In this document: piece after piece, positions 1 through 64,000 of the stretch
Layout: each line of letters starts with the position of its first letter
Numbering within the stretch: position 1 is the first letter of the stretch
Source of the DNA: an uncultured Prevotella sp.
GTDB lineage: Bacteria > Bacteroidota > Bacteroidia > Bacteroidales > Bacteroidaceae
DNA length: 64,000 nucleotides
Assembly: GCA_900544825.1 (NCBI GenBank)
Contig: UQWP01000001.1
Coordinates: 15,881-79,880 of the forward strand
Reading direction: 5' to 3'
Position numbers and translations under genes: made by a program
The notes under the pieces: model-generated
The model's database searches: none
What the model saw: only the letters and a program-made list of their open reading frames with translations
What the model was told of the DNA's origin: nothing

Positions 1-221
1 AGGGTGTAGGCTCCGTAACGCTCGATTTCTTTAAGGGCGGAAATCTGAAGATCAACAACGATGGCGTGGGTAAGGTAAGCGCCAAGGTTGACTGCCAGGT
101 ATTGAATGTTGATCTGGATGGTGTTGGCGGCGTGCATCTGAGCGGTGTTACCGGCAAATATACCCGTCATAAGGACGGCGTTGGAAGCATTTCTGACGGA
201 GGTCTGAAGGTCGGTAGATAA
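1..221 (+). CDS. 3' end of a CDS entering from the left edge; Gly/Val/Asp-rich repetitive beta-strand-like tail (possibly GIN/DUF4097-like adhesin-head protein)
   Basis: Frame 3 is open from the window edge to a TAA at 219-221 and translates to ...DFFKGGNLKINNDGVGKVSAKVDCQVLNVDLDGVGGVHLSGVTGKYTRHKDGVGSISDGGLKVGR*. It is followed by a long hairpin at 244-341. No M-start ORF of this size on the other strand. Confidence 0.35.
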   Translation, partial: GVGSVTLDFFKGGNLKINNDGVGKVSAKVDCQVLNVDLDGVGGVHLSGVTGKYTRHKDGVGSISDGGLKVGR

Positions 222-243
222 TCGGGAAATTTTTTGAGAAAAA

Positions 244-341
244 GCAACTTTTGCCCCCCGTTACATACTTGTTATATTTTTCTTTTATATATTTTCTTTT
301 TATATATATATAATTAATATATAACGGGGTGCAAAAGTTGC
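244..341. terminator. Long inverted repeat (20-bp stems GCAACTTTTGCCCCCGTTA / TAACGGGGTGCAAAAGTTGC, one mismatch) with ~58-nt AT-rich loop between convergent genes; candidate bidirectional terminator or structured element
   Basis: Stems at 244-263 and 322-341 are reverse complements. Lies between the + strand CDS ending at 221 and the - strand CDS ending at 400. Confidence 0.4.
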
Positions 342-399
342 CTGGATTTGGGCAAGAGACGCTCTTTTTTCTGAATCTCTTGCCTATATTTTCGGAGCT

Positions 400-1146
400 T
401 TAGAAGTCCCACTTTACACCCAGGCAAGGGCGAACCTTTGCTCCATCGGTGCTGCCGAAGTTATTGGTGATTTCTACCTCACCACCCAGGCTCAGGTTCT
501 CGCAGCCGAAGTGCTGACCTACATTGTACCACAACTGTGGCTCGGTGATGAATACTGTGTGGCGGGTCTTTGCCTTGCCGTCGCCATCTACGGTTCCGTG
601 GGTTTCCCACCAGAAATCAGCGAAGCCGTCAAACTTCAATCCCTTTACTCCGAAGAGGTCGTTGCAGGTCCATACGGCTGTCAACTGCATCGGAACATTC
701 TGGTCGGTCTTGCGGATGGTCTTATAGAGTACATCCAGGTTCAAGGTGTTCTTGTAGGTGGCATCGTGAATCAGATACTCCACACCGAAGAGCCAGGCAT
801 TGTTGATAGGGTAGTTCTTGGTGATACCGCCATTGTACTCTACATGCAGGCTCCAGTTCTTCATGCTGCTGTTCTGCCAGAAGTTCAAGGCACGTGAAAT
901 CTCGGTATAGGTGCCGCCCTGTGCTACGTTCGGACTGTTAGGGTCCATCTTGTCGTAGTTGAAGTCGTGGTCAACGAAGAAGTAGGTACTTCCCCATTTG
1001 TCCTGCTTGAACATCTCCAAAGTCAGGGTTACATACTTGCGGTCGGTACCGAAATCATAAAGAATCTGTGCGTTGGTCTGTGCAAGAGTCTTGCTTGCTG
1101 GAAGCAATGCCAATGCCATCAGCAGGAGGCTTTTTAATTTTCTCAT
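400..1146 (-). CDS. Secreted/outer-membrane beta-barrel-like hypothetical protein with signal peptide
   Basis: 248-aa ORF. N-terminus MRKLKSLLLMALALLPASKTLAQ is a typical signal peptide. Aromatic-rich alternating pattern and C-terminal ...GVKWDF are typical of outer-membrane barrels. Family not recognised with certainty. Confidence 0.6.
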   Translation of the reverse strand: MRKLKSLLLMALALLPASKTLAQTNAQILYDFGTDRKYVTLTLEMFKQDKWGSTYFFVDHDFNYDKMDPNSPNVAQGGTYTEISRALNFWQNSSMKNWSLHVEYNGGITKNYPINNAWLFGVEYLIHDATYKNTLNLDVLYKTIRKTDQNVPMQLTAVWTCNDLFGVKGLKFDGFADFWWETHGTVDGDGKAKTRHTVFITEPQLWYNVGQHFGCENLSLGGEVEITNNFGSTDGAKVRPCLGVKWDF

Positions 1147-1221
1147 AACAATGTTTTCTTGTTTTTGATGATGGAGTTTAAAATATGATTTGAAACAAAA
1201 AAATAAAATATGATACGGAAT

Positions 1222-1260
1222 TAAAAAAGACTGCGAACATGATACCCGCAGTCTTTTTTG
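1222..1260. terminator. Intrinsic terminator hairpin (AAGACTGCG...CGCAGTCTT) with A-run before and T-run after; bidirectional, downstream of glyA
   Basis: aaaaaagactgcgaacatgatacccgcagtcttttttg. Confidence 0.6.
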
Positions 1261-1292
1261 TATATATAAAATCGAATTGGTTTTTCCTTTGC

Positions 1293-2573
1293 TTAGTAAG
1301 CGAAGAGAGGATAATCCTTCATGGTCTCGTTTACCTTCTCACGAACGCGGGCGATGACCTTCTCATCCTCAGGTGAATTCAATACTTCCTCGATGAGTTC
1401 TGCGATGAGGTGCATCATATCCTCCTTGGCGCCACGGGTTGTCATGGCAGCTGTACCCAGGCGGATACCTGATGTCTGGAAGGCAGAACGTGAATCGAAT
1501 GGAACCATGTTCTTGTTGACTGTGATGTCGGCTGCAACAAGCGCATTCTCAGCTACTTTACCAGTGAGGTCTGGATATTTACTTCTGAGGTCAACGAGCA
1601 TAGAGTGGTTGTCTGTACCACCGCTTACGATGCCGAAACCACGACCGATGAGATCGTCGGCGAGAATGGCTGCGTTCTTTTTTACCTGCATGGCATACTC
1701 CTTCCAAGATGGCTGCAGGTTCTCATTGAAGGCAACAGCCTTGGCAGCGATGACGTGCTCCAGCGGACCGCCCTGCTGGCCAGGGAATACGGCAGAATTC
1801 AAGAGCATACTCATCTTCTTTACCTCGCCCTTCTTGGTTGTCAATCCCCATGGGTTGTCAAAATCCTTACCCATCAGAATGATACCGCCACGAGGACCAC
1901 GGAGAGTCTTGTGGGTAGTAGAAGTAACGATGTGAGCGTACTTCAATGGGTTGTCGAGCAGACCGGCTGCAATCAGACCTGCAGGGTGAGCCATATCAAT
2001 CATCAGGAGAGCACCCACCTCATCGGCAATCTTGCGCATGCGGGCATAATCCCACTCACGGCTGTAAGCACTACCACCACCGATAATCAGCTTAGGCTTG
2101 TGTTCCAGAGCCAGCTTCTCCATCTCGTCGTAATCCACGCGACCAGTCTCCTTGTTCAGGTTGTAGCCGATAGGATTGTAGAGAATACCAGAAGTATTGA
2201 CGTGGCTACCATGAGAAAGGTGACCGCCGTGGTCGAGGTTCAATCCCATAAAAGTATCACCCGGTTTCAATACAGCGAGCAAAACTGCTGCATTAGCCTG
2301 AGCACCAGAGTGAGGCTGCACGTTGGCATACTCAGCACCAAAGACTTTCTTTACGCGTTCGATGGCAAGGTTCTCTACGATATCCACCACCTGGCATCCG
2401 CCGTAGTAGCGCTTGCCTGGCAGACCCTCTGCATACTTGTTGGTAAGGTAAGAACCCATAGCGTTCATCACCTCGTCACTCACGAAATTCTCAGAAGCAA
2501 TCAGCTCCATGCCTTTCAGCTGACGCTGATGTTCTCTTTCGATTAAGTCGAAAATCTCTTGATCTTTAACCAT
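1293..2573 (-). CDS. glyA: Serine hydroxymethyltransferase
   Basis: 426 aa. [32 protein letters not shown]...YYGGCQVVD... is a canonical SHMT N-terminus, with PLP-lysine region ...[15 protein letters not shown]. Confidence 0.95.
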
Positions 2574-2598
2574 TCTTATTTGTTTTATGTGATTGATG

Positions 2599-3063
2599 CT
2601 ACTTGCAAAGCTCCACTTTGCCCAATTGCTGCTCCTTATCGCAGTAATGGCAGCGTACGATACCGAGTACCTTATCTACGGTGTGGAAGAGGGTCTGCAT
2701 AGGCTCGTTGTTGGTGATGCACTTAGGGTTGTTGCACTTCACGATGCCCTTGAGTGTATCTGGAGTCTCTACGGTCTTCTTCTCCACGATCTCGTAGTCC
2801 TTGATGATACTCAGACCGATGTTAGGAGCCACCACGGAGAGGCGGTTGATTTCCTCATCGGTAAAGTACTTGTTGGCAACCTTGATGATGCCCTTCTTGC
2901 CGATCTTCTTGGAAGGCAAGTTGTAGCCGATGGTAACAGGAGTGTCCATCTTCTCCAACTGGAGCAGGTTGACTACCTGATAGGTCTTCTCGGCTGGTAT
3001 ATGGTCGATTACGGTACCGTTCTCGATAGCCGCAACTACTAATTGACTTTTATTGTTTCCCAT
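2599..3063 (-). CDS. pyrI: Aspartate carbamoyltransferase regulatory subunit
   Basis: 154 aa. C-terminal Zn-binding Cys cluster ([12 protein letters not shown]...CHYCDKE) and PyrI-like N-domain. Immediately downstream of pyrB on the same strand. Confidence 0.9.
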
Positions 3064-3095
3064 CTGTCTATAAACTATAATCTATTAACTATAAA

Positions 3096-4043
3096 CTACT
3101 CAATAATGGTCTTGTCATTCTTCACATCCTCCAGTGTGATACCGAGGCAGTGGCAGAAGATAGCCTCACGGGCGTAGAGACCATTCTGAGCCTGCTGGAT
3201 GTAGTATGCATGTGGATCATCATCTACATCGTATGCAATCTCGTTGACACGTGGCAGCGGGTGCATGATCTTCATGTTCTCCTTTGCCTTGCAGAGCATG
3301 TCGCGCTTCAGGATATACACGTTCTTCACACGCTCGTATTCCATCAGGTCGCTGAAACGCTCCTTCTGTACACGGGTCATATAGAGAATGTCGGCGCCTG
3401 CAATCACATCCTCGTTGAAATCCTCGTGCTCCACGTACTTGATGTTGTGCTCCTTGCAGTAGAGTTTGTACTCCTCTGGCATGGCAAGCTCCTTAGGTGC
3501 GATGAAGTGGAAGGTAGGATTGAAGTGGCGCATAGCGGTGATAAGTGAGTGAACGGTGCGGCCATACTTGAGGTCACCCACAAGATAGATGTTCAAGTTC
3601 TCCAGGGTTCCCTGGGTCTTGAAGATAGAGTAGAGGTCGAGCAAGCACTGGGATGGATGCATGTGGGCACCATCACCGGCATTGACGATAGGCACTGGAG
3701 CTACCTCGCTGGCGTACTGGGCTGCACCCTCGATGAAGTGGCGCATGGTGATGACGTCGGCGTAGTTGCTCACCATCAGAATAGTGTCCTTCAGCGTTTC
3801 GCCCTTGGTAGTGCTGGATGTCTTGGCATCAGAGAAGCCGATGACACGTGCGCCAAGGCGATTGGCTGCTGTCTGGAAACTGAGTTGGGTACGAGTAGAT
3901 GGTTCGAAGAAAAGAGTCGCTACGACCTTTCCCTTCAACAACTCCCTGTTGGGATGCTTTTCAAACTCTTGCGCCATTTCGAGGAGGTACATGATTTTCT
4001 CCTTCGAGAGGTCGGCAATCGTCACAAAATTATGTTTTTCCAT
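3096..4043 (-). CDS. pyrB: Aspartate carbamoyltransferase catalytic subunit
   Basis: STRTQLSF (carbamoyl-phosphate binding), HPLP and related ATCase motifs. Start chosen at [13 protein letters not shown] (4043); the ORF extends to 4079 with an alternative M. Confidence 0.9.
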
Positions 4044-4127
4044 ACGAATTTTGATTGAATGTTCTGAAATCGCCCCCAAAGTTACACATAATTTCTGATT
4101 TATGTGCGATATTTCAAAACTTTTATG

Positions 4128-4135
4128 TAATTTTG
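4128..4135 (+). promoter_or_regulatory. Bacteroidota-type -7 promoter box TAATTTTG upstream of PBP1A gene
   Basis: Matches TAnnTTTG consensus ~24 nt upstream of the ATG at 4159. Confidence 0.4.
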
Positions 4136-4158
4136 CACAAATAAATGAAGAAATAGAG

Positions 4159-6489
4159 ATGAGAAAACATTTTATCTATACATTATGGGGCATTTTTGCC
4201 ACCTTTATCGTGTCGGCTATGCTCGCCTTCTTTGCCATCTGGAACGGATGGATCGGTTACATGCCAGACATCGAGGATCTGCAGAATCCTATCAGCAGAT
4301 TCGCCACTCAGGTGTATTCGTCGGATGGAAAGGTGCTGGGTACATGGAACCTGAACAAGGAGAACCGTATCGTGATACCTTATAAGAAGATGTCACCTTA
4401 TTTAATAAAGGCACTGGTTGCCACGGAGGATGAACGATTCTATGAGCATTCGGGCATCGACTTCCGTGCGCTCGGTCGTGCCATCGTGAAGCGTGGACTC
4501 CTGGGACAGACCAATGCCGGTGGTGGATCTACCATCACCCAGCAGCTTGCCAAGCAGCTCTATTCCGAAAAGGCATCGAGCACCCTGGAGCGACTGCTGC
4601 AGAAACCGATAGAGTGGGTCATCGCCATCAAGCTGGAGCGATACTATACCAAGCAGGAAATCCTGGCACTCTATCTCAACTACTTCGACTTCCTACACAA
4701 TGCCGTGGGTATCAAGACGGCAGCGAATACCTATTTTGATAAGGAACCGAAGGATCTTACCCTCACCGAGGCGGCTACGCTCATCGGTCTCTGCAAGAAC
4801 CCTTCGCTCTTCAACCCTGTACGCTATCCGGAGCGTGCCCGCGACAGAAGAAACGTGGTGCTCTCGCAGATGGTGAAGGCGGGCTATTTGGATCGTGCTG
4901 AATACAGCCAGTATTCGGCAGAACCGCTTACGCTCAACTTCCACCGTACCGACCATAAGGATGGTTCGGCTACCTATCTGCGCGAATATCTGCGCAAGTA
5001 TCTGATGGCTACCCGTCCGGAAAGAAAGGATTATGCATCCTGGAACTATGCCCAGTTTGTTACCGATTCCATCCTCTGGAATACCGATCCTCTGTATGGA
5101 TGGTGCAACAAGAACTTCAAGAAGGACGGTTCTCCATATAATGTGTATAGCGATGGTTTGAAGGTGTTTACCACCGTGGATAGCCGTATGCAGCGATACG
5201 CCGAAGAGGCTGTATATCAGCATGTGGCGCGCTACCTGCAACCAGCCTTCAGCAAGGAGGTTTCCCGCAAGCCAAGTTCACCATACAGCGACAAGCTGAC
5301 ACCAAAGCAGATCAAGGTTATCCTGAACCGCAGTGTTACCCAGTGCGAGCGCTACCGACAGATGAAGGAAGCGGGATGCTCGGCAGAAGAGATTCACGAT
5401 ACCTTCCGCAAGAAGATTCCGATGACTGTGTTTACCTATCATGGTGACATCGATACGCTGATGAGTCCGCTCGACTCCATCCGCTATTACAAGACCTTCC
5501 TGCGCAGCGGATTCATGAGTATGGATCCTAAGACGGGTGCCGTGAAGGCATACGTGGGTGGATTGGACTATACCCACTTCATGTATGATATGGTAAGCCT
5601 GGGAAGAAGACAGGTGGGTTCTACCATCAAGCCATTCCTCTACAGTCTGGCGATGGAGAACGGATTCTCGCCTTGCGATTTGGCGCCTAACCGTCAGCAG
5701 ACCTATATGGTGGCTGGCAGACCATGGACGCCGCGCAATGCCAACCATTCGAGATACGGACAGATGGTTCCGCTGAGCTGGGGATTAGCACAGAGTAACA
5801 ACTGGATCAGTGCCTATCTGATGAGTAAGCTGAACCCATCGCAGTTTGTCCAGCTGCTGCACGACTATGGAATCAACAACCCTGATATTCATGCCTCTCT
5901 GAGCTTGTGTCTCGGACCATGCGAGGTGAGCGTGAGCGAGATGGTAAGTGCCTATACCGCCTTTGCCAACCATGGTATCCGTACGGCTCCGATGTTTGTG
6001 AGCCGCATCGAGGATAACGAGGGTAACACCCTTGCTACCTTCCAGCCACGAATGAACGAGGTAATCAGTGCCGACAATGCCATGAAGATGCTCACCATGA
6101 TGATGGGCGTAGTGGATAATGGTACGGCAGGAAGACTGCGCTACCGCTATAAGCTGGAGGGACAGATTGGTGCCAAGACGGGTACCACCAATAATAACAG
6201 CGACGGTTGGTTCATCGCCTTTACTCCGCAGCTGGTAAGTGGCTGCTGGGTAGGCGGTGAGGAGCGCGATATCCACTTCGATTCCATGAGTATGGGTCAG
6301 GGTGCTACCATGGCGCTGCCTATCTGGGCTATCTTCATGAAGAAGGTGTATGCCGATACCTCGCTGGGCTACAGTCCGGAGGTGAAGTTTGATATCCCTG
6401 CCGATTACAATCCATGCTATCATGTGGGCAGCGGTGGCGAGCAGGATGATTTCGAACAGGTGGACGCCATCGACGAAGTATTCGAATAA
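4159..6489 (+). CDS. mrcA: Penicillin-binding protein 1A (bifunctional glycosyltransferase/transpeptidase)
   Basis: N-terminal TM helix, transglycosylase motifs ([23 protein letters not shown]), transpeptidase motifs (SxxK as GSTIKP; KTGT as KTGTTNN). ORF opens at 4102, but the signal/TM start [13 protein letters not shown] at 4159 is more plausible. Confidence 0.9.
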
Positions 6490-6530
6490 TTCTTCGGGAA
6501 GTGCTCCTGATGCCGTCATCAAAAGGCTAT

Positions 6531-6587
6531 CCGCCATTTTTGCACTCATTTCTTTTAAATAGTGCAAAAATGGCGGATGTTTTTTGC
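6531..6587 (+). terminator. Intrinsic terminator after PBP1A gene: 16-bp perfect stem CCGCCATTTTTGCACT / AGTGCAAAAATGGCGG followed by TGTTTTTTG
   Basis: Perfect inverted repeat at 6531-6546 and 6561-6576, then a T-run. Confidence 0.7.
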
Positions 6588-6606
6588 TTATCTCCATTAT
6601 TTTTTG

Positions 6607-6614
6607 TATTTTTG
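6607..6614 (+). promoter_or_regulatory. -7 box TATTTTTG upstream of pheT
   Basis: TAnnTTTG match ~90 nt upstream of the pheT start. Confidence 0.3.
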
Positions 6615-6704
6615 CAAAGTTTTAGGGCTCTTGTAACACAAATGCGTGATGACGAGGAGGTTCCCAAACACTTGATAAAGAGAAAATAATAAAAAAACAT
6701 TATA

Positions 6705-9173
6705 ATGAACGTTTCATACAAATGGCTTAAAGAATACGTCGATTTCGACTTGACACCACAGGAGACTGCCGATGTGCTGACCTCTTGCGGACTCGAAGTG
6801 GACGCTTTGGAGGAAGTACAGTCTATCAAGGGTGGACTGAAAGGTCTTTACGTAGGTAAAGTGTTGACATGCGAGGCGCATCCTAACAGCGATCACCTCC
6901 ACGTAACAACCGTTGACTTGGGCAAGGGCGAGCCACAGCAGATTGTCTGCGGTGCTCCTAATGTTGCTGCAGGTCAGAAGGTAATCGTTGCCGACCTGGG
7001 CTGCGTGCTCTATGACGGCGACCAGAGTTTTACCATCAAGAAGAGCAAGCTCCGCGGTGTAGAGAGCTTGGGTATGATCTGTGCTGAGGATGAGATTGGC
7101 GTGGGTACATCTCACGACGGTATCATCGTGCTCCCAGAGGATGCTCCTGTAGGTCAGCCTGCTGCCGAGTACTATCACCTGGAGAGCGACTGGCTCATCG
7201 AGATTGATATCACTGCCAACCGTGCCGATGCACTCGGTCATTGGGGTGTAGCCCGCGACCTCTATGCCTGGTTGAAGCAGAACGGTTATGAAACCAGTCT
7301 GCATCGCCCATCTTGCGATGAGTTCGTAGTGGATAACGAGGATCTTCCTATCAATGTAGAGATTGAGAACACCGAGGCTTGCAAGCGCTATGCCTGTGTA
7401 AGCATCACCGACTGCGAGGTGAAGGAGAGTCCTAAGTGGTTGCAGGATAAGCTGAACATCATCGGCTTGCGACCAATCAACAATATCGTGGATATCACCA
7501 ACTACATCATGATGGCATACGGTCAGCCATTGCACTGCTTCGATGCAGATATGGTTACCGGTCATAAGATTGTAGTCCGCACCCAGCCAGAGGGCACCAA
7601 GTTCATCACTCTCGATGGCGAGGAGCATACCCTGGGTGAGCACGACCTGAGCATCTGCAATGCTGAGGAGCCAATGTGTATCGCCGGTATCTTCGGCGGT
7701 AAGGGTTCCGGTACTTACGAGACCACCAAGAGCGTGGTTCTGGAGAGTGCTTACTTCCACCCAACATGGATTCGCAAGAGCGCTCGCCGTCACGGTTTGA
7801 GCACAGATGCCAGCTACCGTTTTGAGCGTGGCGTAGATCCAAACGGACAGATCTATGCATTGAAGCAGGCTGCTATCCTCTGCAAGCAGTTGGCTGGCGG
7901 CAAGATTTCCATGCAGATCAAGGATGTATATCCAGAGCCAATGCAGGATTTCCCAGTTCGCCTGAACTATGAGTATGCGCATCGCCTCATCGGTAAGGAG
8001 ATTGGTGCTGACACCATCAAGAGCATCGCTACTTCTCTCGAGATGAAGATCGTGAAGGAAGATGCTGAGGGCATCGACCTCCTGGTTCCTGCTTATCGTG
8101 TAGATGTTCAGCGTCCTTGCGACGTGGTTGAGGATATCCTCCGTATCTACGGATATAATAATGTGGAGATTCCAACCCAGTTGAAGAGTTCTTTGACTGT
8201 TCAGGGCGATGAGGACAAGGCTTATCACAGCCAGAACCTCGTGGCAGAGCAGTTGGTAGGCGAGGGCTTCATGGAGATTCTCAACAACTCTCTGACCAAG
8301 ACCAGCTACTATACCGACCTGGAGCTGAACAAGTATCCGATGGAGAACGTAGTGAAGGTGATGAACCCATTGAGTGCTGATCTCGGCGTAATGCGCCAGA
8401 CCATGCTCTTCGGCGGTTTGGAGAGCGTAGCCCGCAACATCAACCACAAGAGCCAGAACCTGAAGTTCTTCGAGGTGGGTAACACCTATATATATAATAA
8501 GGAGAAGTGGAGCGAGGAGAGTCCTATCAAGGCTTACTCTCAGGAGGCTCACATGTCACTCTTCATCACCGGTAAGCGCGTAGAGGGCAATTGGGCTCAT
8601 GCAGATGAGCAGAGCAGCATCTACGAGTTGAAGGCTGTGGTAGAGAATATCCTCCGCCGTGTAGGTATGCCACAGAATAATCTCGTAATCAAGCACAGCG
8701 ACAACAATATCTTTGCCAAGGGTGTGAACTACGAGACCCGTGCCGGCAAGGTATTGGTAGAGATGGGTATCCTGAGCCACAAGCTGAAGAAGGCATTCGA
8801 TATTGAGCAGGATGTATTCTATGCTGATGTTCACTGGGATAACCTGATGAAGACCGTGAAGAAGGTGAACCTTACTTACACAGATATCAGCAAGTATCCA
8901 TCTGTGAGCCGCGACCTTGCGCTGCTCGTAGATAAGAACGTAGAGTTTGCCCAGATTGAGCAGATTGCCCATCAGACCGAGAAGAAGCTCCTGAAGAGCG
9001 TGGTACTCTTCGACGTATATGAGGGTAAGAACCTGCCAGAGGGCAAGAAGAGTTATGCCGTAAACTTCATCCTCCAGGATGAGGAGAAGACATTGAATGA
9101 CAAGCAGATTGATGCTATCATGAAGAAGCTCATTGCCAACCTCACAGGTAAGCTCAATGCAGAGTTAAGATAA
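6705..9173 (+). CDS. pheT: Phenylalanine--tRNA ligase beta subunit
   Basis: 822 aa. N-terminus MNVSYKWLKEYVDFDLTPQE... is typical of the tRNA-binding domain. B3/4, B5 and FDX-ACB domain organisation fits the length. Confidence 0.95.
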   Translation: MNVSYKWLKEYVDFDLTPQETADVLTSCGLEVDALEEVQSIKGGLKGLYVGKVLTCEAHPNSDHLHVTTVDLGKGEPQQIVCGAPNVAAGQKVIVADLGCVLYDGDQSFTIKKSKLRGVESLGMICAEDEIGVGTSHDGIIVLPEDAPVGQPAAEYYHLESDWLIEIDITANRADALGHWGVARDLYAWLKQNGYETSLHRPSCDEFVVDNEDLPINVEIENTEACKRYACVSITDCEVKESPKWLQDKLNIIGLRPINNIVDITNYIMMAYGQPLHCFDADMVTGHKIVVRTQPEGTKFITLDGEEHTLGEHDLSICNAEEPMCIAGIFGGKGSGTYETTKSVVLESAYFHPTWIRKSARRHGLSTDASYRFERGVDPNGQIYALKQAAILCKQLAGGKISMQIKDVYPEPMQDFPVRLNYEYAHRLIGKEIGADTIKSIATSLEMKIVKEDAEGIDLLVPAYRVDVQRPCDVVEDILRIYGYNNVEIPTQLKSSLTVQGDEDKAYHSQNLVAEQLVGEGFMEILNNSLTKTSYYTDLELNKYPMENVVKVMNPLSADLGVMRQTMLFGGLESVARNINHKSQNLKFFEVGNTYIYNKEKWSEESPIKAYSQEAHMSLFITGKRVEGNWAHADEQSSIYELKAVVENILRRVGMPQNNLVIKHSDNNIFAKGVNYETRAGKVLVEMGILSHKLKKAFDIEQDVFYADVHWDNLMKTVKKVNLTYTDISKYPSVSRDLALLVDKNVEFAQIEQIAHQTEKKLLKSVVLFDVYEGKNLPEGKKSYAVNFILQDEEKTLNDKQIDAIMKKLIANLTGKLNAELR

Positions 9174-9215
9174 TATTATATTTAAAAAACGATAAACATT
9201 TAAAATTTTATTCCA

Positions 9216-9959
9216 ATGGGAAGAGCATTTGAATATCGTAAAGCTACAAAGCTGAAAAGATGGGGCCACATGGCCAAGACATTTACTAAGTTGGGTAAGC
9301 AGATTGCTATTGCAGTAAAGGCTGGCGGTCCAGAGCCAGAGAACAACCCAACCTTGCGTGCTATCATCGCTAACTGTAAGCGTGAGAACATGCCTAAGGA
9401 CAACATCGCTCGTGCCATCAAGAACGCTTGTGGCAAGGATACCAGCGATTACAAGGAGGTGACATACGAGGGATATGGCCCTCACGGAGTTGCTGTCTTC
9501 GTTGATACATTGACAGATAACACAACCCGTACTGTGGCTGACGTTCGTTCTATCTTCAACAAGTTCAGCGGTAACTTGGGTACAACAGGTTCTTTGTCTT
9601 TCCTCTTCGACCACAAGGCTGTGTTCACATTCAAGAAGAAGGAAGGTCTGGATATGGACGAGATGATTCTCGACCTGATTGACTACGGCGTAGAGGACGA
9701 GTTCGATGAGGATGAGGAAGCAGGCGAAATCACAATCTACGGTGCTCCTACAAGCTTCGGCGAGATTCAGAAGCACCTGGAGGCTGAGGGCTTCGAGGTA
9801 ACTGGTGCTGAGTTCACCTACATTCCTAACGATTTGAAGGAGGTTACTGCTGAGGAGCGCGAGACTATCGACAAGATGGTTGAGAAGTTGGAGGAGTTTG
9901 ACGATGTTCAGACTGTTTACACCAACATGAAGCCAGAGATTCCTGCAGACGCAGAATAA
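9216..9959 (+). CDS. yebC: YebC/PmpR family DNA-binding transcriptional regulator
   Basis: 247 aa. MGRAFEYRKATKLKRWGHMAKTFTKLGKQIAIAVKAGGPEPENNPTLRAIIANCKRENMPKDNIARAI is a canonical YebC N-terminus. Confidence 0.9.
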   Translation: MGRAFEYRKATKLKRWGHMAKTFTKLGKQIAIAVKAGGPEPENNPTLRAIIANCKRENMPKDNIARAIKNACGKDTSDYKEVTYEGYGPHGVAVFVDTLTDNTTRTVADVRSIFNKFSGNLGTTGSLSFLFDHKAVFTFKKKEGLDMDEMILDLIDYGVEDEFDEDEEAGEITIYGAPTSFGEIQKHLEAEGFEVTGAEFTYIPNDLKEVTAEERETIDKMVEKLEEFDDVQTVYTNMKPEIPADAE

Positions 9960-9961
9960 TT

Positions 9962-10240
9962 ATGTTGCAGCAAGAGAAACAGGATAAGTTGACCAAGGTT
10001 ACTTATCAGACTCATGGTACCTGCTCTAAGTACATCTGTATCAGTGTTGATGAGGATGGAAAAGTGCAGGATGCCCAGTTCATCGGCGGTTGCGATGGCA
10101 ACACCAAGGGCGTTTGTGCCTTGATTCAGGGTATGAAGGCAAAGGAAGTCATCGCCCGACTGAAGGGTATCACTTGTGGCAATAAGCCTACAAGCTGTCC
10201 AGACCAGCTGGCGACAGCCTTGCAGGAAATGGGATATTAA
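9962..10240 (+). CDS. TSCPD domain-containing small protein
   Basis: 92 aa with the eponymous motif ...KPTSCPDQLA. Starts 3 bp after the yebC stop, so probably co-transcribed. Confidence 0.75.
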   Translation: MLQQEKQDKLTKVTYQTHGTCSKYICISVDEDGKVQDAQFIGGCDGNTKGVCALIQGMKAKEVIARLKGITCGNKPTSCPDQLATALQEMGY

Positions 10241-10248
10241 TACAATAA

Positions 10249-10286
10249 AGAGGGTGTGTCATCAATCCATGACACACCCTCTTTTC
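10249..10286. terminator. Bidirectional intrinsic terminator (AGAGGGTGTGTCAT...ATGACACACCCTCT + TTTC) between convergent TSCPD gene and lipoprotein gene
   Basis: 14-bp perfect stem with a 6-nt loop. Confidence 0.65.
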
Positions 10287-10672
10287 TAATACTTGAAGAC
10301 ATCATCCAGCAAGATTTCCTTCGGATTCTTAGCCGAATAATAAACGAAGCGGAAGGTGAAGTGGGCATCCTTGTAAATCTTCAGACCAGGGTTGTTGTCC
10401 AATGCCTCTTTCTGAAGCTTGTGGAGCTTATCCTTGTTGGCATCAATCGCCTTCTTGTTGTCCGCTTTGTTGCGAAGAGTCATGTAATAAGAGAACACGC
10501 GGGTGTTCTTGTCAAACACGGCACTATCTGTTCTGCTGTCATTTACGTATGGGGTAGGGCAGTATTTCTCTGTGTATTCCTTAGCCTCACGAACCGCCTT
10601 ATCTTCCAGACTTTCAGTGCAAGATACGACCAAACTAGCCAAAAATAGGCTATAAATAGCTTTTTTCATCAT
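10286..10672 (-). CDS. Hypothetical lipoprotein
   Basis: Signal peptide with lipobox [17 protein letters not shown]. The ORF extends to 10795, but the signal-peptide M at ~10669/10672 is the likely start. Confidence 0.55.
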
Positions 10673-10690
10673 TATTATATAATTTTTTTG

Positions 10691-10718
10691 CAAAGATACG
10701 AAAAAAATACTATCTTTG
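10691..10718. promoter_or_regulatory. Divergent promoter pair: TATCTTTG -7 boxes on both strands (caaagata at 10691-10698 for the - strand lipoprotein gene; tatctttg at 10711-10718 for lepA) forming a palindrome
   Basis: tttttgcaaagatacgaaaaaaatactatctttgcac. Confidence 0.4.
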
Positions 10719-10741
10719 CACTCCAAAGAGAGAAAAATTGT

Positions 10742-12535
10742 ATGGAGAATATAAATAAGATAAGAAATTTCTGCATTATTGCACATATTGACCATGGTAA
10801 AAGTACCTTGGCAGACCGATTGTTAGAGAAGACCCAGACCATCAAGATTACTGAGGGTCAGATGCTTGATGATATGGACCTGGAGAGAGAGCGTGGTATC
10901 ACCATCAAGAGCCATGCCATCCAGATGGAATACAAGGCAAAGGATGGAGATACTTACATCCTCAACCTCATCGATACTCCGGGACACGTCGATTTCTCTT
11001 ATGAGGTTTCTCGTTCCATCGCAGCGTGCGAGGGAGCGCTCTTGGTCGTAGATGCCACCCAGGGTGTCCAGGCCCAGACTATCTCTAACCTCTATATGGC
11101 TATTGAGCATGATCTGGAGATTATTCCGGTCATCAACAAGATAGATATGCCTTCGGCTATGCCGGAGGAAGTGGAAGATGAGATTGTGGATCTCATCGGT
11201 TGCAAGCACGAGGATATCCTCCGTGCATCCGGTAAGACCGGCGAGGGTGTAGAAGATGTTCTGGAAGCGGTGGTTAACCGTGTTCCGGCTCCTAAGGGAG
11301 ATGACAAGGCTCCACTTCAGGCTTTGATTTTCGACTCTGTATTCAACTCATTCCGTGGTATCATCGCTTACTTCAAGATTGAGAACGGTGTGATCCGTAA
11401 GGGCGACAAGGTGAAGTTCTTCAACACCGGTATGGAATACGATGCTGATGAGATTGGCGTACTGAAGATGGATATGATTCCCCGCAAGGAATTGGGTGCC
11501 GGTGAGGTAGGTTACATCATCTCGGGTATCAAGAATGCTACCGAGGTAAAGGTGGGTGATACCATTACCCACATCGCACGTCCTTGTGAAAAGGCGATTG
11601 CAGGATTCCAGGAAGTGAAGCCGATGGTATTTGCCGGCGTTTATCCTATCGATCCTAGCGATTACGAGAATCTGCGTGCCTCATTGGAGAAGCTGCAGCT
11701 TAACGATGCTTCGCTTACCTTCTCTCCTGAGAGTTCGGTTGCCTTGGGCTTCGGTTTCCGATGTGGATTCCTCGGTCTGCTCCACATGGAGATTGTACAG
11801 GAGCGTCTGGACCGTGAGTTCAACATGGATGTCATCACCACCGTTCCAAACGTATCCTATATGGTATATGACAAGCAAGGTGGTGTAAAAGAGGTACATA
11901 ACCCATCGGGACTGCCTGATCCAACGCTCATCGACCATATTGAGGAGCCATATATCCGAGCTACCATCATCACAGCTACCAATTATATTGGTCCTATCAT
12001 GAAGCTCTGTCTGGATAAGCGTGGTGAGCTTATCAATCAGGAATATGTGAGTGGCAACCGTGTGGAGCTGCATTTCATGCTGCCGTTGGGCGAGATTGTG
12101 ATCGATTTCTACGATAAGCTGAAGAGTATTTCCAAGGGATATGCTTCGTTCGACTATCATATCGATTCCTTCCGTCATTCCGACCTGGTGAAGCTTGATA
12201 TCCTCTTGAACGGAGAGCCGGTGGATGCCCTGAGTACTTTGACCCATCGCGACAACTCAGTGAGCTTCGGTCGCAGAATGTGCGAGAAGCTGAAGGATCT
12301 GATTCCACGTCAGCAGTTTGATATTGCTATTCAGGCTGCTATCGGTGCGAAAATCGTAGCCCGTGAAACTGTAAAGCAGGTGCGCAAGGATGTTACTGCC
12401 AAGTGTTATGGTGGTGACGTGAGCCGTAAGCGTAAGTTGCTGGAGAAGCAGAAGAAGGGTAAGAAACGTATGAAGCAGATTGGTAACGTAGAGGTGCCTC
12501 AGAAGGCATTCCTTGCGGTGCTGAAGCTTTACTAA
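10742..12535 (+). CDS. lepA: Translation elongation factor 4 (LepA)
   Basis: [28 protein letters not shown] (G1 motif), DTPGHVDF (G3), NKIDMP (G4) and the LepA-specific C-terminal domain. The start at MENINK is preferred to the upstream M at 10688, which would overlap the divergent promoter. Confidence 0.95.
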
Positions 12536-12579
12536 GAGATTCGACGATATAAATTTTAATAATAGGAGGAACTTGAATT

Positions 12580-13179
12580 ATGAGTGATTTTAAGGTTATC
12601 ACCCCTAAACGCGACATAGCCAGAGAGCTTGCCCGTAGGTATAGTACGATGACTCATGACGAGTTGGATATACTGGAATCAATCCTGGAGCCAATCAAGT
12701 ATGGCAAGGGCGAGAAGATTCTGGTAGAGGGTGAAGTGTGTAGAAACATTTCTTACATAGAGAAGGGATTGGTGCGCCAATTCTATACCAAGTATGATAA
12801 GGAGGTAACAGAACACTTAGGTGTTGACCATTCTATCTTCATGTGTATTGAGAGTCTTTTCAAGGAAACCCCTTCCTACCTCCAGGTTGAGGCTTTGGAG
12901 CCTACCTTGGTATATGCTTTGCCGAAGGCGAAGCTCGAGGCGGCTGCCATTAGAAATGTAAACATCCAGATGCTTTACCGTAAGATTCTGGAAGAGAGTT
13001 TGATTCAGTCACAGGTACATGCCGACCTGATGCGATTCGAAACTGCGCCTAATAAGTATAAGCGTTTGTGCGAGTTGAATCCGCAAGTGGTGCTCCGTGC
13101 TCCGCTTACGTATATCGCAAACTATCTGCAGATGACTCCTGAGACACTGTCTCGCATCCGATCAAACACTTTATTGTAA
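12580..13179 (+). CDS. Crp/Fnr family transcriptional regulator (cNMP-binding domain + C-terminal HTH)
   Basis: 199 aa. cNMP-binding-like region GEKILVEGEVCRNISYIEKGLVRQF and C-terminal HTH LTYIANYLQMTPETLSRIRS. Confidence 0.8.
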   Translation: MSDFKVITPKRDIARELARRYSTMTHDELDILESILEPIKYGKGEKILVEGEVCRNISYIEKGLVRQFYTKYDKEVTEHLGVDHSIFMCIESLFKETPSYLQVEALEPTLVYALPKAKLEAAAIRNVNIQMLYRKILEESLIQSQVHADLMRFETAPNKYKRLCELNPQVVLRAPLTYIANYLQMTPETLSRIRSNTLL

Positions 13180-13190
13180 TTATGATCATA

Positions 13191-13233
13191 AAAAAATGGT
13201 GTAACTTCTTTTTTGAAGCTACACCATTTTTTG
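13191..13233. terminator. Bidirectional intrinsic terminator (AATGGTGTAACTTC ttttt GAAGCTACACCATT + T-run) between convergent crp-like gene and acyl-CoA ligase gene
   Basis: Hairpin with one mismatch, flanked by an A-run and a T-run. Confidence 0.6.
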
Positions 13234-13274
13234 GTATTTGTATCTCTTTTATTCCTTTATCAGGAGTTTTCTTG

Positions 13275-14939
13275 TTATTCAGCTGTATAGAGGAATCGCT
13301 TGATACTCTTCTTAGGAGTCTTTTCAAACTCTTCTTCGTAGATGCGAATCTCGCTTACCTTGCTGTAGGTTGGAACCATTGTATTGAGCTCCTGGCGGTT
13401 CTGCTCCATAATCTCTTCCAGTTCGCTTCTGCCCAGGTTCAGAGACTGAGCCTCGTCGAAGTCAGGATGTACCAGAGCCACCAGCTTGTCGCCCTTCTGA
13501 ACTACCACGCTCTCAGCAACGAGGGCGAGGGAATTGAGCTTATCCTCGATTTCCTCAGGATAGATATTCTGACCGCTGGCGCCGAGCAGCATGTTCTTGC
13601 TGCGTCCCTTGATGAATACATTACCATCTCCATCCATGGTTCCGAGGTCGCCGGAATGATACCATCCGTTCTCATCGATGGTCTGCTTGGTAGCCTCCTC
13701 ATTCTTGTAGTAACCCAGCATCACGTTAGGACCCTTGGCAAGGATTTCGCCTGGTACGTTCTCCGGATCCGGACTGTCGATGCGAACCATCATGTGGAGC
13801 GCAGCCTTACCGCAAGAGCCTGGAACGAAGTTCTTGTAATCCTCATAGCAGATGATAGGTGCACATTCTGTGGCACCATAACCCACTGTATATTTGAAGC
13901 CCACGCCGTGGAGGAATCTTTCTACTTCCTGGTTGAATGCAGCACCGCCGATAATCACCTCGTAGAAGTTGCCACCGAAGGCATTGGTAACCTGGTCGCA
14001 GATCTTCTCTTTCACCTTCTTGCTGATGACTGGCATGTGGAGGAGCATGCGCATACGGTTGTTCTGAATCTTAGGGAATACCTTCTTGCGGATGATCTTC
14101 TCGATAACCAGAGGCACAGCAATGATAACTGCTGGCTTGATGCGTCCGAATGCCTCGGCGATGATGGCTGGGCTAGGGATGCGGGTGAGATAGTAAATAT
14201 GGCAACCCTTGATGAATTCGAAGATAAACTCGAACGCCATACCATACATGTGAGCCATCGGCAGGATACTGATGACAGAATCGCCTGGCTTGATCTTCTT
14301 GCCCAATACATTCTCTGCAAAGTCGGCATTGCCCCACAGCGCACGGTATGGAATCATCACACCCTTGGAGAAACCGGTAGTTCCACTGGTGTAGTTGATC
14401 ATAGCCAACTCTTCAGGATCCTGGTCGATATAATAGTTGACGTGGTTCTTGCGGAAGTACTTAGGGTACTTGATACCGAACATCTCGTTGAGGTGCTCGC
14501 GGGCATAAGTCAACTTGTCGGTACGTGAAACCACGAGTGAGTAATCAGGAATGTAGATGATACCTTCCAGACCCGGCATCTTGGTTGCATCTATCTGTGT
14601 CGCAACAACGTCGCCCACGAAGAGCAGCTTGGCGTCGCTGTGGTTCACGATATTGTGAATCTGTTCTGGCATGAACTCATGCAGGATAGGTACAGCGATG
14701 GCACCATAGGTCAGGGTAGCGAGGAAAGCCACTGCCCAATTGGCACTGTTTCTACCGCAAAGAGCAATCTTGTCGCCCTTTACTACGCCGGAGTTCTCAA
14801 ACATGATGTGCAGCTTCTCGATTTTGCGTGCTACATCGTGATACTGCAAGGTAGCTCCCTTGTAGTCGGTCAAGGCATCCATATCCCAATGGTCTATGAT
14901 GCTCTGCTGGATAAGTGCGTTAAAGCTAGGAATTTCCAT
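13275..14939 (-). CDS. AMP-binding enzyme: long-chain-fatty-acid--CoA ligase-like (paralog 1)
   Basis: Adenylate-forming motifs YTSGTTGFSKGVM (A3) and downstream GYGATE-like core. Start taken at MEIPSFNALIQ (14939), matching the paralog N-terminus. Confidence 0.85.
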   Translation of the reverse strand: MEIPSFNALIQQSIIDHWDMDALTDYKGATLQYHDVARKIEKLHIMFENSGVVKGDKIALCGRNSANWAVAFLATLTYGAIAVPILHEFMPEQIHNIVNHSDAKLLFVGDVVATQIDATKMPGLEGIIYIPDYSLVVSRTDKLTYAREHLNEMFGIKYPKYFRKNHVNYYIDQDPEELAMINYTSGTTGFSKGVMIPYRALWGNADFAENVLGKKIKPGDSVISILPMAHMYGMAFEFIFEFIKGCHIYYLTRIPSPAIIAEAFGRIKPAVIIAVPLVIEKIIRKKVFPKIQNNRMRMLLHMPVISKKVKEKICDQVTNAFGGNFYEVIIGGAAFNQEVERFLHGVGFKYTVGYGATECAPIICYEDYKNFVPGSCGKAALHMMVRIDSPDPENVPGEILAKGPNVMLGYYKNEEATKQTIDENGWYHSGDLGTMDGDGNVFIKGRSKNMLLGASGQNIYPEEIEDKLNSLALVAESVVVQKGDKLVALVHPDFDEAQSLNLGRSELEEIMEQNRQELNTMVPTYSKVSEIRIYEEEFEKTPKKSIKRFLYTAE

Positions 14940-15023
14940 ATTCTTATTATTTAACGATTTTCTAAGTTCATATTTTTCTCGTACTTGTAGTCTCTTTCTT
15001 GAGACCAAGTTTTATGCCATGTC

Positions 15024-16691
15024 TTATATCACGTCCTGGTAGAGGTAACGCTTGATAGACTTCTTGGCTGTCTTTTCAAATTCGGTGTCGTGCAGCTGGA
15101 TGCGTGATATCTTCGCAAAGCTAGGCATCTGCCTATTCAGTTCCTTTCGGTTCTGCTCCATGATGTTGGCGAGGTCTTCGTCTGAGAATCCCAGTTCCTT
15201 GCTCTCTTCCATCTCCGGATGAACGAGTGCCACGAGCTTATCATCCTTCTGCAGCACGATGCTCTCGTTGACCATAGCCATGGAGTTGAGCTTGTCCTCA
15301 ATCTCTTCCGGATAGATGTTCTGTCCGTTAGGACCGAGCAGCATGTTCTTGCTTCTTCCTCTTACGAAGAAATGTCCGTCGGCATCCATTGTAGCCAGGT
15401 CGCCGGTATGGAACCATCCGTCTTCATCAATCACGGCATCGGTAGCCTCCTGATTCTTATAGTAACCCTTCATCACATTGATGCCGCGGCAAACCAGTTC
15501 GCCAGCCACGTTTTCCGGGTCATCGCTCAATACCTTTACCTCCATGTGCTTTACGGCAACACCGCAGCTACCTGCCACATAATTGTCCTGATGGGCGAAG
15601 GTGATGAGCGGAGCTGTTTCCGTAGTACCATAACCCATGGCGATAGGGAAGCCGATGCTGATGAAGAAGTTCTCTATCTCCTTGTTGAGTGGAGCGCCAC
15701 CCACAACCACCTCGTAAGGATGCTCGCCGAACTTGCGCAATACAAATTCGCGAACCTTCTCCTTGATGCGCTTGTTGATGACAGGCATGTTCATCAGCAG
15801 ACGGGCACGGTTGGTCTGGATATGTGGGAACACTTCTTTTCTCACGATCTTATCTACCACGAGTGGTACGGCAAAGATGATGTCTGGCTTGATTTCTGCC
15901 AGCGCCTCAGAGATGAGCGTAGGGCTCGGAAGGCGGGTGAGGAAGAAGATGTGGTTACCCATTGCCATATTGTAGATGAACTCGGTCATGAGTCCATACA
16001 TGTGAGCCATCGGAAGGGTAGAGAGGATGTTGCTGTTCTTGCCGATCTTCGGACTTACCGTATCCATCAGGTAATCGAGATTACCCCAGAGGGCTCTGTA
16101 TGGCAACATCACACCCTTGGAGAAACCTGTGGTTCCGCTGGTGTAGTTGATCATCGCCAATTCTTCCGGATCATCCACATGATATTTCACATGCTCAGGG
16201 CGGAAGTACTTGGGATATTTATGACCAAACATGGCGTTGAGATTCTCGCGGGCATAGGTCAGTTTCTCTGAACGGGAAATGACGAGCGAATTATCCGGCA
16301 GATAGATGATACCTTCCAGTGTAGGCATCTCATCGGGAGTAATCTCTGTAGCCACCACATCACCCACAAACAGGAGCTTGCTCTCGCTATGGTTCACGAT
16401 GTTGTGGATCTGCTCTGGTTTGAATTCGTTCTGTATAGGCACGACGATTGCACCATAGGTGATAATAGCCAGGAAAGCTACTGCCCACTGGCTACTATTT
16501 CTACCGCAGACGGCAATCTTGTCGCCCTTCTTCACATCGCTGTTTTCAAACAGAATGTGCAGCTTCTCTATCTTTCTTGCAACATCGTGGTACTGGAGTG
16601 TAGCGCCCTTGTAATCGGTGAGCGCATCCAAGTGCCAATTCTTGATGATGCTTCTCTCAATATACGAGTTAAAACTTGGTATTGAATTCAT
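15024..16691 (-). CDS. AMP-binding enzyme: long-chain-fatty-acid--CoA ligase-like (paralog 2, tandem with paralog 1)
   Basis: Colinear with the upstream paralog, including YTSGTTGFSKGVM. Start taken at MNSIPSFNSYIE (16691). Confidence 0.85.
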   Translation of the reverse strand: MNSIPSFNSYIERSIIKNWHLDALTDYKGATLQYHDVARKIEKLHILFENSDVKKGDKIAVCGRNSSQWAVAFLAIITYGAIVVPIQNEFKPEQIHNIVNHSESKLLFVGDVVATEITPDEMPTLEGIIYLPDNSLVISRSEKLTYARENLNAMFGHKYPKYFRPEHVKYHVDDPEELAMINYTSGTTGFSKGVMLPYRALWGNLDYLMDTVSPKIGKNSNILSTLPMAHMYGLMTEFIYNMAMGNHIFFLTRLPSPTLISEALAEIKPDIIFAVPLVVDKIVRKEVFPHIQTNRARLLMNMPVINKRIKEKVREFVLRKFGEHPYEVVVGGAPLNKEIENFFISIGFPIAMGYGTTETAPLITFAHQDNYVAGSCGVAVKHMEVKVLSDDPENVAGELVCRGINVMKGYYKNQEATDAVIDEDGWFHTGDLATMDADGHFFVRGRSKNMLLGPNGQNIYPEEIEDKLNSMAMVNESIVLQKDDKLVALVHPEMEESKELGFSDEDLANIMEQNRKELNRQMPSFAKISRIQLHDTEFEKTAKKSIKRYLYQDVI

Positions 16692-16858
16692 TGCACAATT
16701 TACAAAATTTTGTGCAAAGGTACAGAAAATACTGCACACCGCAAAATAAAATGTGCATTATTTTATAGATTAGCGTAAAATATTTTAGAAACTAGGTAAA
16801 AATATATAGTTTTATCCCATTATTGCCATTTACTAGTGACAATAATGGGATAATTATC

Positions 16859-18106
16859 CTATTCGTATCTCATCGATTTGGCTGGATGGATATGAGAGAT
16901 GAGGTAACTTGGCGCTACCAGCATGAAGATGCTGATGAGGAGGGTGGCTATGTTCAGTGCCACGATGAAGAGCCAGTTGAATTCTACCGGTACCATACTT
17001 ACGTAGTAAGTCTGGGCATCGAGCTTCACCATTCCCGTGAAATGCTGCAGGGCAAGAAGTCCCAGTCCGATGATATTGCCCAGTAACATTCCCTTGCCGA
17101 TGATGAATACGGCAAACCAGAGGAAGGTGTGACGGATGGTCTTGTTGCGTGCACCCAGAGCTTTCATCACTCCAATCATCGAGGTTCGCTCCAGGATGAT
17201 GATGAGCAATCCGCTGATCATCGTTACGCCTGCCACGATGAGCATCAGTCCCAGGATAATCCATACATTCAGGTCCATCAGGCTGAGCCATTGGAAGATG
17301 TTCGGGTTCAGCTCCTTGATGGTAGCGCTGCTGTAGGTTTCTCCGTAATGATCTACGGTACGGTTCACCTTATTTATAATATAGTCTTCCGTCTCGTTGA
17401 GCTTGTCGAAGTCCTTCACGGTCAGTTCGGCACCGCTTGCCTGGTCATCTTCCCATCCATTCAGCTTCACGGCTGTATAGAGGTCGGTATAGACCATCAG
17501 TTCATCATACTTCTTGAGATTGGTCTCGTAGATACCCTTGATTGTGAACCGGCGCATTCTCACGCCCTGGTTGTCGATGAAGTAGGCGAAGATGCGCTCG
17601 CCGTTCTTCAGCTTCAACTTGTCTGCCATCAGCTTGGAAATCAGAATCTGATTATGGCTGGCTTTGTCATCAAACTTCGGTATGCTTCCTTCCACCATGT
17701 TCTGATGGATGAAGGTAGAATCGAAGTCCGGTCCCACACCCTTGAGCACCACGCCCAGGAAATCGTTGTCGGTCTTGAGGATTCCTTCTTTCATGGCAAA
17801 GCGCTGCACATGTTTCACGCCCGGAATCTTCTGGAGTACCTTCACCATCGAGTCGTTCATCACCACCGGATACTGGTTCTGCTGCTGCAGGGTCATGAAG
17901 TCGGCCACCTGGATATGGCTTCCGAAGCCAATCACCTTGTCGCGGATGGTGTGCTTGAATCCCAGCACCACGCATACCGACATGATCATGATGGCGAGTC
18001 CGATGGCAACACCGGCTGTGGCAATATGAATAGCAGGGCGAGAAACTTTACGTTTGTCGCCCTGATCACTATATAATCTCTTTGCTATAAACAGAGGAAA
18101 ATTCAT
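16859..18106 (-). CDS. ABC transporter permease, FtsX/LolC-LolE family
   Basis: 415 aa. N-terminal TM helix, large periplasmic domain and a C-terminal cluster of TM helices (...IILGLMLIVAGVTMISGLLIIILERTSMIGVMKALG...) are typical of LolE/MacB-type permeases. Confidence 0.85.
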   Translation of the reverse strand: MNFPLFIAKRLYSDQGDKRKVSRPAIHIATAGVAIGLAIMIMSVCVVLGFKHTIRDKVIGFGSHIQVADFMTLQQQNQYPVVMNDSMVKVLQKIPGVKHVQRFAMKEGILKTDNDFLGVVLKGVGPDFDSTFIHQNMVEGSIPKFDDKASHNQILISKLMADKLKLKNGERIFAYFIDNQGVRMRRFTIKGIYETNLKKYDELMVYTDLYTAVKLNGWEDDQASGAELTVKDFDKLNETEDYIINKVNRTVDHYGETYSSATIKELNPNIFQWLSLMDLNVWIILGLMLIVAGVTMISGLLIIILERTSMIGVMKALGARNKTIRHTFLWFAVFIIGKGMLLGNIIGLGLLALQHFTGMVKLDAQTYYVSMVPVEFNWLFIVALNIATLLISIFMLVAPSYLISHIHPAKSMRYE

Positions 18107-18110
18107 ATTT

Positions 18111-18151
18111 ACATTGAACTTTGAACATTGAACTTTGAACTTTATGATTAG
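18111..18151. repeat. Leader repeat element ACATTGAACTTTGAAC(ATTGAACTTTGAAC)TTTATGATTAG immediately 5' of the lolE-like start (minus-strand sense); second copy at 27373-27406
   Basis: Near-identical ~35-bp sequence found directly upstream of or overlapping the start codons of two unrelated minus-strand genes. Confidence 0.55.
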
Positions 18152-18228
18152 CTTAGACTATTGAATTGGCTTTCCCTTCGGACGCCGAACGTTGTTTCTT
18201 CACTCTTCACTCTTCGTTCTTCACTTCC

Positions 18229-19440
18229 TTATAGTCCTTCATCCTCCACTCTTCCCGGGTAAGCTTCGAGTGCCTTGGCAAGAACAATCAATGCGCGGTT
18301 CAAGTCGTCCTTCTTCAAGACGTATGCCATACGCACCTGGTTGCGGCCGGCACCAGGAGTGGTGTAGAAACCTGAGGCTGGAGCCATCATCACGGTCTCG
18401 CCCTCATATTCAAACTCTTCCAGACACCAGCGGCAGAACTTGTCTGAGTCGTCGATAGGCAACTTGGCTACGGTATAGAAGGCACCCATTGGGATAGGAG
18501 AATAAACGCCCGGAATACGGTTGAGACCGTCGATCAGACACTTACGTCGATCTACGTACTCATCATATACGTCGCGATAGTACTCCTCAGGTGCATCGAG
18601 TGAAGCCTCGGCAACAATCTGACCAATCAGTGGAGGAGAGAGGCGAGCCTGACAGAACTTCATCACAGCCTTGCGAATCTCTGCATTCTTGGTAATCAGG
18701 GCACCCACACGGATACCACACTCGCTGTATCGCTTGGATACAGAGTCGATGAGCACGGTATTCTGCTCGATACCCTCCAGGTGCATCGCACTGATGTAAG
18801 GGCTTCCGGTGTAGATATACTCGCGGTAAACCTCATCCGAGAAGAGGTAGAGATCGTACTTCTTCACCAGGTCGCGAATCTGGTTCATCTCTCTGCGGGT
18901 ATAGAGATAGCCGGTAGGGTTGTTCGGGTTACAGATCAGGATGGCACGGGTGCGCTCATTGATGAGTTCCTCAAACTTCTCCACCTTAGGCAGGGAGAAA
19001 CCTTCCTCGATGGTAGTGGCGATGGTGCGGATCTTGGCACCCGCCGAGATGGCGAACGCCATATAGTTGGCATAGGCAGGTTCTGGCACGATGATCTCGT
19101 CTCCAGGGTTCAAGCAACTCATGAAAGAGAAGAGCACAGCCTCAGAACCTCCCGATGTGATGATGATGTCATCCGGAGTAACGTTGATATTGAATTTCTT
19201 GTAATAATCTACTAGCTTCTCACGATAACTGAGATAGCCCTGACTTGGAGAATACTCCAAGATGGTGCGGTCGATGTGTTTCAGCGCATCGAGACCACAC
19301 TGTGGAGTAGGCAGATCAGGCTGACCGATATTGAGGTGATATACCTTTACTCCACGTTTCTTTGCTGCGGCAGCCAGTGGAGCCAACTTCCTGATAGGTG
19401 ACTCTGGCATTTCAAGACCGCGTACAGATATTTCTGGCAT
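18229..19440 (-). CDS. Pyridoxal phosphate-dependent aminotransferase (class I; aspartate aminotransferase-like)
   Basis: 403 aa. MPEISVRGLEMPESPIRKLAPLAAAAKKRGVKVYHLNIGQPDLPTP is a typical fold-type I aminotransferase N-terminus, with a PLP-lysine region SVSKRYSECGIRVG. Confidence 0.9.
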   Translation of the reverse strand: MPEISVRGLEMPESPIRKLAPLAAAAKKRGVKVYHLNIGQPDLPTPQCGLDALKHIDRTILEYSPSQGYLSYREKLVDYYKKFNINVTPDDIIITSGGSEAVLFSFMSCLNPGDEIIVPEPAYANYMAFAISAGAKIRTIATTIEEGFSLPKVEKFEELINERTRAILICNPNNPTGYLYTRREMNQIRDLVKKYDLYLFSDEVYREYIYTGSPYISAMHLEGIEQNTVLIDSVSKRYSECGIRVGALITKNAEIRKAVMKFCQARLSPPLIGQIVAEASLDAPEEYYRDVYDEYVDRRKCLIDGLNRIPGVYSPIPMGAFYTVAKLPIDDSDKFCRWCLEEFEYEGETVMMAPASGFYTTPGAGRNQVRMAYVLKKDDLNRALIVLAKALEAYPGRVEDEGL

Positions 19441-19774
19441 CTTTTCTAAATAATTCTTTCTGTTATTAACCCTAGCAAGCTGTTTCCCTTCCAGGCCCGG
19501 TACTTACCCAGCCGTATCAGATGAAACAATATCTCGCAAATCGTCTGCAAAGATAAGCAATTTCATTGAAAATACGTAATAGATTGGGTTAAAAATTGAT
19601 TTTTTAGTAAAAAACTCTTTATTCTGTTGCTCTTCTCCATTCTTTTTTATAACTTTGCATCATCTTTCAGCGCTTTCGCCCTGCCTATAATATAATAAGG
19701 TAGAAAGGGGAGAGGTAGTCTGGAAAAGGATAATAAAACAAAGATTTTAAACATTAGTAAAAGGAAAAGAAATT

Positions 19775-20278
19775 ATGAGAAGTAGAACAAGCACTTGGTT
19801 TGAGACAAAGGTTAAATATCAGAAGACGATGGAGGATGGTTCAGAAAAGGTGGTTTCTGAAGCATACGTAGTTGATGCCCTGAGTTTCACCGAGGCAGAG
19901 AGCGCTATTATCGACGAGATGTCTGTCTATGTAAGCGGCGAGTTGAAGGTCAGCGGCATCGGTAAGGCTTGCTATGGAGAAATCTTCTTCAGCGATATTG
20001 ATGATGATGACAAGTGGTACAAGGCTAAGCTCCAGTTCATCACCATCGATGAAAAGACTGACAAGGAGAAGCGTTCTAACGTTACATATCTCGTACAGGC
20101 TAAGTCTTTGGCTCGTGCACTCCGCTATATCGACGAGGTGATGGGCAAGACTATGATCGACTATGATGTAGTAGGCTTGAACGAGACCAAGCTGATGGAT
20201 GTTTTCGAGCACCACGCTCCTGGCGACAAGAAGGAGGAGAAGAACGACGTACCTGAGTACGAGCAGCAGAATCAGTAA
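19775..20278 (+). CDS. DUF4494-like protein (Bacteroidota-specific, conserved upstream of yggS)
   Basis: 167-aa acidic protein in the conserved DUF4494 position upstream of yggS. Preceded by a TAACTTTG -7 box at ~19650. Confidence 0.65.
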   Translation: MRSRTSTWFETKVKYQKTMEDGSEKVVSEAYVVDALSFTEAESAIIDEMSVYVSGELKVSGIGKACYGEIFFSDIDDDDKWYKAKLQFITIDEKTDKEKRSNVTYLVQAKSLARALRYIDEVMGKTMIDYDVVGLNETKLMDVFEHHAPGDKKEEKNDVPEYEQQNQ

Positions 20279-20296
20279 AGAAAGGGAGGAAGAACT

Positions 20297-20968
20297 ATGT
20301 ATGATGTAAAAGGAAATCTTCATGAAGTGTTGGGCAGCTTGCCTGCAGGGGTTAGCCTTGTAGCCATCAGCAAGTTTCATCCCAACGAGTTTATTGAGGC
20401 GGCGTACGCCGAGGGGCAGCGCATCTTTGGCGAGAGCCATGAGCAGGAACTCGCCAAGAAGGTGGCTTCCCTGCCTAAGGATATCCAGTGGCACTTCATC
20501 GGTCATCTGCAGACCAACAAGGTGAAGTATATTGCTCCTTATATCTCCATGATTGAGTCGGTGGATAGCCTGAAGCTCCTGAAGGAGATTAATAAGCAGG
20601 CTGCCAAGCACGACCGCGTGGTGAAGGTGTTGCTGGAACTGCATATCGCCGAGGAAGATACCAAGTCGGGGCTTTCTATCGATGCTTGCCGTGAACTCCT
20701 GGAGTCTGGCGAGTGGAGAGAGATGCCTCATGTGCAGATATGCGGCTTGATGATGATGGCATCGAATACCGATGATGAACAGCAGATTGCCTCTGAATTT
20801 GATGAGGCAGCCAAGTTCTTCGATGAGGTAAAGGCAAAGTATTTCGCCGATGATGATGCCTTCTGCGAGCGAAGCTGGGGTATGAGCCACGACTATCATA
20901 TCGCTGTCAAGCACGGCAGTACGATGGTGCGTGTGGGTACTACCATCTTCGGTCCTAGAATCTATTAA
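20297..20968 (+). CDS. yggS: YggS family pyridoxal phosphate homeostasis protein
   Basis: 223 aa. VSLVAISKFHP (PLP-lysine) and ...HFIGHLQTNKVKYI... are canonical YggS motifs. Confidence 0.9.
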   Translation: MYDVKGNLHEVLGSLPAGVSLVAISKFHPNEFIEAAYAEGQRIFGESHEQELAKKVASLPKDIQWHFIGHLQTNKVKYIAPYISMIESVDSLKLLKEINKQAAKHDRVVKVLLELHIAEEDTKSGLSIDACRELLESGEWREMPHVQICGLMMMASNTDDEQQIASEFDEAAKFFDEVKAKYFADDDAFCERSWGMSHDYHIAVKHGSTMVRVGTTIFGPRIY

Positions 20969-20986
20969 GTATAAAAGGAAATAATA

Positions 20987-21030
20987 AATCCCTAGACGAT
21001 AGCTGATATCGCCTAGGGATTTTTGTTTTG
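20987..21030 (+). terminator. Intrinsic terminator after yggS (ATCCCTAG...CTAGGGAT + TTTTGTTTTG)
   Basis: 8-bp stem followed by a T-run. Confidence 0.6.
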
Positions 21031-21044
21031 TTCCTAATGGGAAT

Positions 21045-21086
21045 TGTTCTTATCCTTAATGATATTTGTTCTTATCCTTAATGATA
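21045..21086. repeat. Perfect 20-bp direct repeat TTGTTCTTATCCTTAATGAT x2 at 22-bp period
   Basis: gaattgttcttatccttaatgat atttgttcttatccttaatgat, in the convergent intergenic region. Confidence 0.8.
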
Positions 21087-21164
21087 ATCTATGTTCATAA
21101 CTGTTGAACACACGTTCAACGACGCTGAACCTAACTTTCTATTCATAGTATAAGCTTTTTCCTC

Positions 21165-23003
21165 TTAGTATATTACCTTCTTTCCTTTATTGGTGATGTA
21201 AAGATGTCCCTTAAGAGGAGTGGCAATCTTCCTGCCTTCCAGATCAAAGTATTCGGTAGGGGTAGAGGTCGCATCCTTATCAATAAGAGTGTTCTCGATA
21301 CCCGTAGCCTTGAAATCCTTGAGGTAGTCGAAGCTGATGATGCCGGTAGTCTCATCCTTTGCGATGTTGTAGAGTGGGCGGGTGGCCATCGTGCTCCAGT
21401 TGAACTTCACTTCAGTCAGACTGTTGATGTCGCTTCCATCCTTTCCTATTTTATAGGCAGGGAATGGGTCGTTCTGGCAGCTCTCCCAATATTGATCTGC
21501 AGTATATTTGTTGTTACCGATATTTGCCTGGTTGATGACCAGACCATCTGCAGGAACAATCGTTACTCTAGGAATACCTACGGTATTGTTTGGGCTGTCC
21601 ATGAGGTGTACTTCATCAATATCGCTGTAATCGATGCGCCATACCAGCAAGCCATATCCTGGAAGCGCCCTGTACCAGCCTTCGTTTCTGATGTTTTGGA
21701 GGAGGAGGAATTCTCCCTTGGCTCTTTCCATCAACTCCTTCTTTTCCTGAACAGTTGGGTTGGTTGTAGGGTAATTCTCGTTGATGCGGAAATTATCTTC
21801 GTTCACATCAGCCTCTATCTGGTAGGATTTTGATGCCTGGTCGTATGGTTCCAGGGTGAGTTGCTGCGCCTGGGTATTATCAAGCGTGGTAGGGGTAGCC
21901 CATCCCATCAGCATCTTCTGCCATGGTGAATAAGGGGTAGGGCGGTAGCCGTTGTCTGTATATTCGCCTGCATCCATCACATCCCAGAACTCTGGTGACT
22001 GGTTGTCGGCATCCTTATACTCGGTATCATAATGATCTGGTAAGCCCATGGTATGAGAGAACTCGTGGCAGAAGAGTCCGATGCCATTGATGGAAGGAAT
22101 TTTTGAATCAGGCGAACCGTTCAACTCGTTGTTGAGACCAAAGCGGCTAACTTTGTAACCATTGTATATCAGGTATTCTTGTGGGGAGAGCTTGTTCCCT
22201 TTTTTATCATATTTTAAAAAAGTGCCGTGACCTGATTTGGGCCAGAGATAGTCATCGGAATTTCCGGCAATACTCTGCGAATAGCCTGCGTATATGATAT
22301 AAACCAAATCTACCAACTTGTCCCCATTGGAATCATATTTAGAAAAATCAACCTTGTCGGCAACCTGAGCACAAGCTTCGCTAATCATCTGCGGGAAATT
22401 CTTATCTTTATCATCTTTATCATCTGCTCCATAGTATGCAGATTTCTGACTGACAGTAACTGGACCTACGATGTCGAACTGTGGGGTGAATTTGCCCATG
22501 CTGCATTCCTTGAAATACTCCTTTACCGAACCGTAGTTGACATCTTCCTGGTTAAATACCTTAGCATCCTGGCTAGGTACTGCTGTGCCGAAATCAGCAT
22601 TGAGGTAATGGTTGAAGGTGGCAACGGGGTCGCTGCTCTTGAACTTCACATCCTGAAAATCTACCAGGATAACCAGCGCCTTAGGCGATCCTGTGTGAGG
22701 AAAATAGGCAGGGGCTATTGAGCCGATGCCGTTTGCTCTAGTCTTGAGGGTATTGATAACTGTAGCTTTTCTGGCATTGAGCGTCTCGGTAGAGATGATT
22801 TCGTATTTCCCGTTATCACTCTTCTTCAGTGGAGTGCCGTCGAGAAGCGAGTAATACGAAAAATGTTCATCTCCATGGAGAGTTGCTGATACGATGGTAC
22901 CATCCACCAGTTGCAACTGGGTGATACCTGGTTTCGCCTTGGCTGCAAACATGGTAGTGGCAGTCATCAAAGCGAGCGTTAGGCATAGGATAATCTTTTT
23001 CAT
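21165..23003 (-). CDS. Secreted M6-family (immune inhibitor A-like) zinc metalloprotease with C-terminal T9SS sorting domain
   Basis: Signal peptide MKKIILCLTLALMTATTMFA. Zinc motif HEFSHTMGLPDHYD (HExxHxxGLPDxYD). C-terminal ~80 aa ending ...YFDLEGRKIATPLKGHLYITNKGKKVIY resembles a Por/T9SS CTD. Confidence 0.8.
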   Translation of the reverse strand: MKKIILCLTLALMTATTMFAAKAKPGITQLQLVDGTIVSATLHGDEHFSYYSLLDGTPLKKSDNGKYEIISTETLNARKATVINTLKTRANGIGSIAPAYFPHTGSPKALVILVDFQDVKFKSSDPVATFNHYLNADFGTAVPSQDAKVFNQEDVNYGSVKEYFKECSMGKFTPQFDIVGPVTVSQKSAYYGADDKDDKDKNFPQMISEACAQVADKVDFSKYDSNGDKLVDLVYIIYAGYSQSIAGNSDDYLWPKSGHGTFLKYDKKGNKLSPQEYLIYNGYKVSRFGLNNELNGSPDSKIPSINGIGLFCHEFSHTMGLPDHYDTEYKDADNQSPEFWDVMDAGEYTDNGYRPTPYSPWQKMLMGWATPTTLDNTQAQQLTLEPYDQASKSYQIEADVNEDNFRINENYPTTNPTVQEKKELMERAKGEFLLLQNIRNEGWYRALPGYGLLVWRIDYSDIDEVHLMDSPNNTVGIPRVTIVPADGLVINQANIGNNKYTADQYWESCQNDPFPAYKIGKDGSDINSLTEVKFNWSTMATRPLYNIAKDETTGIISFDYLKDFKATGIENTLIDKDATSTPTEYFDLEGRKIATPLKGHLYITNKGKKVIY

Positions 23004-23072
23004 CATTATCATGGATAAGTTACTGAATCATTATTATGGATTAGTTTTTGAGCCCACTTCAGAAGCGGGCTA

Positions 23073-23951
23073 TTATTTGAAATAGTATTGTCCCTTCTTC
23101 TGAGTCTGGTTTCCAAACTCGATGGCGTGATGCGGACAATGGTGATAGCAGGTAAAGCAGGTGAGGCAATCCTTATGGTGCAGCCAGACTGGATATTCGC
23201 CATGACCACCCTTGATATCGCCTACCGGACAGACGTTGGCACAGATACCGCACTTCACGCAACGGTCTTTTTCTACGTGGAAGCGCTTGTCGGTGATGAG
23301 TACCTTCTCGAAGAAACCACCCACCACCTTGGTGAAGAACCATGGGATAGGTCCCTTTACCAATCGGGTGATGCCTTCCTTGCGGTCGAAGATCTCCTCG
23401 CAGACTACGGCAAGTTCCTGTGCCGCATTCTCCTTCTTTCGGATTTCACGCTCCTTCGGATCCACATCCATGAACGGCAGACCGATGTACGATTCCGGCA
23501 TGATGAGAGAGTAGGAGGATGATACTTCCGTGATGCCCAGCGCCTGGAGCGAAGGGTTCAGGGAAATCACCTCGTTGAGATTCTCGATGGTAAGTCCGAT
23601 GCTGTCGCCCGCCGTGCAGACGCAATAGGTGAAGGGGCGATTCTCCAGATTGTCATCGGCTTTCGCCTTGTTTTCGATGGTGGCATCAGATGTCTCTCTC
23701 TGAATCAGCTCTCTCTGAATCAGCATCTTGCTGATAAACTCCCTTACCAGTTTCGGCACACGCCATCCATGTACGGGGAAAACGAATCCGAGCCGTTCAT
23801 TCTCTTTCAGAATAAACGGCTCGGCTAAGTTATGGCTTGAATCATCTGCCCTCATGTAAGGAGCGATGGATATCAAGTCTTCACGAGTAGCCGCCGCCAG
23901 TTTCGACGCCGCCCACTTGGTATTTCCTGTTCCAGAAAAATAAAATATCAT
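23073..23951 (-). CDS. EFR1-family ferredoxin (flavodoxin-like N-domain + two 4Fe-4S clusters)
   Basis: MIFYFSGTGNTKW (flavodoxin-like). CVKCGICANVCPV and CLTCFTCYHHCP are 4Fe-4S motifs. Confidence 0.75.
   Translation of the reverse strand: MIFYFSGTGNTKWAASKLAAATREDLISIAPYMRADDSSHNLAEPFILKENERLGFVFPVHGWRVPKLVREFISKMLIQRELIQRETSDATIENKAKADDNLENRPFTYCVCTAGDSIGLTIENLNEVISLNPSLQALGITEVSSSYSLIMPESYIGLPFMDVDPKEREIRKKENAAQELAVVCEEIFDRKEGITRLVKGPIPWFFTKVVGGFFEKVLITDKRFHVEKDRCVKCGICANVCPVGDIKGGHGEYPVWLHHKDCLTCFTCYHHCPHHAIEFGNQTQKKGQYYFK
23694..23723. repeat. Perfect in-frame 15-bp tandem duplication (ctctctctgaatcag x2) inside the ferredoxin gene, encoding LIQRE-LIQRE
   Basis: Seen directly in the sequence. 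The protein reads ...MLIQRELIQRETSD.... Confidence 0.85.
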
Positions 23952-24008
23952 ATCAAGATATCTATCTTATTCTTTCTAATTACTTTCTTGAATTTTGAAA
24001 ATGCAAGA

Positions 24009-24392
24009 TTACTTCTTCTCGTTCATTACGCCCTCGATATAGATGCGAGACATCTCTACATTGCCATTGGTACGAACGGTGATACTCTTCTTGAAATGAC
24101 CAGGGAACATACCCTTGCCATTGTAGGTAACACTGATCTGACCTTTCTGGCCTGGAGCGATTGGCTGCTTGGTATAAGATGGCACGGTGCAACCGCAGCT
24201 AGCGATAGCCTGGTTGATGACGAGAGGCTTATCACCCACATTGGTGAAGGTGAATGTAGCCTTCTGCACTGGAGCGGTCTCATCGAAAGTACCGAAGTTG
24301 TGCACTACCTTTTCAAACTTGATTTCTGCCTGAGCTGAGGCTGTTGCAACCATTGCTACGAGCATAGTCAAAGCCAATATGATTCTTTTCAT
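24009..24392 (-). CDS. DUF1573 domain-containing secreted protein
   Basis: Signal peptide MKRIILALTMLVAMVATASAQA, then FGTFDE...FTFTNVGDKPLVINQAIASCGCTVPSYTKQPIAPGQKGQISVTY, the characteristic DUF1573 pattern. Confidence 0.75.
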   Translation of the reverse strand: MKRIILALTMLVAMVATASAQAEIKFEKVVHNFGTFDETAPVQKATFTFTNVGDKPLVINQAIASCGCTVPSYTKQPIAPGQKGQISVTYNGKGMFPGHFKKSITVRTNGNVEMSRIYIEGVMNEKK

Positions 24393-24519
24393 CTTTATAT
24401 CCTTTCTTTATTAAATTTACTTATTGATGTACCTTGATTATATACTAATTATACGATAATTGTATGCTAATTGGATGCAAAAGTACATATAAAGTTTATT
24501 ATAGCGCTACTTTTTTACA

Positions 24520-27375
24520 TTATTTTATATAATTCTTAAGAAATTTACCAGTTAAGCTCGTTTTGCATGCTGCTACTTCCTCAGGAGTACCAGCTATCAC
24601 GAGGTTACCGCCCTTGTCGCCACCCTCAGGACCGAGGTCGATGATATGGTCGGCACACTTGATGATATCCAGGTTATGTTCGATAACTACCAAGGAATGA
24701 CCACGTTCTATCAGCGCCTGGAAAGCATCGAGCAATCGCTTGATATCATGGAAGTGCAGACCGGTGGTTGGCTCATCGAAGATGAAGAGCGTAGGCGACT
24801 GGTCTTCCTTGCCGATAAAGTAGGCGAGTTTCACACGCTGGTTTTCACCGCCGGAGAGGGTGCTGGAGTTCTGGCCGAGCTTGATATAGCCCAGTCCAAC
24901 CTCCTGCAAAGGCTTGAGCTTGCTGACGATGATGCGGCAGGCATCGAAATCGCCCACATGGTGCTGGAGCTTTTCATCGCTGAAGAACTCTATCGCCTCG
25001 TTCACGGTCATGTTCAGCACATCATTGATATTCTTTCCTCCGTAGTGCACCTCCAGGATATCGTGCTTGAATCGCTTGCCCTTGCATGCCTCGCAGGTAA
25101 GGGTGAGGTCTGCCATAAACTGCATCTCGATGGTTACGTATCCTGCTCCCTTGCATTCCTCGCATCTTCCGCCCTCGGTATTGAAGGAGAAGTATTGTGG
25201 GGTGAATCCCATCTGCTTGGCGAGTGGCTGGTTGGCAAAGAGGGTGCGGATGGCATCGTATGCCTTCAGATAGGTGGCAGGGTTGCTGCGGGTACTCTTG
25301 CCGATAGGATTCTGATCTACAAACTCCACATGCTTGATGGCATCCACATCGCCTTCCAGCGAACTGTATTCGCCAGGTGCATCTGCCACCAGGTCTAGAT
25401 GGCGACGGAGGGCAGGGTAGAGGATTCCCTTGATGAGGGAACTCTTGCCCGAACCGGATACGCCGGTGATGACGGTGAAGATGTTGAGCGGAATCCTAAC
25501 ATCGATGCCGCGGAGATTGTTCATTCGTGCTCCCTTGATCTCGATGGCTCTGTTCCATGCACGATGACTGGTAGGAACGGCAATCTCCTCCTTGTGGGTG
25601 AGATACTGAATGGTATGACTCTCCGGGAATTTCTCCAGAAGGGCTTTCTGCTTCTCTGGGTCGGTGGATGAGTATTCGGATGAAGGACCGGCATATACTA
25701 GTCTTCCACCCAGTCTTCCTGCCTCCGGACCGATATCGATGAGATAATCGGCAGCACGCATAATCTCTTCATCGTGCTCTACTACGACCACGGTGTTGCC
25801 CAACTGCTGCAGCTCTCTCAGAACCTTGATGAGTCGGTCTGTATCTCGGCTATGGAGTCCGATACTTGGCTCGTCGAGGATATACACGCTGCCTACCAGC
25901 GAAGAACCGAGGCTGGTGGTCAGGTTGATGCGCTGGCTCTCTCCTCCGGAAAGGGAGTTGGAGAGACGGTTGAGGGTGAGGTAACCAAGTCCCACATCCA
26001 GAAGGAATTGCAGGCGATGGGTTATCTCTGCCAAGAGTCGCTTGCCCACTTCTCGCTCATGCTCTGTCAGCTCCAGCTTCTGGAACCATGCGCTGAGATT
26101 GGTAATCGACATATCCACCAGTTCGGTGATGCTCTTTCCGCCAATCTTCACATAGTTGGCTTCCTTCTTGAGTCGGGTGCCATGGCAATCCGGACAGATG
26201 GTCTTTCCGCGGAATCGGCTCAGCATCACGCGGTATTGTATCTTGTACTGGTTCTCCTTCACCATTCTGAAGAATTCGTCGATGCTCACTCTGTCGTGTG
26301 GGTCGCGCTTCTTATCTGAAGGCAGTCCATGCCAGAGCCAGTCCTTCTCCTTCTGGGTGAGTTCGTAGTAAGGCTTGAAGATCGGGAAGTTGTATGGCTC
26401 TGCACGTCGGATGAATTCCTTGAGCCACATACCCATCTTCTCTCCACGCCAGCATACCACGCATCCATCGTAGAGACTCATGGAAGTGTTAGGGATGACG
26501 AGCTTCTCGTCGATGCCGATCACGCTTCCGAATCCTTCGCAGGTAGGACAGGCGCCCAATGGGGAATTGAAGGCAAACATATTGTCGGTTGGTTCCTCGA
26601 AGGTGATGCCGTCGGCTTCGAACCGGGTAGAGAAATCGTAGCTGATATTGCTCGGCAGGAAGAGGAGACGGCAGGCACCGTCGCCCTCATAGAAAGCAGT
26701 CTCGGCAGAATCGATGAGGCGGCTGATGTCATCCTTCTCGTCGCTTACCGAAGCACGGTCGATGACGAGGAAGATATCCTCCGGCTTGGCATCGCCCTGG
26801 AAATCGTCGATGCGGATAAATTCACCTTTCACCAGTATGCGTGCGTATCCCTCCTGAAGATACATCTCCAGTTGCTTTTCCAGACTTCTGCCTTCTATGA
26901 TATGTAAAGGGGCAAGGATTACAAACTTGGTGCCCTTGGAAAACTGTCGGGTGCATGCCAGTACATCTTCGGTGGTATGGCGCTTTACTTCCTGTCCGCT
27001 GATAGGCGAATAGGTCTTGCCGATACGGGCGAAGAGCAGGCGCAGGTATTCGTAGATTTCCGTGCTGGTGCCCACGGTAGAACGTGGGTTGCGGGAAATC
27101 ACCTTCTGTTCGATGGCGATGGCAGGAGGCAATCCCTTGATGAAATCACACTCCGGTTTGCTCATTCTGCCCAGAAACTGGCGGGCATACGAAGACAGCG
27201 ACTCCACATACCGGCGCTGTCCTTCGGCATATAGGGTATCGAAAGCCAATGAAGACTTGCCCGACCCGGAGACGCCCGTAATGGCTACAAACTTGCCCTG
27301 TGGTATCTTCACGTCGATATTCTTCAGGTTGTTGGCTCTCGCCCCCTTGATCTCTATATATTTCTCTTTTGACAT
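24520..27375 (-). CDS. uvrA: Excinuclease ABC subunit A (paralog 1)
   Basis: Two ABC ATPase modules ([12 protein letters not shown]..., [12 protein letters not shown]), zinc-finger Cys clusters, LSGGE signatures. Start at MSKEKYIEIKGARANNLKNIDV (27375). The ORF reads through upstream to 27438, but that overlaps rlmH. Confidence 0.95.
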   Translation of the reverse strand: MSKEKYIEIKGARANNLKNIDVKIPQGKFVAITGVSGSGKSSLAFDTLYAEGQRRYVESLSSYARQFLGRMSKPECDFIKGLPPAIAIEQKVISRNPRSTVGTSTEIYEYLRLLFARIGKTYSPISGQEVKRHTTEDVLACTRQFSKGTKFVILAPLHIIEGRSLEKQLEMYLQEGYARILVKGEFIRIDDFQGDAKPEDIFLVIDRASVSDEKDDISRLIDSAETAFYEGDGACRLLFLPSNISYDFSTRFEADGITFEEPTDNMFAFNSPLGACPTCEGFGSVIGIDEKLVIPNTSMSLYDGCVVCWRGEKMGMWLKEFIRRAEPYNFPIFKPYYELTQKEKDWLWHGLPSDKKRDPHDRVSIDEFFRMVKENQYKIQYRVMLSRFRGKTICPDCHGTRLKKEANYVKIGGKSITELVDMSITNLSAWFQKLELTEHEREVGKRLLAEITHRLQFLLDVGLGYLTLNRLSNSLSGGESQRINLTTSLGSSLVGSVYILDEPSIGLHSRDTDRLIKVLRELQQLGNTVVVVEHDEEIMRAADYLIDIGPEAGRLGGRLVYAGPSSEYSSTDPEKQKALLEKFPESHTIQYLTHKEEIAVPTSHRAWNRAIEIKGARMNNLRGIDVRIPLNIFTVITGVSGSGKSSLIKGILYPALRRHLDLVADAPGEYSSLEGDVDAIKHVEFVDQNPIGKSTRSNPATYLKAYDAIRTLFANQPLAKQMGFTPQYFSFNTEGGRCEECKGAGYVTIEMQFMADLTLTCEACKGKRFKHDILEVHYGGKNINDVLNMTVNEAIEFFSDEKLQHHVGDFDACRIIVSKLKPLQEVGLGYIKLGQNSSTLSGGENQRVKLAYFIGKEDQSPTLFIFDEPTTGLHFHDIKRLLDAFQALIERGHSLVVIEHNLDIIKCADHIIDLGPEGGDKGGNLVIAGTPEEVAACKTSLTGKFLKNYIK

Positions 27376-27406
27376 TGAACTTTGAGCTTTGAACTTTATG
27401 ATTAGT
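27373..27406. repeat. Second copy of the leader repeat (CATTGAACTTTGAGCTTTGAACTTTATGATTAG) filling the rlmH-uvrA intergenic space and overlapping the uvrA start codon
   Basis: Near-identical to 18111-18151. Confidence 0.55.
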
Positions 27407-27415
27407 GATCCTCTT

Positions 27416-27886
27416 TTACTCGTGGTGGTAAGGTTCACCTTTTATAATAGTACATGCGCGATAGAGCGCCTCTGTAAAGATGAGGCGTACCATCTGATGC
27501 GAGAAGGTCATCTTGGAAAGGGAGATCTTCTCGTTGGCGCGGTCATATACTGCCTGCGAGAATCCGTAAGGACCTCCGATAACAAACACGAGTCTTCTGG
27601 CTGTAGCCTGCTTGCGCTCTATCCATTTGGCAAACTCGATGCTTCGGAACTCCTGGCCGTGCTCATCCATCAGCACCACGGTATCAGAAGGCTGAATCAG
27701 TTTCAGAATCAGTTCACCCTCCCGTTCCTTCTGCTGCTGTTCGCTGAGACTCTTGGTGTTCTTGAGTTCAGGAATCGTTGTTATGTTGAAGGGCATATAG
27801 TGGGTAATGCGCTCTGCATAATCCTTGATGCCCGCAATGAAATGCTTGTTTACAGTCTTGCCGACTAATATCAGTTCTGTTTTCAT
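27416..27886 (-). CDS. rlmH: 23S rRNA (pseudouridine1915-N3)-methyltransferase RlmH
   Basis: 156 aa SPOUT fold. ...RRLVFVIGGPYGFSQAVYDRANEKISLSKMTFSHQMVRLIFTEALYRA is a canonical RlmH C-terminus. Confidence 0.9.
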   Translation of the reverse strand: MKTELILVGKTVNKHFIAGIKDYAERITHYMPFNITTIPELKNTKSLSEQQQKEREGELILKLIQPSDTVVLMDEHGQEFRSIEFAKWIERKQATARRLVFVIGGPYGFSQAVYDRANEKISLSKMTFSHQMVRLIFTEALYRACTIIKGEPYHHE

Positions 27887-27958
27887 TTTCTAAATGGTAT
27901 CCTCCTTATTATCGCATTAACTCTAAGCAGTAAGCTATAAGCTATTAACTCTAAACTA

Positions 27959-28270
27959 TTAACTCTTATAGTATCCTTTCTTTTCCAACTTCGGGTTCTT
28001 AGGGAACCATCCCTTCTCGCAACGTTGTTTCTGTTCGAAGAGTTCCCCGATGCTCCAGAGACAGGAAGCACCCAGCACACCGAGAAGAGCAGAGCAGAGA
28101 ACATTCGCAACCAGGAAGGCTGCGCCCACGCTGATGATACCCGAAACCAGGAACACCCACCAGTAGCGGGTACCCGTATGATATTCTACCTTGATGACAA
28201 TAGGGTGGAAGAGTCCTATTATTAAAAAGGTGGAAACGGCGATGATGACGCCAGTATAATATAATTCCAT
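27959..28270 (-). CDS. Small integral membrane protein (DUF4491-like)
   Basis: 103 aa with three predicted TM helices. Family assignment is tentative. Confidence 0.5.
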   Translation of the reverse strand: MELYYTGVIIAVSTFLIIGLFHPIVIKVEYHTGTRYWWVFLVSGIISVGAAFLVANVLCSALLGVLGASCLWSIGELFEQKQRCEKGWFPKNPKLEKKGYYKS

Positions 28271-28356
28271 AAGCCTCTTTTTTATTACTTTTTTGTTTCA
28301 ATGTGCAAAAATACAAAAAAAACTCCAATCTTGTTTGGTTTCTCGAATATTTTATA

Positions 28357-28364
28357 TATCTTTG
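28357..28364 (+). promoter_or_regulatory. -7 box TATCTTTG upstream of phosphohexomutase gene
   Basis: TAnnTTTG consensus ~80 nt upstream of the ATG at 28446. Confidence 0.35.
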
Positions 28365-28445
28365 TACGCAAAAAGAGAAATATTGTGCTGTTTTCGGGCA
28401 CAACCCTCTGATTGAATAATATTAATAACAAAATAGAATCAAACT

Positions 28446-30197
28446 ATGGCTAATAACGCAGAATTGATTAAGCAGTGTGAAGAAAGAGCACAGCAGTGGC
28501 TCACACCTGCTTTTGACGAAGAAACTCGTAACGAAGTAAAGGCAATGCTCGAGGCTGAAGACAAGTCAGCGCTCGTAGATGCTTTCTATCAGAACCTGGA
28601 GTTCGGTACTGGTGGTTTGCGCGGTATTATGGGCGCAGGTACCAACCGTATGAACAAATATATCGTTGGTATGGCTACTCAGGGCTTTGCTAACTACATC
28701 CTCAAGGCTTTCCCTGGTGAGGAGAACCTTTCTGTTGTTGTAGGCCATGACTGCCGTAACAACTCTCGTCTCTTCGCAGAGACTGTTGCTGCCATCTTCT
28801 CAGCTAATGGTATCAAGGCTTATCTCTTCGAGAGCCTCCGCCCAACACCAGAGATTTCATTCGCTATCCGCGAGCTCGGTGCCAAGGCTGGTGTCAACGT
28901 TACTGCTTCTCACAACCCTAAGGAGTACAATGGCTACAAGGCTTACTGGAGTGACGGCGCTCAGGTTCTGGCTCCACACGATACAGGTATCATTGAGGAG
29001 GTGAACAAGGTTACTATCGACCAGGTGAAGTTCGAGGCTAACTGGGATAAGATTCAGATTATCGGTGGTGAGATGGATTACGACTATATGACTGCTGTTC
29101 ATTCTGCCATGATTGACCAGGATGTGATCAATCGCCAGAAGGACCTCAACATCGTTTACTCTGCTATGCACGGTACAGGTCGTGTCATCGTGCCTCTCTG
29201 CTTGCGTTCTTGGGGCTTCCAGAACATCAATGTAGTTCCTGAGCAGATGGTTGTAGATGGAAACTTCCCAACAGTGGTTTCTCCTAACCCAGAGAATGCT
29301 GAGGCTATGACTCTCGGTATGAAGCTCGGTACCAAGTTGAACGCTGACCTCGTAGTTGCTACCGACCCTGATGCTGACCGCTTGGCTATCGTTTGCCGCG
29401 ACGACAAGGGTGAGTGGATGATCATCAACGGTAACCAGACAGCTATGATGTTCTGCTACTACATCATCGAGAACAAGAAGAAGTTGGGTAAGTTGAAGCC
29501 AACAGACTTCCTCGTAAAGACCATCGTTACAACAGAGGTTATCGCAGAGATTGCCAAGAAGAACAACGTAGAGTTGCGCGACTGCTACACCGGTTTCAAG
29601 TGGATTGCACGCGAGATTGCAATCTCTGAGGGCAAGCAGCAGTACATCGGTGGTGGTGAGGAGAGCTTCGGCTTCTTGCCATACGATAAGGTACGTGATA
29701 AGGATGCTCCTGCATCTATCTGCTTGATTTGCGAGATTGCTGCCTGGGCTAAGGATCAGGGCAAGACTCTCTACGATCTCCTGATGCAGATCTATGCAGA
29801 GTATGGCTTCAGCAAGGAGTTTACTGTAAACGTGGTTCGTCCAGGTAAGACAGGTGCTGACGAGATCAAGCAGATGATGGCTGACTTCCGTGCCAACCCT
29901 CCAAAGGAGTTGGGTGGCAGCAAGATTGTAACCTGGAAGGATTACCAGAGCTTGGAGGCTAAGCATGCTGATGGCAGTGTAGAGAAGCTCGATATGCCTT
30001 CAACAAGCAATGTACTCCAGTGGTTCTGCGATGACAATACCAAGGTAAGTGTTCGCCCATCTGGTACAGAGCCTAAGATCAAGTTCTATATCGAGGTAAA
30101 GGATCCTTCATTCAAGTGCGCTGGCTGCTACAACCGTTGTACAGCTGCAGCTATGGATAAGATCGAGGCTATCAAGAAGAGCTTGAATCTGGATTAA
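28446..30197 (+). CDS. Phospho-sugar mutase (phosphoglucomutase/phosphomannomutase family)
   Basis: 583 aa. Active-site TASHNPKEYNGYK and metal-binding DPDADR motifs; FGTGGLRG near the N-terminus. Confidence 0.9.
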   Translation: MANNAELIKQCEERAQQWLTPAFDEETRNEVKAMLEAEDKSALVDAFYQNLEFGTGGLRGIMGAGTNRMNKYIVGMATQGFANYILKAFPGEENLSVVVGHDCRNNSRLFAETVAAIFSANGIKAYLFESLRPTPEISFAIRELGAKAGVNVTASHNPKEYNGYKAYWSDGAQVLAPHDTGIIEEVNKVTIDQVKFEANWDKIQIIGGEMDYDYMTAVHSAMIDQDVINRQKDLNIVYSAMHGTGRVIVPLCLRSWGFQNINVVPEQMVVDGNFPTVVSPNPENAEAMTLGMKLGTKLNADLVVATDPDADRLAIVCRDDKGEWMIINGNQTAMMFCYYIIENKKKLGKLKPTDFLVKTIVTTEVIAEIAKKNNVELRDCYTGFKWIAREIAISEGKQQYIGGGEESFGFLPYDKVRDKDAPASICLICEIAAWAKDQGKTLYDLLMQIYAEYGFSKEFTVNVVRPGKTGADEIKQMMADFRANPPKELGGSKIVTWKDYQSLEAKHADGSVEKLDMPSTSNVLQWFCDDNTKVSVRPSGTEPKIKFYIEVKDPSFKCAGCYNRCTAAAMDKIEAIKKSLNLD

Positions 30198-30360
30198 TAA
30201 AAGCTATTGAACTTTATATGAATGTGTGGGGGAGAAATCATCTTCTGCACATTCCTCTGAAAGATATTTTTTGATGCATTATTTAGCTCCAACTTTAAAT
30301 AATGCAATTTCTCGGCGAGAAGTCATCCTGACTTCTCGCCATTTTGAATTTGATAGGTTT

Positions 30361-32802
30361 ATGGATAATAAGAGAAAGATCATTGCCCTTTTAATGGGAC
30401 TTTCGCTAGGAGGTCAGTCTGTCTATGCCCAAGGGTATAGTTGTGGCAACGTGTCTCTGTTTTGCTCGCCCGATACACTCAGGGGTGTTCAGATAGGTGC
30501 CTTTTCCAGTGTGGTTCGACAGCAGATGCGTGGTGTGAGTCTGGCTGGTATCATCAATTCGGTGGGCGATGACATGCGCGGCGTGCAGATATCAGGCGTT
30601 TCCAATGTGGTGAAGGGTGGCAATGGCGTGCAGTTGTCTTTATTTAATAATGTATCCAGTTCTCCGTTCCGCGGCGTGCAGCTGAGCGGACTTTCCAATG
30701 TTTCCATGGGTATGAAGAGAGGCTTGCAGATTGCTGCTGCCAACGTCAGCTCTTCCTATATGCGTGGCTTGCAGTTGGGTGGTTACAATTATGCTGATAC
30801 CCTGAATGGTTCTCAGGTTGGCTTGTTTAATGTTTGCCTTAGCCATCCTCGCGGTGTGCAGATTGGTATCATCAACTATAGTCGGGATACCGTAGCCCAC
30901 AAGATAGGACTGGTGAATGTGAACCCTAAGACGCGTATTGACTATATGTTTTATGGCGGTTCTGCTACCAAAGCCAATCTTGCCATCAGATTCCGCAACC
31001 GGAGTACGTATAATATCCTGGGTATCGGAACCCATTACTTTGGATTGGCTGAGAAGTTCTCTGGTGCCTTGTTCTATCGCATCGGTCAGTATTTCCAGTT
31101 GTCGCCTAAGTTCTCCCTGAGTGGTGATCTCGGATTCTATCACGTAGAATCATTCCAGGAACATTCGCAGGATAAGCCTGAACGGCTCTATTCGCTGCAG
31201 GCTCGCATCAATGCCGACTATCAGTTGGGCAGATATACCAGCGCCTTTGCCTCTGTGGGTTATGGCGATACCTATTATTATCATGGTGGCAGGTATCGCC
31301 GTCGTGCCATCGTAGAAGCAGGTTTGGCTGTGCGTCTCCAGCGAAATTCTTCTTTTACGGATATCTCTGCCAAGAAGGAGAACGAATATGATATGGAGGC
31401 ATGGAAGGAAGGTACAATCTTTGCCTTCGATGATCCGGAGCGACAGAAGAAGCATCCTTGGAAGGCTGCCCTGGAAGCTTTTGCCATCAATGTGGGTGTG
31501 CAATGCTTCGACCAGTTTGTGATGAACGAGGAGTTTGCCAAGATTTCCTTCCATAGCATCAAGCACAATATTGAAACGGGATTTGTCTGGGATAACGACC
31601 AGTTCTCTACCAATCTGTTTGCTCATCCATATCATGGCGGACTCTATTTCAATGCTGCAAGAAGTCATGGCATGAATTTCTGGGAATCGGTACCATATTC
31701 TTTCTGTGGAAGTTTGATGTGGGAGACCACCTGCGAGATAGAACCGCCTGCCATCAACGACCTGATGGCTACTACTTTTGGAGGTGTTGCCATCGGAGAG
31801 GTGACGCATCGTATGAGCAATCTGGTGTTTGATGACCGCCTGTCTGGTTTCCCTCGTTTCATGCGGGAATTTCTGGGCACCCTCATCTGTCCGATCAAGG
31901 GATTGAATCGAATCTTGAGTGGCGAAGCCTGGCGAGTGAGAGGCAAATATTATAAATATCACGATTACCAGCGCAGTCCTGTGAGCTTCTCTGCATCGGC
32001 AGGTTATCGATACCTCGCAGACAACAATACGCTGTTCCGTGGAGAGGGCAATCCATACGTCCGTTTCAATCTGGTTTATGGCAATCCGTTTGATGGTGAG
32101 ACCACCAAGCCATACGACTACTTCACATTGGATGCCACTTTCGGCTTGAGCAGCAACCAGCCTCTGATTACCGGTCTGCATCTTCTGGGAAGATTGTGGA
32201 GCGTACCGGTGGAGGTGAGCAAGGGCACGGAGATGGAGTTCGGTATCTTCCAGCACTTCAACTATTACGATTCGCAGCCGGTGAAGGATGGTACCAGTCT
32301 GGTGCCTTACCGCATATCCGAGGCAGCCTCTTTCGGTCCTGGCATCATCTACCGCTTCCCTCAGGTGGGCAATCTCACCAGATTTGAGCAGCGTGTCTTC
32401 CTGGATGGTATCCTGCTGGGTGGAAGTCTGACTGATTATTATAATGTGATAGACCGCGACTACAACATGGGTAGCGGTTATAGCGTGAAGGCCAGCAGTT
32501 TCATGGAGTTCGGCAAGGTAGCCACCTTCCAGATAGGTGCCGACTATTATCGCATCTTCACGTGGAAGGGATATGAGGGAAAGGATCTGGCGACGACCGA
32601 TCCGCTCTATCTCAACGCCCAGGGCGACAAGGGAAATGCATCTCTGCTGGTGCTGAATGCCCGCTTTGGTCTGGCGCTTTCCAATCGGCTGAACCTGGAC
32701 TTCAATGTGTCCAACTATTGGCGTGATACCCATTACTCCTATCATGATGATGTAACGTCTAAAACCTTTGATATGAGTCTGGGATTGCAATACAAGTTCT
32801 AA
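30361..32802 (+). CDS. Large secreted/outer-membrane protein: N-terminal ~13-aa RGVQxxGxSNV repeats + DUF3943-like domain + C-terminal beta-barrel-like region
   Basis: Signal peptide MDNKRKIIALLMGLSLGGQSVYAQ at 30361 (the ORF opens at 30226). Nine or more repeats (RGVQIGAFSSV, RGVSLAGIINSV, RGVQISGVSNVV, NGVQLSLFNNV, RGVQLSGLSNVS, RGLQIAAANVS, RGLQLGGYNYA, SQVGLFNVC, RGVQIGIINYS). Conserved block ...WDNDQFSTNLFAHPYHGGLYFNAARSHG... resembles DUF3943. C-terminus ends ...LGLQYKF. Confidence 0.65.
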   Translation: MDNKRKIIALLMGLSLGGQSVYAQGYSCGNVSLFCSPDTLRGVQIGAFSSVVRQQMRGVSLAGIINSVGDDMRGVQISGVSNVVKGGNGVQLSLFNNVSSSPFRGVQLSGLSNVSMGMKRGLQIAAANVSSSYMRGLQLGGYNYADTLNGSQVGLFNVCLSHPRGVQIGIINYSRDTVAHKIGLVNVNPKTRIDYMFYGGSATKANLAIRFRNRSTYNILGIGTHYFGLAEKFSGALFYRIGQYFQLSPKFSLSGDLGFYHVESFQEHSQDKPERLYSLQARINADYQLGRYTSAFASVGYGDTYYYHGGRYRRRAIVEAGLAVRLQRNSSFTDISAKKENEYDMEAWKEGTIFAFDDPERQKKHPWKAALEAFAINVGVQCFDQFVMNEEFAKISFHSIKHNIETGFVWDNDQFSTNLFAHPYHGGLYFNAARSHGMNFWESVPYSFCGSLMWETTCEIEPPAINDLMATTFGGVAIGEVTHRMSNLVFDDRLSGFPRFMREFLGTLICPIKGLNRILSGEAWRVRGKYYKYHDYQRSPVSFSASAGYRYLADNNTLFRGEGNPYVRFNLVYGNPFDGETTKPYDYFTLDATFGLSSNQPLITGLHLLGRLWSVPVEVSKGTEMEFGIFQHFNYYDSQPVKDGTSLVPYRISEAASFGPGIIYRFPQVGNLTRFEQRVFLDGILLGGSLTDYYNVIDRDYNMGSGYSVKASSFMEFGKVATFQIGADYYRIFTWKGYEGKDLATTDPLYLNAQGDKGNASLLVLNARFGLALSNRLNLDFNVSNYWRDTHYSYHDDVTSKTFDMSLGLQYKF

Positions 32803-32923
32803 GGGACAGTCGTCTTATTAGTAGAAATTTAGCGGATTTTTAGCAGAAATTAGGGGTGCAAAGGGAAACGATATACATAAAATTGTAGAAAAAACGCAAA
32901 AAGTTTTGCATATTTTCTGGATT

Positions 32924-32931
32924 TATATTAC
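32924..32931 (+). promoter_or_regulatory. -7 box TACCTTTG upstream of purF-like gene
   Basis: tattacctttgcacc ~45 nt upstream of the ATG at 32976. Confidence 0.35.
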
Positions 32932-32975
32932 CTTTGCACCCATATTTCAAACATAAAACATAGAATTATACTCTT

Positions 32976-34415
32976 ATGGGAGGCATTTTCGGAACTATTT
33001 CCAAGAAAAGCTGTGTCGCAGATCTTTTCTACGGCACCGACTACAACTCACATCTCGGTACACGCCGAGGCGGTTTGGCAACCTACAGTAGTGAGAAGGG
33101 CTTCGTGCGCTCTATCCACAACTTAGAAAGTTCTTATTTTAGAACGAAGTTTGAACCTACACTCGACAAATTCGAGGGTGCGACATCGGGTATCGGTGTG
33201 ATTAGCGATACTGATGCGCAGCCATTGATCATGAATTCTCATCTTGGTCGCTTTGCCATTTGTACAGTAGCCAAGATATTAAATAAGGATGAACTTACTC
33301 AGTACCTGTTGGATAAGAACATGCACTTTGCAGAGATGTCTTCAGGAAGTACCAACCCAACTGAGTTGGTGGCTCTTCTCATCATCCAGGGAAAGAATTT
33401 CCGCGAGGGTATCGAGAACGTGTTCCATCATATCAAGGGTTCCTGCACCATGATGATCCTTACAGAGGATGGCATCATCTGTGCCCGCGACAGTTGGGGA
33501 CGTACACCTATTATTATAGGTAAGAAGGAGGGCGCTTATGCAGCTTCCAGCGAGACTACCTCATTCCCTAACCTTGACTTCGAGGCAGCACACGAGGTAG
33601 GTCCAGGCGAAATCGTGAAGATTACTGCTGAGGGTATGGAGCAGATCCGTCCTGCCAACAAGAAGATGCAGGTTTGTTCTTTCCTCTGGGTATATTATGG
33701 ATTCCCAACTTCTACCTACGAGGGCAAGAATGTAGAGGAAGCTCGTTTCACCAATGGTTTCAATCTTGCCAAGACAGATGATGTTGAAGTAGATTGCTGC
33801 AGCGGTATTCCTGATTCTGGTACAGGTATGGCGATGGGATATGCTGCCGGTAAGGGTGTTCCTTATCAGCGTTGCATTGCCAAATATACTCCTACCTGGC
33901 CTCGAAGCTTTACACCTAGCAACCAGAGCATGCGCTCTTTGGTAGCCAAGATGAAGCTGATTCCTAACAAGGCTATGTTGAAGGGTAAGCGAGTGCTGTT
34001 CTGCGATGACAGTATCGTGCGTGGTACCCAGCTTCGCGACAATGTGAAGGTGCTCTTTGATCAGGCTGGTCTGAAGGAGTGTCACATGCGTATCGCTTGT
34101 CCTCCATTGGTTTATGGCTGTCCTTTCATCAACTTTACTTCTTCCAAGAGTGATATGGAGTTGATTACCCGCAGAATCATCGAGAAGTTTGAGGGTGATG
34201 CCAACAAGAATCTTGAGAAGTATGCTACTACAGGTTCTCCTGAATATCAGAGAATGGTAGATGAGATTGCCAACCAGCTTGGATTGACAACATTGAAGTT
34301 CAATACCATCGAGCAGCTTGTTGAAGCTATCGGTTTGCCTAAGTGCCAGGTATGTACCCACTGCTTCGATGGCAGTAGTGCTTATACCTTGAATGAATTC
34401 GCAGACGAAGATTAA
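32976..34415 (+). CDS. Amidophosphoribosyltransferase-like protein (Ntn class-II GATase fold + PRTase domain) with Gly in place of the catalytic Cys1
   Basis: 479 aa. PRTase motif VLFCDDSIVRGTQL and PurF-like core. N-terminus is MGGIFG rather than MCGIxG. An in-frame TAG lies 15 nt upstream, so no alternative start. Confidence 0.85.
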   Translation: MGGIFGTISKKSCVADLFYGTDYNSHLGTRRGGLATYSSEKGFVRSIHNLESSYFRTKFEPTLDKFEGATSGIGVISDTDAQPLIMNSHLGRFAICTVAKILNKDELTQYLLDKNMHFAEMSSGSTNPTELVALLIIQGKNFREGIENVFHHIKGSCTMMILTEDGIICARDSWGRTPIIIGKKEGAYAASSETTSFPNLDFEAAHEVGPGEIVKITAEGMEQIRPANKKMQVCSFLWVYYGFPTSTYEGKNVEEARFTNGFNLAKTDDVEVDCCSGIPDSGTGMAMGYAAGKGVPYQRCIAKYTPTWPRSFTPSNQSMRSLVAKMKLIPNKAMLKGKRVLFCDDSIVRGTQLRDNVKVLFDQAGLKECHMRIACPPLVYGCPFINFTSSKSDMELITRRIIEKFEGDANKNLEKYATTGSPEYQRMVDEIANQLGLTTLKFNTIEQLVEAIGLPKCQVCTHCFDGSSAYTLNEFADED

Positions 34416-34421
34416 AATATA

Positions 34422-34488
34422 AAATCCCGATTTCCTGAACTTTGCATCAGATGAGCAAAGTCCTGGAAATCGGGATTCTTGTTTTTTG
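34422..34488. terminator. Bidirectional intrinsic terminator: long hairpin AAATCCCGATTTCC..GCAAAGT..GGAAATCGGGATT + TTGTTTTTTG, between convergent purF-like and uvrA2
   Basis: Stems at 34422-34435 and 34465-34477, with inner AACTTTGC/GCAAAGT pairing. Confidence 0.65.
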
Positions 34489-34565
34489 TTCTTTAGCTCT
34501 TGCTGTATTTCTAGCGATGAGCTAGATTCTTGCCTTCTCTTTTATTTCTTGCCGGCAAGGAATGA

Positions 34566-37430
34566 TTATTTCTTCTTCAGCAAGGGTGCCAGGAATTTGT
34601 AGGTATAGCCTTTCTTGCTCTTTGCCATCTCTTCCGGTGTGCCGGCAAAGAGAAGCTGACCTCCACCTCGTCCACCTTCGGGACCCATATCAATGAGCCA
34701 GTCGGCGAGCTTGATGACATCCAGGTTGTGCTCGATGATAATCACCGTATTGCCTCTATCTACCAGTTTCTGAAGCACATCCATCAGGATACGGATGTCT
34801 TCGAAATGAAGACCGGTGGTAGGTTCATCCAGGATGTAGAGCGTCTTGCCGGTATCACGTTTGGAAAGTTCGGTAGCAAGTTTCACACGCTGACTTTCTC
34901 CGCCCGAAAGGGTAGTGGAACTCTGTCCCAACTTGATGTAACCCAATCCTACACTCTGCAATGCCTTGATCTTGTTGAGAATCTGAGGCACGTTCTCGAA
35001 GAACTCTACTGCCTGGTTGATGGTCATATCCAGTACATCGGCGATGCTCTTTCCCTTGTATCTTACTTCCAGCGTCTCACGGTTGTAGCGCTTGCCGTGG
35101 CATACCTCACAAGGTACATAGACATCAGGCAGGAAGTTCATCTCGATGGTCTTGTATCCATTTCCGCCACACGCTTCGCATCTGCCACCCTTCACGTTGA
35201 AGGAGAATCTGCCAGGTTTGTAACCACGGATCTTGGCTTCTGGAAGACCCACAAACAGCGAGCGGATATCGCTGAACACACCTGTGTAGGTGGCTGGATT
35301 ACTGCGAGGGGTTCTGCCGATTGGACTTTGATCCACATTCACTACCTTATCGATATTCTCAATGCCTTCGATGCTGTCGTATGGCATCGGTTTCTTCAGG
35401 GAACGGTAGAAATGCTGGGAGAGGATAGGCTGCAGGGTTTCATTGATGAGGGTAGATTTACCCGAACCGCTGACTCCCGTTACTACGATGAGCTTGCCGA
35501 GCGGGAACTCTACATCCACTCCCTTCAGGTTGTTGCCCCTGGCTCCACGGATGGTGATGTTCTTGCCGTTTCCCTCGCGGCGATGCTCTGGAATCTCTAT
35601 TGCCATCTTGCCGTTCAGATACTGGGCGGTGATGGTGTCGGTCTTCAGCATCTCCTTCGGAGTACCCTGGAAAACCACTTCGCCTCCCTTTCTGCCTGCC
35701 TTCGGACCAATATCTACAATCCAGTCGGCTGCTCGCATCATATCCTCATCATGTTCTACAACGATGACGGTATTGCCCAGGTCGCGCAATTCCTTAAGAC
35801 TGTTGATGAGTCGCTCGTTGTCTCGCTGGTGCAGACCGATACTTGGCTCATCGAGGATGTAGAGCACATTGACGAGTTGGCTGCCGATCTGGGTTGCAAG
35901 ACGGATGCGCTGGCTTTCACCACCTGAGAGTGACGCCGACTGGCGATTGAGTGAGAGATAGTTCAGACCCACATCGAGGAGGAAGTTGACACGTGAGCGC
36001 AACTCCTTGATGATCTCGTGAGCCACCTTCGCCTTCATGGCAGGGAGGTGAGCTTCCACCTGTTCGAGCCAGTCGCGCAGTTCGTCGATGTCGAGGTTGG
36101 CAACTTCCGAGATATTCTTGTCCCAGATGCGGAAGGCGAGCGATTCCTTCTTGAGTCGCTGTCCATGGCACTCCGGACATTCGATGGTAGAGATAAACTG
36201 GTCTGCCCACTTCTTTCCTGCAGCACTCTCGTCATTCTCTATCACCTTCTGCAGGTAGTCGATGATGCCATCGTATGCACAGAAGTAATCCGAAGAGGTA
36301 TGCACTTTCTCTTTAACGATTTTCACGTTTTCCAGTGATCCATAGAGGATTTCCTGCATGGCATCTCCCGGAATCTCTGCGATAGGAGTCTTGAGTTTCA
36401 GATCATATTTCTCGAGCAAAGATTCAATCTGCCAGAAAATCATCTGGTTCTTGTATTTGCCGAGAGGGGCGATTCCCCCTTCGTAGATGCTCAGGCTGTC
36501 ATCCGGAATCACCTTCTTGATATCTATCTGGTTTACCTTTCCCAGACCCTTGCAGTGGAGGCAGGCACCTTCCGGCGAATTGAATGAGAACATATTTGGT
36601 GCCGGATCCTGGTATGCCATACCGGTAACTGGATCCATCAGGCGTTTCGAGAAGTTCTTGCCCGTCTTTTCACCTTTCTCTATCACCATCACCATGCCGT
36701 CGCCCTGCTTCATGGCGGTAGCTACGCTCTTACGGATGCGTTCCTCATCAGCTTCCTTCACCACGAGCTTGTCGATGACAACCTCGATGTTGTGCATCTT
36801 GTAGCGGTCGAGCTTCATTCCGCTTACCACTTCCTGGATTTCTCCATCCACACGTACATAGAGATAACCTTTGCGACGCATGCTCTCGAAGAGTTCTCGG
36901 TAATGTCCCTTGCGCTGGCGAACCAGAGGTGCCAGCAGGAAGATTGCTTTTCCGGCATATTCATCGAGAATCATGTCGATGACCTGTTCCTCGGTGTATT
37001 TCACCATCTCTTCACCGCTGCGGTAGCTGTAGGCGGTACCGGCACGGGCAAAGAGCAGGCGGAGATAGTCGTAAATCTCGGTAGTGGTACCAACGGTGGA
37101 ACGAGGGTTCTTGTTGGTGGTCTTCTGTTCGATGCTGATGACCGGACTCAGACCGGTAATCTTATCTACATCCGGGCGCTCCATATTGCCCAGGAAGTTG
37201 CGGGCATAGGCAGAGAATGTCTCGATATAGCGGCGCTGACCTTCGGCAAAGATGGTATCGAAAGCCAACGACGACTTGCCCGAACCCGAAAGTCCGGTTA
37301 TCACGGTGAGGGAGTCGCGTGGAATCTCAACGTCAATGTTCTTGAGGTTATGAACTCTGGCGCCCCATACATTTATCTTTTCTTCTTCAGAAAACTTATC
37401 TTCTTCTATTTTTCCTTCTTCTGAAATCAT
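34566..37430 (-). CDS. uvrA: Excinuclease ABC subunit A (paralog 2)
   Basis: 954 aa. [12 protein letters not shown] and [12 protein letters not shown] Walker A motifs, two LSGGE signatures, zinc-finger Cys clusters. About 20-aa acidic N-terminal extension [21 protein letters not shown] before the conserved start. Confidence 0.9.
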
Positions 37431-37490
37431 AATCTTTACTGTTCCTTCTTTCTAAAACTATAAACTTACCTGCAGGCTATCGTCTTCTTC

Positions 37491-37895
37491 TTAATAGCTG
37501 CTTGTGGATTCTGAGAATCCTCTGAGCAGGTTGACATCTCTTTTGATCTGATAGGTCTTGCCATCTGCTCCTTTTGCCTTGACCAGACAGAAATAGACTC
37601 CCTCCTTGACCGGCTTTCCCTTGTAGGTGCCATCCCATCCCGTGGCAGGGTCGCTCCACTCAATGAGTTTCTGTCCCCACCTATTATATATATAGGCGTG
37701 AAAATCCTTGATGTTCTGGTAACCCTCCTTGGGTTTGTAGATGTCGTTGATGCCATCCCCGTTTGGCGAGAATGCGTTCGGCATCAGAAGGACACTGGTC
37801 TGCGTGCCATCCTCCTCTCCGATTTCTTCCTGTGCCATCATTGGAGGGGTAAAAAGTGCCAATAAGGCACCAAGTAATCCTATTTTTTGTCTCAT
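37491..37895 (-). CDS. Small secreted protein consisting only of signal peptide + T9SS type-B (gliding-motility-associated) C-terminal domain
   Basis: 134 aa. Signal MRQKIGLLGALLALFTPPMMAQ. LLMPNAFSPNGDGINDIYKP...VYNRWGQKLIEW...GKPVKEGVYFCLVKA is the hallmark TIGR04131-type CTD, with no cargo domain. Preceded by a TATCTTTG -7 box (minus sense) at ~37905-37915. Confidence 0.7.
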   Translation of the reverse strand: MRQKIGLLGALLALFTPPMMAQEEIGEEDGTQTSVLLMPNAFSPNGDGINDIYKPKEGYQNIKDFHAYIYNRWGQKLIEWSDPATGWDGTYKGKPVKEGVYFCLVKAKGADGKTYQIKRDVNLLRGFSESTSSY

Positions 37896-38042
37896 TTTGC
37901 AAATTATTTGTGCAAAGATAATAAAAAGCTGAGAGATATTGCGCTAGATGCGAGATTTTTTGTATTTTTGCAGGAGAAAACTTTAATTCATGTCGGTTAC
38001 GGCAGGATTTTTGGAAGATATAAACATTAAAAACAGGAAGAT

Positions 38043-39449
38043 ATGAAAAGAAACATAAGATATTTTTTGATGATTGTGGGGCTGATGCTCAGTGTTGGTA
38101 TCTTTGCTCAGACAACGAAATGGAGAGACATCTACACGGTGAAGAAGAAGGATACTATTTTTGGTATTGCCAATAAGTATAGATTGAGTCTGCCGGAACT
38201 GATGGAGGCAAACCCTGAGATGAAGCAGGAAGGTTACATGCTTCAGAAGGGAACTACCCTCTTTATTCCTTTTGCCAGCGACCAGCAGAATCCTAATGCG
38301 CCTAAAAAGGCACAGAAGGAGGATAAGAATGCAGTTGCTGCCAGCAAACCGGCTGTAGCAGGAACCGCTGCCGCTCAGCAGAAGGTGGCGGCTAGTGATG
38401 CTGTGAAGATTGGCGTAATGTTGCCTTTGCATGATCTGGATGGTGATGGCAAGCGTATGGTGGAGTATTATCGTGGACTCCTGATGGCTTGCAATTATCT
38501 GAAGAAGAAGGGCATCTCTACCGATGTACATGCATGGAACGTGCCGATAGATGCTGATATCCGCGCCACCTTGCTGCAGGAGGGTGCCAATACATGTGAT
38601 ATCATCTTCGGTCCGCTTTATTCCAAACAGGTGGCTCCGCTTGCCGGCTTCTGCAAGACCTATGGCATCAAGCTCGTGATTCCTTTCTCCATCAGCGGTG
38701 ACGATGTGGAGCGCAACAAGGAAATCTTCCAGGTATATCAGAGTCTTGAAACATTGAACGAGTGCACTATCAAGGCTTTCCTGAACAGATTCACCAATGT
38801 GCATCCTATCTTTGTAGATTGCAATGATTCTACTTCGCGTAAGGGAGCTTTCACTTTCGGACTTCGCAAGGAGTTGGAGAAGAGAAACATCAACTATAGT
38901 ATCACTAATGTGAGCTCAAGCATCGACCAGTTTGCCAAGGCATTCCTGCCAAGCAAGCAGAATGTGGTAATCCTGAATACGGGTCGTTCGCCACAGTTGA
39001 CTGCCGTGCTCAACAAGCTGGATGAATTTGACAGCAAGTATCCGGGTGCATCTATCTCTCTCTTCGGCTATACAGAGTGGTTGATGTACGCCAAATATAA
39101 TCTGGAGCGATTCTATAAGTACGATACTTATATCCCTTCTACCTTCTATTACAATCCGGTAGCTGAAAGAACGCAGAACCTGGAGAAGGCATACGAGGGA
39201 TGGTTCCATCAGCCGATGATGATTGCGCAGCCACGCTTCGCCATCACAGGCTATGATCATGGTATGTTCTTTATCCAGGGTATCAAGAAGAAGGGCAAGG
39301 AGTTTACGGGTGAACGCCAGCAAGTGAACTATCAGCCAGTGCAGACTCCATTGCATTTCATGAAAACGGCAAAGGGTGGATACAAGAACAAGAACTTCCA
39401 GTTGATTCACTACACCTTCAACCATCAGATTGAGTCGGTGAATTACTAG
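38043..39449 (+). CDS. LysM domain protein fused to a periplasmic-binding-protein (type 1)-like domain
   Basis: Signal peptide, then LysM (DTIFGIANKYRLSLPELMEANPEM...GTTLFIP), an Ala/Gln-rich linker and a ~330-aa PBP1-like fold. Confidence 0.7.
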   Translation: MKRNIRYFLMIVGLMLSVGIFAQTTKWRDIYTVKKKDTIFGIANKYRLSLPELMEANPEMKQEGYMLQKGTTLFIPFASDQQNPNAPKKAQKEDKNAVAASKPAVAGTAAAQQKVAASDAVKIGVMLPLHDLDGDGKRMVEYYRGLLMACNYLKKKGISTDVHAWNVPIDADIRATLLQEGANTCDIIFGPLYSKQVAPLAGFCKTYGIKLVIPFSISGDDVERNKEIFQVYQSLETLNECTIKAFLNRFTNVHPIFVDCNDSTSRKGAFTFGLRKELEKRNINYSITNVSSSIDQFAKAFLPSKQNVVILNTGRSPQLTAVLNKLDEFDSKYPGASISLFGYTEWLMYAKYNLERFYKYDTYIPSTFYYNPVAERTQNLEKAYEGWFHQPMMIAQPRFAITGYDHGMFFIQGIKKKGKEFTGERQQVNYQPVQTPLHFMKTAKGGYKNKNFQLIHYTFNHQIESVNY

Positions 39450-39494
39450 GACCGGTAGTTTTATAGTTAATCGTTTATAGTAAGAAAAGAAAGA

Positions 39495-40265
39495 ATGAAT
39501 AAAGTCAAGATAGGGACACTGCTAATGGGACTTCTCCTTTGGGGAGGACTCTCGGCACAGGCTCAGATAGGTGAGCATCGCAACGATTTCTCCATCGGAT
39601 TCAACGGTGGCTATGTGCTCAGCTCCGTTGGATTCGAACCGGAGGTTCAGCAAAAACAGCATGGAGGAATGACTGCCGGTCTCTCGATGAAATATACTTG
39701 CGAAAAGTATTTCAAGACCATCTGTTCCATTTATGCAGAGGTCAACTACGCCAAGGTGGGATGGAAAGAGGATATTCTCGACATTGACAACAAACCTGTC
39801 ATCATCACCGAAACCAAGCAGCCGATGGCTTATAGCCGTACCATCAATTATATCCAGGTGCCTGTTTTCGCTCACTTGGCTTGGGGTAGGGAAGAGAGAG
39901 GCTTGAACATCTTCGTGAATGCCGGTCCGCAGTTCGGACTCTATCTCAACGATTCTCAGACTACCAACTTCGATGTGAAGAATATGCCAAAGACAGATAA
40001 TGACCGGGTAAGTATGGTAGTGGCACAAGATACGATGGCGGTTGAGAATAAGTTGGATTATGGTATCGCTCTGGGTTTGGGTGCAGAGTACAGCATCCCG
40101 AAAGTGGGACATTTTCTGGCTGAGGCTCGCTACTATTATGGATTGGGCAATATCTATGGTTCATCCAAACGAGATTATTTCGGAAAGAGTAACTACGGAC
40201 AGATCGTGTTCAAGGTATCTTATCTCTTCGATATCACACGTACCAAGAACGTGAAGAGAAAGTGA
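39495..40265 (+). CDS. Outer-membrane beta-barrel (porin-family/OmpA-like barrel) protein
   Basis: Signal peptide MNKVKIGTLLMGLLLWGGLSAQA, alternating hydrophobic beta-strand pattern, C-terminal ...FKVSYLFDITR. Confidence 0.7.
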   Translation: MNKVKIGTLLMGLLLWGGLSAQAQIGEHRNDFSIGFNGGYVLSSVGFEPEVQQKQHGGMTAGLSMKYTCEKYFKTICSIYAEVNYAKVGWKEDILDIDNKPVIITETKQPMAYSRTINYIQVPVFAHLAWGREERGLNIFVNAGPQFGLYLNDSQTTNFDVKNMPKTDNDRVSMVVAQDTMAVENKLDYGIALGLGAEYSIPKVGHFLAEARYYYGLGNIYGSSKRDYFGKSNYGQIVFKVSYLFDITRTKNVKRK

Positions 40266-40305
40266 CTTCCGGCGATGGTTATGGAAAAATAAGTAATAAT
40301 ATAAA

Positions 40306-41685
40306 ATGAGTACAACAGAAAAAATTCAGATGAAATTGAGCGACTCGAAGTCAGCTCGCTGGACCGCCCTCATCATCGTGAGCGTCACGATGATGTTCGG
40401 TTACTTTTTTACAGATGTAATGTCTCCACTGGAGCCTCTCTTGACAGCTGCCAAGGGGGCTGAGAATGGTCTCGGACTCGGATGGAGTTCGGATGAATAT
40501 GGCTTCTTCTCTGGGGCCTACGGATACTTTAATGTATTCCTCCTGCTCCTCTTCTTCGGTGGACTTATCCTCGATAAGTTCGGTATCCGTTTTACAGGTA
40601 TCCTCTCCACCGTTTTGATGTTTGGTGGAGCCGTGTTGAAATGGTATGCTGTAGGTCATGAGTTTGCCGGATCGGTAGCAGTACCATTCTTCGGTACTTA
40701 TAGTACACAGGTAGTGATTGCTGCTCTCGGCTTTGCCATCTATGGTGTAGGATGCGAGATATGCGGTATCACTGTGAGCAAGGTCATCGTGAAATGGTTT
40801 ACGGGCCATGAGTTGGCTCTGGCAATGGGAGTGCAGGTGGCTACAGCTCGTTTGGGAACTGCCGCTGCCTTGGGCTTTTCTCTTCCTTTTGCAAAGGCAA
40901 TGGGCGGTGTATCTGCTTCTATTGCTTTGGGTGCAGTTTTGCTTTGTGCTGGTGTACTTGTTTATCTTGTATATTGTGTGATGGACAAGAAGGAGGATGC
41001 TTCTGCAGCAGCTGTGGCTACTGAGCCGGAAGAAGGTTTCAAGTTTTCAGACTTGGGTGGTCTGTTCAAGACAACTGGTTTCTGGTATGTGGCATTCCTT
41101 TGCCTGATGTTCTATGCTGGTGTGTTCCCATTCCTGAAGTTTGCCACCAAGTTGATGATTTTCAAGTATGGTGTCGATGCTAATTTGGCAGGTCTGATTC
41201 CTGCGATGTTGCCATTCGGTACCATCTTCCTTACACCAATCTTCGGAAGCGTATATGACAAGTATGGCAAGGGTGCTACACTGATGATTATCGGCAGTTG
41301 CCTCTTGACTCTGGTACACGTAGTATTTGCCCTTCCACTCAACTCTTGGGTGCTTGCCATCGTGATGATGCTCATCCTTGGCGTAGCTTTTGGTCTGGTA
41401 CCATCAGCTATGTGGCCTTCTGTACCAAAGATTATCCCAATGAAACTCTTAGGAACTGCATACGCCCTTATCTTCTATATCCAGAATATCGGACTGGCTC
41501 TTATTCCTGTATGGATTGGTAAGGTGAATCAGGCTAACACGGATGCCAATGGAGTCATTGACTATACTGAGACAATGACCATCTTTGCAGCCTTTGGTGT
41601 GGTTGCTATTGTCATCTCTTTCCTCCTCTTGTTGGAAGATAAGAGAAAGGGCTATGGATTGCAGCAGCCTAATGTGAAGAAATAA
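40306..41685 (+). CDS. MFS transporter
   Basis: 459 aa, about 12 TM helices, MFS-like motif around GGLILDKFGIRFTG. Confidence 0.8.
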   Translation: MSTTEKIQMKLSDSKSARWTALIIVSVTMMFGYFFTDVMSPLEPLLTAAKGAENGLGLGWSSDEYGFFSGAYGYFNVFLLLLFFGGLILDKFGIRFTGILSTVLMFGGAVLKWYAVGHEFAGSVAVPFFGTYSTQVVIAALGFAIYGVGCEICGITVSKVIVKWFTGHELALAMGVQVATARLGTAAALGFSLPFAKAMGGVSASIALGAVLLCAGVLVYLVYCVMDKKEDASAAAVATEPEEGFKFSDLGGLFKTTGFWYVAFLCLMFYAGVFPFLKFATKLMIFKYGVDANLAGLIPAMLPFGTIFLTPIFGSVYDKYGKGATLMIIGSCLLTLVHVVFALPLNSWVLAIVMMLILGVAFGLVPSAMWPSVPKIIPMKLLGTAYALIFYIQNIGLALIPVWIGKVNQANTDANGVIDYTETMTIFAAFGVVAIVISFLLLLEDKRKGYGLQQPNVKK

Positions 41686-41754
41686 TACTAACAGGAGATT
41701 TCCCCTTCAAGTTCAAGGGGGGAATCTCCATAAACAAAAAGAAAGGAAATAACC

Positions 41755-42429
41755 ATGAACGCTACACCTGAATCATTGATTAAGGAATATGCTGACCCTA
41801 TTGAGCAGCAGGAAATAGACAAGTTTATCTGTTCTGAAATGAGCAGGCAGATTCACCGATATATCAAGGGTATGTCGGGAACCAAGCAGGCTATGCTCAA
41901 GTTTGAGGAAAAGCTGGCGAGCCTCTCTGTTACAGAGAAAGAAAAGGCGATTGCCAAATACATCGATTTGAATCGCAAGGCTTTGGATGGACTGGATCTG
42001 AAGATGATTCTCGTCCGTTCGGTGGCTAACTACTGTGATACCTTCCAGTATATGCTCGACTTTGTGAACGACAAGCGTAAGATGGTGTTCTATTATCATC
42101 GCTTGAAGGAGAAGTATATCCGTTACCATGAGGTCTTCGAGGAGAACGGCAAGTTTGGTATGAAGGATCATCAGGGCAACGTGATGCTTCAGCCAGTCTA
42201 TGATTTCCTCCGCACTTGCTATATCTATAATGATGACCTGAGCATCATGCCTGTTATTGCAGAGAAGAATGGAAAGATGGGACTCGTGATGCCTGACGGA
42301 AAGGATACCATCGTGGCTGATTTCCTTTATGATGAAATCTGTCTGAGAGATGAGTATCCATATTTCGAGGCGGTGAGAGATGGAGTAAACGGATTGATTG
42401 ATAAGTTCGGAAACTTCGTTAATAATTAG
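41755..42429 (+). CDS. Hypothetical protein with C-terminal WG-repeat-like motifs
   Basis: 224 aa. KNGKMGLVMPDGK and VNGLIDKFGN resemble WG (KWGxID) repeats. The N-terminal half is unassigned. Confidence 0.55.
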   Translation: MNATPESLIKEYADPIEQQEIDKFICSEMSRQIHRYIKGMSGTKQAMLKFEEKLASLSVTEKEKAIAKYIDLNRKALDGLDLKMILVRSVANYCDTFQYMLDFVNDKRKMVFYYHRLKEKYIRYHEVFEENGKFGMKDHQGNVMLQPVYDFLRTCYIYNDDLSIMPVIAEKNGKMGLVMPDGKDTIVADFLYDEICLRDEYPYFEAVRDGVNGLIDKFGNFVNN

Positions 42430-42447
42430 TTATTAATAGTAAAAAGA

Positions 42448-42495
42448 GAAAGGGCAATCAGATTGGGATGAACCAACTGATTGCCCTTTTTGTTT
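42448..42495. terminator. Bidirectional intrinsic terminator (AAGGGCAATCAG...CTGATTGCCCTT + TTTGTTT) between convergent WG-repeat gene and rpoD
   Basis: 12-bp stem with a T-run. Confidence 0.65.
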
Positions 42496-42612
42496 CAGTT
42501 GTGGGTAACACAACTGAGCTTTATTTATTTTTCTCTCGTCTTCGATATGGATTGAATTCCTGTTTCTAAATTCTAGATTCTTTTTTCAGAATTCTTGTTT
42601 TCTGTTTCAGAA

Positions 42613-43488
42613 TTATCCCAAGTATTTCATCAAGATCTTGATCTTTCCGCTTTCACGGAGCTTGATGATGCTCTTTTCGCGAATCTGGCGTACACGCTCA
42701 CGGGTGAGGTTGAATTCGCTTCCGATTTCTTCCAATCCCTTCTCGTGGCAACCGATGCCATAGCAGTAGCAGAGAATCTTGCGCTCGCGTTCCTTCAATA
42801 CTGTTGCCAAAACGCGCTGGAGCTCGCTCGCCATAGACTCGAAGTCAACACCCTTGTCGGTGCGGCTGTCATCACCAGAAGCCATCACATCTACCATCGC
42901 ATTATCATCGTCGTCGCTACCGAATGGAGCATCAATACTCATGTGGTGGTTGTCTGCCTTGATGGTCTGGTCAATCTTGCTTTCCTCCATCTTGGTAATC
43001 TGTGCCAACTCGGCAACAGAAGGCTTGCGCTGGTTCTCCTGCTCGAACTTGCTGATCTCGGCGCTGATCTTGCTCAACGCACCCACCTGGTTCAAAGGCA
43101 GGCGAACGATACGGCTCTGCTCAGCGATAGCCTGGAGTATGCTCTGGCGAATCCACCATACTGCGTATGAGATGAACTTAAAACCACGAGTTTCATCAAA
43201 CTTCTCTGCAGCCTTTACCAAACCGATGTTTCCCTCGTCAATGAGGTCGGTCAGACCCAAACCCTGATGCTGGTATTGTTTAGCAACAGATACAACGAAT
43301 CGGAGGTTTGCCTTGACCAGTTTCTCTTTGGCACGCTCACCCTCACGACCGCCTTTGCGAATCTTCTGGGCCAGCTCAATCTCCTCGTCGATAGAGACCA
43401 TAGGTTCTCTACCAATCTCCACTAAGTACTTGTCAAGTGCTTCACTGGAACGGTTGGTTATACTCTTGCTAATCTTAAGTTGTCTCAT
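42613..43488 (-). CDS. rpoD: RNA polymerase primary sigma factor (sigma-70/SigA, short Bacteroidota form)
   Basis: Regions 2-4 present (FISYAVWWIRQSI; LTRERVRQIREKSIIKLR). Start at MRQLKISKSITNRSSEALDKYL (43488). The upstream in-frame M at 43563 is less likely. Confidence 0.9.
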   Translation of the reverse strand: MRQLKISKSITNRSSEALDKYLVEIGREPMVSIDEEIELAQKIRKGGREGERAKEKLVKANLRFVVSVAKQYQHQGLGLTDLIDEGNIGLVKAAEKFDETRGFKFISYAVWWIRQSILQAIAEQSRIVRLPLNQVGALSKISAEISKFEQENQRKPSVAELAQITKMEESKIDQTIKADNHHMSIDAPFGSDDDDNAMVDVMASGDDSRTDKGVDFESMASELQRVLATVLKERERKILCYCYGIGCHEKGLEEIGSEFNLTRERVRQIREKSIIKLRESGKIKILMKYLG

Positions 43489-43717
43489 AAATATCCTTTT
43501 ACCTTTCTTTTTTTTAATCCAATTTATACTGTCGGAATCCACCTTTACGGTTTCGGGCTGCAAAGGTACAAAAAAAAACGCAATCTTGTTGTAATAGAAA
43601 TGGAAAACTTTTGCATTATTTGTCTGTTTTTTAGAAATTTAGACGTTTTTGAATATAAAAATGGTATTTGGTATAATGATTTTTAGGCATTAAGTTTGAA
43701 ATATGGAATAATTTGTG

Positions 43718-43725
43718 TATCTTTG
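43718..43725 (+). promoter_or_regulatory. -7 box TATCTTTG upstream of POT transporter gene
   Basis: tgtgtatctttgcacag ~58 nt upstream of the ATG at 43784. Confidence 0.4.
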
Positions 43726-43783
43726 CACAGAATTTGCGAGAAAAGAATAACTAAATAATAAAATTATAAATAAACAAAAAATT

Positions 43784-45310
43784 ATGTTTGAAAATCAACC
43801 AAAAGGTCTATGGGCCTTAGCTTTGGCAAACACGGGTGAGCGTTTTGGTTACTATACCATGCTTGCTGTGTTCCTGCTTTATTTGCAGGCCAACTTCGGT
43901 TTTGAAACCGGATTGGCAAGTACGATTTACTCTACCTTCCTGATGATGGTTTATTTCCTTCCTATCATCGGCGGTATCGCAGCCGACAAGTTTGGCTTTG
44001 GACGTATGGTTACCACGGGTATCTTCATCATGTTCATCGGCTACCTGGTACTCTCCCTTCCTCTTGGCAAGGACACCGTAGCTGTTGCAGCCATGGGAAT
44101 TTCGCTTATCCTCATCGCTTTGGGTACTGGTCTGTTCAAGGGTAATCTGCAGGTGATGGTAGGTCGTCTCTACGATGAGCCACAGTATGCCAGCAACCGT
44201 GATTCCGGTTTCTCTCTCTTTTACATGGCTATCAACATTGGCGCTATGTTTGCTCCTACTGCTGCCATCAAGATTATGAAGTGGGCACAGGAGAGTCTGA
44301 GCGTATCTGTAGAGGATTCATACCATTTTGCATTCGCTGTGGCATGTGCTTCGCTTATTGTCAGTATCGCCATCTACTATGCCTTCAGCTTTACATACAA
44401 GCATGTGCTTGCTTCTGAGACCAAGGGTAAGGACGACAAGACTCCGGTTAAGGAGACTAATGAGCTTTCCAAGGCTGAGACCAAGGAGCGTATCATCTGC
44501 CTCTGTCTCGTTTTTGCTGTCGTTATCTTCTTCTGGATGGCTTTCCACCAGAATGGTAATACCTTGACACTCTTTGCACGCGACTATACATTGAAGACTT
44601 CTGAAGGTCTGCAGTCAATGGCATTCGATGTGACCAACCTCGTAGCCTGCATCTTCGTGGTTTACGGTTGCTTCGGTCTGGCACAGAGCAAGACTGGCAA
44701 GGGTAAGGGCATCTCTCTTGGTGTCATTGTTGCTGCCATCGCTTTCCTCTTCTACAAGTACAACAACCTTGAAGGTGCCGTAGAAGTTGAGGCTCCTATC
44801 TTCCAGCAGTTCAACCCATGCTATGTAGTGGCATTGACTCCAGTGAGTGTTGCTTTGTTCTCTTGGCTCAACAAGATTGGCAAGGAGCCTACATCTCCTG
44901 AGAAGATTGGCTTGGGTATGCTCGTTGCAGCTCTCGGTTTCGTATGGATGGCTGTAGGTTCTATGGGACTTGAGCTTCCTTTGACACAGGGTGATCCTGC
45001 TACAGAGGGTACACGTGTAAGTGCAAACCTGCTCATCTCTACATACCTCATCCTTACATTCGCAGAGCTTCTGCTTTCTCCTATCGGTATCTCATTCGTA
45101 TCGAAGGTAGCTCCTCCTAAGTATGCTGGTTTGATGATGGGTCTCTGGTTCGGTGCAACAGCTATCGGTAACCAGCTCGTTATGGTTCCTGGTATCATGT
45201 GGGGTCAGAACTTCAACCTCGTTACTATCTGGGGTGTTCTCGCAGGCATCTGCCTGGTTTCAGCCCTCTTCATCTTCTCTATCATCAAGAAGTTGAATCG
45301 CGTAAGCTAA
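43784..45310 (+). CDS. Proton-dependent oligopeptide transporter (POT/PTR2 family, DtpT-like)
   Basis: POT signature GERFGYY (ExxERFxYY) at the N-terminus, 12-14 TM helices, 508 aa. Confidence 0.85.
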   Translation: MFENQPKGLWALALANTGERFGYYTMLAVFLLYLQANFGFETGLASTIYSTFLMMVYFLPIIGGIAADKFGFGRMVTTGIFIMFIGYLVLSLPLGKDTVAVAAMGISLILIALGTGLFKGNLQVMVGRLYDEPQYASNRDSGFSLFYMAINIGAMFAPTAAIKIMKWAQESLSVSVEDSYHFAFAVACASLIVSIAIYYAFSFTYKHVLASETKGKDDKTPVKETNELSKAETKERIICLCLVFAVVIFFWMAFHQNGNTLTLFARDYTLKTSEGLQSMAFDVTNLVACIFVVYGCFGLAQSKTGKGKGISLGVIVAAIAFLFYKYNNLEGAVEVEAPIFQQFNPCYVVALTPVSVALFSWLNKIGKEPTSPEKIGLGMLVAALGFVWMAVGSMGLELPLTQGDPATEGTRVSANLLISTYLILTFAELLLSPIGISFVSKVAPPKYAGLMMGLWFGATAIGNQLVMVPGIMWGQNFNLVTIWGVLAGICLVSALFIFSIIKKLNRVS

Positions 45311-45325
45311 TACATTCTATCATAT

Positions 45326-45368
45326 ACAAAAAAGGCTTGCTTCATTTCCGAAGCAAGCTTTTTTTGTA
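45326..45368. terminator. Bidirectional intrinsic terminator (GGCTTGCTTC atttcc GAAGCAAGC flanked by A-run/T-run) between convergent POT gene and S9 peptidase gene
   Basis: caaaaaaggcttgcttcatttccgaagcaagctttttttg. Confidence 0.7.
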
Positions 45369-45373
45369 TTATG

Positions 45374-47539
45374 TTATTTCTTCAACCATTTGTCTAACCA
45401 TCCGAAGAAGGTGCGCTGCCAGAGCACGCCGTTCTGTGGTTTCAATACCCAGTGGTTCTCATCTGGATAGATAAGAAGCTCGGCTGGAATGCCACGCATG
45501 CGAGCGGCATTGAAGGCGCCCATACCCTGGTTGGCATTGATGCGATAGTCCATCTCGCCATGGATGCAGAGGATTGGAGTATCCCACTTATCTACAAACT
45601 TGTGAGGACTGTTCTCGTAAGTCTTCTTGGCGTTGGCACTCTGATCCTTGTTCCAGTAAGCATCATCATACTCCCAGTTAGAGAACCAAGCCTCCTCGGT
45701 ATCTGTGTACATGCTCTCCAGGTTGAAAGCACCATCGTGAGCGAGGAATGCCTTGAAACGCTTGTTGTGATGACCGGCAAGATAATATACAGAGAAACCA
45801 CCAAAGCTGGCACCTACACAGCCCAGACGATCCTTATCTACGTATGGAAGATTGTTGGCTGCATCGTCGATGGCTGAAAGATAGTCGTTCATGCACTGAC
45901 CGGTCCAATCTCCAGAAATCTCCTCGTTCCATGCACTTCCGAAACCTGGAAGACCACGGCGGTTAGGCAATACGATGACGTAACCGTTGGCTGCCATGAT
46001 CTGAATGTTCCAGCGATAGCTCCAGAACTGGCTCACCGGACTCTGCGGACCGCCCTCGCAGAAGAGAAGGGTAGGGTACTTCTTGCTGGCATCGAAGTTA
46101 GCTGGCAACATGATCCATACCAGCATTTGCTTGCCGTCGGTAGTCTTTACCCAGCGCTGCTCGCACTTACCCATGTTCAACTGGCTCAGGATGTGGTCGT
46201 TCTCACGGGTAATCTGTTCTACCTTGGTGCTCTTGGCATCCTTGCCTGGAGTTACGATGTAGATATCGGTAGGGTGGCTCATGCTGGCCTTGGTAGCGAG
46301 AAGCTTGTTGCCGTTGTTGGCAAGAGCGATGCTTCCGTAGTCTGCCCACTCGTTGGTAATCTGCTTTACTTCGCCCTTGAAGTTTGCCTGATAGAGATTC
46401 AGGGTTCCGTGCCATACACCGATGAAGGTAAGGCTCTTGTTGTCCTTGTTCCATACGAAGCCCTCAACGCTGGAGTCGAACTTGTCTGATACATAGTTCT
46501 TCTTGCCGGTAGCAAGCTCATAGACACAGAGGCGGTTGCGGTCGCTCTCGTATCCGTCGCGGGCCATGCTCTGCCAAGCCACGTACTTGCCGTCGGCAGA
46601 GAATTGAGGGTTGATGTCGTAACCAGGATTGTTCTTCAGATTCTCTGGTGCATTCACAGCCTGGTTCTTCATGCTCTTGGTAGCATCAATCTTAGGCTCT
46701 ACATAACCAGCCTCCTTGCAGAGGTTCTTGGTCTCGCGCGTACCTGTATTATATAGGTAGATGTCAGAATCGGTAGAGATGGCATACTGCAAGCCCTCCT
46801 TCTTGCGACAGGTATAGGCGATAGTCTTGGAATCTGGACTCCAAGCCAACTGCTCAATGCCACCGAATGGAGCCATAGGGCACTCGAAAGGCTCATTCTT
46901 CAGGATATCCTCGCCAGCGTTGATGGTGCCATCCTCAGCAACATCTGCCACGAAAGGATGAAGAATGCTCTCTACGTAGTGATCCCAGTGGCGATAGTTC
47001 ATGTCGGTAACGAGACGACCTGTAGCCAGAGGAAGATCAGAAGGATTCTTCTTGATGGTTCCGTGATAAGGCAACTCCTTGATGAGGATTACCTTCTTGC
47101 CATCTGGAGAGAAGCGGAATCCCTGGATGCCCAACTCATCGTTGGTGAGCTGCTTTCTGCCAGTACCGTCTGGGTTCATGCTCCAGAGCTGTCCGCCACG
47201 GATGAAGGCAATCTTCTGTCCGCCTTGAATCCAGGCAGCATCAGTCTCGCTCTTGGCATCAGTAGTCAATGCCTTCTGGTTCTTGCCGTTGGCATCCATG
47301 ATGAAGAGCATCTGGTGCCCCTTGTTCTCCTTTACACTGTAGTAACCTACCTGGTAAACCACCTGCTTGCCGTTAGGCGAAGCTTCTGCGGCACCGATTC
47401 TACCCATAGCCCAGAGAGCTTCTGGGGTCATCAGGTGGTTCTCCACCTTGATGTTGTTTTTCTCAATCATAGTCTGTGCATCGGCTGTATTTGCTCCCAT
47501 GGTGAGAGCTGCTGCAGCCAAAATCATCGCTTTAATCAT
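45374..47539 (-). CDS. S9 family serine peptidase (prolyl oligopeptidase / dipeptidyl-peptidase-like; beta-propeller + alpha/beta-hydrolase)
   Basis: Signal peptide. N-terminal propeller region. Catalytic Ser motif GASFGGFS and C-terminal His/Asp region ...HGEMDYRI...DENHWV. Confidence 0.85.
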   Translation of the reverse strand: MIKAMILAAAALTMGANTADAQTMIEKNNIKVENHLMTPEALWAMGRIGAAEASPNGKQVVYQVGYYSVKENKGHQMLFIMDANGKNQKALTTDAKSETDAAWIQGGQKIAFIRGGQLWSMNPDGTGRKQLTNDELGIQGFRFSPDGKKVILIKELPYHGTIKKNPSDLPLATGRLVTDMNYRHWDHYVESILHPFVADVAEDGTINAGEDILKNEPFECPMAPFGGIEQLAWSPDSKTIAYTCRKKEGLQYAISTDSDIYLYNTGTRETKNLCKEAGYVEPKIDATKSMKNQAVNAPENLKNNPGYDINPQFSADGKYVAWQSMARDGYESDRNRLCVYELATGKKNYVSDKFDSSVEGFVWNKDNKSLTFIGVWHGTLNLYQANFKGEVKQITNEWADYGSIALANNGNKLLATKASMSHPTDIYIVTPGKDAKSTKVEQITRENDHILSQLNMGKCEQRWVKTTDGKQMLVWIMLPANFDASKKYPTLLFCEGGPQSPVSQFWSYRWNIQIMAANGYVIVLPNRRGLPGFGSAWNEEISGDWTGQCMNDYLSAIDDAANNLPYVDKDRLGCVGASFGGFSVYYLAGHHNKRFKAFLAHDGAFNLESMYTDTEEAWFSNWEYDDAYWNKDQSANAKKTYENSPHKFVDKWDTPILCIHGEMDYRINANQGMGAFNAARMRGIPAELLIYPDENHWVLKPQNGVLWQRTFFGWLDKWLKK

Positions 47540-47741
47540 ATTTTTAGATATTATTAATAATTTGTTGCAATCTTCTAAATATTCCGTGCAAAGTTACAGA
47601 AAATTAATGAGATAACAAAATTTATCTTCTTTCTTTACTAGAGTCTGCGCTTTTTTTCGTAAATTTGCAACTGAAATGATAATGTTTAGCTTAAAATGCT
47701 AAATCTACAGGAATATAAGTAAAGATATAAATATTTAGTAA

Positions 47742-48854
47742 ATGAATACATTGTTTCTTGTGCAGTTTGCTTGCTGCATTATAGTGTCGATGTTGGGCTT
47801 GATATTGGTTTTGTCTAAGTTTCAGATTCGCTGGTCCAACCGTCGTTACGAGGTGTCTCGTTGGCTCCTTGCTTTTTCTATGTTTGTACTTGCATGGCAT
47901 TATGTCTTGCAAATGACTTGTGGCTTCCGTGCTAAAGGCGATGAGATAGGAGCTGTTGTCAATGTTCTCTTCTATTCTCCTGTCTCCTTCATCATTTCCT
48001 ATGCGGTCTATAGCCTGGTATGCTATCGGAGCGGGCGGAAGAAGTTTGCCTTGATGGGATGTGTGAGTTATGCATTGATATTGATTTGTTTCTTTTTCGG
48101 ATACCATGATACTCCTAGGGGAATGCATATGGGCGAATGGCTCTATGTGATGCTCGCATTATTTGCTGTTACCATCATATATAGCGTTTATACCACGGTT
48201 ATCGAGATGCGTTATCATCGAAAGATTATCGAAGAAAACACCACGGAAGACTTGCTTCCTTTTGATAGATATGCCTATGCCAGTTATGGAATGGTGGGTA
48301 TTTTGGTTTTGGCGATGGTAGGCGCTATCTGCTATCGTCCGCTTCTTTATTGTGTGGCGCCCCTGATTCTCTTTTCTTTGATTTTCTTTACTATCACTTT
48401 CCTGGGATATGGTTATAATATGATTCCTGCGGAGGTGAGACTGGAGCAGGAAACTGCTGATGAACCTCTTGAGGTGATAGAAGTGAGTGAGGAAGTGGGT
48501 TTGGATTCTGAGAAATTTTCTATCATAGAATCGATGCTTGCCAGCTGGTGTGACAAGGGTGGCTATAGAGACAGTACGGTAAATATGCCGATGCTTTCTG
48601 TTAAGTTGGGCATTCCTCGCAATGAATTGAGCCTGTATTTCGAGAACTATCTGAAGAGCAGTTTCAGAATCTGGCTCAGTGATATCCGTTTCAAGGAGGC
48701 ACAGCGTATGCTGCTGGAAGAATGCAGGTACAGCAATGATACCATTTCTACAGAATGTGGCTTCTCATCCCATGCCCATCTCTATAAGATTTTTAAGGCA
48801 AAGACGGGATTTACACCAGGACAATGGAGAGATTCTGTTCGGAAAAACCGGTAG
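47742..48854 (+). CDS. AraC-family transcriptional regulator with N-terminal multi-pass membrane domain
   Basis: ~220-aa N-terminal region with 6-7 TM helices. C-terminal AraC HTH ...ISTECGFSSHAHLYKIFKAKTGFTPGQWR. Confidence 0.8.
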   Translation: MNTLFLVQFACCIIVSMLGLILVLSKFQIRWSNRRYEVSRWLLAFSMFVLAWHYVLQMTCGFRAKGDEIGAVVNVLFYSPVSFIISYAVYSLVCYRSGRKKFALMGCVSYALILICFFFGYHDTPRGMHMGEWLYVMLALFAVTIIYSVYTTVIEMRYHRKIIEENTTEDLLPFDRYAYASYGMVGILVLAMVGAICYRPLLYCVAPLILFSLIFFTITFLGYGYNMIPAEVRLEQETADEPLEVIEVSEEVGLDSEKFSIIESMLASWCDKGGYRDSTVNMPMLSVKLGIPRNELSLYFENYLKSSFRIWLSDIRFKEAQRMLLEECRYSNDTISTECGFSSHAHLYKIFKAKTGFTPGQWRDSVRKNR

Positions 48855-48870
48855 AATGCTGCGAAAAACA

Positions 48871-48922
48871 GTTTCATTCCTACCAATGAGACACCTATTT
48901 GATAGGAATGAAACTATTTTCT
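48871..48922 (+). terminator. Hairpin terminator after AraC-family gene (GTTTCATTCCTA...TAGGAATGAAAC + TATTTTCTT)
   Basis: 12-bp perfect stem with a 21-nt loop. Confidence 0.5.
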
Positions 48923-49011
48923 TGAGCAATGAAACTGTCAGGTTATAAGATTTTCATTATCTTTGCACAACTGAATAATAGTATTTGATAATGATTCTTA
49001 TTAATTTTTAA

Positions 49012-49272
49012 ATGAATTGCGATATGACAGGCTTTTCTTTATTTCAATCGACTGGTCTAGCCGATATAGTAGGACTATGTATTATATTATCCATTGCATT
49101 GGGGGCTTTTTCCCTGATGTGGATGGATTATAAAAAATATCTTGAAGAGTATGATAGCAAGCATTTTCATGTCTTGGATTTCGTACTCAAGGAGCAGTTG
49201 TATATATTTATCTTCCTCGTCTTTGCCTTCCTGGTAGGGGGTGAGATGTTGCTGAAAGCCTATATGTACTAG
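49012..49272 (+). CDS. Possible small membrane protein (2 TM helices)
   Basis: 86-aa ORF with two hydrophobic helices. No recognised family. Sits in a 500-bp gap. Confidence 0.3.
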   Translation: MNCDMTGFSLFQSTGLADIVGLCIILSIALGAFSLMWMDYKKYLEEYDSKHFHVLDFVLKEQLYIFIFLVFAFLVGGEMLLKAYMY

Positions 49273-49354
49273 TTCTCTTTTATTTTTTAGGATAAAAGAT
49301 TTGTTAGAACGATACTTTTTTTGTAATTTTGCACCGCAAAATATATAAAACACA

Positions 49355-50818
49355 ATGAAAATAGGATTTGACAACGAGAAGTATCTGAAGATTCAGTCCG
49401 AACATATCAAGGAGAGAATCTCACAGTTTGATGGAAAGCTTTACCTGGAATTGGGAGGTAAGCTTTTCGATGACCATCACGCCAGCCGCGTTTTGCCAGG
49501 TTTCCAGCCTGATAGTAAGCTGCGCATGTTTCAGAAGATTAGCGATAGCATCGAGATTGTTATCGTAATCAGTGCAGCTGATATAGAGAAAAACAAGAAG
49601 CGTGCCGATCTGGGTATCACTTACGATGAGGATGTGCTTCGCCTGCGTGGCGAGTTCCAAAACCGTGGCTTCATGGTGGGTTCTGTTGTTATTACTCATT
49701 TTAACGGTCAGCCTGCTGCCATCGCCTTCAAGCAGCGCTTGGAGCGTGAGGGTATCAAGACTTACTGCCATTATCTCATTGAGGGGTATCCTCATGATGT
49801 AGATCTTATTGCTTCTGATGAGGGTTTCGGAAAGAATGATTATGTTGAGACTGAGCGTCCGCTGGTAATTGTTACGGCTCCGGGTCCTGGTAGCGGTAAG
49901 ATGGCTGTCTGTCTGAGTCAGCTTTATAACGAGAACAAGCGTGGGGTGCGTGCAGGTTATGCCAAGTTTGAGACATTCCCTGTATGGAATCTCCCGTTGA
50001 AGCATCCGGTGAACATCGCTTACGAGGCTGCTACTGCCGATCTCAACGATGTGAACATGATCGACCCATTCCATCTGGAAGCTTACAATAAGATTGCCAT
50101 CAATTACAACCGTGACGTAGAGATTTATCCTGTGCTCAATGCGCTGTTCGAGGGTATCTACGGAAGCAATCCTTATAAGTCACCTACCGATATGGGTGTG
50201 AATATGGTGGGCTTCTGCATCTCTGATGATGAGGCTTGCTGCGAGGCATCCAAGAATGAGATCATCCGCCGTTACTATGCGGCTACCAACAAGATGGCAG
50301 CTGGTGCTTGTAACGAGGGTGAAATCAGCAAGATCCAGATGCTCTTCAAGCAGGCTAAGATTACTACCGCTTATCGCAAGGTAACTGTTGCGGCTAAGGA
50401 TCATAAGAAGGAGACGGGCCATACTTCTGCTGCGATTGAGCTGGAGGATGGTACAATCATCTGCGGTCATAGCAGCGAGTTGCTGGGATGTAGCGCAGCA
50501 TTGATTTTGAATGTTACCAAGCATCTGGCTGGTATCGACCACGAGTTGAAGTTGATTCCTCAGTCGATGATTGAGCCTATCCAGCATACCAAGATTAATT
50601 ATCTCGGCGGTCATAATCCTCGTCTTCATACCGATGAGGTGCTCGTTGCTCTCTCTGTTCTCTCGGAGAATGATGAGAACTGCAAGAAAGCTTTGGAGCA
50701 GTTGCCTAAGCTTCGTGGCTGTCAGGCTCATTGCACCGTGATGCTGAGTGATGTAGATCAGAAGATCTTCAAGAAGCTCGGAGTGGATATCACCTGCGAG
50801 CCTGTATTGAAGAAGTAA
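49355..50818 (+). CDS. DUF1846 / UPF0371 family protein
   Basis: 487 aa. MKIGFDNEKYLKIQSEHIKERISQFDGKLYLELGGKLFDDHHASRVLPGF matches the conserved UPF0371 N-terminus. Confidence 0.8.
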   Translation: MKIGFDNEKYLKIQSEHIKERISQFDGKLYLELGGKLFDDHHASRVLPGFQPDSKLRMFQKISDSIEIVIVISAADIEKNKKRADLGITYDEDVLRLRGEFQNRGFMVGSVVITHFNGQPAAIAFKQRLEREGIKTYCHYLIEGYPHDVDLIASDEGFGKNDYVETERPLVIVTAPGPGSGKMAVCLSQLYNENKRGVRAGYAKFETFPVWNLPLKHPVNIAYEAATADLNDVNMIDPFHLEAYNKIAINYNRDVEIYPVLNALFEGIYGSNPYKSPTDMGVNMVGFCISDDEACCEASKNEIIRRYYAATNKMAAGACNEGEISKIQMLFKQAKITTAYRKVTVAAKDHKKETGHTSAAIELEDGTIICGHSSELLGCSAALILNVTKHLAGIDHELKLIPQSMIEPIQHTKINYLGGHNPRLHTDEVLVALSVLSENDENCKKALEQLPKLRGCQAHCTVMLSDVDQKIFKKLGVDITCEPVLKK

Positions 50819-50862
50819 TTTCGGTTTGCCTCGTATAGAAGAAGCAGGTTTGTTTTAAATAA

Positions 50863-50925
50863 TATACCCCAGAAAAGGTATAGTTAATCATATAGTTTGA
50901 TTAATTATACCTATTCGGGGGTAAT
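50863..50925. repeat. Two copies (one inverted, one direct) of the ~22-bp imperfect palindrome ATTATACCyTTTCGGGGGTAAAT, downstream of the hipT-like gene
   Basis: TATACCCCAGAAAAGGTATA (50863-50882) and ATTATACCTATTCGGGGGTAAT (50904-50925). Confidence 0.7.
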
Positions 50926-50947
50926 TCTTTGTATTTTCTACAGAATA

Positions 50948-51889
50948 TTATCTCAGTGCCATGACTCTGCTGAGAATCAGCTTTTTGTATTCCTTCTTCA
51001 TGCCATCAGGCAGGAAAGAGGCATCTATCAGGTCGAGCCATTTCACGATGGAGCGACGGAACTTCTTGGCGATGTTATTGATTACTTTCTCGCTGAGTCC
51101 CGATGCTGTCATCACCTTGATGAAATCTGATTTCAGAATCTTTCTTTTTCTTCCATTCAGTGTCAGGGCGAGTTCCTCGGTATCTTCTGGCATCACTATC
51201 TTCGTGCAGAGTAGGTCGTAGGCTGGGGTCAGACCATAGCCCAGTTTTCTGTTGTTATAGAGTGAGAAGTTCTTGAGGTGCATGTCGGCGTTGCCGGTAA
51301 TCCACGAGAAGATGACTACCTCCCAATAGTTCACAAGATCGAGCTGTGAGAAGGATGAATACTTTTTGATGAGTTTGGCTACCTGTTCGTAGGAACCTTT
51401 GTATTTGTATTCGGTAAGGCGCTCGGACAACTGGCACATATCCTCCATCGGTACTTTGGTTCCATCGTCCAGTCGGTCTATTCTTCGAGTGATGTAACAG
51501 AGTTCACCATCGGAAAAGCGTATCAGACTATGTGGAACCACGGCGATTTTGGCAGCTTCGGCGAGATGCATTGTGAGGTCTTCGATTTCGGGAAGACACC
51601 GATAGCGATCGGTCTGTGGCTTCAGGATGTATTTGCCCCAAAGTCCTACGATGGTAAATCGGGATGGTTCGTTCTTGCCGCCAGGGTTCACATCGAGCGA
51701 GAGTTTCGCCTGCACACCCGTGAGGGTGGTTTGTGCGCGCACTACCTGTTTAGCCAAGTCGCCTATTTCCTTTCTTACATAGGGTAGGACTGGGGCTTCC
51801 TTGGTGCCGAAGAGTTTCTTGGCGCAAGCAGGGTGGTAATCTACCTGTCCTGGCTTGAGCGGTTTATAGCAATATAGACATTTCTCCAT
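50948..51889 (-). CDS. HipA-family Ser/Thr kinase toxin, kinase (C-terminal) part only - HipT-like
   Basis: 313 aa. Gly-rich loop TLTGVQAKLSL, catalytic motif GNADMHLKNFSL (GNxDxHxKNxS), Mg-binding PAYDLL. Lacks the HipA N-terminal subdomain, which is encoded separately just upstream. Confidence 0.85.
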   Translation of the reverse strand: MEKCLYCYKPLKPGQVDYHPACAKKLFGTKEAPVLPYVRKEIGDLAKQVVRAQTTLTGVQAKLSLDVNPGGKNEPSRFTIVGLWGKYILKPQTDRYRCLPEIEDLTMHLAEAAKIAVVPHSLIRFSDGELCYITRRIDRLDDGTKVPMEDMCQLSERLTEYKYKGSYEQVAKLIKKYSSFSQLDLVNYWEVVIFSWITGNADMHLKNFSLYNNRKLGYGLTPAYDLLCTKIVMPEDTEELALTLNGRKRKILKSDFIKVMTASGLSEKVINNIAKKFRRSIVKWLDLIDASFLPDGMKKEYKKLILSRVMALR

Positions 51890-51910
51890 ATTTCTTTTTC
51901 CTTTCTAGTT

Positions 51911-52228
51911 TTATTCTACAGGGATTACGCTGACGGCTCCAATGCAATCCTTGCAGCAGGCGAGGAGGAGCGACATTCTATCCCGCTGGTTGATTTTCCA
52001 ACTGCTTTCTGCGATATTCAGCAGCCATCCTTCGGGTATCAGTCCATCGAAGAAGGGAAACAGCACGGTATCGTGGTAGGGCTCGTCGGATAGCGGGAGC
52101 GTCAGGCTTACGGCTTCCGCACCATCCGATGCCAGATATCCGGCATCATAGGCAAAGGTAAAGCCCGTCTCGTCTTCCGTCAGCAGACCTACGTATTGGT
52201 CGTAGAGATAAATTTTTCCTTGTTTCAT
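51911..52228 (-). CDS. HipA N-terminal subdomain-only protein (HipS-like antitoxin candidate)
   Basis: 105 aa. ...GLIPEGWLLNIA...LLLACCKDCIGAVSVIP matches the HipA N-terminal domain signature (LLPEG...GxDCxGA). 21 bp upstream of the kinase gene. Confidence 0.8.
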   Translation of the reverse strand: MKQGKIYLYDQYVGLLTEDETGFTFAYDAGYLASDGAEAVSLTLPLSDEPYHDTVLFPFFDGLIPEGWLLNIAESSWKINQRDRMSLLLACCKDCIGAVSVIPVE

Positions 52229-52240
52229 GGGATTCTATTT

Positions 52241-52447
52241 TTATTCTTTTTTGATAGGAACGGGACCGATTTCCTGACCGAAGAGGAGGAGAACCTGATT
52301 AACTTTGTCGAGTCGCAGCGTTTCCTTTCCCTGCTCCAGTTCTCTTACGAATCTGAGCCCTACGCCCGATTTCGCTGCTAAATCCACCTGTGTCAATCCG
52401 AATTGCTTGCGCATCTCCTTGACGTATGATGATAATGTATTGCTCAT
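52241..52447 (-). CDS. XRE-family HTH DNA-binding protein (HipB-like)
   Basis: 68 aa. MRKQFGLTQVDLAAKSGVGLRFVRELEQGK is a classic HTH_XRE. 12 bp upstream of the HipS-like gene. First gene of the three-gene operon. Confidence 0.75.
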   Translation of the reverse strand: MSNTLSSYVKEMRKQFGLTQVDLAAKSGVGLRFVRELEQGKETLRLDKVNQVLLLFGQEIGPVPIKKE

Positions 52448-52458
52448 ATATTATTTGT

Positions 52459-52706
52459 TTTATACCCTTTCGGGTAATATGATGATATCTATCTTATAGT
52501 ATTATACCCTATCGGGTAAAATGTATAATGTATAATATCGTATTATACCCTTTCGGGGGCAAATATACGAATAAAAAATGAAAATACCCCCGAAAAGGTA
52601 TAATTTATAATATCATTTAACAAAATTATACCTTTTCGGGGGTAAATCCGTAACGAATCCTTTGGGAAATAAAAAAAAGCGTAACGAACACCTTTTTCGG
52701 GTAATC
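52459..52706. repeat. Regularly spaced array of six copies (five direct, one inverted) of the ~22-bp motif ATTATACCyTTTCGGGGGTAAAT upstream of hipB-like gene; ~42-bp period
   Basis: Copies at 52459-52478, 52501-52520, 52542-52564, 52584-52604 (inverted), 52626-52647 and 52688-52706 (partial, inside the yidC terminator loop). AT-rich spacers. Confidence 0.75.
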
Positions 52707-52723
52707 CATTACGCTTTTATTTT
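52675..52723. terminator. Hairpin (AAAAGCGTAA ... TTACGCTTTT) downstream of yidC; loop contains the last partial copy of the 22-bp motif
   Basis: 10-bp stem with flanking A/T runs. Confidence 0.45.
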
Positions 52724-52736
52724 TATCTAGAAAACT

Positions 52737-54674
52737 TTATTTTCCGAGATTATTCTTTTTCTCGTTCAGTTCTGCCTGCTTACGCTGCATCTCTTCCTGC
52801 TGCTGGCGCTGCAACTCCTGGAGGGCCTGCATTCTAGCCATGAGGCCGCTTGCCTTCTTAGGGTTGTTCTTGTTCTCCTGATAGCGCTTCTCCAGGATGG
52901 CGAGGAGTTTCTCGTCGTTGGTGGTCTTGCGCAGAGTCCACATGATTGCAGCACTGAAAAACAATGAGATGAAGTAGTAGAAGTTCAAACCTGCTGAGTA
53001 GTCATTGAACATGAAGAAGAACATCAATGGCATGAGATACATCATCCACTGCATCATCTTCATCTGCTCTGCCTGCTGACCTACCATCTGGTCACGCTGC
53101 TGGCGCATAGTCATCCATGAGTACAACAGGTTGGCTACGCAGAAGAGGATACAGGTCAAACTCAAGTGATCACCAATCAACCAGATGTTGGTATTCCACT
53201 CGAAGATTGGGTCGAAGGTACTCAAGTCGTCCATCCACAGGAACTTCTCACCACGAAGCTGGATGGCGTTAGGAACGAAGTTGAACATCGCAACCCATAC
53301 CGGCATCTGAATCAGCATTGGTAAGCAGCCAGACAGTGGGCTTACACCATACTTGGCATACTCAGCCATCATCGCCTGCTGCTTCTGCATCTGGTCCTCA
53401 GGCTTGTTGAACTGAGCGGTAGCTGCCTCGAGCTTTGGCTTCAATACACGCATCTTGGCAGAACTCATATAGCTCTTCTTTACCATAGGGTAGGTGATGA
53501 GCTTGAGAAGCAATGTGATGAGAATCAATACGATACCCATTGGGAATACATTGCTCAACCAGTCGAATACGTAGAGTGTGAAGAAACGGTTGATCCAGCG
53601 GATGATAGGCCATCCCAGATATACGAGCTTCTGGAACTCCAGGTCCTTGCCGAAGGTGCTCTCCTTCTCTGTATTCTTCAGAATCTGGAAGTCGTTAGGA
53701 CCGAAGTAGAACTCAAACTCAGACGCCTTCTTGCCAGTTGGGTCGAAGGCTGTCTTCATCTTAGCCTGGAACTGCTTCAGGTAGCCCGAACCCTTCTCCT
53801 GAGGGATAGAGGTCATGAAGGCATCCTTGTCAAAGTTATCCTTAGCTACCATGATAGCTGAGAAGAACTGGTTCTTGAAAGATACCCAGTCGATAGTCTC
53901 TTCAATCTTCTCGTCGATTTTCTCGCTGCCCTCGTTCAGATGGTCGGTGCCGCCCTCTGCCTCATGATAGGTAAGGGTAGTGTAGCGGTTCTCGAACATG
54001 AAGCCACGCTCCTGCTGGCGCGCCTTGTCGCTCCAGTCGATGCTCATCTTGTTGCAGCTAGGTGAGAACAGTCCTGCCATACCTTCTGCCTGCAGACTCA
54101 TGTGGAGCATGTAGTCGTCGCCGAGGGTATAGGTCATACTGAGGGTCTTGCCTGGACCAGCCACAGCAGTCATGGTGACAGACTTGTCGGTCACGTTGGA
54201 TGGTGTGAAATAGAGATCGCTGGTGATGATGTTGGCCTCCTTTGCCTCGAGCATGAACTTGAGGCTCTGGTCGTTGCCGTCGAAGAGAGTAACGTCCTTC
54301 TGGTCGGCAGAGCCATCTTTCACCTTGAGGTTGTGACCCACGTATCCCTTGATGACTGCCTTCTCGACAGTACCACCCTTGGTGTTGAGAGTCAACTCAA
54401 CCTTCTCATTTTTCAAAACTACTTTCTGAGCCTGACCCTTCAGCGCCGAATAGAAGAGGGCTGTAGAGTCTGCCTCAATTTTAGCCTTAGCATCCGCCTG
54501 GCGCTTAACAGCGGCAGCCTTGCTGGCTTTTTCCATCTCGGCGTGCTTCGCCTTGGCGATGGAGTCCTGAACGAATGCCGCTCTCTGCTCTTCGGCTGAT
54601 GGCTGGTTGTACCAGCTAAAGCCTATCAGCACTACGGCAATCAGGAGGAAACCGATAATGTTGTTCTTATTCAT
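52737..54674 (-). CDS. yidC: Membrane protein insertase YidC (long Bacteroidota form)
   Basis: 645 aa. N-terminal TM, large periplasmic domain, C-terminal 5-TM core, basic C-terminal tail. Confidence 0.9.
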   Translation of the reverse strand: MNKNNIIGFLLIAVVLIGFSWYNQPSAEEQRAAFVQDSIAKAKHAEMEKASKAAAVKRQADAKAKIEADSTALFYSALKGQAQKVVLKNEKVELTLNTKGGTVEKAVIKGYVGHNLKVKDGSADQKDVTLFDGNDQSLKFMLEAKEANIITSDLYFTPSNVTDKSVTMTAVAGPGKTLSMTYTLGDDYMLHMSLQAEGMAGLFSPSCNKMSIDWSDKARQQERGFMFENRYTTLTYHEAEGGTDHLNEGSEKIDEKIEETIDWVSFKNQFFSAIMVAKDNFDKDAFMTSIPQEKGSGYLKQFQAKMKTAFDPTGKKASEFEFYFGPNDFQILKNTEKESTFGKDLEFQKLVYLGWPIIRWINRFFTLYVFDWLSNVFPMGIVLILITLLLKLITYPMVKKSYMSSAKMRVLKPKLEAATAQFNKPEDQMQKQQAMMAEYAKYGVSPLSGCLPMLIQMPVWVAMFNFVPNAIQLRGEKFLWMDDLSTFDPIFEWNTNIWLIGDHLSLTCILFCVANLLYSWMTMRQQRDQMVGQQAEQMKMMQWMMYLMPLMFFFMFNDYSAGLNFYYFISLFFSAAIMWTLRKTTNDEKLLAILEKRYQENKNNPKKASGLMARMQALQELQRQQQEEMQRKQAELNEKKNNLGK

Positions 54675-54750
54675 TATTATTTTTATTGTTTTATTTTCTC
54701 TGAAGAGACAGCAAACGTTATGCCATTCTGCTGTCTGAAGCCAGCCAGCG

Positions 54751-56367
<1,617 letters not shown>

Positions 56368-56492
56368 TTAAATTAGAATTATTTGGGTGCAAAGTTACGA
56401 TAAAATTATGAATTAGCCAAAATATTTGTAAAGAATGGCGTTGAATTTAGAATTATTTTGTTACCTTTGTGCCCAAATTAGTATATGAAGGA

Positions 56493-57770
56493 ATGAAAAT
56501 AAGATTTGGATTACTCATTTTAGCTTTGCTTGCGGGTGCTGTGACGGCAGATGCCCAACGTTCCCGCAGGCATAATGTGGTGGTGAAAACTCCATCGATA
56601 GTGAAAAGTTATGTGGACTCGCTGGCTCACATCAGGGAGCGTATCGACTCTACAGAGATGTCTTTGGATGACTCCCGATATGCCATGCTCTTCACCCCAC
56701 TCACGTATTATCGCTCGCCTGCCAATCATTTCCTGCGCCTCCGTCCTGATGGAGGGGTAGGCGATTCGCTTGGCGTGATGCTCGATAAGACCTTGATGGA
56801 TGTTTATCTCAGCCGACCAGACCTGGTGAAGACTACGCAGAGACACCTGGAAGAGGTGGGCGCTCCGATTGTGGCGGATTCTAAAGCCAAAAAGCCGAAG
56901 CGCGACATCATAGAAGAGGTGGCGCCTAAGGTCTTCGAACCGGAAACTGCGCCATCGGACATCGTAATCTTCAAGCCTAATTTCTGGACTTTCGGCGGAG
57001 ATTACTATCTGCAGTTCCTGCAAAACTATGTATCTGACAACTGGTATAAAGGTGGTGAGAGCAACTACTCTCTGTTGGGACGCGTAACGATGATGGCGAA
57101 CTACAACAACAAGCAGAAGGTGAAGTGGGAGAATAAGCTGGAGATGCGATTGGGCTACCAGACTTCCAAGGGAGACTCGGTGCATTCGCTCAAGACATCC
57201 GACGACTTGATCCGATACACCAGCAAGTTGGGACTCCAGGCTTCCCGCAAATGGTATTATACCATCCAGATGGTGGCGCAGACGCAGTTTGCCCATGGTT
57301 ACAAGAGTAATGACAAGAAGGTTTATTCCGATTTCTTCTCACCATTCAATCTGAACCTCTCTGTCGGTATGGATTATACGGTAGATTGGTTGAATCACAG
57401 GCTGAAGGGTAGTGCCCATCTGGCTCCTCTGGCGTTCAACTGGAAGTATGTGGGCCGTGAGGATCTTGCCACAAGATACGGTTTGAAGGAGGGACAGCAT
57501 GGCATGACCGATTACGGTTCTGAGTGTACCTTCGATCTGACCTGGCAGGTGATGGAGAACCTGAAGTGGAAGACCCGTCTCTGGGGATACACTACTTACA
57601 AGCGTGCTGAGATTGAGTGGGAAAATACGATTACCTTCCAGTTCAATCGTTATATTTCATCGAATATCTTCCTCTATCCTCGTTTCGATGATGGAGCAAA
57701 GCGTAAGGATGATCAGAGCTATTGGCAGTTCAAGGAGTTCATGTCTATCGGATTCTCTTACTCATTCTAG
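56493..57770 (+). CDS. Secreted/outer-membrane hypothetical protein (possibly DUF3078-like)
   Basis: Signal peptide MKIRFGLLILALLAGAVTADAQ (the ORF opens at 56469). Tyr/Trp-rich beta-strand pattern. C-terminus ...IGFSYSF is typical of an outer-membrane barrel. Confidence 0.6.
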   Translation: MKIRFGLLILALLAGAVTADAQRSRRHNVVVKTPSIVKSYVDSLAHIRERIDSTEMSLDDSRYAMLFTPLTYYRSPANHFLRLRPDGGVGDSLGVMLDKTLMDVYLSRPDLVKTTQRHLEEVGAPIVADSKAKKPKRDIIEEVAPKVFEPETAPSDIVIFKPNFWTFGGDYYLQFLQNYVSDNWYKGGESNYSLLGRVTMMANYNNKQKVKWENKLEMRLGYQTSKGDSVHSLKTSDDLIRYTSKLGLQASRKWYYTIQMVAQTQFAHGYKSNDKKVYSDFFSPFNLNLSVGMDYTVDWLNHRLKGSAHLAPLAFNWKYVGREDLATRYGLKEGQHGMTDYGSECTFDLTWQVMENLKWKTRLWGYTTYKRAEIEWENTITFQFNRYISSNIFLYPRFDDGAKRKDDQSYWQFKEFMSIGFSYSF

Positions 57771-57838
57771 CAAGAGATTGAGCATATATATGATAAAGGC
57801 TCGTTCCAAATCACTGGAACGAGCCTTTATCATATCTG

Positions 57839-59008
57839 TTAGAAGCGGAAGCAGACTTCTGCATCTGCCATGGAGTAATTGTGCTTGGCGAGGGTCTTGT
57901 CATTCACCAATGCATACTCGGTGAGGATGCTGATTCGCTTGCCGATGTGGAAGTTCAAACCTGCCTCATACTGCGTCTTCTGCATGTTGTTCTTGCCGTT
58001 AGGCTGATACATGTCGTAACGTGCCTTGATGTCGATTCGGCTGTTCTTTGGCAGCTGAGCCAATGGGGCGATGACGAGTCCGTAAACACCCTGAGCCTTA
58101 TCGCCGATATTTGCATTCAGATTGCAGTCCTTGGCGTTGGCGTCGTTGAAGTTGGTGATGCTCTTGGCAAAAGCCTTTCCTGTGGAGTGGATATATTCGG
58201 AGCGAACGGTCCAGCCATCCTGCTTGTATTCGAATGAGAAGGCATAGCGGTTTTGGCTGAGCTTGCGAACGCCAGAGCGTTTCTGAATGTCGGCAGTATA
58301 GGAGGCATCATGCTCGTCGGTCCAGGTTCCCTTTCTTGCATAAGAACCGGTCCATCCGAAGGCACCGATGCGCATGCCGCTTACTGGCATTACCCATACA
58401 CCTCCGATGATGTTCTTCTGATTATCAACGTCCTTTGTGTTGGTTCCCTGTCCGTTGAATACGCCCACCTGATAGTGCAGCAGGTTTCTGCCGTTGGCAT
58501 TCTTGAGGAAATCACCCTGCAGCTGCAGACCGATGTCACGACCGTTGGAAGCATGCTCTCCGGCACGGTCACTGAAGCCAGCCAGCTTACTTACGTTCTG
58601 AGAGTATCCCATGAATCCCTGATCGATAGGGTGCATCGGATTCTCGAAGGTGAATGGGTTCTTGAACTGTCCTATCTTCACCTTGAAGTACTCGTACTTC
58701 TGCCACTCAGCAAACAGGTCCACCATTCTCGGGCTTGAACCGAGGTTGGAAGTATTGCCGTTAAACTGAATCTGGGTCTTCCAGTAGAAGTCGTCTGCAA
58801 TGCGACCTTCTAAGGCGATACGGCCCATTCGGATGTTGAACGAGTTGGATTCAGCGTTCTTCTGTCCGCTATACTGATACTGGGTCATGCCATAACCCGA
58901 CAGCTTTACGTTGCTCAACCACGAAGGCAATTCGATGGTCTGCTTCTTTTGGGCGCTGGCTGCGACCGTAGTCAAAGCCATGAGCGTCAGGATGATACCT
59001 TTTTTCAT
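57839..59008 (-). CDS. Porin (phosphate-selective porin O/P-like family) with signal peptide
   Basis: Start at MKKGIILTLMALTTVAASAQ (59008). Barrel pattern. C-terminal ...AEVCFRF. The upstream extension MRQRNKPKNKIEIK is likely not translated. Confidence 0.7.
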   Translation of the reverse strand: MKKGIILTLMALTTVAASAQKKQTIELPSWLSNVKLSGYGMTQYQYSGQKNAESNSFNIRMGRIALEGRIADDFYWKTQIQFNGNTSNLGSSPRMVDLFAEWQKYEYFKVKIGQFKNPFTFENPMHPIDQGFMGYSQNVSKLAGFSDRAGEHASNGRDIGLQLQGDFLKNANGRNLLHYQVGVFNGQGTNTKDVDNQKNIIGGVWVMPVSGMRIGAFGWTGSYARKGTWTDEHDASYTADIQKRSGVRKLSQNRYAFSFEYKQDGWTVRSEYIHSTGKAFAKSITNFNDANAKDCNLNANIGDKAQGVYGLVIAPLAQLPKNSRIDIKARYDMYQPNGKNNMQKTQYEAGLNFHIGKRISILTEYALVNDKTLAKHNYSMADAEVCFRF

Positions 59009-59033
59009 CTTAATTTCTATTTTGTTTTTAGGT

Positions 59034-60635
59034 TTATTTCTTTGCCGCAAGCTCCTCTGCAGTCAAGTCTTCCGCTTTAGCAGCTTCCAATGCGAGCTTT
59101 TCTGCCTCCTTGGCAGCCTTGGCTTCAGCTATCGCCTTTTCACGCTCTCTGCGCTCCTTCTTCTTCTGCTTGATTTCAGCGTCGCTGCGCTTCTCGAGCA
59201 ATACCACGTTCTCTACGTGAGGAGTATGAGGGAACATATCAACTGGCTGAACAGCAGCTGCTTTGTAGTGGTCGTCCATCAGCTGCAGGTCGCGTGCCTG
59301 AGTAGCAGGGTTGCAGCTTACATATACGATGCGCTTTGGCGCTGCGTTCAGAATCACGTTCACTACATCAGGATGCATTCCGGCACGTGGAGGGTCAGTG
59401 ATGATGACATCTGGGCGACCGTGCTGAGCGATAAAGTCATTGGTCAGGATATCCTTCATATCGCCTGCGTAGAAGAGGGTGTTCTCGATGTTGTTCACCT
59501 GGGAATTCACCTTGGCATCCTCGATAGCCTCTGGTACGTATTCGATACCGATGACCTTCTTTGCTTTGTGAGCCACGAAGTTGGCGATGGTTCCGGTACC
59601 GGTGTAGAGGTCGTAAACCAGCTCGTCGCCGGTAAGGTTGGCAAACTCGCGAGCCACGCAGTAGAGGTGGTAAGCCTGCTCGGTATTGGTCTGATAGAAA
59701 CTCTTAGGACCTACCTTGAACTTCAGGTCTTCCATCAGCTCGAAGATGTGGTCGTTGCCCTTGAAGAGGCTGAGCTCCAGGTCGTTGATGGTATCGTTGC
59801 CCTTTTGGTTATCTACATACATGAGTGAGGTAATCTGAGGGAACTTGTCAGCCACCTGCTGCATCAGCTCCAAGGCTCTCTGCTCATCTCCCTCCTCATC
59901 GTAATGGAACTGGAATACGAGCATCCACTCGCCGGTGTTCGAATTGCGGATCATCATGTCGCGGAGCAAACCGTGCTGCTCACGAAGATCGTAGAAGGTA
60001 TAGTTGTGAGAGTCTGCGTATTCGAAAACGAAGTTGCGGATTTCGTTGCAGAGGTCATCCATCAGCCAGCACTTCTTGATTGGATAAATCTTGTCGAAGG
60101 CACCGGTGATATGGAAACCGATGGCATTCTGGGCATGGCGTTCCTTGAGAGAAGTTACGGTATCATCTTTTTTCTGAGGGAGTTGAGCCAATTCTTCTGA
60201 CGTAAACCAGCGCTTGTTGCTGCATCCGAACTCAATCTTGTTGCGGTACTCCTGGGTTTTCACGCTGCCCATGATAGGGCGGAATTCAGGGAGTTCGATC
60301 TTGCCGATGCGGGTGAGCTGGTCTTCCACCTGCTTCTGCTTCGCCTTGATCTGCTCCTCGTAAGGAAGGTTCTGCCATTTGCAACCGCCACAGATGCCGA
60401 AGTGTTCGCACATCGGTTCCTGTCTCACGTCGCTCTTCTTGATGAAGCGAACTACCTTCGCCTCGCAATACTTATGTTTTTTCTTAACTACCTGCAAATC
60501 TACTACATCGCCAGGCACGCAGAAAGGCACGAAGATGACCTGGTCATCTACGCGAGTGATGCACTTACCCTCGGCTGCTACAGCCTCGATGGTGATGTTC
60601 TCCAAGAGAGGTAATGGTTTACGTTTTCTTGCCAT
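59034..60635 (-). CDS. rlmD: 23S rRNA (uracil-C5)-methyltransferase RlmD-like (TRAM + Fe-S + SAM-MTase) with Lys/Ala/Glu-rich C-terminal tail
   Basis: TRAM domain N-terminus. 4-Cys cluster CEHFGICGGCKWQ. MTase motifs (DLYTGTGTI; PPRAGM). ~60-aa KAE-rich tail ...KQKKKERREREKAIAEAKAAKEAEKLALEAAKAEDLTAEELAAKK. Confidence 0.85.
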   Translation of the reverse strand: MARKRKPLPLLENITIEAVAAEGKCITRVDDQVIFVPFCVPGDVVDLQVVKKKHKYCEAKVVRFIKKSDVRQEPMCEHFGICGGCKWQNLPYEEQIKAKQKQVEDQLTRIGKIELPEFRPIMGSVKTQEYRNKIEFGCSNKRWFTSEELAQLPQKKDDTVTSLKERHAQNAIGFHITGAFDKIYPIKKCWLMDDLCNEIRNFVFEYADSHNYTFYDLREQHGLLRDMMIRNSNTGEWMLVFQFHYDEEGDEQRALELMQQVADKFPQITSLMYVDNQKGNDTINDLELSLFKGNDHIFELMEDLKFKVGPKSFYQTNTEQAYHLYCVAREFANLTGDELVYDLYTGTGTIANFVAHKAKKVIGIEYVPEAIEDAKVNSQVNNIENTLFYAGDMKDILTNDFIAQHGRPDVIITDPPRAGMHPDVVNVILNAAPKRIVYVSCNPATQARDLQLMDDHYKAAAVQPVDMFPHTPHVENVVLLEKRSDAEIKQKKKERREREKAIAEAKAAKEAEKLALEAAKAEDLTAEELAAKK

Positions 60636-60737
60636 AATTCAAATTTGTTTTTTTATGGCTGCAAAGTTAATACATTTTTGTGAGAAATGAAAGAGTTGTC
60701 CCGGATTTTTTCAGTCTTTGTCCCGGATGTTGTGAGG

Positions 60738-60908
60738 TAGGAAGGAATGGAAGAAGGGGAAGATAGGAGGGGAATGGGGGAAGGAGAGGAAGGGAAAAGG
60801 TGAAAAAGTGAAAGTGAAAAGGTGAATGAGGTGAATGGTGAACGAGGTGAATTTGATGAAAATGGTGTATGCAGCGAATTGCAAAAAGGTCAAAAGGTCA
60901 AAAGTGAC
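60738..60908. repeat. Purine-rich (plus strand) microsatellite-like block: GA-rich run, then GGTGAAA/GTGAAAG units, GGTGAAT units, AAAAGGTCA x2-GTGAC
   Basis: ggaaggaatggaagaaggggaagataggaggggaatgggggaaggagaggaagggaaaaggtgaaaaagtgaaagtgaaaaggtgaatgaggtgaatggtgaacgaggtgaat...aaaaaggtcaaaaggtcaaaagtgac. Confidence 0.8.
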
Positions 60909-61150
60909 TTTTCGTAAAAAGACGAAGGGTTGATGACTGGCTCTTGAATATCGTTGATGACAGGTTCTTGTATATTCATGTTGAAGATTTCTTCTATATA
61001 TAATTGTAGTACTTACGCGCGTACATTATTATATGGATTTTTAATAATTAATGGTATTTAATAATCTTAATCTTGGCATATTGATAATTATTATATGATA
61101 TTTAGGATTCGTCTCATTTCTGTTCTTTGAAAAATCACATTCGTAAATTC

Positions 61151-61300
61151 GGCAGATTCACCCAATTCACCATTCACCACATTCACCTTTTCACTTTCAC
61201 CTTCACTTTTTCACCTTCACTTTTTCACTTTCACCTTTTCGCTTTTGTCAAATGTGACTTTTGACCTTTTGACCTTTTGACCTTTTGCCCCTTTTGGATC
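61151..61300. repeat. Pyrimidine-rich (plus strand) block that is the reverse-complement counterpart of 60738-60908: ATTCACC x4, TTTCACC/CTTCAC units, GTCAAATGTGAC, TTTTGACC x3
   Basis: attcacccaattcaccattcaccacattcaccttttcactttcaccttcactttttcaccttcactttttcactttcaccttttcgcttttgtcaaatgtgacttttgaccttttgaccttttgaccttttg. Confidence 0.8.
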
Positions 61301-61387
61301 TTCACCCATGCTCTCTCCCGATGTCCCCTTCGAACCCCAGTTCCAGGCGATTCCATCGCCTGTCCCTTTCCTCTCTCGATGCCCATT

Positions 61388-61453
61388 TTCCTACGTCGCG
61401 ACGTAGCAATTCCTGCGTCCCGACGTAATAATTCCTGCGTCGCGACGTAGGAA
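61388..61453. repeat. Three in-phase tandem copies of a 22-bp near-palindrome (ideal TTCCTACGTCGCGACGTAGGAA); candidate operator/iteron-like array ~265 bp upstream of ppdK
   Basis: ttcctacgtcgcgacgtagcaa | ttcctgcgtcccgacgtaataa | ttcctgcgtcgcgacgtaggaa. GC-rich island in an AT-rich intergenic region. Confidence 0.8.
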
Positions 61454-61649
61454 AAAGAAGGCCTTGAAGGGAACTCAGCCCCTCAAACTGTCAGAATCTC
61501 TTTCTTTGCCAACTTATAATTTCCTCTCAATCGTTGCATATTGATAGTAGATTGTTAAAAATAGCCCCGTGTGTGCGACAACAGTGTGAAATGTAATCTC
61601 GAGATAGCAAAAAAGAGTATAAAAGTTTGGTGGTTTCAGAGAAATGTTG

Positions 61650-61657
61650 TATATTTG
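61650..61657 (+). promoter_or_regulatory. -7 box TATATTTG upstream of ppdK
   Basis: gttgtatatttgcatc, ~60 nt upstream of the ATG at 61718. Confidence 0.4.
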
Positions 61658-61717
61658 CATCATCAAAGTAGTTTGATAATAACTAGAATTATATAATATT
61701 TTTGAACCTATAACAAA

Positions 61718-64000
61718 ATGAACGAAAAAAGAGTTTATACATTCGGTAATGGACAAGCCGAAGGTAATGCGAAGATGCGCGAAGTTCTTGGCGGTAAGGG
61801 TGCAAACCTCGCTGAGATGAATCTTATTGGTGTACCTGTTCCTCCAGGTTTCACCATCACAACCGATACATGTAATGAATATTATGAGGTAGGTGAGGAA
61901 AAAATCAAGGAACTTCTTCAGGATGAAGTAACTGCTGCTGTAGCTCATACAGAGGCTTTGATGAACTGCAAGTTCGGTTCCGTTGAGAATCCTCTCCTCG
62001 TTTCTGTACGTTCAGGTGCTCGCGCGTCTATGCCAGGTATGATGGATACAATCCTCAACCTTGGTTTGAATGATGAGGTGGCTGAGGGTATGGTCAAGAA
62101 GACCGGTAATCCTCATTTCGTTTACGATTCATATCGTCGTTTCGTACAGATGTACGGTGATGTTGTTATGGGTCTTAAGCCAGTTAACAAGGAAGACATC
62201 GATCCATTCGAGGCTATCATCGAAAAGGTGAAGGAAGAGCAGGGCGTTACTCTCGACAAGGACCTCTCTGTAGAGTCTCTCAAGAAGCTCGTTGAGCTCT
62301 TCAAGGCTGCTATCAAGGAGCAGACTGGTCAGGATTTCCCTACCAACCCTATCGAGCAGCTCTGGGGCGCTATCTGCGCAGTATTCCGTTCTTGGATGAA
62401 CGAGCGCGCTATCCTTTACCGTAAGATGGAAGGTATTCCTGATGAGTGGGGTACAGCTGTTTCTGTCATGGCGATGGTATTCGGTAACATGGGCGAGACT
62501 TCTGCTACTGGTGTTTGCTTCTCTCGTGATGCAGGTAATGGTGAGAACCTCTTCAATGGTGAGTATCTTATCAATGCACAGGGTGAGGACGTAGTAGCTG
62601 GTATCCGTACACCACAGCAGATTACAAAGATCGGTTCTCAGCGCTGGGCTGAGCGTGCTGGCATCTCTGAGGAGGAGCGCATAGCTAAGTATCCTTCTAT
62701 GGAAGAGGCTATGCCTGAGCTTTACAAGGAGCTCGATGCTCTCCAGGATAAGCTGGAGCACCACTATCACGATATGCAGGATATGGAGTTCACCGTACAG
62801 GAAGGCAAGCTCTGGTTCCTCCAGACCCGTAACGGTAAGCGTACAGGTACCGCTATGGTGAAGATTGCTATGGATCTCCTCCACGAGGGTATGATCGATG
62901 AGAAGACTGCTATCCTCCGCTGTGAGCCTCAGAAGCTCGATGAGCTCCTGCACCCAGTATTCGATAAGCTGGCTCTCTCTAAGGCTAAGGTCATCACTCA
63001 GGGTCTCCCTGCTTCTCCAGGTGCTGCCTGCGGTCAGATCGTATTCCACGCTGACGATGCTCAGGAGTGGCACGAGGACGGCAAGAAGGTCATCATGGTT
63101 CGTATCGAGACTTCTCCTGAAGACCTCGCTGGTATGTCTGCTGCTGAGGGTATCCTTACCGCTCGTGGTGGTATGACTTCTCACGCTGCCGTTGTAGCTC
63201 GTGGTATGGGTAAGTGCTGTGTATCAGGTGCTGGCTCTATCAATGTTGACTACAAGTCAAAGACTGTTGAGATCGAGGGCGTAGTTTACAAGGAGGGTGA
63301 TTACATCTCTCTGAACGGTACTACAGGTCAGGTTTATGCTGGTCAGATCGAGACAAAGGCTGCAGAGCTTTCAGGCGACTTCAAGGAGCTGATGGACCTC
63401 TGCGACAAATATACAAAGATGGAGATCCGTACCAACGCAGATACTCCACATGATGCTGAGGTAGCTCGTGCATTCGGTGCTAAGGGTATCGGTTTGACAC
63501 GTACAGAGCACATGTTCTTCGATGATCAGAAGATCGTTGCTATGCGTGAGATGATTCTGGCAGACTCTGTTGAGGGTCGTGAGAAGGCTCTTGCCAAGCT
63601 CCTCCCATATCAGAAGGCTGACTTCTACGGAATCTTGAAGGCTATGGATGGCTGCCACGTGAATATCCGCTTGCTCGACCCACCTCTCCACGAGTTCGTA
63701 CCACACGATTTGGCTGGTCAGCAGACTATGGCTAAGGAGATGGGCGTAAGTGTTGAGGAAATCAAGAAGCGTGTGAACTCTTTGGCAGAGAACAACCCAA
63801 TGCTCGGTCACCGTGGTTGCCGTCTCGGTATCACATTCCCTGAGATTACAGCTATGCAGACACGTGCCATCCTCGGCGCAGCTTGCGAGTTGAAGAAGGA
63901 GGGTTACAACCCATGCCCAGAAATCATGGTTCCTCTTATCGGTACTGTTCAGGAGCTCAAGCAGCAGAAGGCTATCATCCTCGCTACTTCTAAGGAAGTA
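61718..64000 (+). CDS. ppdK: Pyruvate, phosphate dikinase (5' ~760 codons; continues past window end)
   Basis: MNEKRVYTFGNGQAEGNAKMREVLGGKGANLAEMNLIGVPVPPGFTITTD is a canonical PPDK N-terminus. Phosphohistidine motif GGMTSHAAVVARGMGKCCVSGAG is encoded at ~63170-63240. The frame is open to the end of the window. Confidence 0.9.
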   Translation, partial: MNEKRVYTFGNGQAEGNAKMREVLGGKGANLAEMNLIGVPVPPGFTITTDTCNEYYEVGEEKIKELLQDEVTAAVAHTEALMNCKFGSVENPLLVSVRSGARASMPGMMDTILNLGLNDEVAEGMVKKTGNPHFVYDSYRRFVQMYGDVVMGLKPVNKEDIDPFEAIIEKVKEEQGVTLDKDLSVESLKKLVELFKAAIKEQTGQDFPTNPIEQLWGAICAVFRSWMNERAILYRKMEGIPDEWGTAVSVMAMVFGNMGETSATGVCFSRDAGNGENLFNGEYLINAQGEDVVAGIRTPQQITKIGSQRWAERAGISEEERIAKYPSMEEAMPELYKELDALQDKLEHHYHDMQDMEFTVQEGKLWFLQTRNGKRTGTAMVKIAMDLLHEGMIDEKTAILRCEPQKLDELLHPVFDKLALSKAKVITQGLPASPGAACGQIVFHADDAQEWHEDGKKVIMVRIETSPEDLAGMSAAEGILTARGGMTSHAAVVARGMGKCCVSGAGSINVDYKSKTVEIEGVVYKEGDYISLNGTTGQVYAGQIETKAAELSGDFKELMDLCDKYTKMEIRTNADTPHDAEVARAFGAKGIGLTRTEHMFFDDQKIVAMREMILADSVEGREKALAKLLPYQKADFYGILKAMDGCHVNIRLLDPPLHEFVPHDLAGQQTMAKEMGVSVEEIKKRVNSLAENNPMLGHRGCRLGITFPEITAMQTRAILGAACELKKEGYNPCPEIMVPLIGTVQELKQQKAIILATSKEV

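Follow-up and report, generated by a model that had tools for sequence, protein, structure and literature searches.

Judging from its sequence, the DNA upstream of hipB in a 64-kb stretch from the Segatella (Prevotella) copri complex, a gut bacterium, probably carries a phased operator array for the HipB protein of a Legionella-type HipBST operon. We infer contact between HipB and these sites from the association of the two and by analogy. Such an array is an ordinary kind of control element, here an unusually regular one. Throughout, "the window" denotes the whole 64-kb stretch that was analyzed.

A HipBST-type cassette at a chromosomal locus

The operon lies on the minus strand in the order hipB-hipS-hipT, with intergenic gaps of 12 and 21 nt. 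The first gene, hipB (52241–52447), encodes a 68-aa HTH_3 protein of the Y4mF/couple_hipB family (PF01381; TIGR03070 couple_hipB, 83.1 bits against a cut-off of 71.65) that is the presumed repressor; the best match among solved structures is HipB(Lp) (8ezt, E = 2.7e-6). A hipS-like gene (51911–52228, minus strand) codes for 105 aa with the HipA N-terminal subdomain (PF13657, E = 3e-27; TIGR03071), and a hipT-like kinase toxin gene (50948–51889, minus strand) codes for a 313-aa HipA_C protein (PF07804, E = 2e-46) that matches HipT(Lp) (8ezr, E = 9.5e-52) and E. coli O127 HipT (7ab3, E = 1.7e-14). By these matches, the cassette is a tripartite HipBST system with a split HipA kinase, closest to Legionella HipBST. 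The locus is chromosomal in all strains, with yidC/CTP synthase on one side and a DUF1846 gene on the other, and a PLP enzyme is also encoded nearby. The composition profile gave no foreign-DNA signature, and the GC content of the cassette equals that of its flanks.

Five sites precede hipB and two follow hipT

Seven good copies and one degenerate copy of the repeat are present at the locus, and all the coordinates proposed for them in an earlier sequence-only reading of this DNA were confirmed. With up to three mismatches allowed, the full 23-mer gave five matches in the 64-kb window and none in 100 shuffles. The same reading had found no copies elsewhere in the 64 kb; indeed, palindrome patterns were confined to the locus, with chance-level exceptions at 30422 and 57029, one at each. 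It had also described six upstream copies with a 42-bp period. A phased array is present, but it contains five sites rather than six, with centres at 52469.5, 52511.5, 52553.5, 52592.5 and 52636.5, successive centres being 42, 42, 39 and 44 bp apart.

The most distal site, A (copy 7; 52627–52646), has the long form TATACCTTTTCGGGGGTAAA, with its centre at −189 from the hipB ATG. Site B (copy 6; 52583–52602; centre at −145) is inverted with respect to A and lies 39 and 44 bp from its neighbours, approximately 0.3 turn off phase. Across S. copri-complex loci, no element varies less than site B; the comparison of relative constraint among sites A, B, C, A′ and B′ was weakly informative, the A label being mixed with a terminator-embedded copy. 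Site C (copy 5; 52544–52563; centre at −106) is the promoter-associated operator-like site. Site D1 (copy 4; 52503–52520; centre at −64) has the short canonical form TATACCCTATCGGGTAAA and is absent from most strains; by its sequence, it is a duplication of a 41–42 bp unit, and a tandem repeat with a period of 41 extends from 52460 to 52557. Site D2 (copy 3; 52461–52478; centre at −22), of the short canonical form TATACCCTTTCGGGTAAT, lies 3′ of the putative promoter and ahead of the hipB start codon. On the other side of the operon, 3′ of hipT, site A′ (copy 2; 50906–50925; centre at 50915.5) is the hipT-proximal member of a downstream inverted pair, and site B′ (copy 1; 50863–50882; centre at 50872.5) is the DUF1846-proximal member. 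The CC of the half-site, invariant elsewhere, is lost in variants of site B′, which read TATAAC at 13 of 47 loci.

The half-sites of the long-form sites (A, B, C, A′ and B′) are 2 bp further apart than in the canonical form. The architecture TATACC-N8-GGTATA, which had been proposed for the motif, therefore describes these five copies only, whereas the copies at 52461 and 52503, and the family consensus, read TATACC-N6-GGTATA (TATACCC-N4-GGGTATA). Because a rigid dimer might tolerate the additional 2 bp poorly, the long-form sites are possibly weak sites or half-sites.

The eighth, partial copy had been placed at 52688–52706. A motif-like sequence is present there (52685–52706), but it is degenerate, is 58 bp out of register, and makes up the upper part of a yidC terminator-like hairpin (52666–52727; −23.9 kcal/mol, z = −3.8) that is followed by a U8 run. 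Its spacing from site A differs among strains. We consider this copy, being out of phase with the array, probably not to be a functional operator.

The sites accompany hipB with a conserved consensus and a 41-bp spacing

Among 80 metagenome loci, no hipB homologue was without a motif match in its locus, and the matches nearly always lay directly 5′ of hipB. Upstream sites were likewise present at all nine viral loci where hipB was found, and orphan hipB loci retained them. In other genomic contexts, homology to the window runs from the hipT stop codon to 52644–52648, the outer edge of site A. The proposal that the copies are operators for the HTH protein thus gains support at the sequence level, since the upstream copies overlap the promoter and are found with hipB homologues in many unrelated genomic surroundings.

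For a finer comparison we used 36 diverged hipB lineages, whose HipB proteins are 67–100% identical; the HipB protein search was filled by relatives more than 90% identical, and the diversity was taken from the metagenome and viral locus scans. Two to four sites precede hipB in 33 of the 36 lineages (five in the window), giving 92 sites in total. The sites share an 18-bp palindromic consensus, TATACCC-N4-GGGTATA, whose centre varies: in 79 aligned N4 sites, half-site positions carry 1.3–2.0 bits and the centre 0.4–1.2 bits. Matches at N4 spacing numbered 315, versus 0.8 in shuffles. Of 59 intervals between centres, 54 measure 40–42 bp, including 36 of exactly 41 bp, hence the family value is 41 bp rather than the 42 bp first read from the window. 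The sequences between sites are unrelated among lineages. Without any change in spacing, distal sites have the centre TTTC in certain lineages and GAAA in others; these centres are reverse complements of each other, which fits recognition by a symmetric dimer rather than an oriented element. Two points weigh against operator function: within S. copri, the centre (TTCG/CGAA) is conserved beyond the need of a non-contacted spacer, and any palindromic site is also able to fold as a small hairpin.

The recognition helix is essentially invariant among the HipB homologues recovered, which leaves Legionella as the one comparison of helix with half-site. In six aligned HipB proteins with the same half-site, the segment KSGVGLRF.RELEQGK is constant save for one V/L position. 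Legionella HipB, which has a different half-site, carries GVGKTVIYDIEKGK at its recognition helix.

One site is joined to a candidate promoter element

Reading the sequence directly, we noted a candidate Bacteroidetes-type −7 element, TATATTTG (TAnnTTTG), at 52560–52567 on the minus strand, the TTTG of which comes from the GGGGGCAAAT end of site C. TAnnTTTG is the −7 consensus of Bacteroides promoters. By consensus match, such a box abuts a site in 27 of the 36 lineages. A −33 element was not evident at the hip promoter. A scan for sigma-70 promoters and terminators gave nothing useful, with counts at or below shuffle level; the organism uses a different promoter type.

The layout resembles that of the Legionella operators

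HipB of HipBST autoregulates transcription (PMC8262856), and EMSA showed that Legionella HipB binds TTACTG-N6-CAGTAA, an 18-bp site present in three evenly spaced copies over the promoter (PMC10653801). These sites (O1–O3, upstream of lpg2368-70) also belong to a tripartite hipB-hipS-hipT operon, whose products are the closest solved proteins. They share with the sites described here a 6+6+6 layout (6-nt inverted half-sites around a 6-bp centre), the even spacing of several sites of which the proximal one lies over the promoter and some are asymmetric, and the absence of the motif from the rest of the genome, judged here by a scan with the exact long-form consensus. By contrast, the half-site is TTACTG in Legionella and TATACC here, and the corresponding helices are GKTVIYDIEK and GLRFVRELEQ. 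The spacing between centres, as reconstructed from oligonucleotides, is 71 bp there and 41 bp here; there are three sites there and two to five here, with a centre that varies between lineages. Further, the Legionella promoter is of the sigma-70 type, while a site is fused to a Bacteroidetes −7 box here, and the inverted hairpin pairs and the downstream duplicate are particular to S. copri. Binding is proven by EMSA in Legionella and predicted here.

The sequence-only reading had instead likened the motif to the E. coli HipB operator, TATCC-N8-GGATA, which occurs as O1–O4 upstream of hipBA in E. coli K-12 (Black et al., 1994; Schumacher et al., 2009, 2015; as cited in PMC3920265). The likeness holds in kind: according to the accounts cited there, a HipB-family repressor with a Cro-like HTH cooperatively binds four palindromic 18-bp sites at its own promoter. 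The half-sites in both cases are TA-rich outside, with CC/GG inside. It fails in geometry, the layout being that of Legionella TTACTG-N6-CAGTAA. The E. coli half-site has 5 nt around an N8 centre, as compared with the canonical 6–7 nt and N6/N4 here; N8 is found only in the S. copri long-form variants, with TATACC half-sites, so that the E. coli-type consensus does not occur in either form. Measured directly on NC_000913.3, the K-12 operators start at 2465, 2493, 2532 and 2560 of the extracted locus (L146), a spacing of 28/39/28 bp versus 41 bp here. In addition, the E. coli system is bipartite with HipB as the antitoxin, and the E. coli HipB is a distant relative, with no chain among the solved-structure matches of the window HipB.

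Two inverted pairs flank the island in the S. copri lineage

Site A is the outer arm of an upstream inverted pair, in which the 22-nt arms at 52585–52606 and 52623–52644 are 100% complementary. The predicted A/B hairpin (−36.9 kcal/mol, z = −7.0) is followed by a U-rich run on the hip-sense strand. Sites A′ and B′, joined by a palindromic spacer (TTAATCA...TGATTAA), give a hairpin of ~29 bp where hipT and DUF1846 converge; its folding energy is −29.0 kcal/mol (z = −7.3) for the minus strand and −34.4 kcal/mol (z = −7.2) for the plus strand. Overall, the two pairs range from −29 to −37 kcal/mol with z of about −6 to −7. Both are at gene ends with U-rich but imperfect tails, and a simple terminator scanner calls neither, stem and loop being outside its limits.

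As direct repeats of ~65 bp, the two pairs bracket an island (50861–50927 and 52581–52648). The claim that the repeats bracket the whole cassette is correct for the window, where two copies lie downstream of hipT, but the feature is absent from most other cassette contexts. Copies at the 3′ end of hipT were found only at the S. copri yidC-DUF1846 locus and in a separate lineage (L056), and downstream sites were absent from all other lineages examined. Even at the present locus, four loci (L053, L077, L081 and L082) carry the island without the downstream pair. On this distribution, the downstream pair is a lineage-specific inverted duplicate and not a general part of the cassette. Nor do the copies appear to be terminal repeats of a small mobile unit, another earlier suggestion, as homology elsewhere ends at the hipT stop codon and the downstream copies occur only here and in L056.

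Two loci (L014 and L035) are empty sites, with the order yidC terminator, A, A-B spacer, B/B′ chimera and DUF1846, and the deletion junction falls inside B/B′. The sequence-only reading had asked whether repeats mark the junction in strains lacking the cassette; they do so, but as a single chimeric pair. Such an arrangement would be expected from deletion between the two pairs; the deletion product was observed, and recombination between the repeats would be the mechanism. Cargo genes (MNT/HepT, HicAB and rhodanese) lie on either side of hipBST depending on the strain, and always 5′ of a pair.

Recombination sites and RNA hairpins as alternatives

These observations raise the alternative that the inverted pairs are att-like or attC-like sites, that the hipBST island moves as a circle, and that recombination rather than operator function is primary. 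We regard this as unlikely. Direct repeats bracketing the island, empty sites that hold exactly one pair, and the presence of an inverted pair right after hipT in L056 are all in its favor, and the arrangement of the cargo would be compatible with circular permutation. As with integron attC sites, palindromic units of ~60 bp bracket variable small cassettes, and the empty site keeps one. Nevertheless, integrons differ in having an integrase, R″/L″-L′/R′ core sites and a unit between cargo genes, none of which was seen here, and hipBST cassettes elsewhere are without a second unit. No recombinase gene was found within 6 kb on either side at 10 loci, the IS110/DDE genes at the edges of L002 being unrelated. 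Most other contexts have the upstream array alone, and at four loci the island occurs with no downstream pair. Homologous recombination between repeats of 25–65 bp would suffice for the sole deletion product seen, and single, same-orientation, 41-bp-spaced, promoter-fused sites are left unexplained by a recombination function.

It is still less probable that the repeats act mainly as nucleic-acid hairpins, the pairs being terminators or insulators and the single copies 5′-UTR stem-loops with UUCG/GAAA loops, recognized by no protein. Each copy can form a TATACCYY-TTCG-GGGGTATA or TATACCC-GAAA-GGGTATA stem-loop, and in S. copri copies the positions that face G vary between T and C, as wobble pairing would allow. 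The stability of the pairs, the U-rich runs after them, and the location of the downstream pair at a convergent gene junction, an expected place for a bidirectional terminator, point the same way. Like bidirectional intrinsic terminators, both pairs are long stable hairpins with T/U-rich flanks at gene ends; they differ from such terminators in that their stems are AT-rich, 22–29 bp long and composed of two operator-like units, with loops of 7–16 nt. Against the hairpin alternative, the loops vary freely (GAAA, TAAA, AAAA, CAAA, ATTA, TTTC and AAAC) while the half-sites are conserved, and promoter-fused sites are asymmetric (TGYACCC...GGGTATA), which shortens the stem. Neither the strict 41-bp spacing nor the joining of a site to the −7 box would be expected of an RNA element; both are features of the DNA. 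Moreover, the hip promoter would not transcribe the upstream sites, which lie ahead of its putative start, and in many lineages (such as L127, L013 and L016) all sites have the same orientation and thus form no long hairpin.

The exact repeat consensus is tied to hipB or this locus

A short, imperfect, intergenic palindrome in both orientations could also be a dispersed REP/BIME/MITE-type element that is clustered here by chance, and some assemblies do break at the repeat (contig ends L012, L015, L025, L028, L034 and L050). We scanned 596 Gb, one genome per species, for the exact long-form consensus only, a search that leaves room for degenerate sites of a wider HipB regulon, and recovered 55 stretches. 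All but one unrelated match were on Segatella/Prevotella-type contigs, either beside hipB or at the present locus. Specifically, 43 of the 55 contained a hipB homologue, and the remainder were contig ends, empty sites, stretches from the opposite side of this locus and one unrelated Firmicute match. That match (L055), the sole one without an associated hipB, is in an intergenic region between ABC-ATPase and glyA genes with generic CCCC-GAAA-GGG hairpins, and we rejected it as a chance match. In complete genomes of 3.7–4.2 Mb, the exact consensus occurs at a single locus each, which removes the REP alternative; with the motif always tied to hipB or the present locus, and no other copies in the 64 kb, this alternative is effectively refuted. 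On these counts the 22-mer, which the sequence-only reading had thought might be a genome-wide REP-like element, is specific to the cassette.

The same reading had entertained an iteron-like function, and direct repeats of ~20 bp at regular spacing are a point in common with an origin-like array for a replication initiator, but we consider this the least credible of all, given that rep, dnaA and partition genes are absent nearby, the site lies between chromosomal yidC/CTP synthase and DUF1846 genes in all strains, the palindromic units are 41 bp apart as opposed to typical 22-bp direct iterons, and no composition or skew anomaly was found beyond AT-rich intergenic DNA.

Discussion

Our preferred explanation is that of an operator array for HipB. 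One 18-bp palindrome would suit one HipB dimer, and S. copri also has a variant of the site with two extra base pairs. A spacing of ~41 bp is roughly four helical turns, hence the sites would share one face of the DNA. One site is fused to the candidate −7 box, and the S. copri lineage has one or two more between this putative promoter and the hipB ATG; their occupancy would block RNA polymerase and so autorepress hipBST. The strict spacing might further reflect cooperative contacts between neighboring HipB or HipBST complexes, although this is speculative.

The two distal sites of the S. copri lineage are inverted and give a perfect 22-bp hairpin, and a paralogous inverted pair sits at the far end of the variable toxin-antitoxin/cargo island, adjoining the convergent DUF1846 gene. 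The pairs are most likely hairpin terminators or insulators that may also bind HipB. As direct repeats, they have probably served as substrates for deletion of the whole island. A bolder proposal is that the pairs are multifunctional bookends: HipB dimers on the upstream array and on the downstream pair would form a loop or insulator around an island of 1.7–2.8 kb (cargo such as MNT/HepT and rhodanese included), and the hairpin-forming pairs would double as preferred recombination sites, so that the island could be excised and re-inserted with no dedicated recombinase. We hold this to be improbable; if true, it would amount to a repressor-bound, operator-delimited mobile toxin-antitoxin cassette.

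None of these results overturns the current understanding. HipBST(Lp)-type modules are widespread in Bacteroidota, and our literature searches found no operator description for them in Prevotella, Segatella or Bacteroides. The present analysis provides a sequence-level operator model for such modules, consisting of TATACCC-N4-GGGTATA, 41-bp phasing and fusion to a −7 box. The strict 41-bp spacing over deeply diverged lineages is a testable hint of a higher-order assembly of HipB or HipBST on DNA. Lastly, duplicates of an operator probably act as substrates when natural Segatella copri populations lose a toxin-antitoxin island, a loss relevant to variation among strains of this major gut commensal.

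Motif copies at the hip locus

The hip operon lies on the minus strand between convergent yidC and DUF1846 genes. It encodes a 68-aa HTH_3 protein (hipB, 52241..52447) that passes the NCBIfam Y4mF/couple_hipB model, a 105-aa HipA-N-terminal-domain protein (hipS-like, 51911..52228), and a 313-aa HipA_C kinase (hipT-like, 50948..51889). Since the nearest solved structures are Legionella pneumophila HipT for the kinase (E 1e-51, versus 1.7e-14 for E. coli O127 HipT) and HipB(Lp) for the HTH protein, we assigned the operon to the Legionella-type HipBST modules, a clade already described as widespread in Bacteroidota (PMC10653801). Near-identical proteins and matching genome contigs place the window with the Segatella (Prevotella) copri complex.

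Pattern searches confirmed motif copies at the positions given by the sequence-only reading, which had counted eight copies, six of them in a phased array. Seven are good copies: B' (centre 50872.5, inverted) and A' (50915.5) downstream of the toxin gene, and D2 (52469.5), D1 (52511.5), C (52553.5), B (52592.5, inverted), and A (52636.5) upstream of the HTH gene. The eighth, a 'partial' copy at 52688-52706, is degenerate, lies 58 bp from its neighbour, and is embedded in a yidC terminator-like hairpin (52666-52727); hence the phased array has five sites, not six. Centre spacings of the upstream sites are 42, 42, 39, and 44 bp, with site B off-phase, and an extra 41-42 bp unit is present in the window, in locus L007, and in a few others. 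D2 and D1 (copies 52461 and 52503) have the short form TATACC-N6-GGTAAT, and the other five a form 2 bp longer. The 23-mer consensus, at ≤3 mismatches, gave five matches in the window versus none in 100 shuffles. Palindrome searches of the 64 kb returned the hip locus and one chance-level match each elsewhere, so the motif is indeed confined to this locus within the window. Elsewhere, at 60734-61296, the window carries dense overlapping short tandem repeats, of GGAGAGGAAGGG type on one side and TTTCACC/CTTTTGAC type on the other.

TAnnTTTG is the consensus of the Bacteroidetes -7 promoter element, and the candidate -7 box in the window is TATATTTG (52567-52560, minus strand). A second match, TAATTTTG (52621-52628, minus strand), sits on the inner margin of site A; the sequence there is one T shorter in other strains, which makes a conserved promoter improbable.

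A conserved operator-like array upstream of hipB

We compared 80 metagenome and 10 viral-contig loci whose HipB and HipT are 67-100% and 53-100% identical, respectively, to the window proteins, and collapsed the regions upstream of hipB into 36 lineages. At least two sites were present in 33 lineages (92 sites in total), with the 18-bp palindrome TATACCC-N4-GGGTATA as family consensus. Half-site positions carry 1.3-2.0 bits of information and the four central positions 0.4-1.2 bits, the central bases being lineage-dependent (GAAA, TAAA, AAAA, CAAA, ATTA, TTTC, and others). Of 59 intervals between neighbouring site centres, 54 measure 40-42 bp, including 36 of exactly 41 bp. Spacers are fixed in length but unrelated in sequence; in S. 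copri-complex loci, the sites show almost no variation, and the C-D spacer varies freely in sequence but keeps its length. Asymmetric sites vary in orientation by lineage with spacing unchanged, and a TAnnTTTG box adjoins a site in 27 of the 36 lineages.

Linkage of sites to hipB is strict and persists at loci where hipST has been lost. Symmetric, conserved half-sites, a centre free to vary, no dependence on orientation, fixed helical phasing, promoter overlap, and linkage to a small HTH gene together match the pattern of an autoregulatory operator array. The proposal that the upstream copies are putative operators of the HTH protein is thus well supported by comparative evidence and probably correct; we infer that HipB would bind and repress there. 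In related cassettes from other genomic neighbourhoods (L018, L046, L049, L061), nucleotide homology begins at the hipT stop codon (50947-50949) and ends at 52644-52648, the exact outer edge of site A, the most distal upstream copy; judged from these alignments, the upstream array is part of the cassette.

At six loci (L011, L047, L048, L063, L074, L024), hipB and operator-like sites are kept, hipS/hipT are lost, and a rhodanese gene directly follows hipB; these are orphan HipB regulators. A solo hipB homologue in L132 (2553-3400, 74% identical) has an operator-pair plus -7-box module on either side, with a copy of one MITE-like repeat after each module; the upstream copy (~390 bp) lies between promoter and hipB start codon. 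Another solo homologue, in L031 (4397-7252, 67% identical), has three motif copies and neighbours that by eye are typical of mobile elements: an HU-like protein, an excisionase-like HTH, and a 454-aa primase/VirE-like protein.

The downstream pair and cassette-free strains

Of the loci whose hipT 3' end is complete, downstream operator-like sites are limited to the S. copri yidC-DUF1846 locus and a single further lineage, L056, which has an inverted pair of sites spaced 41 bp apart past the hipT stop codon. In S. copri strains the pair adjoins the DUF1846 3' end, not hipT; many strains have rhodanese, MNT/HepT, or HicB-like genes inserted between hipT and the pair, and some lack the pair altogether. 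Cassettes in general do not carry the downstream pair. A'-B' is paralogous to the distal upstream pair A-B; the spacers of the two differ, that of A'-B' being palindromic in its own right. Both pairs fold as extended hairpins followed by U-rich tails (-29 to -37 kcal/mol, z about -6 to -7) and could plausibly serve as terminators or insulators.

The intergenic region between yidC and DUF1846 (window 50819-52736; L001-L010, L017-L092) is a mosaic cargo hotspot in the S. copri complex, where HicA-like/HicB, MNT/HepT, a rhodanese gene, and hipBST vary in order and combination by strain. Two cassette-free species representatives (L014, L035) carry exactly one pair between yidC and DUF1846, confirming that repeats mark the junction in cassette-less strains, a check proposed in the sequence-only reading. 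The left part of this pair (A and the A-B spacer) matches the upstream pair, and the right flank of its second site matches that of B'. Since A-spacer-B is present on cassettes elsewhere, the likeliest origin of the empty site is a deletion between the direct repeats B and B'; that it represents the ancestral state is less likely.

As put forward, the reading of the copies as a mobile unit's terminal repeats is unsupported: homology of cassettes in other neighbourhoods stops at the hipT stop codon. Repeats at junctions need no dedicated mobility mechanism; within 6 kb on either side at ten loci, we found no recombinase gene, bar unrelated IS110/DDE genes at the edges of L002. From these comparisons, the duplicated pairs are best read as having mediated island loss.

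Occurrence across genomes

A scan for exact ATTATACCYTTTCGGGGGYA in 185,579 species, each represented by one genome (596 Gb), returned 55 stretches; in 43 of them, a hipB homologue lies in the same 8 kb. The others were the opposite side of this locus, edges of contigs or blocks, two cassette-free sites, and one Firmicute match in an unrelated intergenic region, which we judged a chance match. In complete genomes (3.7-4.2 Mb), all matches fall within one locus per genome. In this exact-match scan, such rarity and confinement to a single locus reject a generic REP element; an iteron-like function was also rejected.

Assemblies of six loci (L012, L015, L025, L028, L034, L050) end inside or beside motif pairs, suggesting that near-identical pairs break short-read assemblies at the yidC-DUF1846 locus. 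Segatella-type hipBST contigs (L041, L046, L050, L061) also occur in MAGs labelled Lachnospiraceae, Sphaerochaetaceae, Bacteroides fragilis, or 'bacterium', probably through binning errors or horizontal transfer.

Comparison with characterized HipB operators

The nearest experimentally characterized case is Legionella HipBST, in which three 18-nt sites at even spacing overlap the promoter; HipB shifts them, whereas HipS and HipT do not (PMC10653801). From the published oligonucleotides, these sites read TTACTG-N6-CAGTAA, 71 bp centre to centre (PMC10653801). They share the 6+6+6 geometry of TATACC-N6-GGTATA in the window family, but differ in half-site and recognition helix. The likeness to E. 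coli hipBA operators suggested by the sequence-only reading holds in kind but not in geometry: TATCC-N8-GGATA at 28/39/28 bp spacing, versus N6 and 41 bp here. The array would thus be one more HipB operator array, a known kind of element; what is notable in this family is the strictly conserved 41-bp phase and a lineage-specific elaboration into hairpin pairs.

What the first reader, a model, noticed from the sequence alone, without database searches (positions are those of the whole stretch)
50948..52447. Compact three-gene split-HipA toxin-antitoxin cassette (HipB-like / HipS-like / HipT-like) inserted between convergent core genes
The 313-aa kinase has the HipA catalytic motifs (GNADMHLKNFSL, PAYDLL, Gly-rich loop TLTGVQAK) but lacks the HipA N-terminal subdomain. 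That subdomain is encoded as a separate 105-aa ORF directly upstream (LIPEGWLL...CCKDCIGAVS), preceded by a 68-aa XRE HTH protein. Intergenic gaps are 12 and 21 bp. This is the HipBST architecture, where the N-subdomain protein HipS, rather than HipB, neutralises the kinase HipT, which in E. coli O127 phosphorylates TrpS. Bacteroidota versions have not been functionally studied to my knowledge. Here the Gly-rich loop carries Thr-Leu-Thr where E. coli HipT has its Ser-Ile-Ser autophosphorylation sites. The cassette is the only clearly accessory module in a core-gene neighbourhood (DUF1846 gene on one side, yidC-pyrG on the other).
Basis: partly seen in the sequence, partly recalled or inferred. 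Interest (0 to 1): 0.7.

Follow-up and report, generated by a model that had tools for sequence, protein, structure and literature searches.

The report
Split-HipA (HipBST) toxin-antitoxin cassette
This is an intact three-gene HipB/HipS/HipT kinase toxin-antitoxin module in a Segatella (Prevotella) copri-type gut bacterium: an ordinary new member of a known family, untested in this phylum, with a clearly readable operator array and a conserved zinc-finger-like motif.

Summary
Three minus-strand ORFs sit 12 and 21 bp apart: an XRE/HipB repressor (68 aa), a HipA-N-subdomain protein (HipS, 105 aa) and a HipA_C kinase lacking that subdomain (HipT, 313 aa). HipT is closest to Legionella pneumophila HipT (E 1e-51; model TM 0.91), not to E. 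coli O127 HipT, so TrpS should not be assumed as the target. All three genes are under strong purifying selection, and the gene order holds in about 70 related loci, so this is not a decayed hipA. Lin et al. 2023 already reported Legionella-type HipBST as widespread in Bacteroidota, so the kind is known.

Four things were not in the finding:
- Five (T/C)ACCC-N4-GGGT(A/G) palindromes lie 41-42 bp apart upstream of hipB. One abuts a Bacteroidetes -7 promoter box. The layout is conserved across diverged cassettes and co-varies with the HipB recognition helix.
- An all-or-none C-x2-C...H-x2-C motif sits in HipT's N-terminal mini-domain. It is degenerate in both solved HipTs.
- The features are hybrid: a Legionella-like kinase, but a Thr-Leu-Thr loop and an E. 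coli-like HipS Trp.
- The site is polymorphic. Some strains carry hicAB, an orphan hipB and a rhodanese gene instead of hipST.

Interest is modest.

The parts
52241..52447 (-). hipB: 68-aa XRE-type helix-turn-helix repressor and first gene of the operon. The putative recognition helix is GVGLRFVRELEQGK.
   Evidence: HTH_3. TIGR03070 couple_hipB scores 83 bits against a cutoff of 71.65. The best solved relative is HipB(Lp) 8ezt, E 2.7e-6. dN/dS is 0.03-0.04. The recognition helix co-varies with the operator half-site.
51911..52228 (-). hipS: 105-aa homologue of HipA N-subdomain 1 and the predicted antitoxin. It carries the P65-E-G-W68 motif.
   Evidence: Couple_hipA 95.3 bits. PDB matches are HI_0666 at 1.5e-18, E. 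coli HipS at 5e-13 and HipS(Lp) at 8e-11. PEGW is invariant in 70 aligned HipS sequences and aligns with E. coli HipS E63/W65. dN/dS is 0.03-0.06.
50948..51889 (-). hipT: 313-aa HipA-core Ser/Thr kinase and the predicted toxin. Features: an N-terminal mini-domain with C4, C7, H19 and C22; a Gly-rich loop T55-L-T57-G-V-Q-A-K62; the catalytic motif G199-N-A-D202-M-H-L-K-N207; and the Mg motif P222-A-Y-D225.
   Evidence: HipA_C 158.8 bits. HipT(Lp) matches at E 1e-51 and E. coli HipT at 1.7e-14. The family profile matches HipT(Lp) at 2e-88. The AF2 model has pLDDT 93 and TM 0.90-0.91 to 7wcf/7vkc. Motif conservation is shown.
51890..51910 (-). hipS-hipT spacer of 21 nt. hipS and hipT are in the same frame, but the hipS stop TAA and a second in-frame stop (TAG) two codons later separate them.
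   Evidence: Read directly from the sequence.
52463..52476 (.). Operator-like palindrome S5, TACCC-GAAA-GGGTA. Its distal end is at -29 from the hipB ATG.
   Evidence: The same site at the same position appears in related loci.
52505..52518 (.). Operator-like palindrome S4, TACCC-GATA-GGGTA, 42 bp from S5.
52546..52559 (.). Operator-like site S3, CCCCC-GAAA-GGGTA, 41 bp from S4. It lies directly downstream of the -7 promoter box, so the transcription start probably falls inside it.
52560..52567 (-). TATATTTG, which matches the Bacteroidetes -7 promoter element TAnnTTTG (consensus from my own knowledge). It abuts operator S3.
   Evidence: In most of the related hipB upstream regions listed there, a TAnnTTTG (or a near-match such as TATCTTTG or TATTTTTG) directly abuts an operator.
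52585..52644 (.). Sites S2 (52585-52602) and S1 (52627-52644), each TATACCTTTTCGGGGGTA, in inverted orientation. Together they form a perfect 22-nt-arm palindrome. They occupy the O2/O3 positions of the array and also look like a terminator hairpin followed by a U-run on the hipB strand.
   Evidence: 0 mismatches; the motif is expected 0.07 times in the window. (I2, 100% complementary). (-38 kcal/mol, z -6.85). (in L095 and L124 these are the second and third sites).
50863..50923 (.). Downstream palindrome S6/S7: two operator-like sites 41 bp apart with 26-nt arms, lying between the hipT stop and the DUF1846 stop. It is a paralogue of S1/S2. It probably acts as a bidirectional terminator; whether HipB binds it is unknown.
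   Evidence: I1; z -5.4 to -6.5. It is retained next to DUF1846 in L009 and L092, which lack hipST, and is absent from L094.

Best explanation
This is a functional tripartite HipBST-type (split-HipA) type II toxin-antitoxin operon of the Legionella-like subclade, sitting in the chromosome of a Segatella copri-complex bacterium.

Proposed mechanism:
1. HipT is an active HipA-family Ser/Thr kinase. When free, it arrests growth by phosphorylating an essential target. The target is inferred and its identity unknown. An aminoacyl-tRNA synthetase is the family precedent, but TrpS cannot be assumed.
2. HipS, the detached HipA N-subdomain 1, binds the kinase N-lobe. It holds the Gly-rich loop (T55-L-T57-G-V-Q-A-K) in the ejected, inactive position. 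Its conserved P-E-G-W68 probably wedges into the loop pocket, as W65 does in E. coli HipS (inferred by homology).
3. HipB is a minimal XRE helix-turn-helix dimer. It binds an array of (T/C)ACCC-N4-GGGT(A/G) palindromes spaced 41-42 bp apart, roughly four helical turns and so all on one face of the DNA. There are five copies here. One abuts the TAnnTTTG -7 promoter box, so binding represses hipBST transcription. HipT/HipS probably bridge HipB dimers cooperatively, as in Legionella and E. coli. This step is inferred from comparative sequence evidence.
4. T55 and T57 are the likely trans-autophosphorylation sites that tune activity and neutralisation (inferred).
5. [quoted passage not shown] Its function is unknown.
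For: Domain architecture and gaps.

Closest solved relatives are exactly the three HipBST components:
- HipT(Lp) at 1e-51, and 2e-88 with the family profile.
- HipS of H. influenzae, E. coli and Legionella.
- HipB(Lp).

The AF2 model has pLDDT 93 and pTM 0.92, and only the P-loop (residues 53-57) is disordered. Foldseek gives TM 0.90-0.91 to full-length HipT(Lp) and 0.85 to E. coli HipT.

Catalytic residues are conserved in 106-108 of 109 aligned sequences (the window plus 108 representatives): G58, Q60, K62, K90, N200, D202, H204, N207 and D225.

For the window against L094 and L010, dN/dS is 0.03-0.06 for hipB, hipS and hipT at dS 0.43-0.73. The hipB-hipS-hipT order holds in every one of the roughly 70 metagenomic loci with room upstream, at HipT identities of 56-98%.

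Operators:
- The motif occurs 5 times in the window, all at the cassette, against 0.07 expected.
- There are 117 hits in 63 distinct 250-bp hipB upstream regions, against 0.064 per 250 bp in the coding control.
- Spacing between neighbouring hits is 41 bp (42 times), 42 bp (12 times), 40 bp (5 times) and 82 bp (4 times).
- In most of these regions the -7 box abuts an operator.
- The N4 spacer occurs in both orientations (GAAA and TTTC). This points to a DNA palindrome read by a protein rather than an RNA hairpin.
- The HipB helix GVGLRFVRE pairs with ACCC/GGGT half-sites, while GVGL(C/N/S)FVR(N/Q) pairs with CAT(C/T)C...ATATA.

The HipS PEGW motif is invariant in 70 aligned sequences.

Functional precedent: HipB(Lp) binds three evenly spaced operators, one of them 24 nt upstream of the start codon. 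HipS is the antitoxin and acts by P-loop ejection (PMC10653801, PMC9325769, PMC10627512).
Against: Nothing here is experimental. Toxicity, neutralisation by HipS, HipB-DNA binding, autophosphorylation and zinc binding are all inferred.

- The target of the closest characterised homologue is unknown (PMC10653801).
- Some strains keep hipB without hipST (L092, L009), so HipB may have a role beyond this operon.
- In the window the promoter-proximal operator is S3, and S4/S5 lie in a roughly 110-nt leader. This departs from the usual three-operator layout, and its effect is unknown.
Confidence: 0.8

Rival explanations
1. The locus is a decaying hipBA module. On this reading the 105-aa ORF is the N-terminal remnant of a once-fused hipA broken by a nonsense or frameshift mutation.
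For: hipS and hipT are in the same reading frame, only 21 nt apart. Fused relatives of about 440 aa exist, with Couple_hipA, the CCHC mini-domain and HipA_C in one chain.
Against: Two in-frame stops (TAA, then TAG two codons later) separate the genes, and HipT has its own conserved Met-x-x-Cys start. hipS has dN/dS 0.03-0.06 at dS about 0.45. The split order is conserved in about 70 loci down to 56% HipT identity, and in the experimentally studied Legionella and E. coli systems. Fused forms have a linker of about 25 aa that is absent here.
Confidence: 0.02
2. The module's main role is abortive-infection anti-phage defence. The kinase would be released on infection, rather than serving persistence or addiction. 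This is compatible with the same biochemistry.
For: There are weak matches to the PADLOC candidate system PDC-M03: HipT to M03A at 2e-4 and HipS to M03B at 2e-4. The site is a hypervariable hotspot that swaps small TA-type cassettes such as hicAB, as defence islands do. Gerdes et al. 2021 (PMC8262856) propose phage defence for other Hip kinase families.
Against: The PADLOC scores are far too weak for membership. No other defence genes or phage genes flank the cassette. There are no experimental data for any HipBST.
Confidence: 0.12
3. The cassette is a recently mobile unit bounded by the two similar palindromes (50863-50923 and 52585-52644). These would act as terminal repeats or recombination sites, rather than as operators or terminators.
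For: The two 60-bp palindromes are 78-82% identical and flank hipBST. Allele breakpoints fall just beside them: 50929/50930 and about 52645-52672.
Against: The upstream palindrome sits exactly at the O2/O3 positions of an operator array that is conserved, at 41-bp spacing, in cassettes elsewhere that have no downstream copy. No transposase or integrase is present and no target-site duplication was seen. The motif is absent from the other 62 kb of the window. The cassette lies at the same site in clades whose flanks differ by 5-12%.
Confidence: 0.05
4. HipT is a non-toxic regulatory kinase and HipB a general transcription factor, making this a signalling module rather than a toxin-antitoxin pair.
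For: Orphan hipB is kept intact when hipST is lost, with dN/dS 0.026 in L092 and 0.10 in L009. In Legionella HipT, P-loop phosphorylation does not switch off the kinase and no toxic substrate was identified (PMC10653801).
Against: Legionella HipT is toxic in both Legionella and E. coli and is neutralised by HipS (PMC10653801, PMC9325769). The operator motif occurs nowhere else in the 64-kb window, which gives no sign of a wider regulon.
Confidence: 0.05

Closest known systems
HipBST of Legionella pneumophila (Lpg2368-2370; PDB 7vkb, 7vkc, 7wcf, 8ezr, 8ezt)
   Same: It has the same three-gene order. HipT is the best match in sequence (E 1e-51; profile 2e-88) and in fold (TM 0.90-0.91). HipB is a minimal HTH of about 70 aa and is the best PDB match. 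Several evenly spaced operators lie upstream, the proximal one about 20-30 nt before the hipB start (PMC10653801 compared).
   Different: - Gly-rich loop: T-L-T here, S54-V-Q in Legionella.
- HipS: P-E-G-W68 here, where HipS(Lp) has I65/M66 and no Trp (PMC10653801).
- HipT N-terminus: C4/C7/H19/C22 here, where HipT(Lp) has C/T/S/G.
- Operators: 41-42 bp period and 3-5 copies here, against three 18-nt sites with 53-bp gaps.
- Gene junctions: genes separated by 12 and 21 bp here, against 4-bp overlaps (PMC9325769).
HipBST of enteropathogenic E. coli O127:H6 (PDB 7ab3-7ab5)
   Same: The architecture is the same. The HipS E-G-W motif aligns with E63/W65, the residue that blocks the kinase (PMC10627512). 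There are two hydroxyl residues at the positions of S57 and S59. HipT has an N-terminal mini-domain.
   Different: The kinase is only distantly similar (E 1.7e-14, 23-24% identity, TM 0.85) and lacks the E. coli loop insertions. The loop has Thr in place of Ser. E. coli HipB is longer, with an N-terminal extension. The TrpS target is demonstrated only for the E. coli, Haemophilus and Tolumonas clade. The E. coli mini-domain lacks three of the four Cys/His.
HipBA of E. coli K-12
   Same: It has the same kinase superfamily and catalytic motifs. HipS corresponds to HipA N-subdomain 1 (E 8e-7). It has a HipB HTH repressor with multiple palindromic operators. From my own knowledge, the K-12 operators are TATCC-N8-GGATA, four copies.
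   Different: K-12 has two genes. There HipB, not the N-subdomain, is the antitoxin. HipA lacks the mini-domain (PMC10627512). The operator sequence and spacing differ.
Fused HipA-like kinases of the same clade (about 427-457 aa, for example P0147, P0160, P0165; possibly the 'HipBA-Bu' type of Lin et al. 2023)
   Same: They are 39-44% identical to the window's HipT over its whole length, including the CCHC mini-domain and the Gly-rich loop. Their N-terminal Couple_hipA domain corresponds to HipS.
   Different: They are a single polypeptide with a linker of about 25 aa between the HipS-like domain and the CCHC motif. Their genomic context was not examined here.

Membership tests
HipBST tripartite (split-HipA) toxin-antitoxin family | A three-gene operon in the order hipB-hipS-hipT, on one strand, tightly spaced | tested here: met
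   The gaps are 12 and 21 bp. The same order is seen in all roughly 70 related loci with enough upstream sequence.
HipBST tripartite (split-HipA) toxin-antitoxin family | HipT is a HipA-core kinase that lacks N-subdomain 1 and has an intact Gly-rich loop, catalytic motif and Mg-binding motif | tested here: met
   HipA_C covers aa 55-284 and there is no Couple_hipA domain. G58, Q60, K62, D202, N207 and D225 are conserved. The fold matches HipT structures.
HipBST tripartite (split-HipA) toxin-antitoxin family | HipS is a protein of about 100 aa homologous to HipA N-subdomain 1, encoded directly upstream of hipT | tested here: met
   Couple_hipA 95 bits. There are PDB matches to three HipS proteins and to the HipA N-terminus.
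HipBST tripartite (split-HipA) toxin-antitoxin family | HipB is an HTH protein encoded first in the operon | tested here: met
   HTH_3 and TIGR03070 couple_hipB above cutoff. HipB(Lp) is the best PDB match.
HipBST tripartite (split-HipA) toxin-antitoxin family | HipB binds operators in the hipBST promoter (autoregulation) | not testable with these tools
   The comparative support is strong: about 29-fold enrichment, a 41-bp period, the -7 box abutting an operator, and helix/half-site covariation. Binding itself needs EMSA or footprinting.
HipBST tripartite (split-HipA) toxin-antitoxin family | HipT is growth-inhibitory and is neutralised by HipS, not by HipB | not testable with these tools
   This needs expression experiments. 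Precedent comes from PMC6581861, PMC9325769 and PMC10653801.
HipBST tripartite (split-HipA) toxin-antitoxin family | A Ser/Thr autophosphorylation site beside the Gly-rich loop | tested here: met
   T55 and T57 align with S57/S59 of E. coli HipT and with S54/Q56 of HipT(Lp). This is sequence-level evidence only; phosphorylation was not tested.
Legionella-type HipBST subclade (HipBST-Lp) | HipT is closer to Lpg2370 than to E. coli O127 HipT | tested here: met
   E 1e-51 against 1.7e-14. Profile E 2e-88 against 4e-38. TM 0.91 against 0.85.
Legionella-type HipBST subclade (HipBST-Lp) | An S-psi-Q Gly-rich loop and a HipS without the Trp wedge (I65/M66) | tested here: not met
   The loop is T-L-T and HipS has W68. 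These are features of the Legionella proteins themselves. Among 109 aligned sequences (the window plus 108 representatives), S-psi-Q is rare (SIQ 3 times) and (S/A/T)-psi-(T/P) is common.
E. coli O127-type HipBST subclade | HipT phosphorylates TrpS | not testable with these tools
   There is no basis for this from sequence. The closer Legionella homologue is not rescued by TrpS or GltX (PMC10653801).
hipBA pseudogene (broken fused hipA) | The junction is alignable as a frameshift or nonsense lesion, and the fragment is under relaxed selection | tested here: not met
   There are two in-frame stops and an independent conserved start. dN/dS is 0.03-0.06. The split is conserved across about 70 loci.

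The most novel reading that the evidence does not exclude
[quoted passage not shown] It is intact in 102 of 108 family representatives but degenerate in both solved HipTs. In Bacteroidota it might work as a metal- or redox-sensitive switch that controls HipS/HipB binding or kinase release. Combined with a still-unknown, non-TrpS target, that would make this clade a mechanistically distinct HipBST variant in one of the most abundant human gut bacteria.
Probability: 0.15. Interest if true: 0.55.

Novelty: new member of a known kind. Interest (0 to 1): 0.3.

Why it matters
HipBST has been studied only in Proteobacteria (E. coli O127, Haemophilus, Tolumonas, Legionella).

This exact HipT protein is listed in 680 blocks of the public assembly collection; the places shown are ENA metagenome assemblies, and related loci come from human gut metagenomes. 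Its host, Segatella copri, is a major and strain-diverse human gut commensal.

The locus offers a compact, well-defined system for three questions:
- What does the Legionella-type HipT phosphorylate? This was left open by Lin et al. 2023.
- How does a 41-bp-periodic operator array with variable copy number (3, 4 or 5) set repression?
- Is the mini-domain a zinc site?

None of this changes the picture of the family. It extends it.

Tried and rejected
1. Searching for a clean empty site. The genome scan with DUF1846 and exact-protein look-ups of HipT and YidC found no close relative with DUF1846 and yidC adjacent and nothing between them. What turned up instead was alternative alleles: hicAB-hipB-rhodanese, and hipBST-rhodanese. 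In more distant Prevotella (L014, L018, L019, L021) yidC lies directly upstream of DUF1846 on the same strand with no cassette, but the arrangement is inverted and so not a like-for-like empty site.
2. The sigma-70 promoter and terminator scan was uninformative, with hits at or below shuffle expectation. This is expected, since Bacteroidetes use a different promoter consensus. A direct TAnnTTTG search was informative.
3. A PDB search with the first 67 aa of HipT alone found nothing. The family profile was needed to align the N-termini.
4. RNA-hairpin reading of the 14-mers (a GAAA tetraloop). This was rejected because the spacer occurs in both orientations and varies freely, and because in the usual layout the transcription start would fall inside the proximal site.
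5. PADLOC membership. Only weak PDC-M03 hits were found.
6. Measuring the Cys/His geometry in the AF2 model. The coordinates are not exposed to the script environment. Only secondary structure and pLDDT could be used: a hairpin at residues 3-10, a helix at 20-27, and pLDDT 93-97.
Full report
**Observation**

The gaps are 12 and 21 bp.

| ORF | Pfam / NCBIfam result |
|---|---|
| 313 aa | HipA_C, 158.8 bits, aa 55-284 |
| 105 aa | Couple_hipA, 95.3 bits |
| 68 aa | HTH_3; TIGR03070 'couple_hipB' 83 bits, above its cutoff of 71.65 |

The quoted motifs are all present. The flanks are DUF1846 (+) on one side and yidC-pyrG (-) on the other.

**Identity of the parts**

Searched against solved structures, each protein finds its HipBST counterpart.
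- The kinase matches Legionella pneumophila HipT at E 1e-51 over aa 54-309, and E. coli O127 HipT only at 1.7e-14.
- With a profile of 38 family members, the match to HipT(Lp) is 2e-88 over the full length, against 4e-38 for E. coli HipT.
- The 105-aa protein matches H. influenzae HI_0666 (1.5e-18), E. coli HipS (5e-13), HipS(Lp) (8e-11) and the N-terminus of HipA (8e-7).
- The best match of the 68-aa protein is HipB(Lp).

An AlphaFold2 model of the kinase is confident (pLDDT 93.1, pTM 0.92). Only the Gly-rich loop (residues 53-57) is disordered. The model superposes on full-length HipT(Lp) with TM 0.90-0.91 and RMSD 2.3 Å, and on E. coli HipT with TM 0.85.

**Not a pseudogene**

hipS and hipT share a frame, but two stops separate them (TAA, then TAG two codons later). 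HipT has its own conserved M-x-x-C start.

Comparing the window with two diverged alleles (L094, L010; dS 0.43-0.73) gives dN/dS of 0.03-0.04 for hipB, 0.03-0.06 for hipS and 0.03-0.04 for hipT. A metagenome scan returned 80 loci with HipT 56-98% identical. Every locus with enough upstream sequence has hipB-hipS-hipT in that order.

Fused relatives of about 440 aa do exist, with Couple_hipA, a linker and the same kinase in one chain. The split form here is therefore one stable state of a family that occurs both split and fused.

**Host and population context**

The DUF1846 protein is 98% identical to that of Segatella copri HDE04. An 11.9-kb stretch of the window is 100% identical to an ENA assembly contig (L089). 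The exact HipT protein is listed in 680 blocks of the assembly collection.

The site is polymorphic. Three arrangements occur among contigs that encode the identical YidC protein:
- hipB-hipS-hipT, as in the window.
- hicA-hicB, the operator array, hipB, then a rhodanese gene, with no hipST (L092). S. copri HDE04 (L009, YidC 99% identical) is similar but lacks the array.
- hipB, a 115-bp GC-rich repeat, hipS-hipT, then rhodanese (L094).

The accessory nature of hipST is therefore supported, but no clean empty site was found, and hipB is present in every allele seen. The cassette sits at the same place in clades whose flanks differ by 5-12%, and no mobility genes are nearby. 'Inserted' is therefore not demonstrated.

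**Operator array (not in the finding)**

The motif TATACC(Y)TTTCGGGGGTA occurs five times in the 64-kb window, all at the cassette, against 0.07 expected. Two shorter copies also lie at the cassette.

Read on the hipB strand, five palindromes of the form TACCC-N4-GGGTA precede hipB at 41-42 bp intervals:

| Site | Window coordinates |
|---|---|
| S5 | 52463-52476 |
| S4 | 52505-52518 |
| S3 | 52546-52559 |
| S2 | 52585-52602 |
| S1 | 52627-52644 |

S1 and S2 are variants with N6 spacing.

The pattern is general.
- In 63 distinct 250-bp hipB upstream regions there are 117 matches, against 0.064 per 250 bp in the coding control.
- Neighbouring sites are 41 bp apart 42 times, 42 bp 12 times, 40 bp 5 times and 82 bp 4 times.
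- The common layout is three sites at about -20, -61 and -102.
- In most of these regions a TAnnTTTG element (or a near-match such as TATCTTTG or TATTTTTG) directly abuts an operator. TAnnTTTG is the Bacteroidetes -7 promoter box (consensus from my own knowledge). The transcription start should therefore fall within the site.
- Within the S. copri complex the array has 3 (L095, L124), 4 (L096-L100) or 5 (window) units, which is copy-number variation of a 41-bp unit.

Two observations support HipB as the binder.
- HipB proteins with the helix GVGLRFVRELEQGK go with ACCC/GGGT half-sites.
- Those with GVGL(C/N/S)FVR(N/Q)LEQGK go with CAT(C/T)CGAAAnAATATA in the same layout.

The N4 spacer occurs in both orientations, which argues for DNA recognition rather than an RNA hairpin.

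This parallels, with different sequence and spacing, the three evenly spaced HipB(Lp) operators shown by EMSA. The proximal one of those lies 24 nt upstream of the start codon (PMC10653801).

**Flanking palindromes**

S1/S2 form a perfect 22-nt-arm inverted repeat. A paralogous pair, S6/S7 (50863-50923, 26-nt arms), lies between the hipT and DUF1846 stops. Both fold strongly as RNA (z -5.4 to -6.9) and are followed by U-rich tracts. They probably insulate the operon as terminators.

S6/S7 stays beside DUF1846 even where rhodanese replaces hipST (L092, L009). It is absent from L094 and from cassettes outside the S. copri complex. Whether HipB binds it is open.

**Kinase features**

T55-L-T57 aligns with S57-I-S59 of E. 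coli HipT and with S54-V-Q56 of HipT(Lp). Baerentsen et al. already list a T[IV][TP] group among HipT loops (PMC10627512). Among 109 aligned sequences (the window plus 108 representatives), (S/A/T)-psi-(T/P) is the rule.

HipS carries P-E-G-W68. The motif is invariant in 70 aligned HipS sequences and aligns with E63/W65 of E. coli HipS, the residue that wedges into the kinase (PMC10627512). HipS(Lp) has I65/M66 there (PMC10653801). The module thus combines a Legionella-like kinase body with E. coli-like regulatory residues.

**N-terminal motif**

C4, C7, H19 and C22 are all present in 102 of the 108 full-length representatives. Five others keep only the first Cys and have lost the other three together, and none shows a partial loss. 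The four residues are invariant in the 38-sequence alignment.

In the model, C4 and C7 lie on a short hairpin, and H19 and C22 sit at the start of helix 20-27, with pLDDT 93-97. That is the arrangement of a zinc knuckle plus helix.

HipT(Lp) (MKHCPITYEKIS..YSQRGL) and E. coli HipT (ANCRILLTPL..YSTQGL) keep only the first Cys. The eLife paper calls this region a mini-domain of unknown significance (PMC10627512). Zhen et al. note that residues 4-28 of Lpg2370 align with the E3 ligase FANCL (PMC9325769). A full-text search found no paper that links HipT with zinc. Zinc binding is an inference. The model coordinates could not be inspected.

**Mechanism and what is known**

The best-supported model has four parts.
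- HipT is a kinase toxin.
- HipS neutralises it by holding the Gly-rich loop out.
- HipB represses the operon from a phased operator array, probably cooperatively with HipS/HipT.
- The loop threonines are autophosphorylation sites.

The target is unknown. In Legionella neither TrpS nor GltX rescues growth, and phosphoproteomics gave no validated substrate (PMC10653801).

Lin et al. 2023 reported that HipBST-Lp homologues are widely distributed in the FCB superphylum. The existence of Bacteroidota HipBST is therefore known, though no member has been tested. A four-term search (HipA, Bacteroides, toxin-antitoxin, HipS) returned only that work.

**Verdict**

The finding is real and correctly interpreted, but it is a new member of a known kind. 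The added details are incremental and testable: the operator grammar, the probable zinc knuckle, the hybrid regulatory residues and the allelic hotspot. Interest is scored at 0.3.

Noticed in passing
window 50819-52736; loci L009 8462-9751, L092 6939-8655, L094 6939-9533: The DUF1846-yidC intergenic site is a hotspot that swaps small cassettes among Segatella copri-complex strains. Alleles seen are hipBST, hicAB + hipB + rhodanese, and hipBST + rhodanese. An orphan hipB stays intact (dN/dS 0.03-0.10) where hipST is gone.
   Followed up: partly
L094 7421-7535 and 9361-9533: GC-rich hairpin repeats (GCCCTG(T)AAAGGGC, GCCCAGGGCATCGCCCTGGGT) that look REP- or MITE-like. They are inserted between hipB and hipS, and they replace the downstream palindrome beside DUF1846.
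   Followed up: no
window about 52677-52715 (minus strand): The likely yidC terminator (AGCGTAA ... TTACGCT followed by a T-run) carries an operator-like TTACCCGAAAAAGGTG in its loop. This stretch is conserved in alleles that lack the array (94.5% identical to L009).
   Followed up: no
L138, L139, L141, L144 (upstream of hipB): In one subgroup of cassettes the usual 14-mers are replaced by GTACCC ... GGGTAC half-sites with much longer spacers, lying further upstream. This suggests a different operator geometry with the same HipB helix.
   Followed up: no
P0236 (632 aa), P0257 (623 aa): Some relatives have the CCHC mini-domain and kinase at the N-terminus, followed by about 300 further residues with no Pfam match. 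They could be HipL-like or another fused architecture.
   Followed up: no
window 47737-59674: This stretch is 100% identical over 11,938 bp to ENA assembly contig ERZ1304030 NODE_25 (locus L089), so the source organism is sampled in public metagenome assemblies.
   Followed up: yes
L014, L018, L019, L021: In more distant Prevotella, yidC lies directly upstream of DUF1846 on the same strand with a gap of about 150 bp. The convergent arrangement in the window therefore reflects an inversion in the S. copri lineage.
   Followed up: partly

Follow-up and report, generated by a model that had tools for sequence, protein, structure and literature searches.

Iteron-type origins such as lambda ori, P1 oriR, R6K and pSC101 place arrays of short repeats beside an AT-rich segment that can be melted; their repeats are direct, one-sided and 17-22 bp long and, under a common layout, vary from one related element to another. 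The packaging sites P1 pac and SPP1 pacL/pacC/pacR surround a central cleavage site with clusters of short motifs, arrayed for the terminase small subunit. Invertons of the Bacteroidales (the B. fragilis capsule loci, Mpi) consist of an intergenic segment, found in either orientation, whose flanking inverted repeats measure a few tens of bp; they are served by a dedicated invertase. Contingency loci, together with Correia/MITE and REP/BIME elements, are intergenic, polymorphic in length and composed of slippage-prone short units or palindromic modules. Finally, the protelomerase targets telRL (N15) and pal (PY54) share the central decamer TACGCGCGTA (PMC3540006, PMC12624138), set in AT-rich flanks (PMC3540006).

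Here we describe a structure between the divergent genes rlmD and ppdK of Segatella (Prevotella) copri that resembles each of these systems in part. The reading we favour, with a probability of roughly 0.4, is that it represents an orphan copy of the cis-acting region of a mobile element, in which polar arrays of putative protein-binding sites flank a meltable site and which is maintained by slippage and arm-to-arm recombination. The features of the locus in the window (the whole 64-kb stretch of DNA that was analysed) are as follows.

59034-60635, minus strand: rlmD, left neighbour of the intergenic region
60636-61717: intergenic region, 1082 bp, with divergent genes on both sides
60662-60669, minus strand: -7 box of the rlmD promoter, TAACTTTG, fitting TAnnTTTG; gene-proximal and outside the repeats
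60696-60706 and 60718-60728, plus strand: two direct repeats TTGTCCCGGAT at 22-nt spacing, directly upstream of the rlmD -33 region
60738-60795, plus strand: outer left block, G/A-rich and free of C, with GGAAGG-like units and a 17-nt mirror repeat
60795-60870, plus strand: left GTGAA array, GTGAAA then GGTGAAT; seven GTGAA pentamers at 6-9-nt spacing
60884-60919, plus strand: two copies of AAAAGGTC and a small palindrome GTCAAAAGTGAC; inverted partner at 61243-61278, nesting order broken
60909-61147: AT-rich centre, GC content 21-34%; a stretch of 24 bp is tandemly duplicated (60929-60975)
60996-61034: central site, an imperfect inverted pair ATATATAATTGTA (60996-61008) and TACATTATTATAT (61022-61034) around GTACTTACGCGCG
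61148-61243, plus strand: right TTCAC array, ATTCACC then TTTCAC/CTTCAC; eleven TTCAC, reverse complement of the left array
61243-61296, plus strand: palindrome GTCAAATGTGAC, then (CTTTTGAC) x4.8
61297-61380, plus strand: outer right block, rich in C/T and poor in G, loosely complementary to 60738-60795
61388-61453: three palindromic units TTCCTRCGTCSCGACGTAG in 22-bp phase, a candidate operator array
61463-61487, minus strand: terminator-like hairpin followed by a T run
61626-61657, plus strand: ppdK promoter, -33 TTTG and -7 TATATTTG (61650-61657)
61718, plus strand: ATG of ppdK, right neighbour of the intergenic region

A preliminary description of this DNA had reported a degenerate long inverted repeat of microsatellite-like units, mirrored around an AT-rich core. 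Inverted-pair and composition analysis confirmed that the structure is real: a C-depleted left arm (60738-60908) and a G-depleted right arm (61148-61380) enclose a centre of ∼240 bp. The symmetry of the arms is that of a reverse complement, so "mirrored" was the wrong term, and the left arm is G/A/T-rich and C-poor rather than almost pure G/A, its longest homopurine run being 25 nt. GC skew peaks at +0.96 (60750-60849) and at -0.76 (61150-61249), the DNA separating these peaks having a GC content of 21-27%. Blocks of 80 bp containing 20 or more G and no more than 2 C, or vice versa, were found in the window only in the arms and in one coding stretch (37391-37471). Polarity is complete, with seven GTGAA and no TTCAC in 60800-60851 and eleven TTCAC and no GTGAA in 61157-61234; the window average for the two pentamers together is 2.7 per kb. 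All four matches to the GGTGAAWNGGTGAA pattern in the window (0.17 expected) fall inside the structure. The left array is complementary to 61148-61243, the best gapless inverted pair being 60805-60860 with 61148-61203 (56 nt, 86%) and the second best 60884-60919 with 61243-61278 (36 nt, 86%). The shuffled order of modules noted before is evident in the AAAAGGTC/GTCAAAAGTGAC block, which is inner in the left arm and outer in the right and whose copy number differs among strains. We consider a putative array of protein-binding sites to be the most economical reading of the polar GTGAA/TTCAC repeats.

As had been stated, no annotated gene accounts for the structure; nor does any Rfam family or tRNA. 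The 60-aa open reading frame at 60711-60893 is of low complexity, as described, and is encoded on the minus strand, which corrects the earlier reading. Coding potential was rejected for the intergenic region as a whole, since it holds only low-complexity frames that are not conserved because indels throw them out of frame. A known structured non-coding RNA or tRNA was rejected as well (no known family, no internal promoter, arm sequence not conserved): the Rfam search returned only a sub-threshold mir-592 match on the 61388-61453 palindromes (23.6 bits against a cut-off of 67) and no tRNA.

Treated as single-stranded DNA, 60730-61390 has a predicted folding energy of -105.8 kcal/mol, compared with -66.3 ± 6 for shuffled sequences (z = -6.6), and a cruciform formed by the arms would be thermodynamically possible. 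One could envisage that the structure acts as a topological buffer, with the Z-DNA-prone TACGCGCGTACAT, the arm cruciform and a small H-DNA tract absorbing negative supercoiling between the divergent genes. The location between divergent promoters, a 13-nt alternating purine-pyrimidine run at the centre (seen on inspection), the strong predicted intrastrand pairing and a 17-nt purine mirror repeat are in keeping with this idea. We nevertheless judge it very unlikely, as the purine tracts are short, sister strains dispense with the structure, and a buffer leaves unexplained both a second locus and the exact 19-mer shared with phages (see below). The potential for H-DNA raised previously seems small, with a T interrupting the arms every few bases and GGGAAGGAGAGGAAGGG (17 nt, 60778-60794) being the sole purine mirror repeat found.

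The consensus for the -7 element of Bacteroidetes promoters is TAnnTTTG. Within the intergenic region such boxes lie at 60669 (minus strand), 61650 and 61697, all of them gene-proximal; rlmD and ppdK each have their own promoter, and the scan detected none in the segment between the arms. Matches to sigma-70-type promoters also occur in the region and are inapplicable to Bacteroidetes. The sequence GCAAAGTTA is kept in all intergenic regions of the S. copri complex, across which a block at ∼61550-61625 preceding the ppdK promoter is also conserved. Between the promoters and the arms lie the TTGTCCCGGAT pair, candidate regulator or iteron-like sites of which armless alleles retain a single copy, and the 22-bp-phased palindromes. 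The latter pattern has 3 matches against 0.04 expected and is present in all armed alleles. The two features have a GTCCCGA/GTCGCGAC core in common. That the GTCCCGGAT direct repeat and the palindromes are part of one module set with the cassette had been missed in the preliminary description. The GTCCCGGAT repeat itself had been correctly recognised, as had its start at 60720; the other copy starts at 60698 rather than 60697.

The centre varies from strain to strain with the exception of its core motif, and neither a TAnnTTTG promoter nor a DnaA box was found within 60909-61147. The central site includes the palindrome TACGCGCGTA, at 61014-61023 rather than the 61012-61021 given earlier, and the conserved 19-mer CGCGCGTACATTATTATAT (61016-61034). 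This 19-mer occurs once in the window and is found in every S. copri-complex allele, armed and armless alike; across alleles the central CGCGCGTACMTTATTATAT at 61016-61034 is the sole constant piece. The conserved part of the structure, overlooked in the preliminary description, is an asymmetric central motif of 19-22 bp, shared with phages of Bacteroidales, rather than the arms. A 19-mer-like sequence within rlmD of other Prevotella species was judged to be a coding-sequence coincidence. Simpler relatives of the central AT-rich palindrome (ACCTTATTATATATAAGG) occupy the same intergenic region in armless outgroup species, so the centre may be an old host regulatory site and not an import.

The comparison base comprised about 250 related loci. 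Same-clade S. copri strains with near-identical flanks lack both arms: the blocks are wholly absent, in the same flanks, from L002 (compared with the window) and L004 (compared with L085), and in L002-L005 and L016 the core of 19-22 nt alone persists where the arms are missing. It follows that the arms are dispensable for rlmD and ppdK. In other strains the layout is kept, with changed repeat units and copy numbers. Both vary even among strains that are at least 99% identical over the RlmD N-terminus (first 150 aa), in which the intergenic region ranges from 808 to 1257 bp. Complementarity between left and right arms scores 26-88 within an allele family, 10-26 between families and 9-17 in shuffles. 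Strain L019 combines largely window-like flanks with a cassette of the L006 type, so that cassette type is uncoupled from the flanks. Moreover, arms of the L009 type are built on GGTAACAT instead of GTGAA, and one conserved binding specificity therefore cannot cover all alleles.

Many of these observations would be expected of a neutral, self-perpetuating repeat, in which a small AT-rich palindrome became the centre of an ancestral inverted duplication that was expanded by slippage and homogenised by arm recombination or template switching, the central motif alone being functional as an ordinary host regulatory site. Such a repeat is consistent with the armless close relatives, with the extreme turnover of units and copy number, and with the block pattern of arm complementarity, an outcome of concerted evolution that needs no selection. 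The intergenic region also gathers a MITE, an IS and other insertions across strains, and other intergenic regions of the window likewise hold short tandem repeats. The preliminary description had named a complete absence of the blocks from close relatives as a sign of slippage junk, and its refuting condition is thus borne out in part. The same architecture is nevertheless built from other units in three or more allele families, and again at a second locus, so plain slippage junk it is not. The inverted layout is kept in three allele families whose units are unrelated, the composite module set is stable and functional-looking at the second locus, between divergent promoters of a replication-gene island, and the core is shared exactly with phages. 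On this evidence we hold a neutral origin to be possible but somewhat unlikely; were it correct, the locus would still be a clear example, in nature, of long inverted arrays of microsatellite units evolving in concert on a bacterial chromosome.

The structure also differs from known dispersed repeats. It was found in one copy in 64 kb and at two chromosomal loci overall, compared with the tens to hundreds of Correia, MITE or REP elements, and the repeats lie upstream of both promoters, outside the promoter spacers and reading frames used by contingency loci. Comparison of armed and armless alleles revealed no duplication at the cassette borders, and blastn against phage and plasmid collections gave no homology to the whole structure. 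A MITE- or REP-like identity was rejected on these grounds.

Inverted repeats flanking an asymmetric centre are also expected of an inverton, where recombination between the arms would flip the centre and alter what it directs toward rlmD or ppdK. Indeed, the centre is inverted in L009 (another species-level clade), nt 115-346 of contig L101 correspond to the L102 intergenic region from 445 to 214 reversed at 99.6% identity, with the junction within an arm repeat, and the orientation of the central AT-rich motif differs among armless outgroups (L061, L089 and L090 against L005 and L105). However, about 25 armed loci hold the centre in a single orientation, and L101 leaves the locus into unrelated DNA beyond its inverted part, so it may be chimeric or reflect a larger rearrangement. 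Unlike the known Bacteroidales invertons, the cassette has arms 5-10 times longer and made of microsatellite units, it lacks a detected internal promoter, and no recombinase gene adjoins the locus in L001. A switch of this kind therefore seems to us distinctly unlikely.

The favoured reading, an orphan cis-acting region, draws on a second S. copri locus (L338-L340), where every module is found again with hardly any variation: the TTGTCCCGRAT direct repeats, the palindromes in 22-bp phase, arms of GTGAAT units and the core. In order, the region presents a leftward promoter, two copies of TTGTCCCGAAT, the palindromes, (GTGAAT)x3, an AT-rich centre with ATATAATAAGGTACGCGCGCG, (ATTCAC)x3 and a rightward promoter, an arrangement comparable to the rlmD-ppdK cassette. 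The TTGTCCCGGAT-type pair is equally placed before the leftward promoter, and the arm module is 100% identical to L006-type intergenic regions over 31-33 nt. The region is nearly invariant in six contigs and is bordered by a leftward operon that includes the gene of an HU-HIG protein (PF18291, 2.5e-14) and by an operon containing a DnaG-type primase (PF01807, 5e-13; phrog_47, 1e-33). HU-HIG is not mentioned in PMC7159879. In L350, a homologue at 57% protein identity, a TTCAC array still precedes the same promoter. Linkage to the integrase beside this locus in L196 was rejected: the gene belongs to a transposon-like element whose end meets the host repeats in L196 only, and 13 other copies of the element have unrelated flanks.

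Outside the chromosome, the exact 19-mer CGCGCGTACMTTATTATAT was found in 35 viral contigs (IMG/VR), where a rough, uncomputed estimate of chance gives one or two matches, and in Bacteroides phage crAss002; Prevotella Lak megaphages carry 18 of its nucleotides. A search of 0.5 Mb of control viral loci with a shortened 16-nt form of the motif, allowing up to two mismatches, gave no matches. The viral copies occupy at least 12 unrelated contexts, almost all intergenic, mostly with one copy per locus and in either orientation. In one viral contig (L193) the motif is a perfect 32-bp palindrome. In crAss002 it sits in a noncoding gap within the flat minimum of cumulative GC skew, between two divergent gene modules; because this minimum coincides with a switch in gene orientation, the evidence is weak. 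In another contig (L344), GTCCCGGAT-type tandem arrays adjoin two DnaA boxes and may act like iterons. A promoter function for the core motif was rejected because its orientation relative to downstream genes is inconsistent (∼5 contexts one way, ∼4 the other, 2 palindromic), an inconsistency that also counts against our preferred reading.

A core that matches exactly between the chromosome and numerous viral contigs, whose flanks are unrelated, is the classical signature of an attachment site. In this scenario the 19-22-bp core would be the attB crossover for integrases whose phages or integrative elements contain an identical core as attP, and the arms would be debris or arm-type sites from past events. 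Integrase genes do lie 0.2-3 kb from the motif in L186 and L175, and the intergenic region is an insertion hotspot (L082, L084, L015, L091-93, and 8 kb in L161). Set against this, none of ∼160 rlmD loci contains a prophage between two cores, the integrase in L196 belongs to the transposon-like element with unrelated insertion sites, and a single integration cannot put arms on both sides of one core. The motif also occurs within phage structural-gene modules, and in crAss002 and Lak phages, for which we know of no integration. We thus give little credence to an attachment site.

A chromosomal origin, terminus or dif site, or a protelomerase target, can in our view be practically discounted. The locus lies at 50.7% and 55.2% of the complete genomes L003 and L011, and the polarity of the arms resembles a skew switch. 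GC skew, which the preliminary description had named as the check for an origin or terminus, was followed over 60 kb leftward and 10 kb rightward, overall and by gene strand, and shows no switch at the site: its replication-linked component is positive on both sides (∼+0.04 left, ∼+0.07 right over 10 kb). Split by strand, it is +0.084 for plus-strand and -0.001 for minus-strand genes on the left, and +0.08 to +0.11 and +0.04 to +0.12, respectively, on the right (10 kb, five strains). Together with the absence of arms from sister strains, the absence of any TTATCCACA DnaA box in the intergenic region at up to one mismatch, and the failure of the core to align by eye with Bacteroidetes dif predictions of the TATAATTTATATTATGTTAAAT type (supplement of PMC3025954), this rules out, within the reach of these data, an origin, terminus or dif site. 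KOPS-like arrays orienting FtsK toward dif fell with the terminus idea. Regarding protelomerases, the literature confirms the identity of the central decamer with that of telRL and pal, but in the window the dyad extends over no more than 10 bp, and L002, L005, L016 and L019 disrupt it; the alleles conserve the site asymmetrically, and in complete genomes the chromosome assembles as a circle. A LexA/SOS box was likewise rejected: Bacteroidales are without the LexA-like regulators, and the known motifs are GGA-N5-TCC and CTAA-N5-TTAG (PMC8565304).

Taken together, these comparisons suggest that the cassette, dispensable and fast-evolving, was probably derived from a mobile element. We propose that it is modular cis-acting DNA common to the S. 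copri chromosome and a mobile primase-encoding island, and not an element required by rlmD or ppdK. Its modules would be the promoter-proximal TTGTCCCGRAT direct repeats, the 22-bp-phased palindromes with the same GTCCCGA core, two GTGAA(W) arrays of opposite polarity, and an easily melted AT-rich centre with CGCGCGTACMTTATTATAT. The polar arrays could load an oligomerising DNA-binding protein on each side of the centre, plausibly one encoded by the island (HU-HIG or the 335/340-aa proteins), and the central motif would be the site acted upon, by melting, nicking or strand exchange. The factor acting there may be common to the Bacteroidales, given that the same 19-mer is present, in a single intergenic copy, in unrelated phages of Bacteroides and Prevotella. 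The rlmD-ppdK copy, which has no replication gene as a neighbour, would be an orphan. It could therefore evolve freely, by slippage during replication, by exchange or conversion from one arm to the other, by an inversion of the centre now and then, and by replacement of the whole cassette via the conserved flanks. Such processes would account for its appearance as a mirrored microsatellite.

The logic of such a cassette would be that of iteron-type origins, partition sites and pac sites. As in iteron origins, short-repeat arrays adjoin a meltable segment, the second-locus copy lies in a control region by primase and helicase-like genes, and the repeats differ between related elements in a constant layout; the L344 arrays beside DnaA boxes add to the likeness. 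The cassette differs in that its units are 6-9 bp long, irregularly spaced by 6-9 nt and out of helical phase, and form two arrays of opposite polarity, while the copy in the window, next to rlmD and ppdK, has neither DnaA box nor initiator gene. Primase-type genes are adjacent at the second locus (L338) only. As in pac sites, short-motif clusters stand on both sides of a central site, here a motif common to phages, which in L191 closely precedes the large terminase gene. Other phage contexts, by contrast, are away from terminase genes, and no counterpart is known of a chromosomal copy whose arms span 170 bp.

S. copri is among the most abundant and strain-diverse of human gut bacteria, and its cis-acting DNA is almost uncharted. 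If the preferred reading is true, the locus identifies a family of regions with a control or origin-like role in mobile elements, and the 19-bp motif common to crAss-like and Lak phages offers a handle for finding the host factor on which they depend. The cassette would also serve as a very polymorphic strain marker beside a highly conserved gene pair. A bolder extension, which we regard as doubtful, is that CGCGCGTACMTTATTATAT is an undescribed Bacteroidales-wide cis-acting site read by a conserved host factor for replication initiation, recombination or packaging. It would be used by unrelated phages (crAss002, Lak megaphages, siphovirus-like contigs), the primase island and the S. copri chromosome, with the GTGAA arrays as an element-specific loading platform. 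The rlmD-ppdK copy would then be an orphan usable in trans, either for in-situ replication or mobilisation of the neighbouring chromosome or as a phage decoy.

At the right edge of the region, the stem of the terminator-like hairpin (61463-61487) displays a two-sided change between alleles, T..A in the window and C..G in L082, as judged by eye.

The window was assigned to the Segatella (Prevotella) copri complex, as its RlmD is 97-98% identical to that of S. copri chromosomes, and the human-gut contig L001 (116 kb) carries an identical locus. The whole repeat structure is held within the 1082-bp spacer between rlmD and ppdK, which is organized as follows:

59034-60635, minus strand: rlmD
60669-60662, minus strand: TAACTTTG, Bacteroidetes-type rlmD promoter near the start codon
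60738-60908: left arm
61016-61034: central 19-mer (core), within the AT-rich centre
61148-61380: right arm
~61626-61657: TTTG...TATATTTG, Bacteroidetes-type ppdK promoter near the start codon
61718, plus strand: start of ppdK

Because each gene has a start-proximal promoter, the repeats lie between both promoters and upstream of each. The modular anatomy reported in the preliminary description, two arms around an AT-rich centre, was borne out and departs strongly from random expectation. The left arm has a GC skew of +0.96 and the right arm one of -0.76, with a centre of 21-27% GC between them; GTGAA occurs seven times in the left arm and TTCAC never, while the right arm has eleven TTCAC and no GTGAA. 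The arms share gapless inverted matches of 56 nt (86%) and 36 nt (86%), and the predicted single-strand fold beats shuffled sequences by 6.6 sd. Intergenic blocks of such strand asymmetry occur nowhere else within the 64-kb window and, as had been stated, annotation does not explain this one: Rfam, ARAGORN and ORF listings over the intergenic region contained nothing accounting for the structure. The arms had also been described as mirrored with a shuffled order; they do form an inverted repeat in which the module pair AAAAGGTC and GTCAAAAGTGAC breaks the nesting order, but the symmetry is that of a reverse complement. The suggestion of H-DNA is weak because homopurine runs reach at most 25 nt and there is a single purine mirror repeat, of 17 nt; that the region acts as a non-B DNA supercoil buffer is very improbable.

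Three palindromic units of the CCTACGTCGCGACGTAGG type, in a 22-bp phase at 61388-61453, resemble an array of operators. Their GTCCCGA/GTCGCGAC core is also that of the TTGTCCCGGAT direct repeats (60696-60728), and the units are found again at the second locus described below. Beside them, on the minus strand, is a terminator-like hairpin followed by a T run (61463-61487). Its stem is changed on both sides between the window (T..A) and the close strain L082 (C..G), which suggests that the structure is genuine. The hairpin could serve to terminate a short transcript running leftward from upstream of ppdK, or to insulate the cassette.

To compare alleles, 160 rlmD loci were gathered from species-representative genomes and metagenomes, and the rlmD-ppdK spacer was taken from each. 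In loci from outside the S. copri complex, this spacer mostly measures 120-400 bp and is repeat-free. Within the complex, armless alleles of ~400 bp (L002-L005, L016, L061, L087-89, L107) coexist with armed alleles of 760 to 1257 bp, also within the same clades. Orthologue comparison, proposed earlier as a measure of conservation, cut both ways: arms are missing in sister strains with near-identical flanks, but armed alleles recur in at least three families distinguished by repeat unit (GGAAGG, GTGAAA, GGTGAAT and AAAAGGTC in the window type; AAAGGTAAAAA, ACAAAAGTAAC and GTGAAT in the L006/L019 type; GGTAACAT in the L009 type). In the armless/armed pairs L002 versus window and L004 versus L085, the flanks are 94.6-100% identical, and inside the spacer only 19-22 nt are in common (TTACGCGCGTACATTATTATAT). 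Locus L019 carries an L006-type cassette in largely window-like flanks, uncoupling cassette type from flanks. The region behaves as an exchangeable cassette. The reading of the locus as an att site or recombination hotspot is unlikely.

Unit copy number and content vary among strains whose RlmD N-termini (first 150 aa) are at least 99% identical. When left arms were scored against reverse-complemented right arms, values were 26-88 within families, 10-26 between families and 9-17 for shuffles; the two arms therefore evolve together, which could reflect inter-arm recombination or conversion, or selection for symmetry. The centre of L009 is in the opposite orientation, and that of contig L101 is reversed compared with L102 (99.6% identity), the junction falling within an arm repeat. 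Such flips would be expected of an inverton, but beyond its inverted centre L101 passes into unrelated DNA, so misassembly or a larger rearrangement is possible, and we consider an inverton improbable.

Insertions are also seen in the spacer. The right arm of L082 contains a MITE-like insertion of ~250 bp with four GGATTTGCAATCC-type hairpins (intergenic nt ~645-890), and in L084 an IS4-like transposase gene is inserted into the same MITE (upstream nt ~700-2160). Other species of the complex have a coding-like fragment (L090) or insertions of ~2 kb (L091-93, L015) and 8 kb (L161). This spacer is, in general, a hotspot for insertions.

An origin or terminus, which the preliminary description had wished to rule out by GC skew, was tested seriously because of the mid-genome position of the locus (50.7% and 55.2% in two complete genomes) and an arm polarity resembling a skew switch. 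Skew is positive over 60 kb to the left and 10 kb to the right; its replication-linked component, with genes split by strand, is ~+0.04 and ~+0.07, respectively. The intergenic region has no DnaA boxes, and the dif sites that Kono et al. (PMC3025954) predicted for Bacteroidetes bear no resemblance to the central motif. Together with the absence of arms in sister strains, these results led us to reject origin, terminus and dif. The TACGCGCGTA decamer of the core also forms the middle of the protelomerase targets of N15 and PY54 (PMC3540006, PMC12624138); a protelomerase site was rejected because the palindrome spans only 10 bp in the window and several alleles disrupt it. Readings of the locus as an origin, terminus or telomere-type site are scarcely tenable.

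The core, CGCGCGTACMTTATTATAT, is the sole part kept in all S. copri-complex alleles; armless outgroups have a simpler AT-rich palindrome (ACCTTATTATATATAAGG) in either orientation. Neutral repeat DNA surrounding an ordinary host regulatory site is a possible, if doubtful, explanation of the locus. Exact copies of the 19-mer are present in 35 IMG/VR contigs, and neither rlmD nor ppdK is on any of them. The Bacteroides phage crAss002 lineage accounts for about half of these contigs, and the remainder represent at least 12 unrelated contexts, where the motif variously follows a major tail gene, precedes a large terminase gene, adjoins a tRNA or lies close to integrases. The viral motif is nearly always intergenic. 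Loci usually have a single copy, which can face either way with respect to the genes; some copies lie in a perfect 32-bp palindrome (L193), while others are paired as inverted copies separated by a spacer. Nine Prevotella Lak megaphage genomes each contain a single match to 18 of the 19 bases. The crAss002 motif (90708) occupies a noncoding gap at a flat minimum of cumulative GC skew between two divergent gene modules, a placement that fits an origin region, though it is confounded by gene orientation. It is this phage-shared 19-mer, rather than the purine/pyrimidine arms first noticed, that most deserves follow-up.

In crAss002-like phages (L171 7880-8010; NC_055828.1 ~90.6-90.8 kb) the motif adjoins a (TA)~25 tract, with a 25-nt perfectly alternating purine-pyrimidine run (ATACGTGCGTGTACGCGTGCGTATA) and a second, inverted copy beside it. 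Several contigs of the lineage terminate within ~1 kb of the motif, probably because the TA tract breaks assemblies. In several other Prevotella species (L027, L048-L052), the rlmD coding sequence contains, ~200 nt in, AATATAGTAAGGTACGCGCG, identical to the reverse complement of the core at 16-18 of 19 positions; we judged this a coincidence, yet an odd one.

One viral contig, L196, combines the core with L006-type arm modules. Its integrase belongs to a transposon-like element, which in this contig stops exactly at the host repeats; in other places the element is flanked by unrelated DNA. The host portion of L196 represents a second S. copri locus (L338-L340), with these parts in order:

Leftward promoter
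Two TTGTCCCGAAT repeats, 22 nt apart, placed relative to the -33 region as at rlmD
Four palindromic units of the GCGTCCCGACGCAG type
(GTGAAT)x3
AT-rich centre of ~170 bp with ATATAATAAGGTACGCGCGCG
(ATTCAC)x3
Rightward promoter

The operon running leftward carries the gene for an HU-HIG DNA-binding protein; the rightward one specifies a DnaG-type primase together with proteins of 335, 340 and 514 aa. This structure is almost invariant across six contigs, and a TTCAC array is retained before the same promoter in a homologue of 57% protein identity. Elsewhere, GTCCCGGAT-type arrays form tandem iterons beside two DnaA boxes in one unrelated viral contig, and palindromes of this type flank an AT-rich block in another.

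Taken together, we suggest, at a probability of roughly 0.4, that the best fit is a mobile-element-type cis-acting cassette, the rlmD-ppdK copy being a host-dispensable orphan of the primase-island region. Short units, putatively protein-binding, would flank a meltable centre on both sides in polar arrays, and the key site of the centre would be recognized by something that Bacteroidales share with their phages. The stable copy, taken as canonical, would be a control or origin-like region of the primase island, while the orphan would evolve via slippage, inter-arm exchange, inversion and cassette replacement. Protein binding and replication are inferences here, as is any influence on rlmD or ppdK. 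The cassette is similar in kind to iteron origins, pac sites and invertons, but does not match the full definition of any of them; no account of the locus, its 19-mer or its GTGAA arrays turned up in the searchable literature.

The island at L338 3000-10500 encodes HU-HIG, two unknown ~335-aa proteins, the 514-aa protein (a weak primase/helicase match), the DnaG-type primase and DUF5675, and is probably a so far uncharacterised S. copri element of integrative or replicative type. A transposon-like element (L261 ~1497 onward; L258-L279) has a 407-aa tyrosine integrase ~285 nt from its end; its insertion sites are numerous, T-rich and unrelated to one another, and lie in gut metagenome contigs classed as viral by IMG/VR. 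Within the window, the RlmD ORF is 533 aa, and L006-type relatives align over residues 1-483 only; the C-terminal stretch of ~50 residues, which overlaps the following ORF (57839-59050), may represent an extension, or else the annotated start or stop may be at fault. A 41-bp tandem repeat (52460-52557; 2.4 copies, TRF score 131) contains the small palindrome ACCCTTTCGGGT, and tandem repeats of 7-25 bp occur in several further intergenic regions (18114, 27916, 42556).
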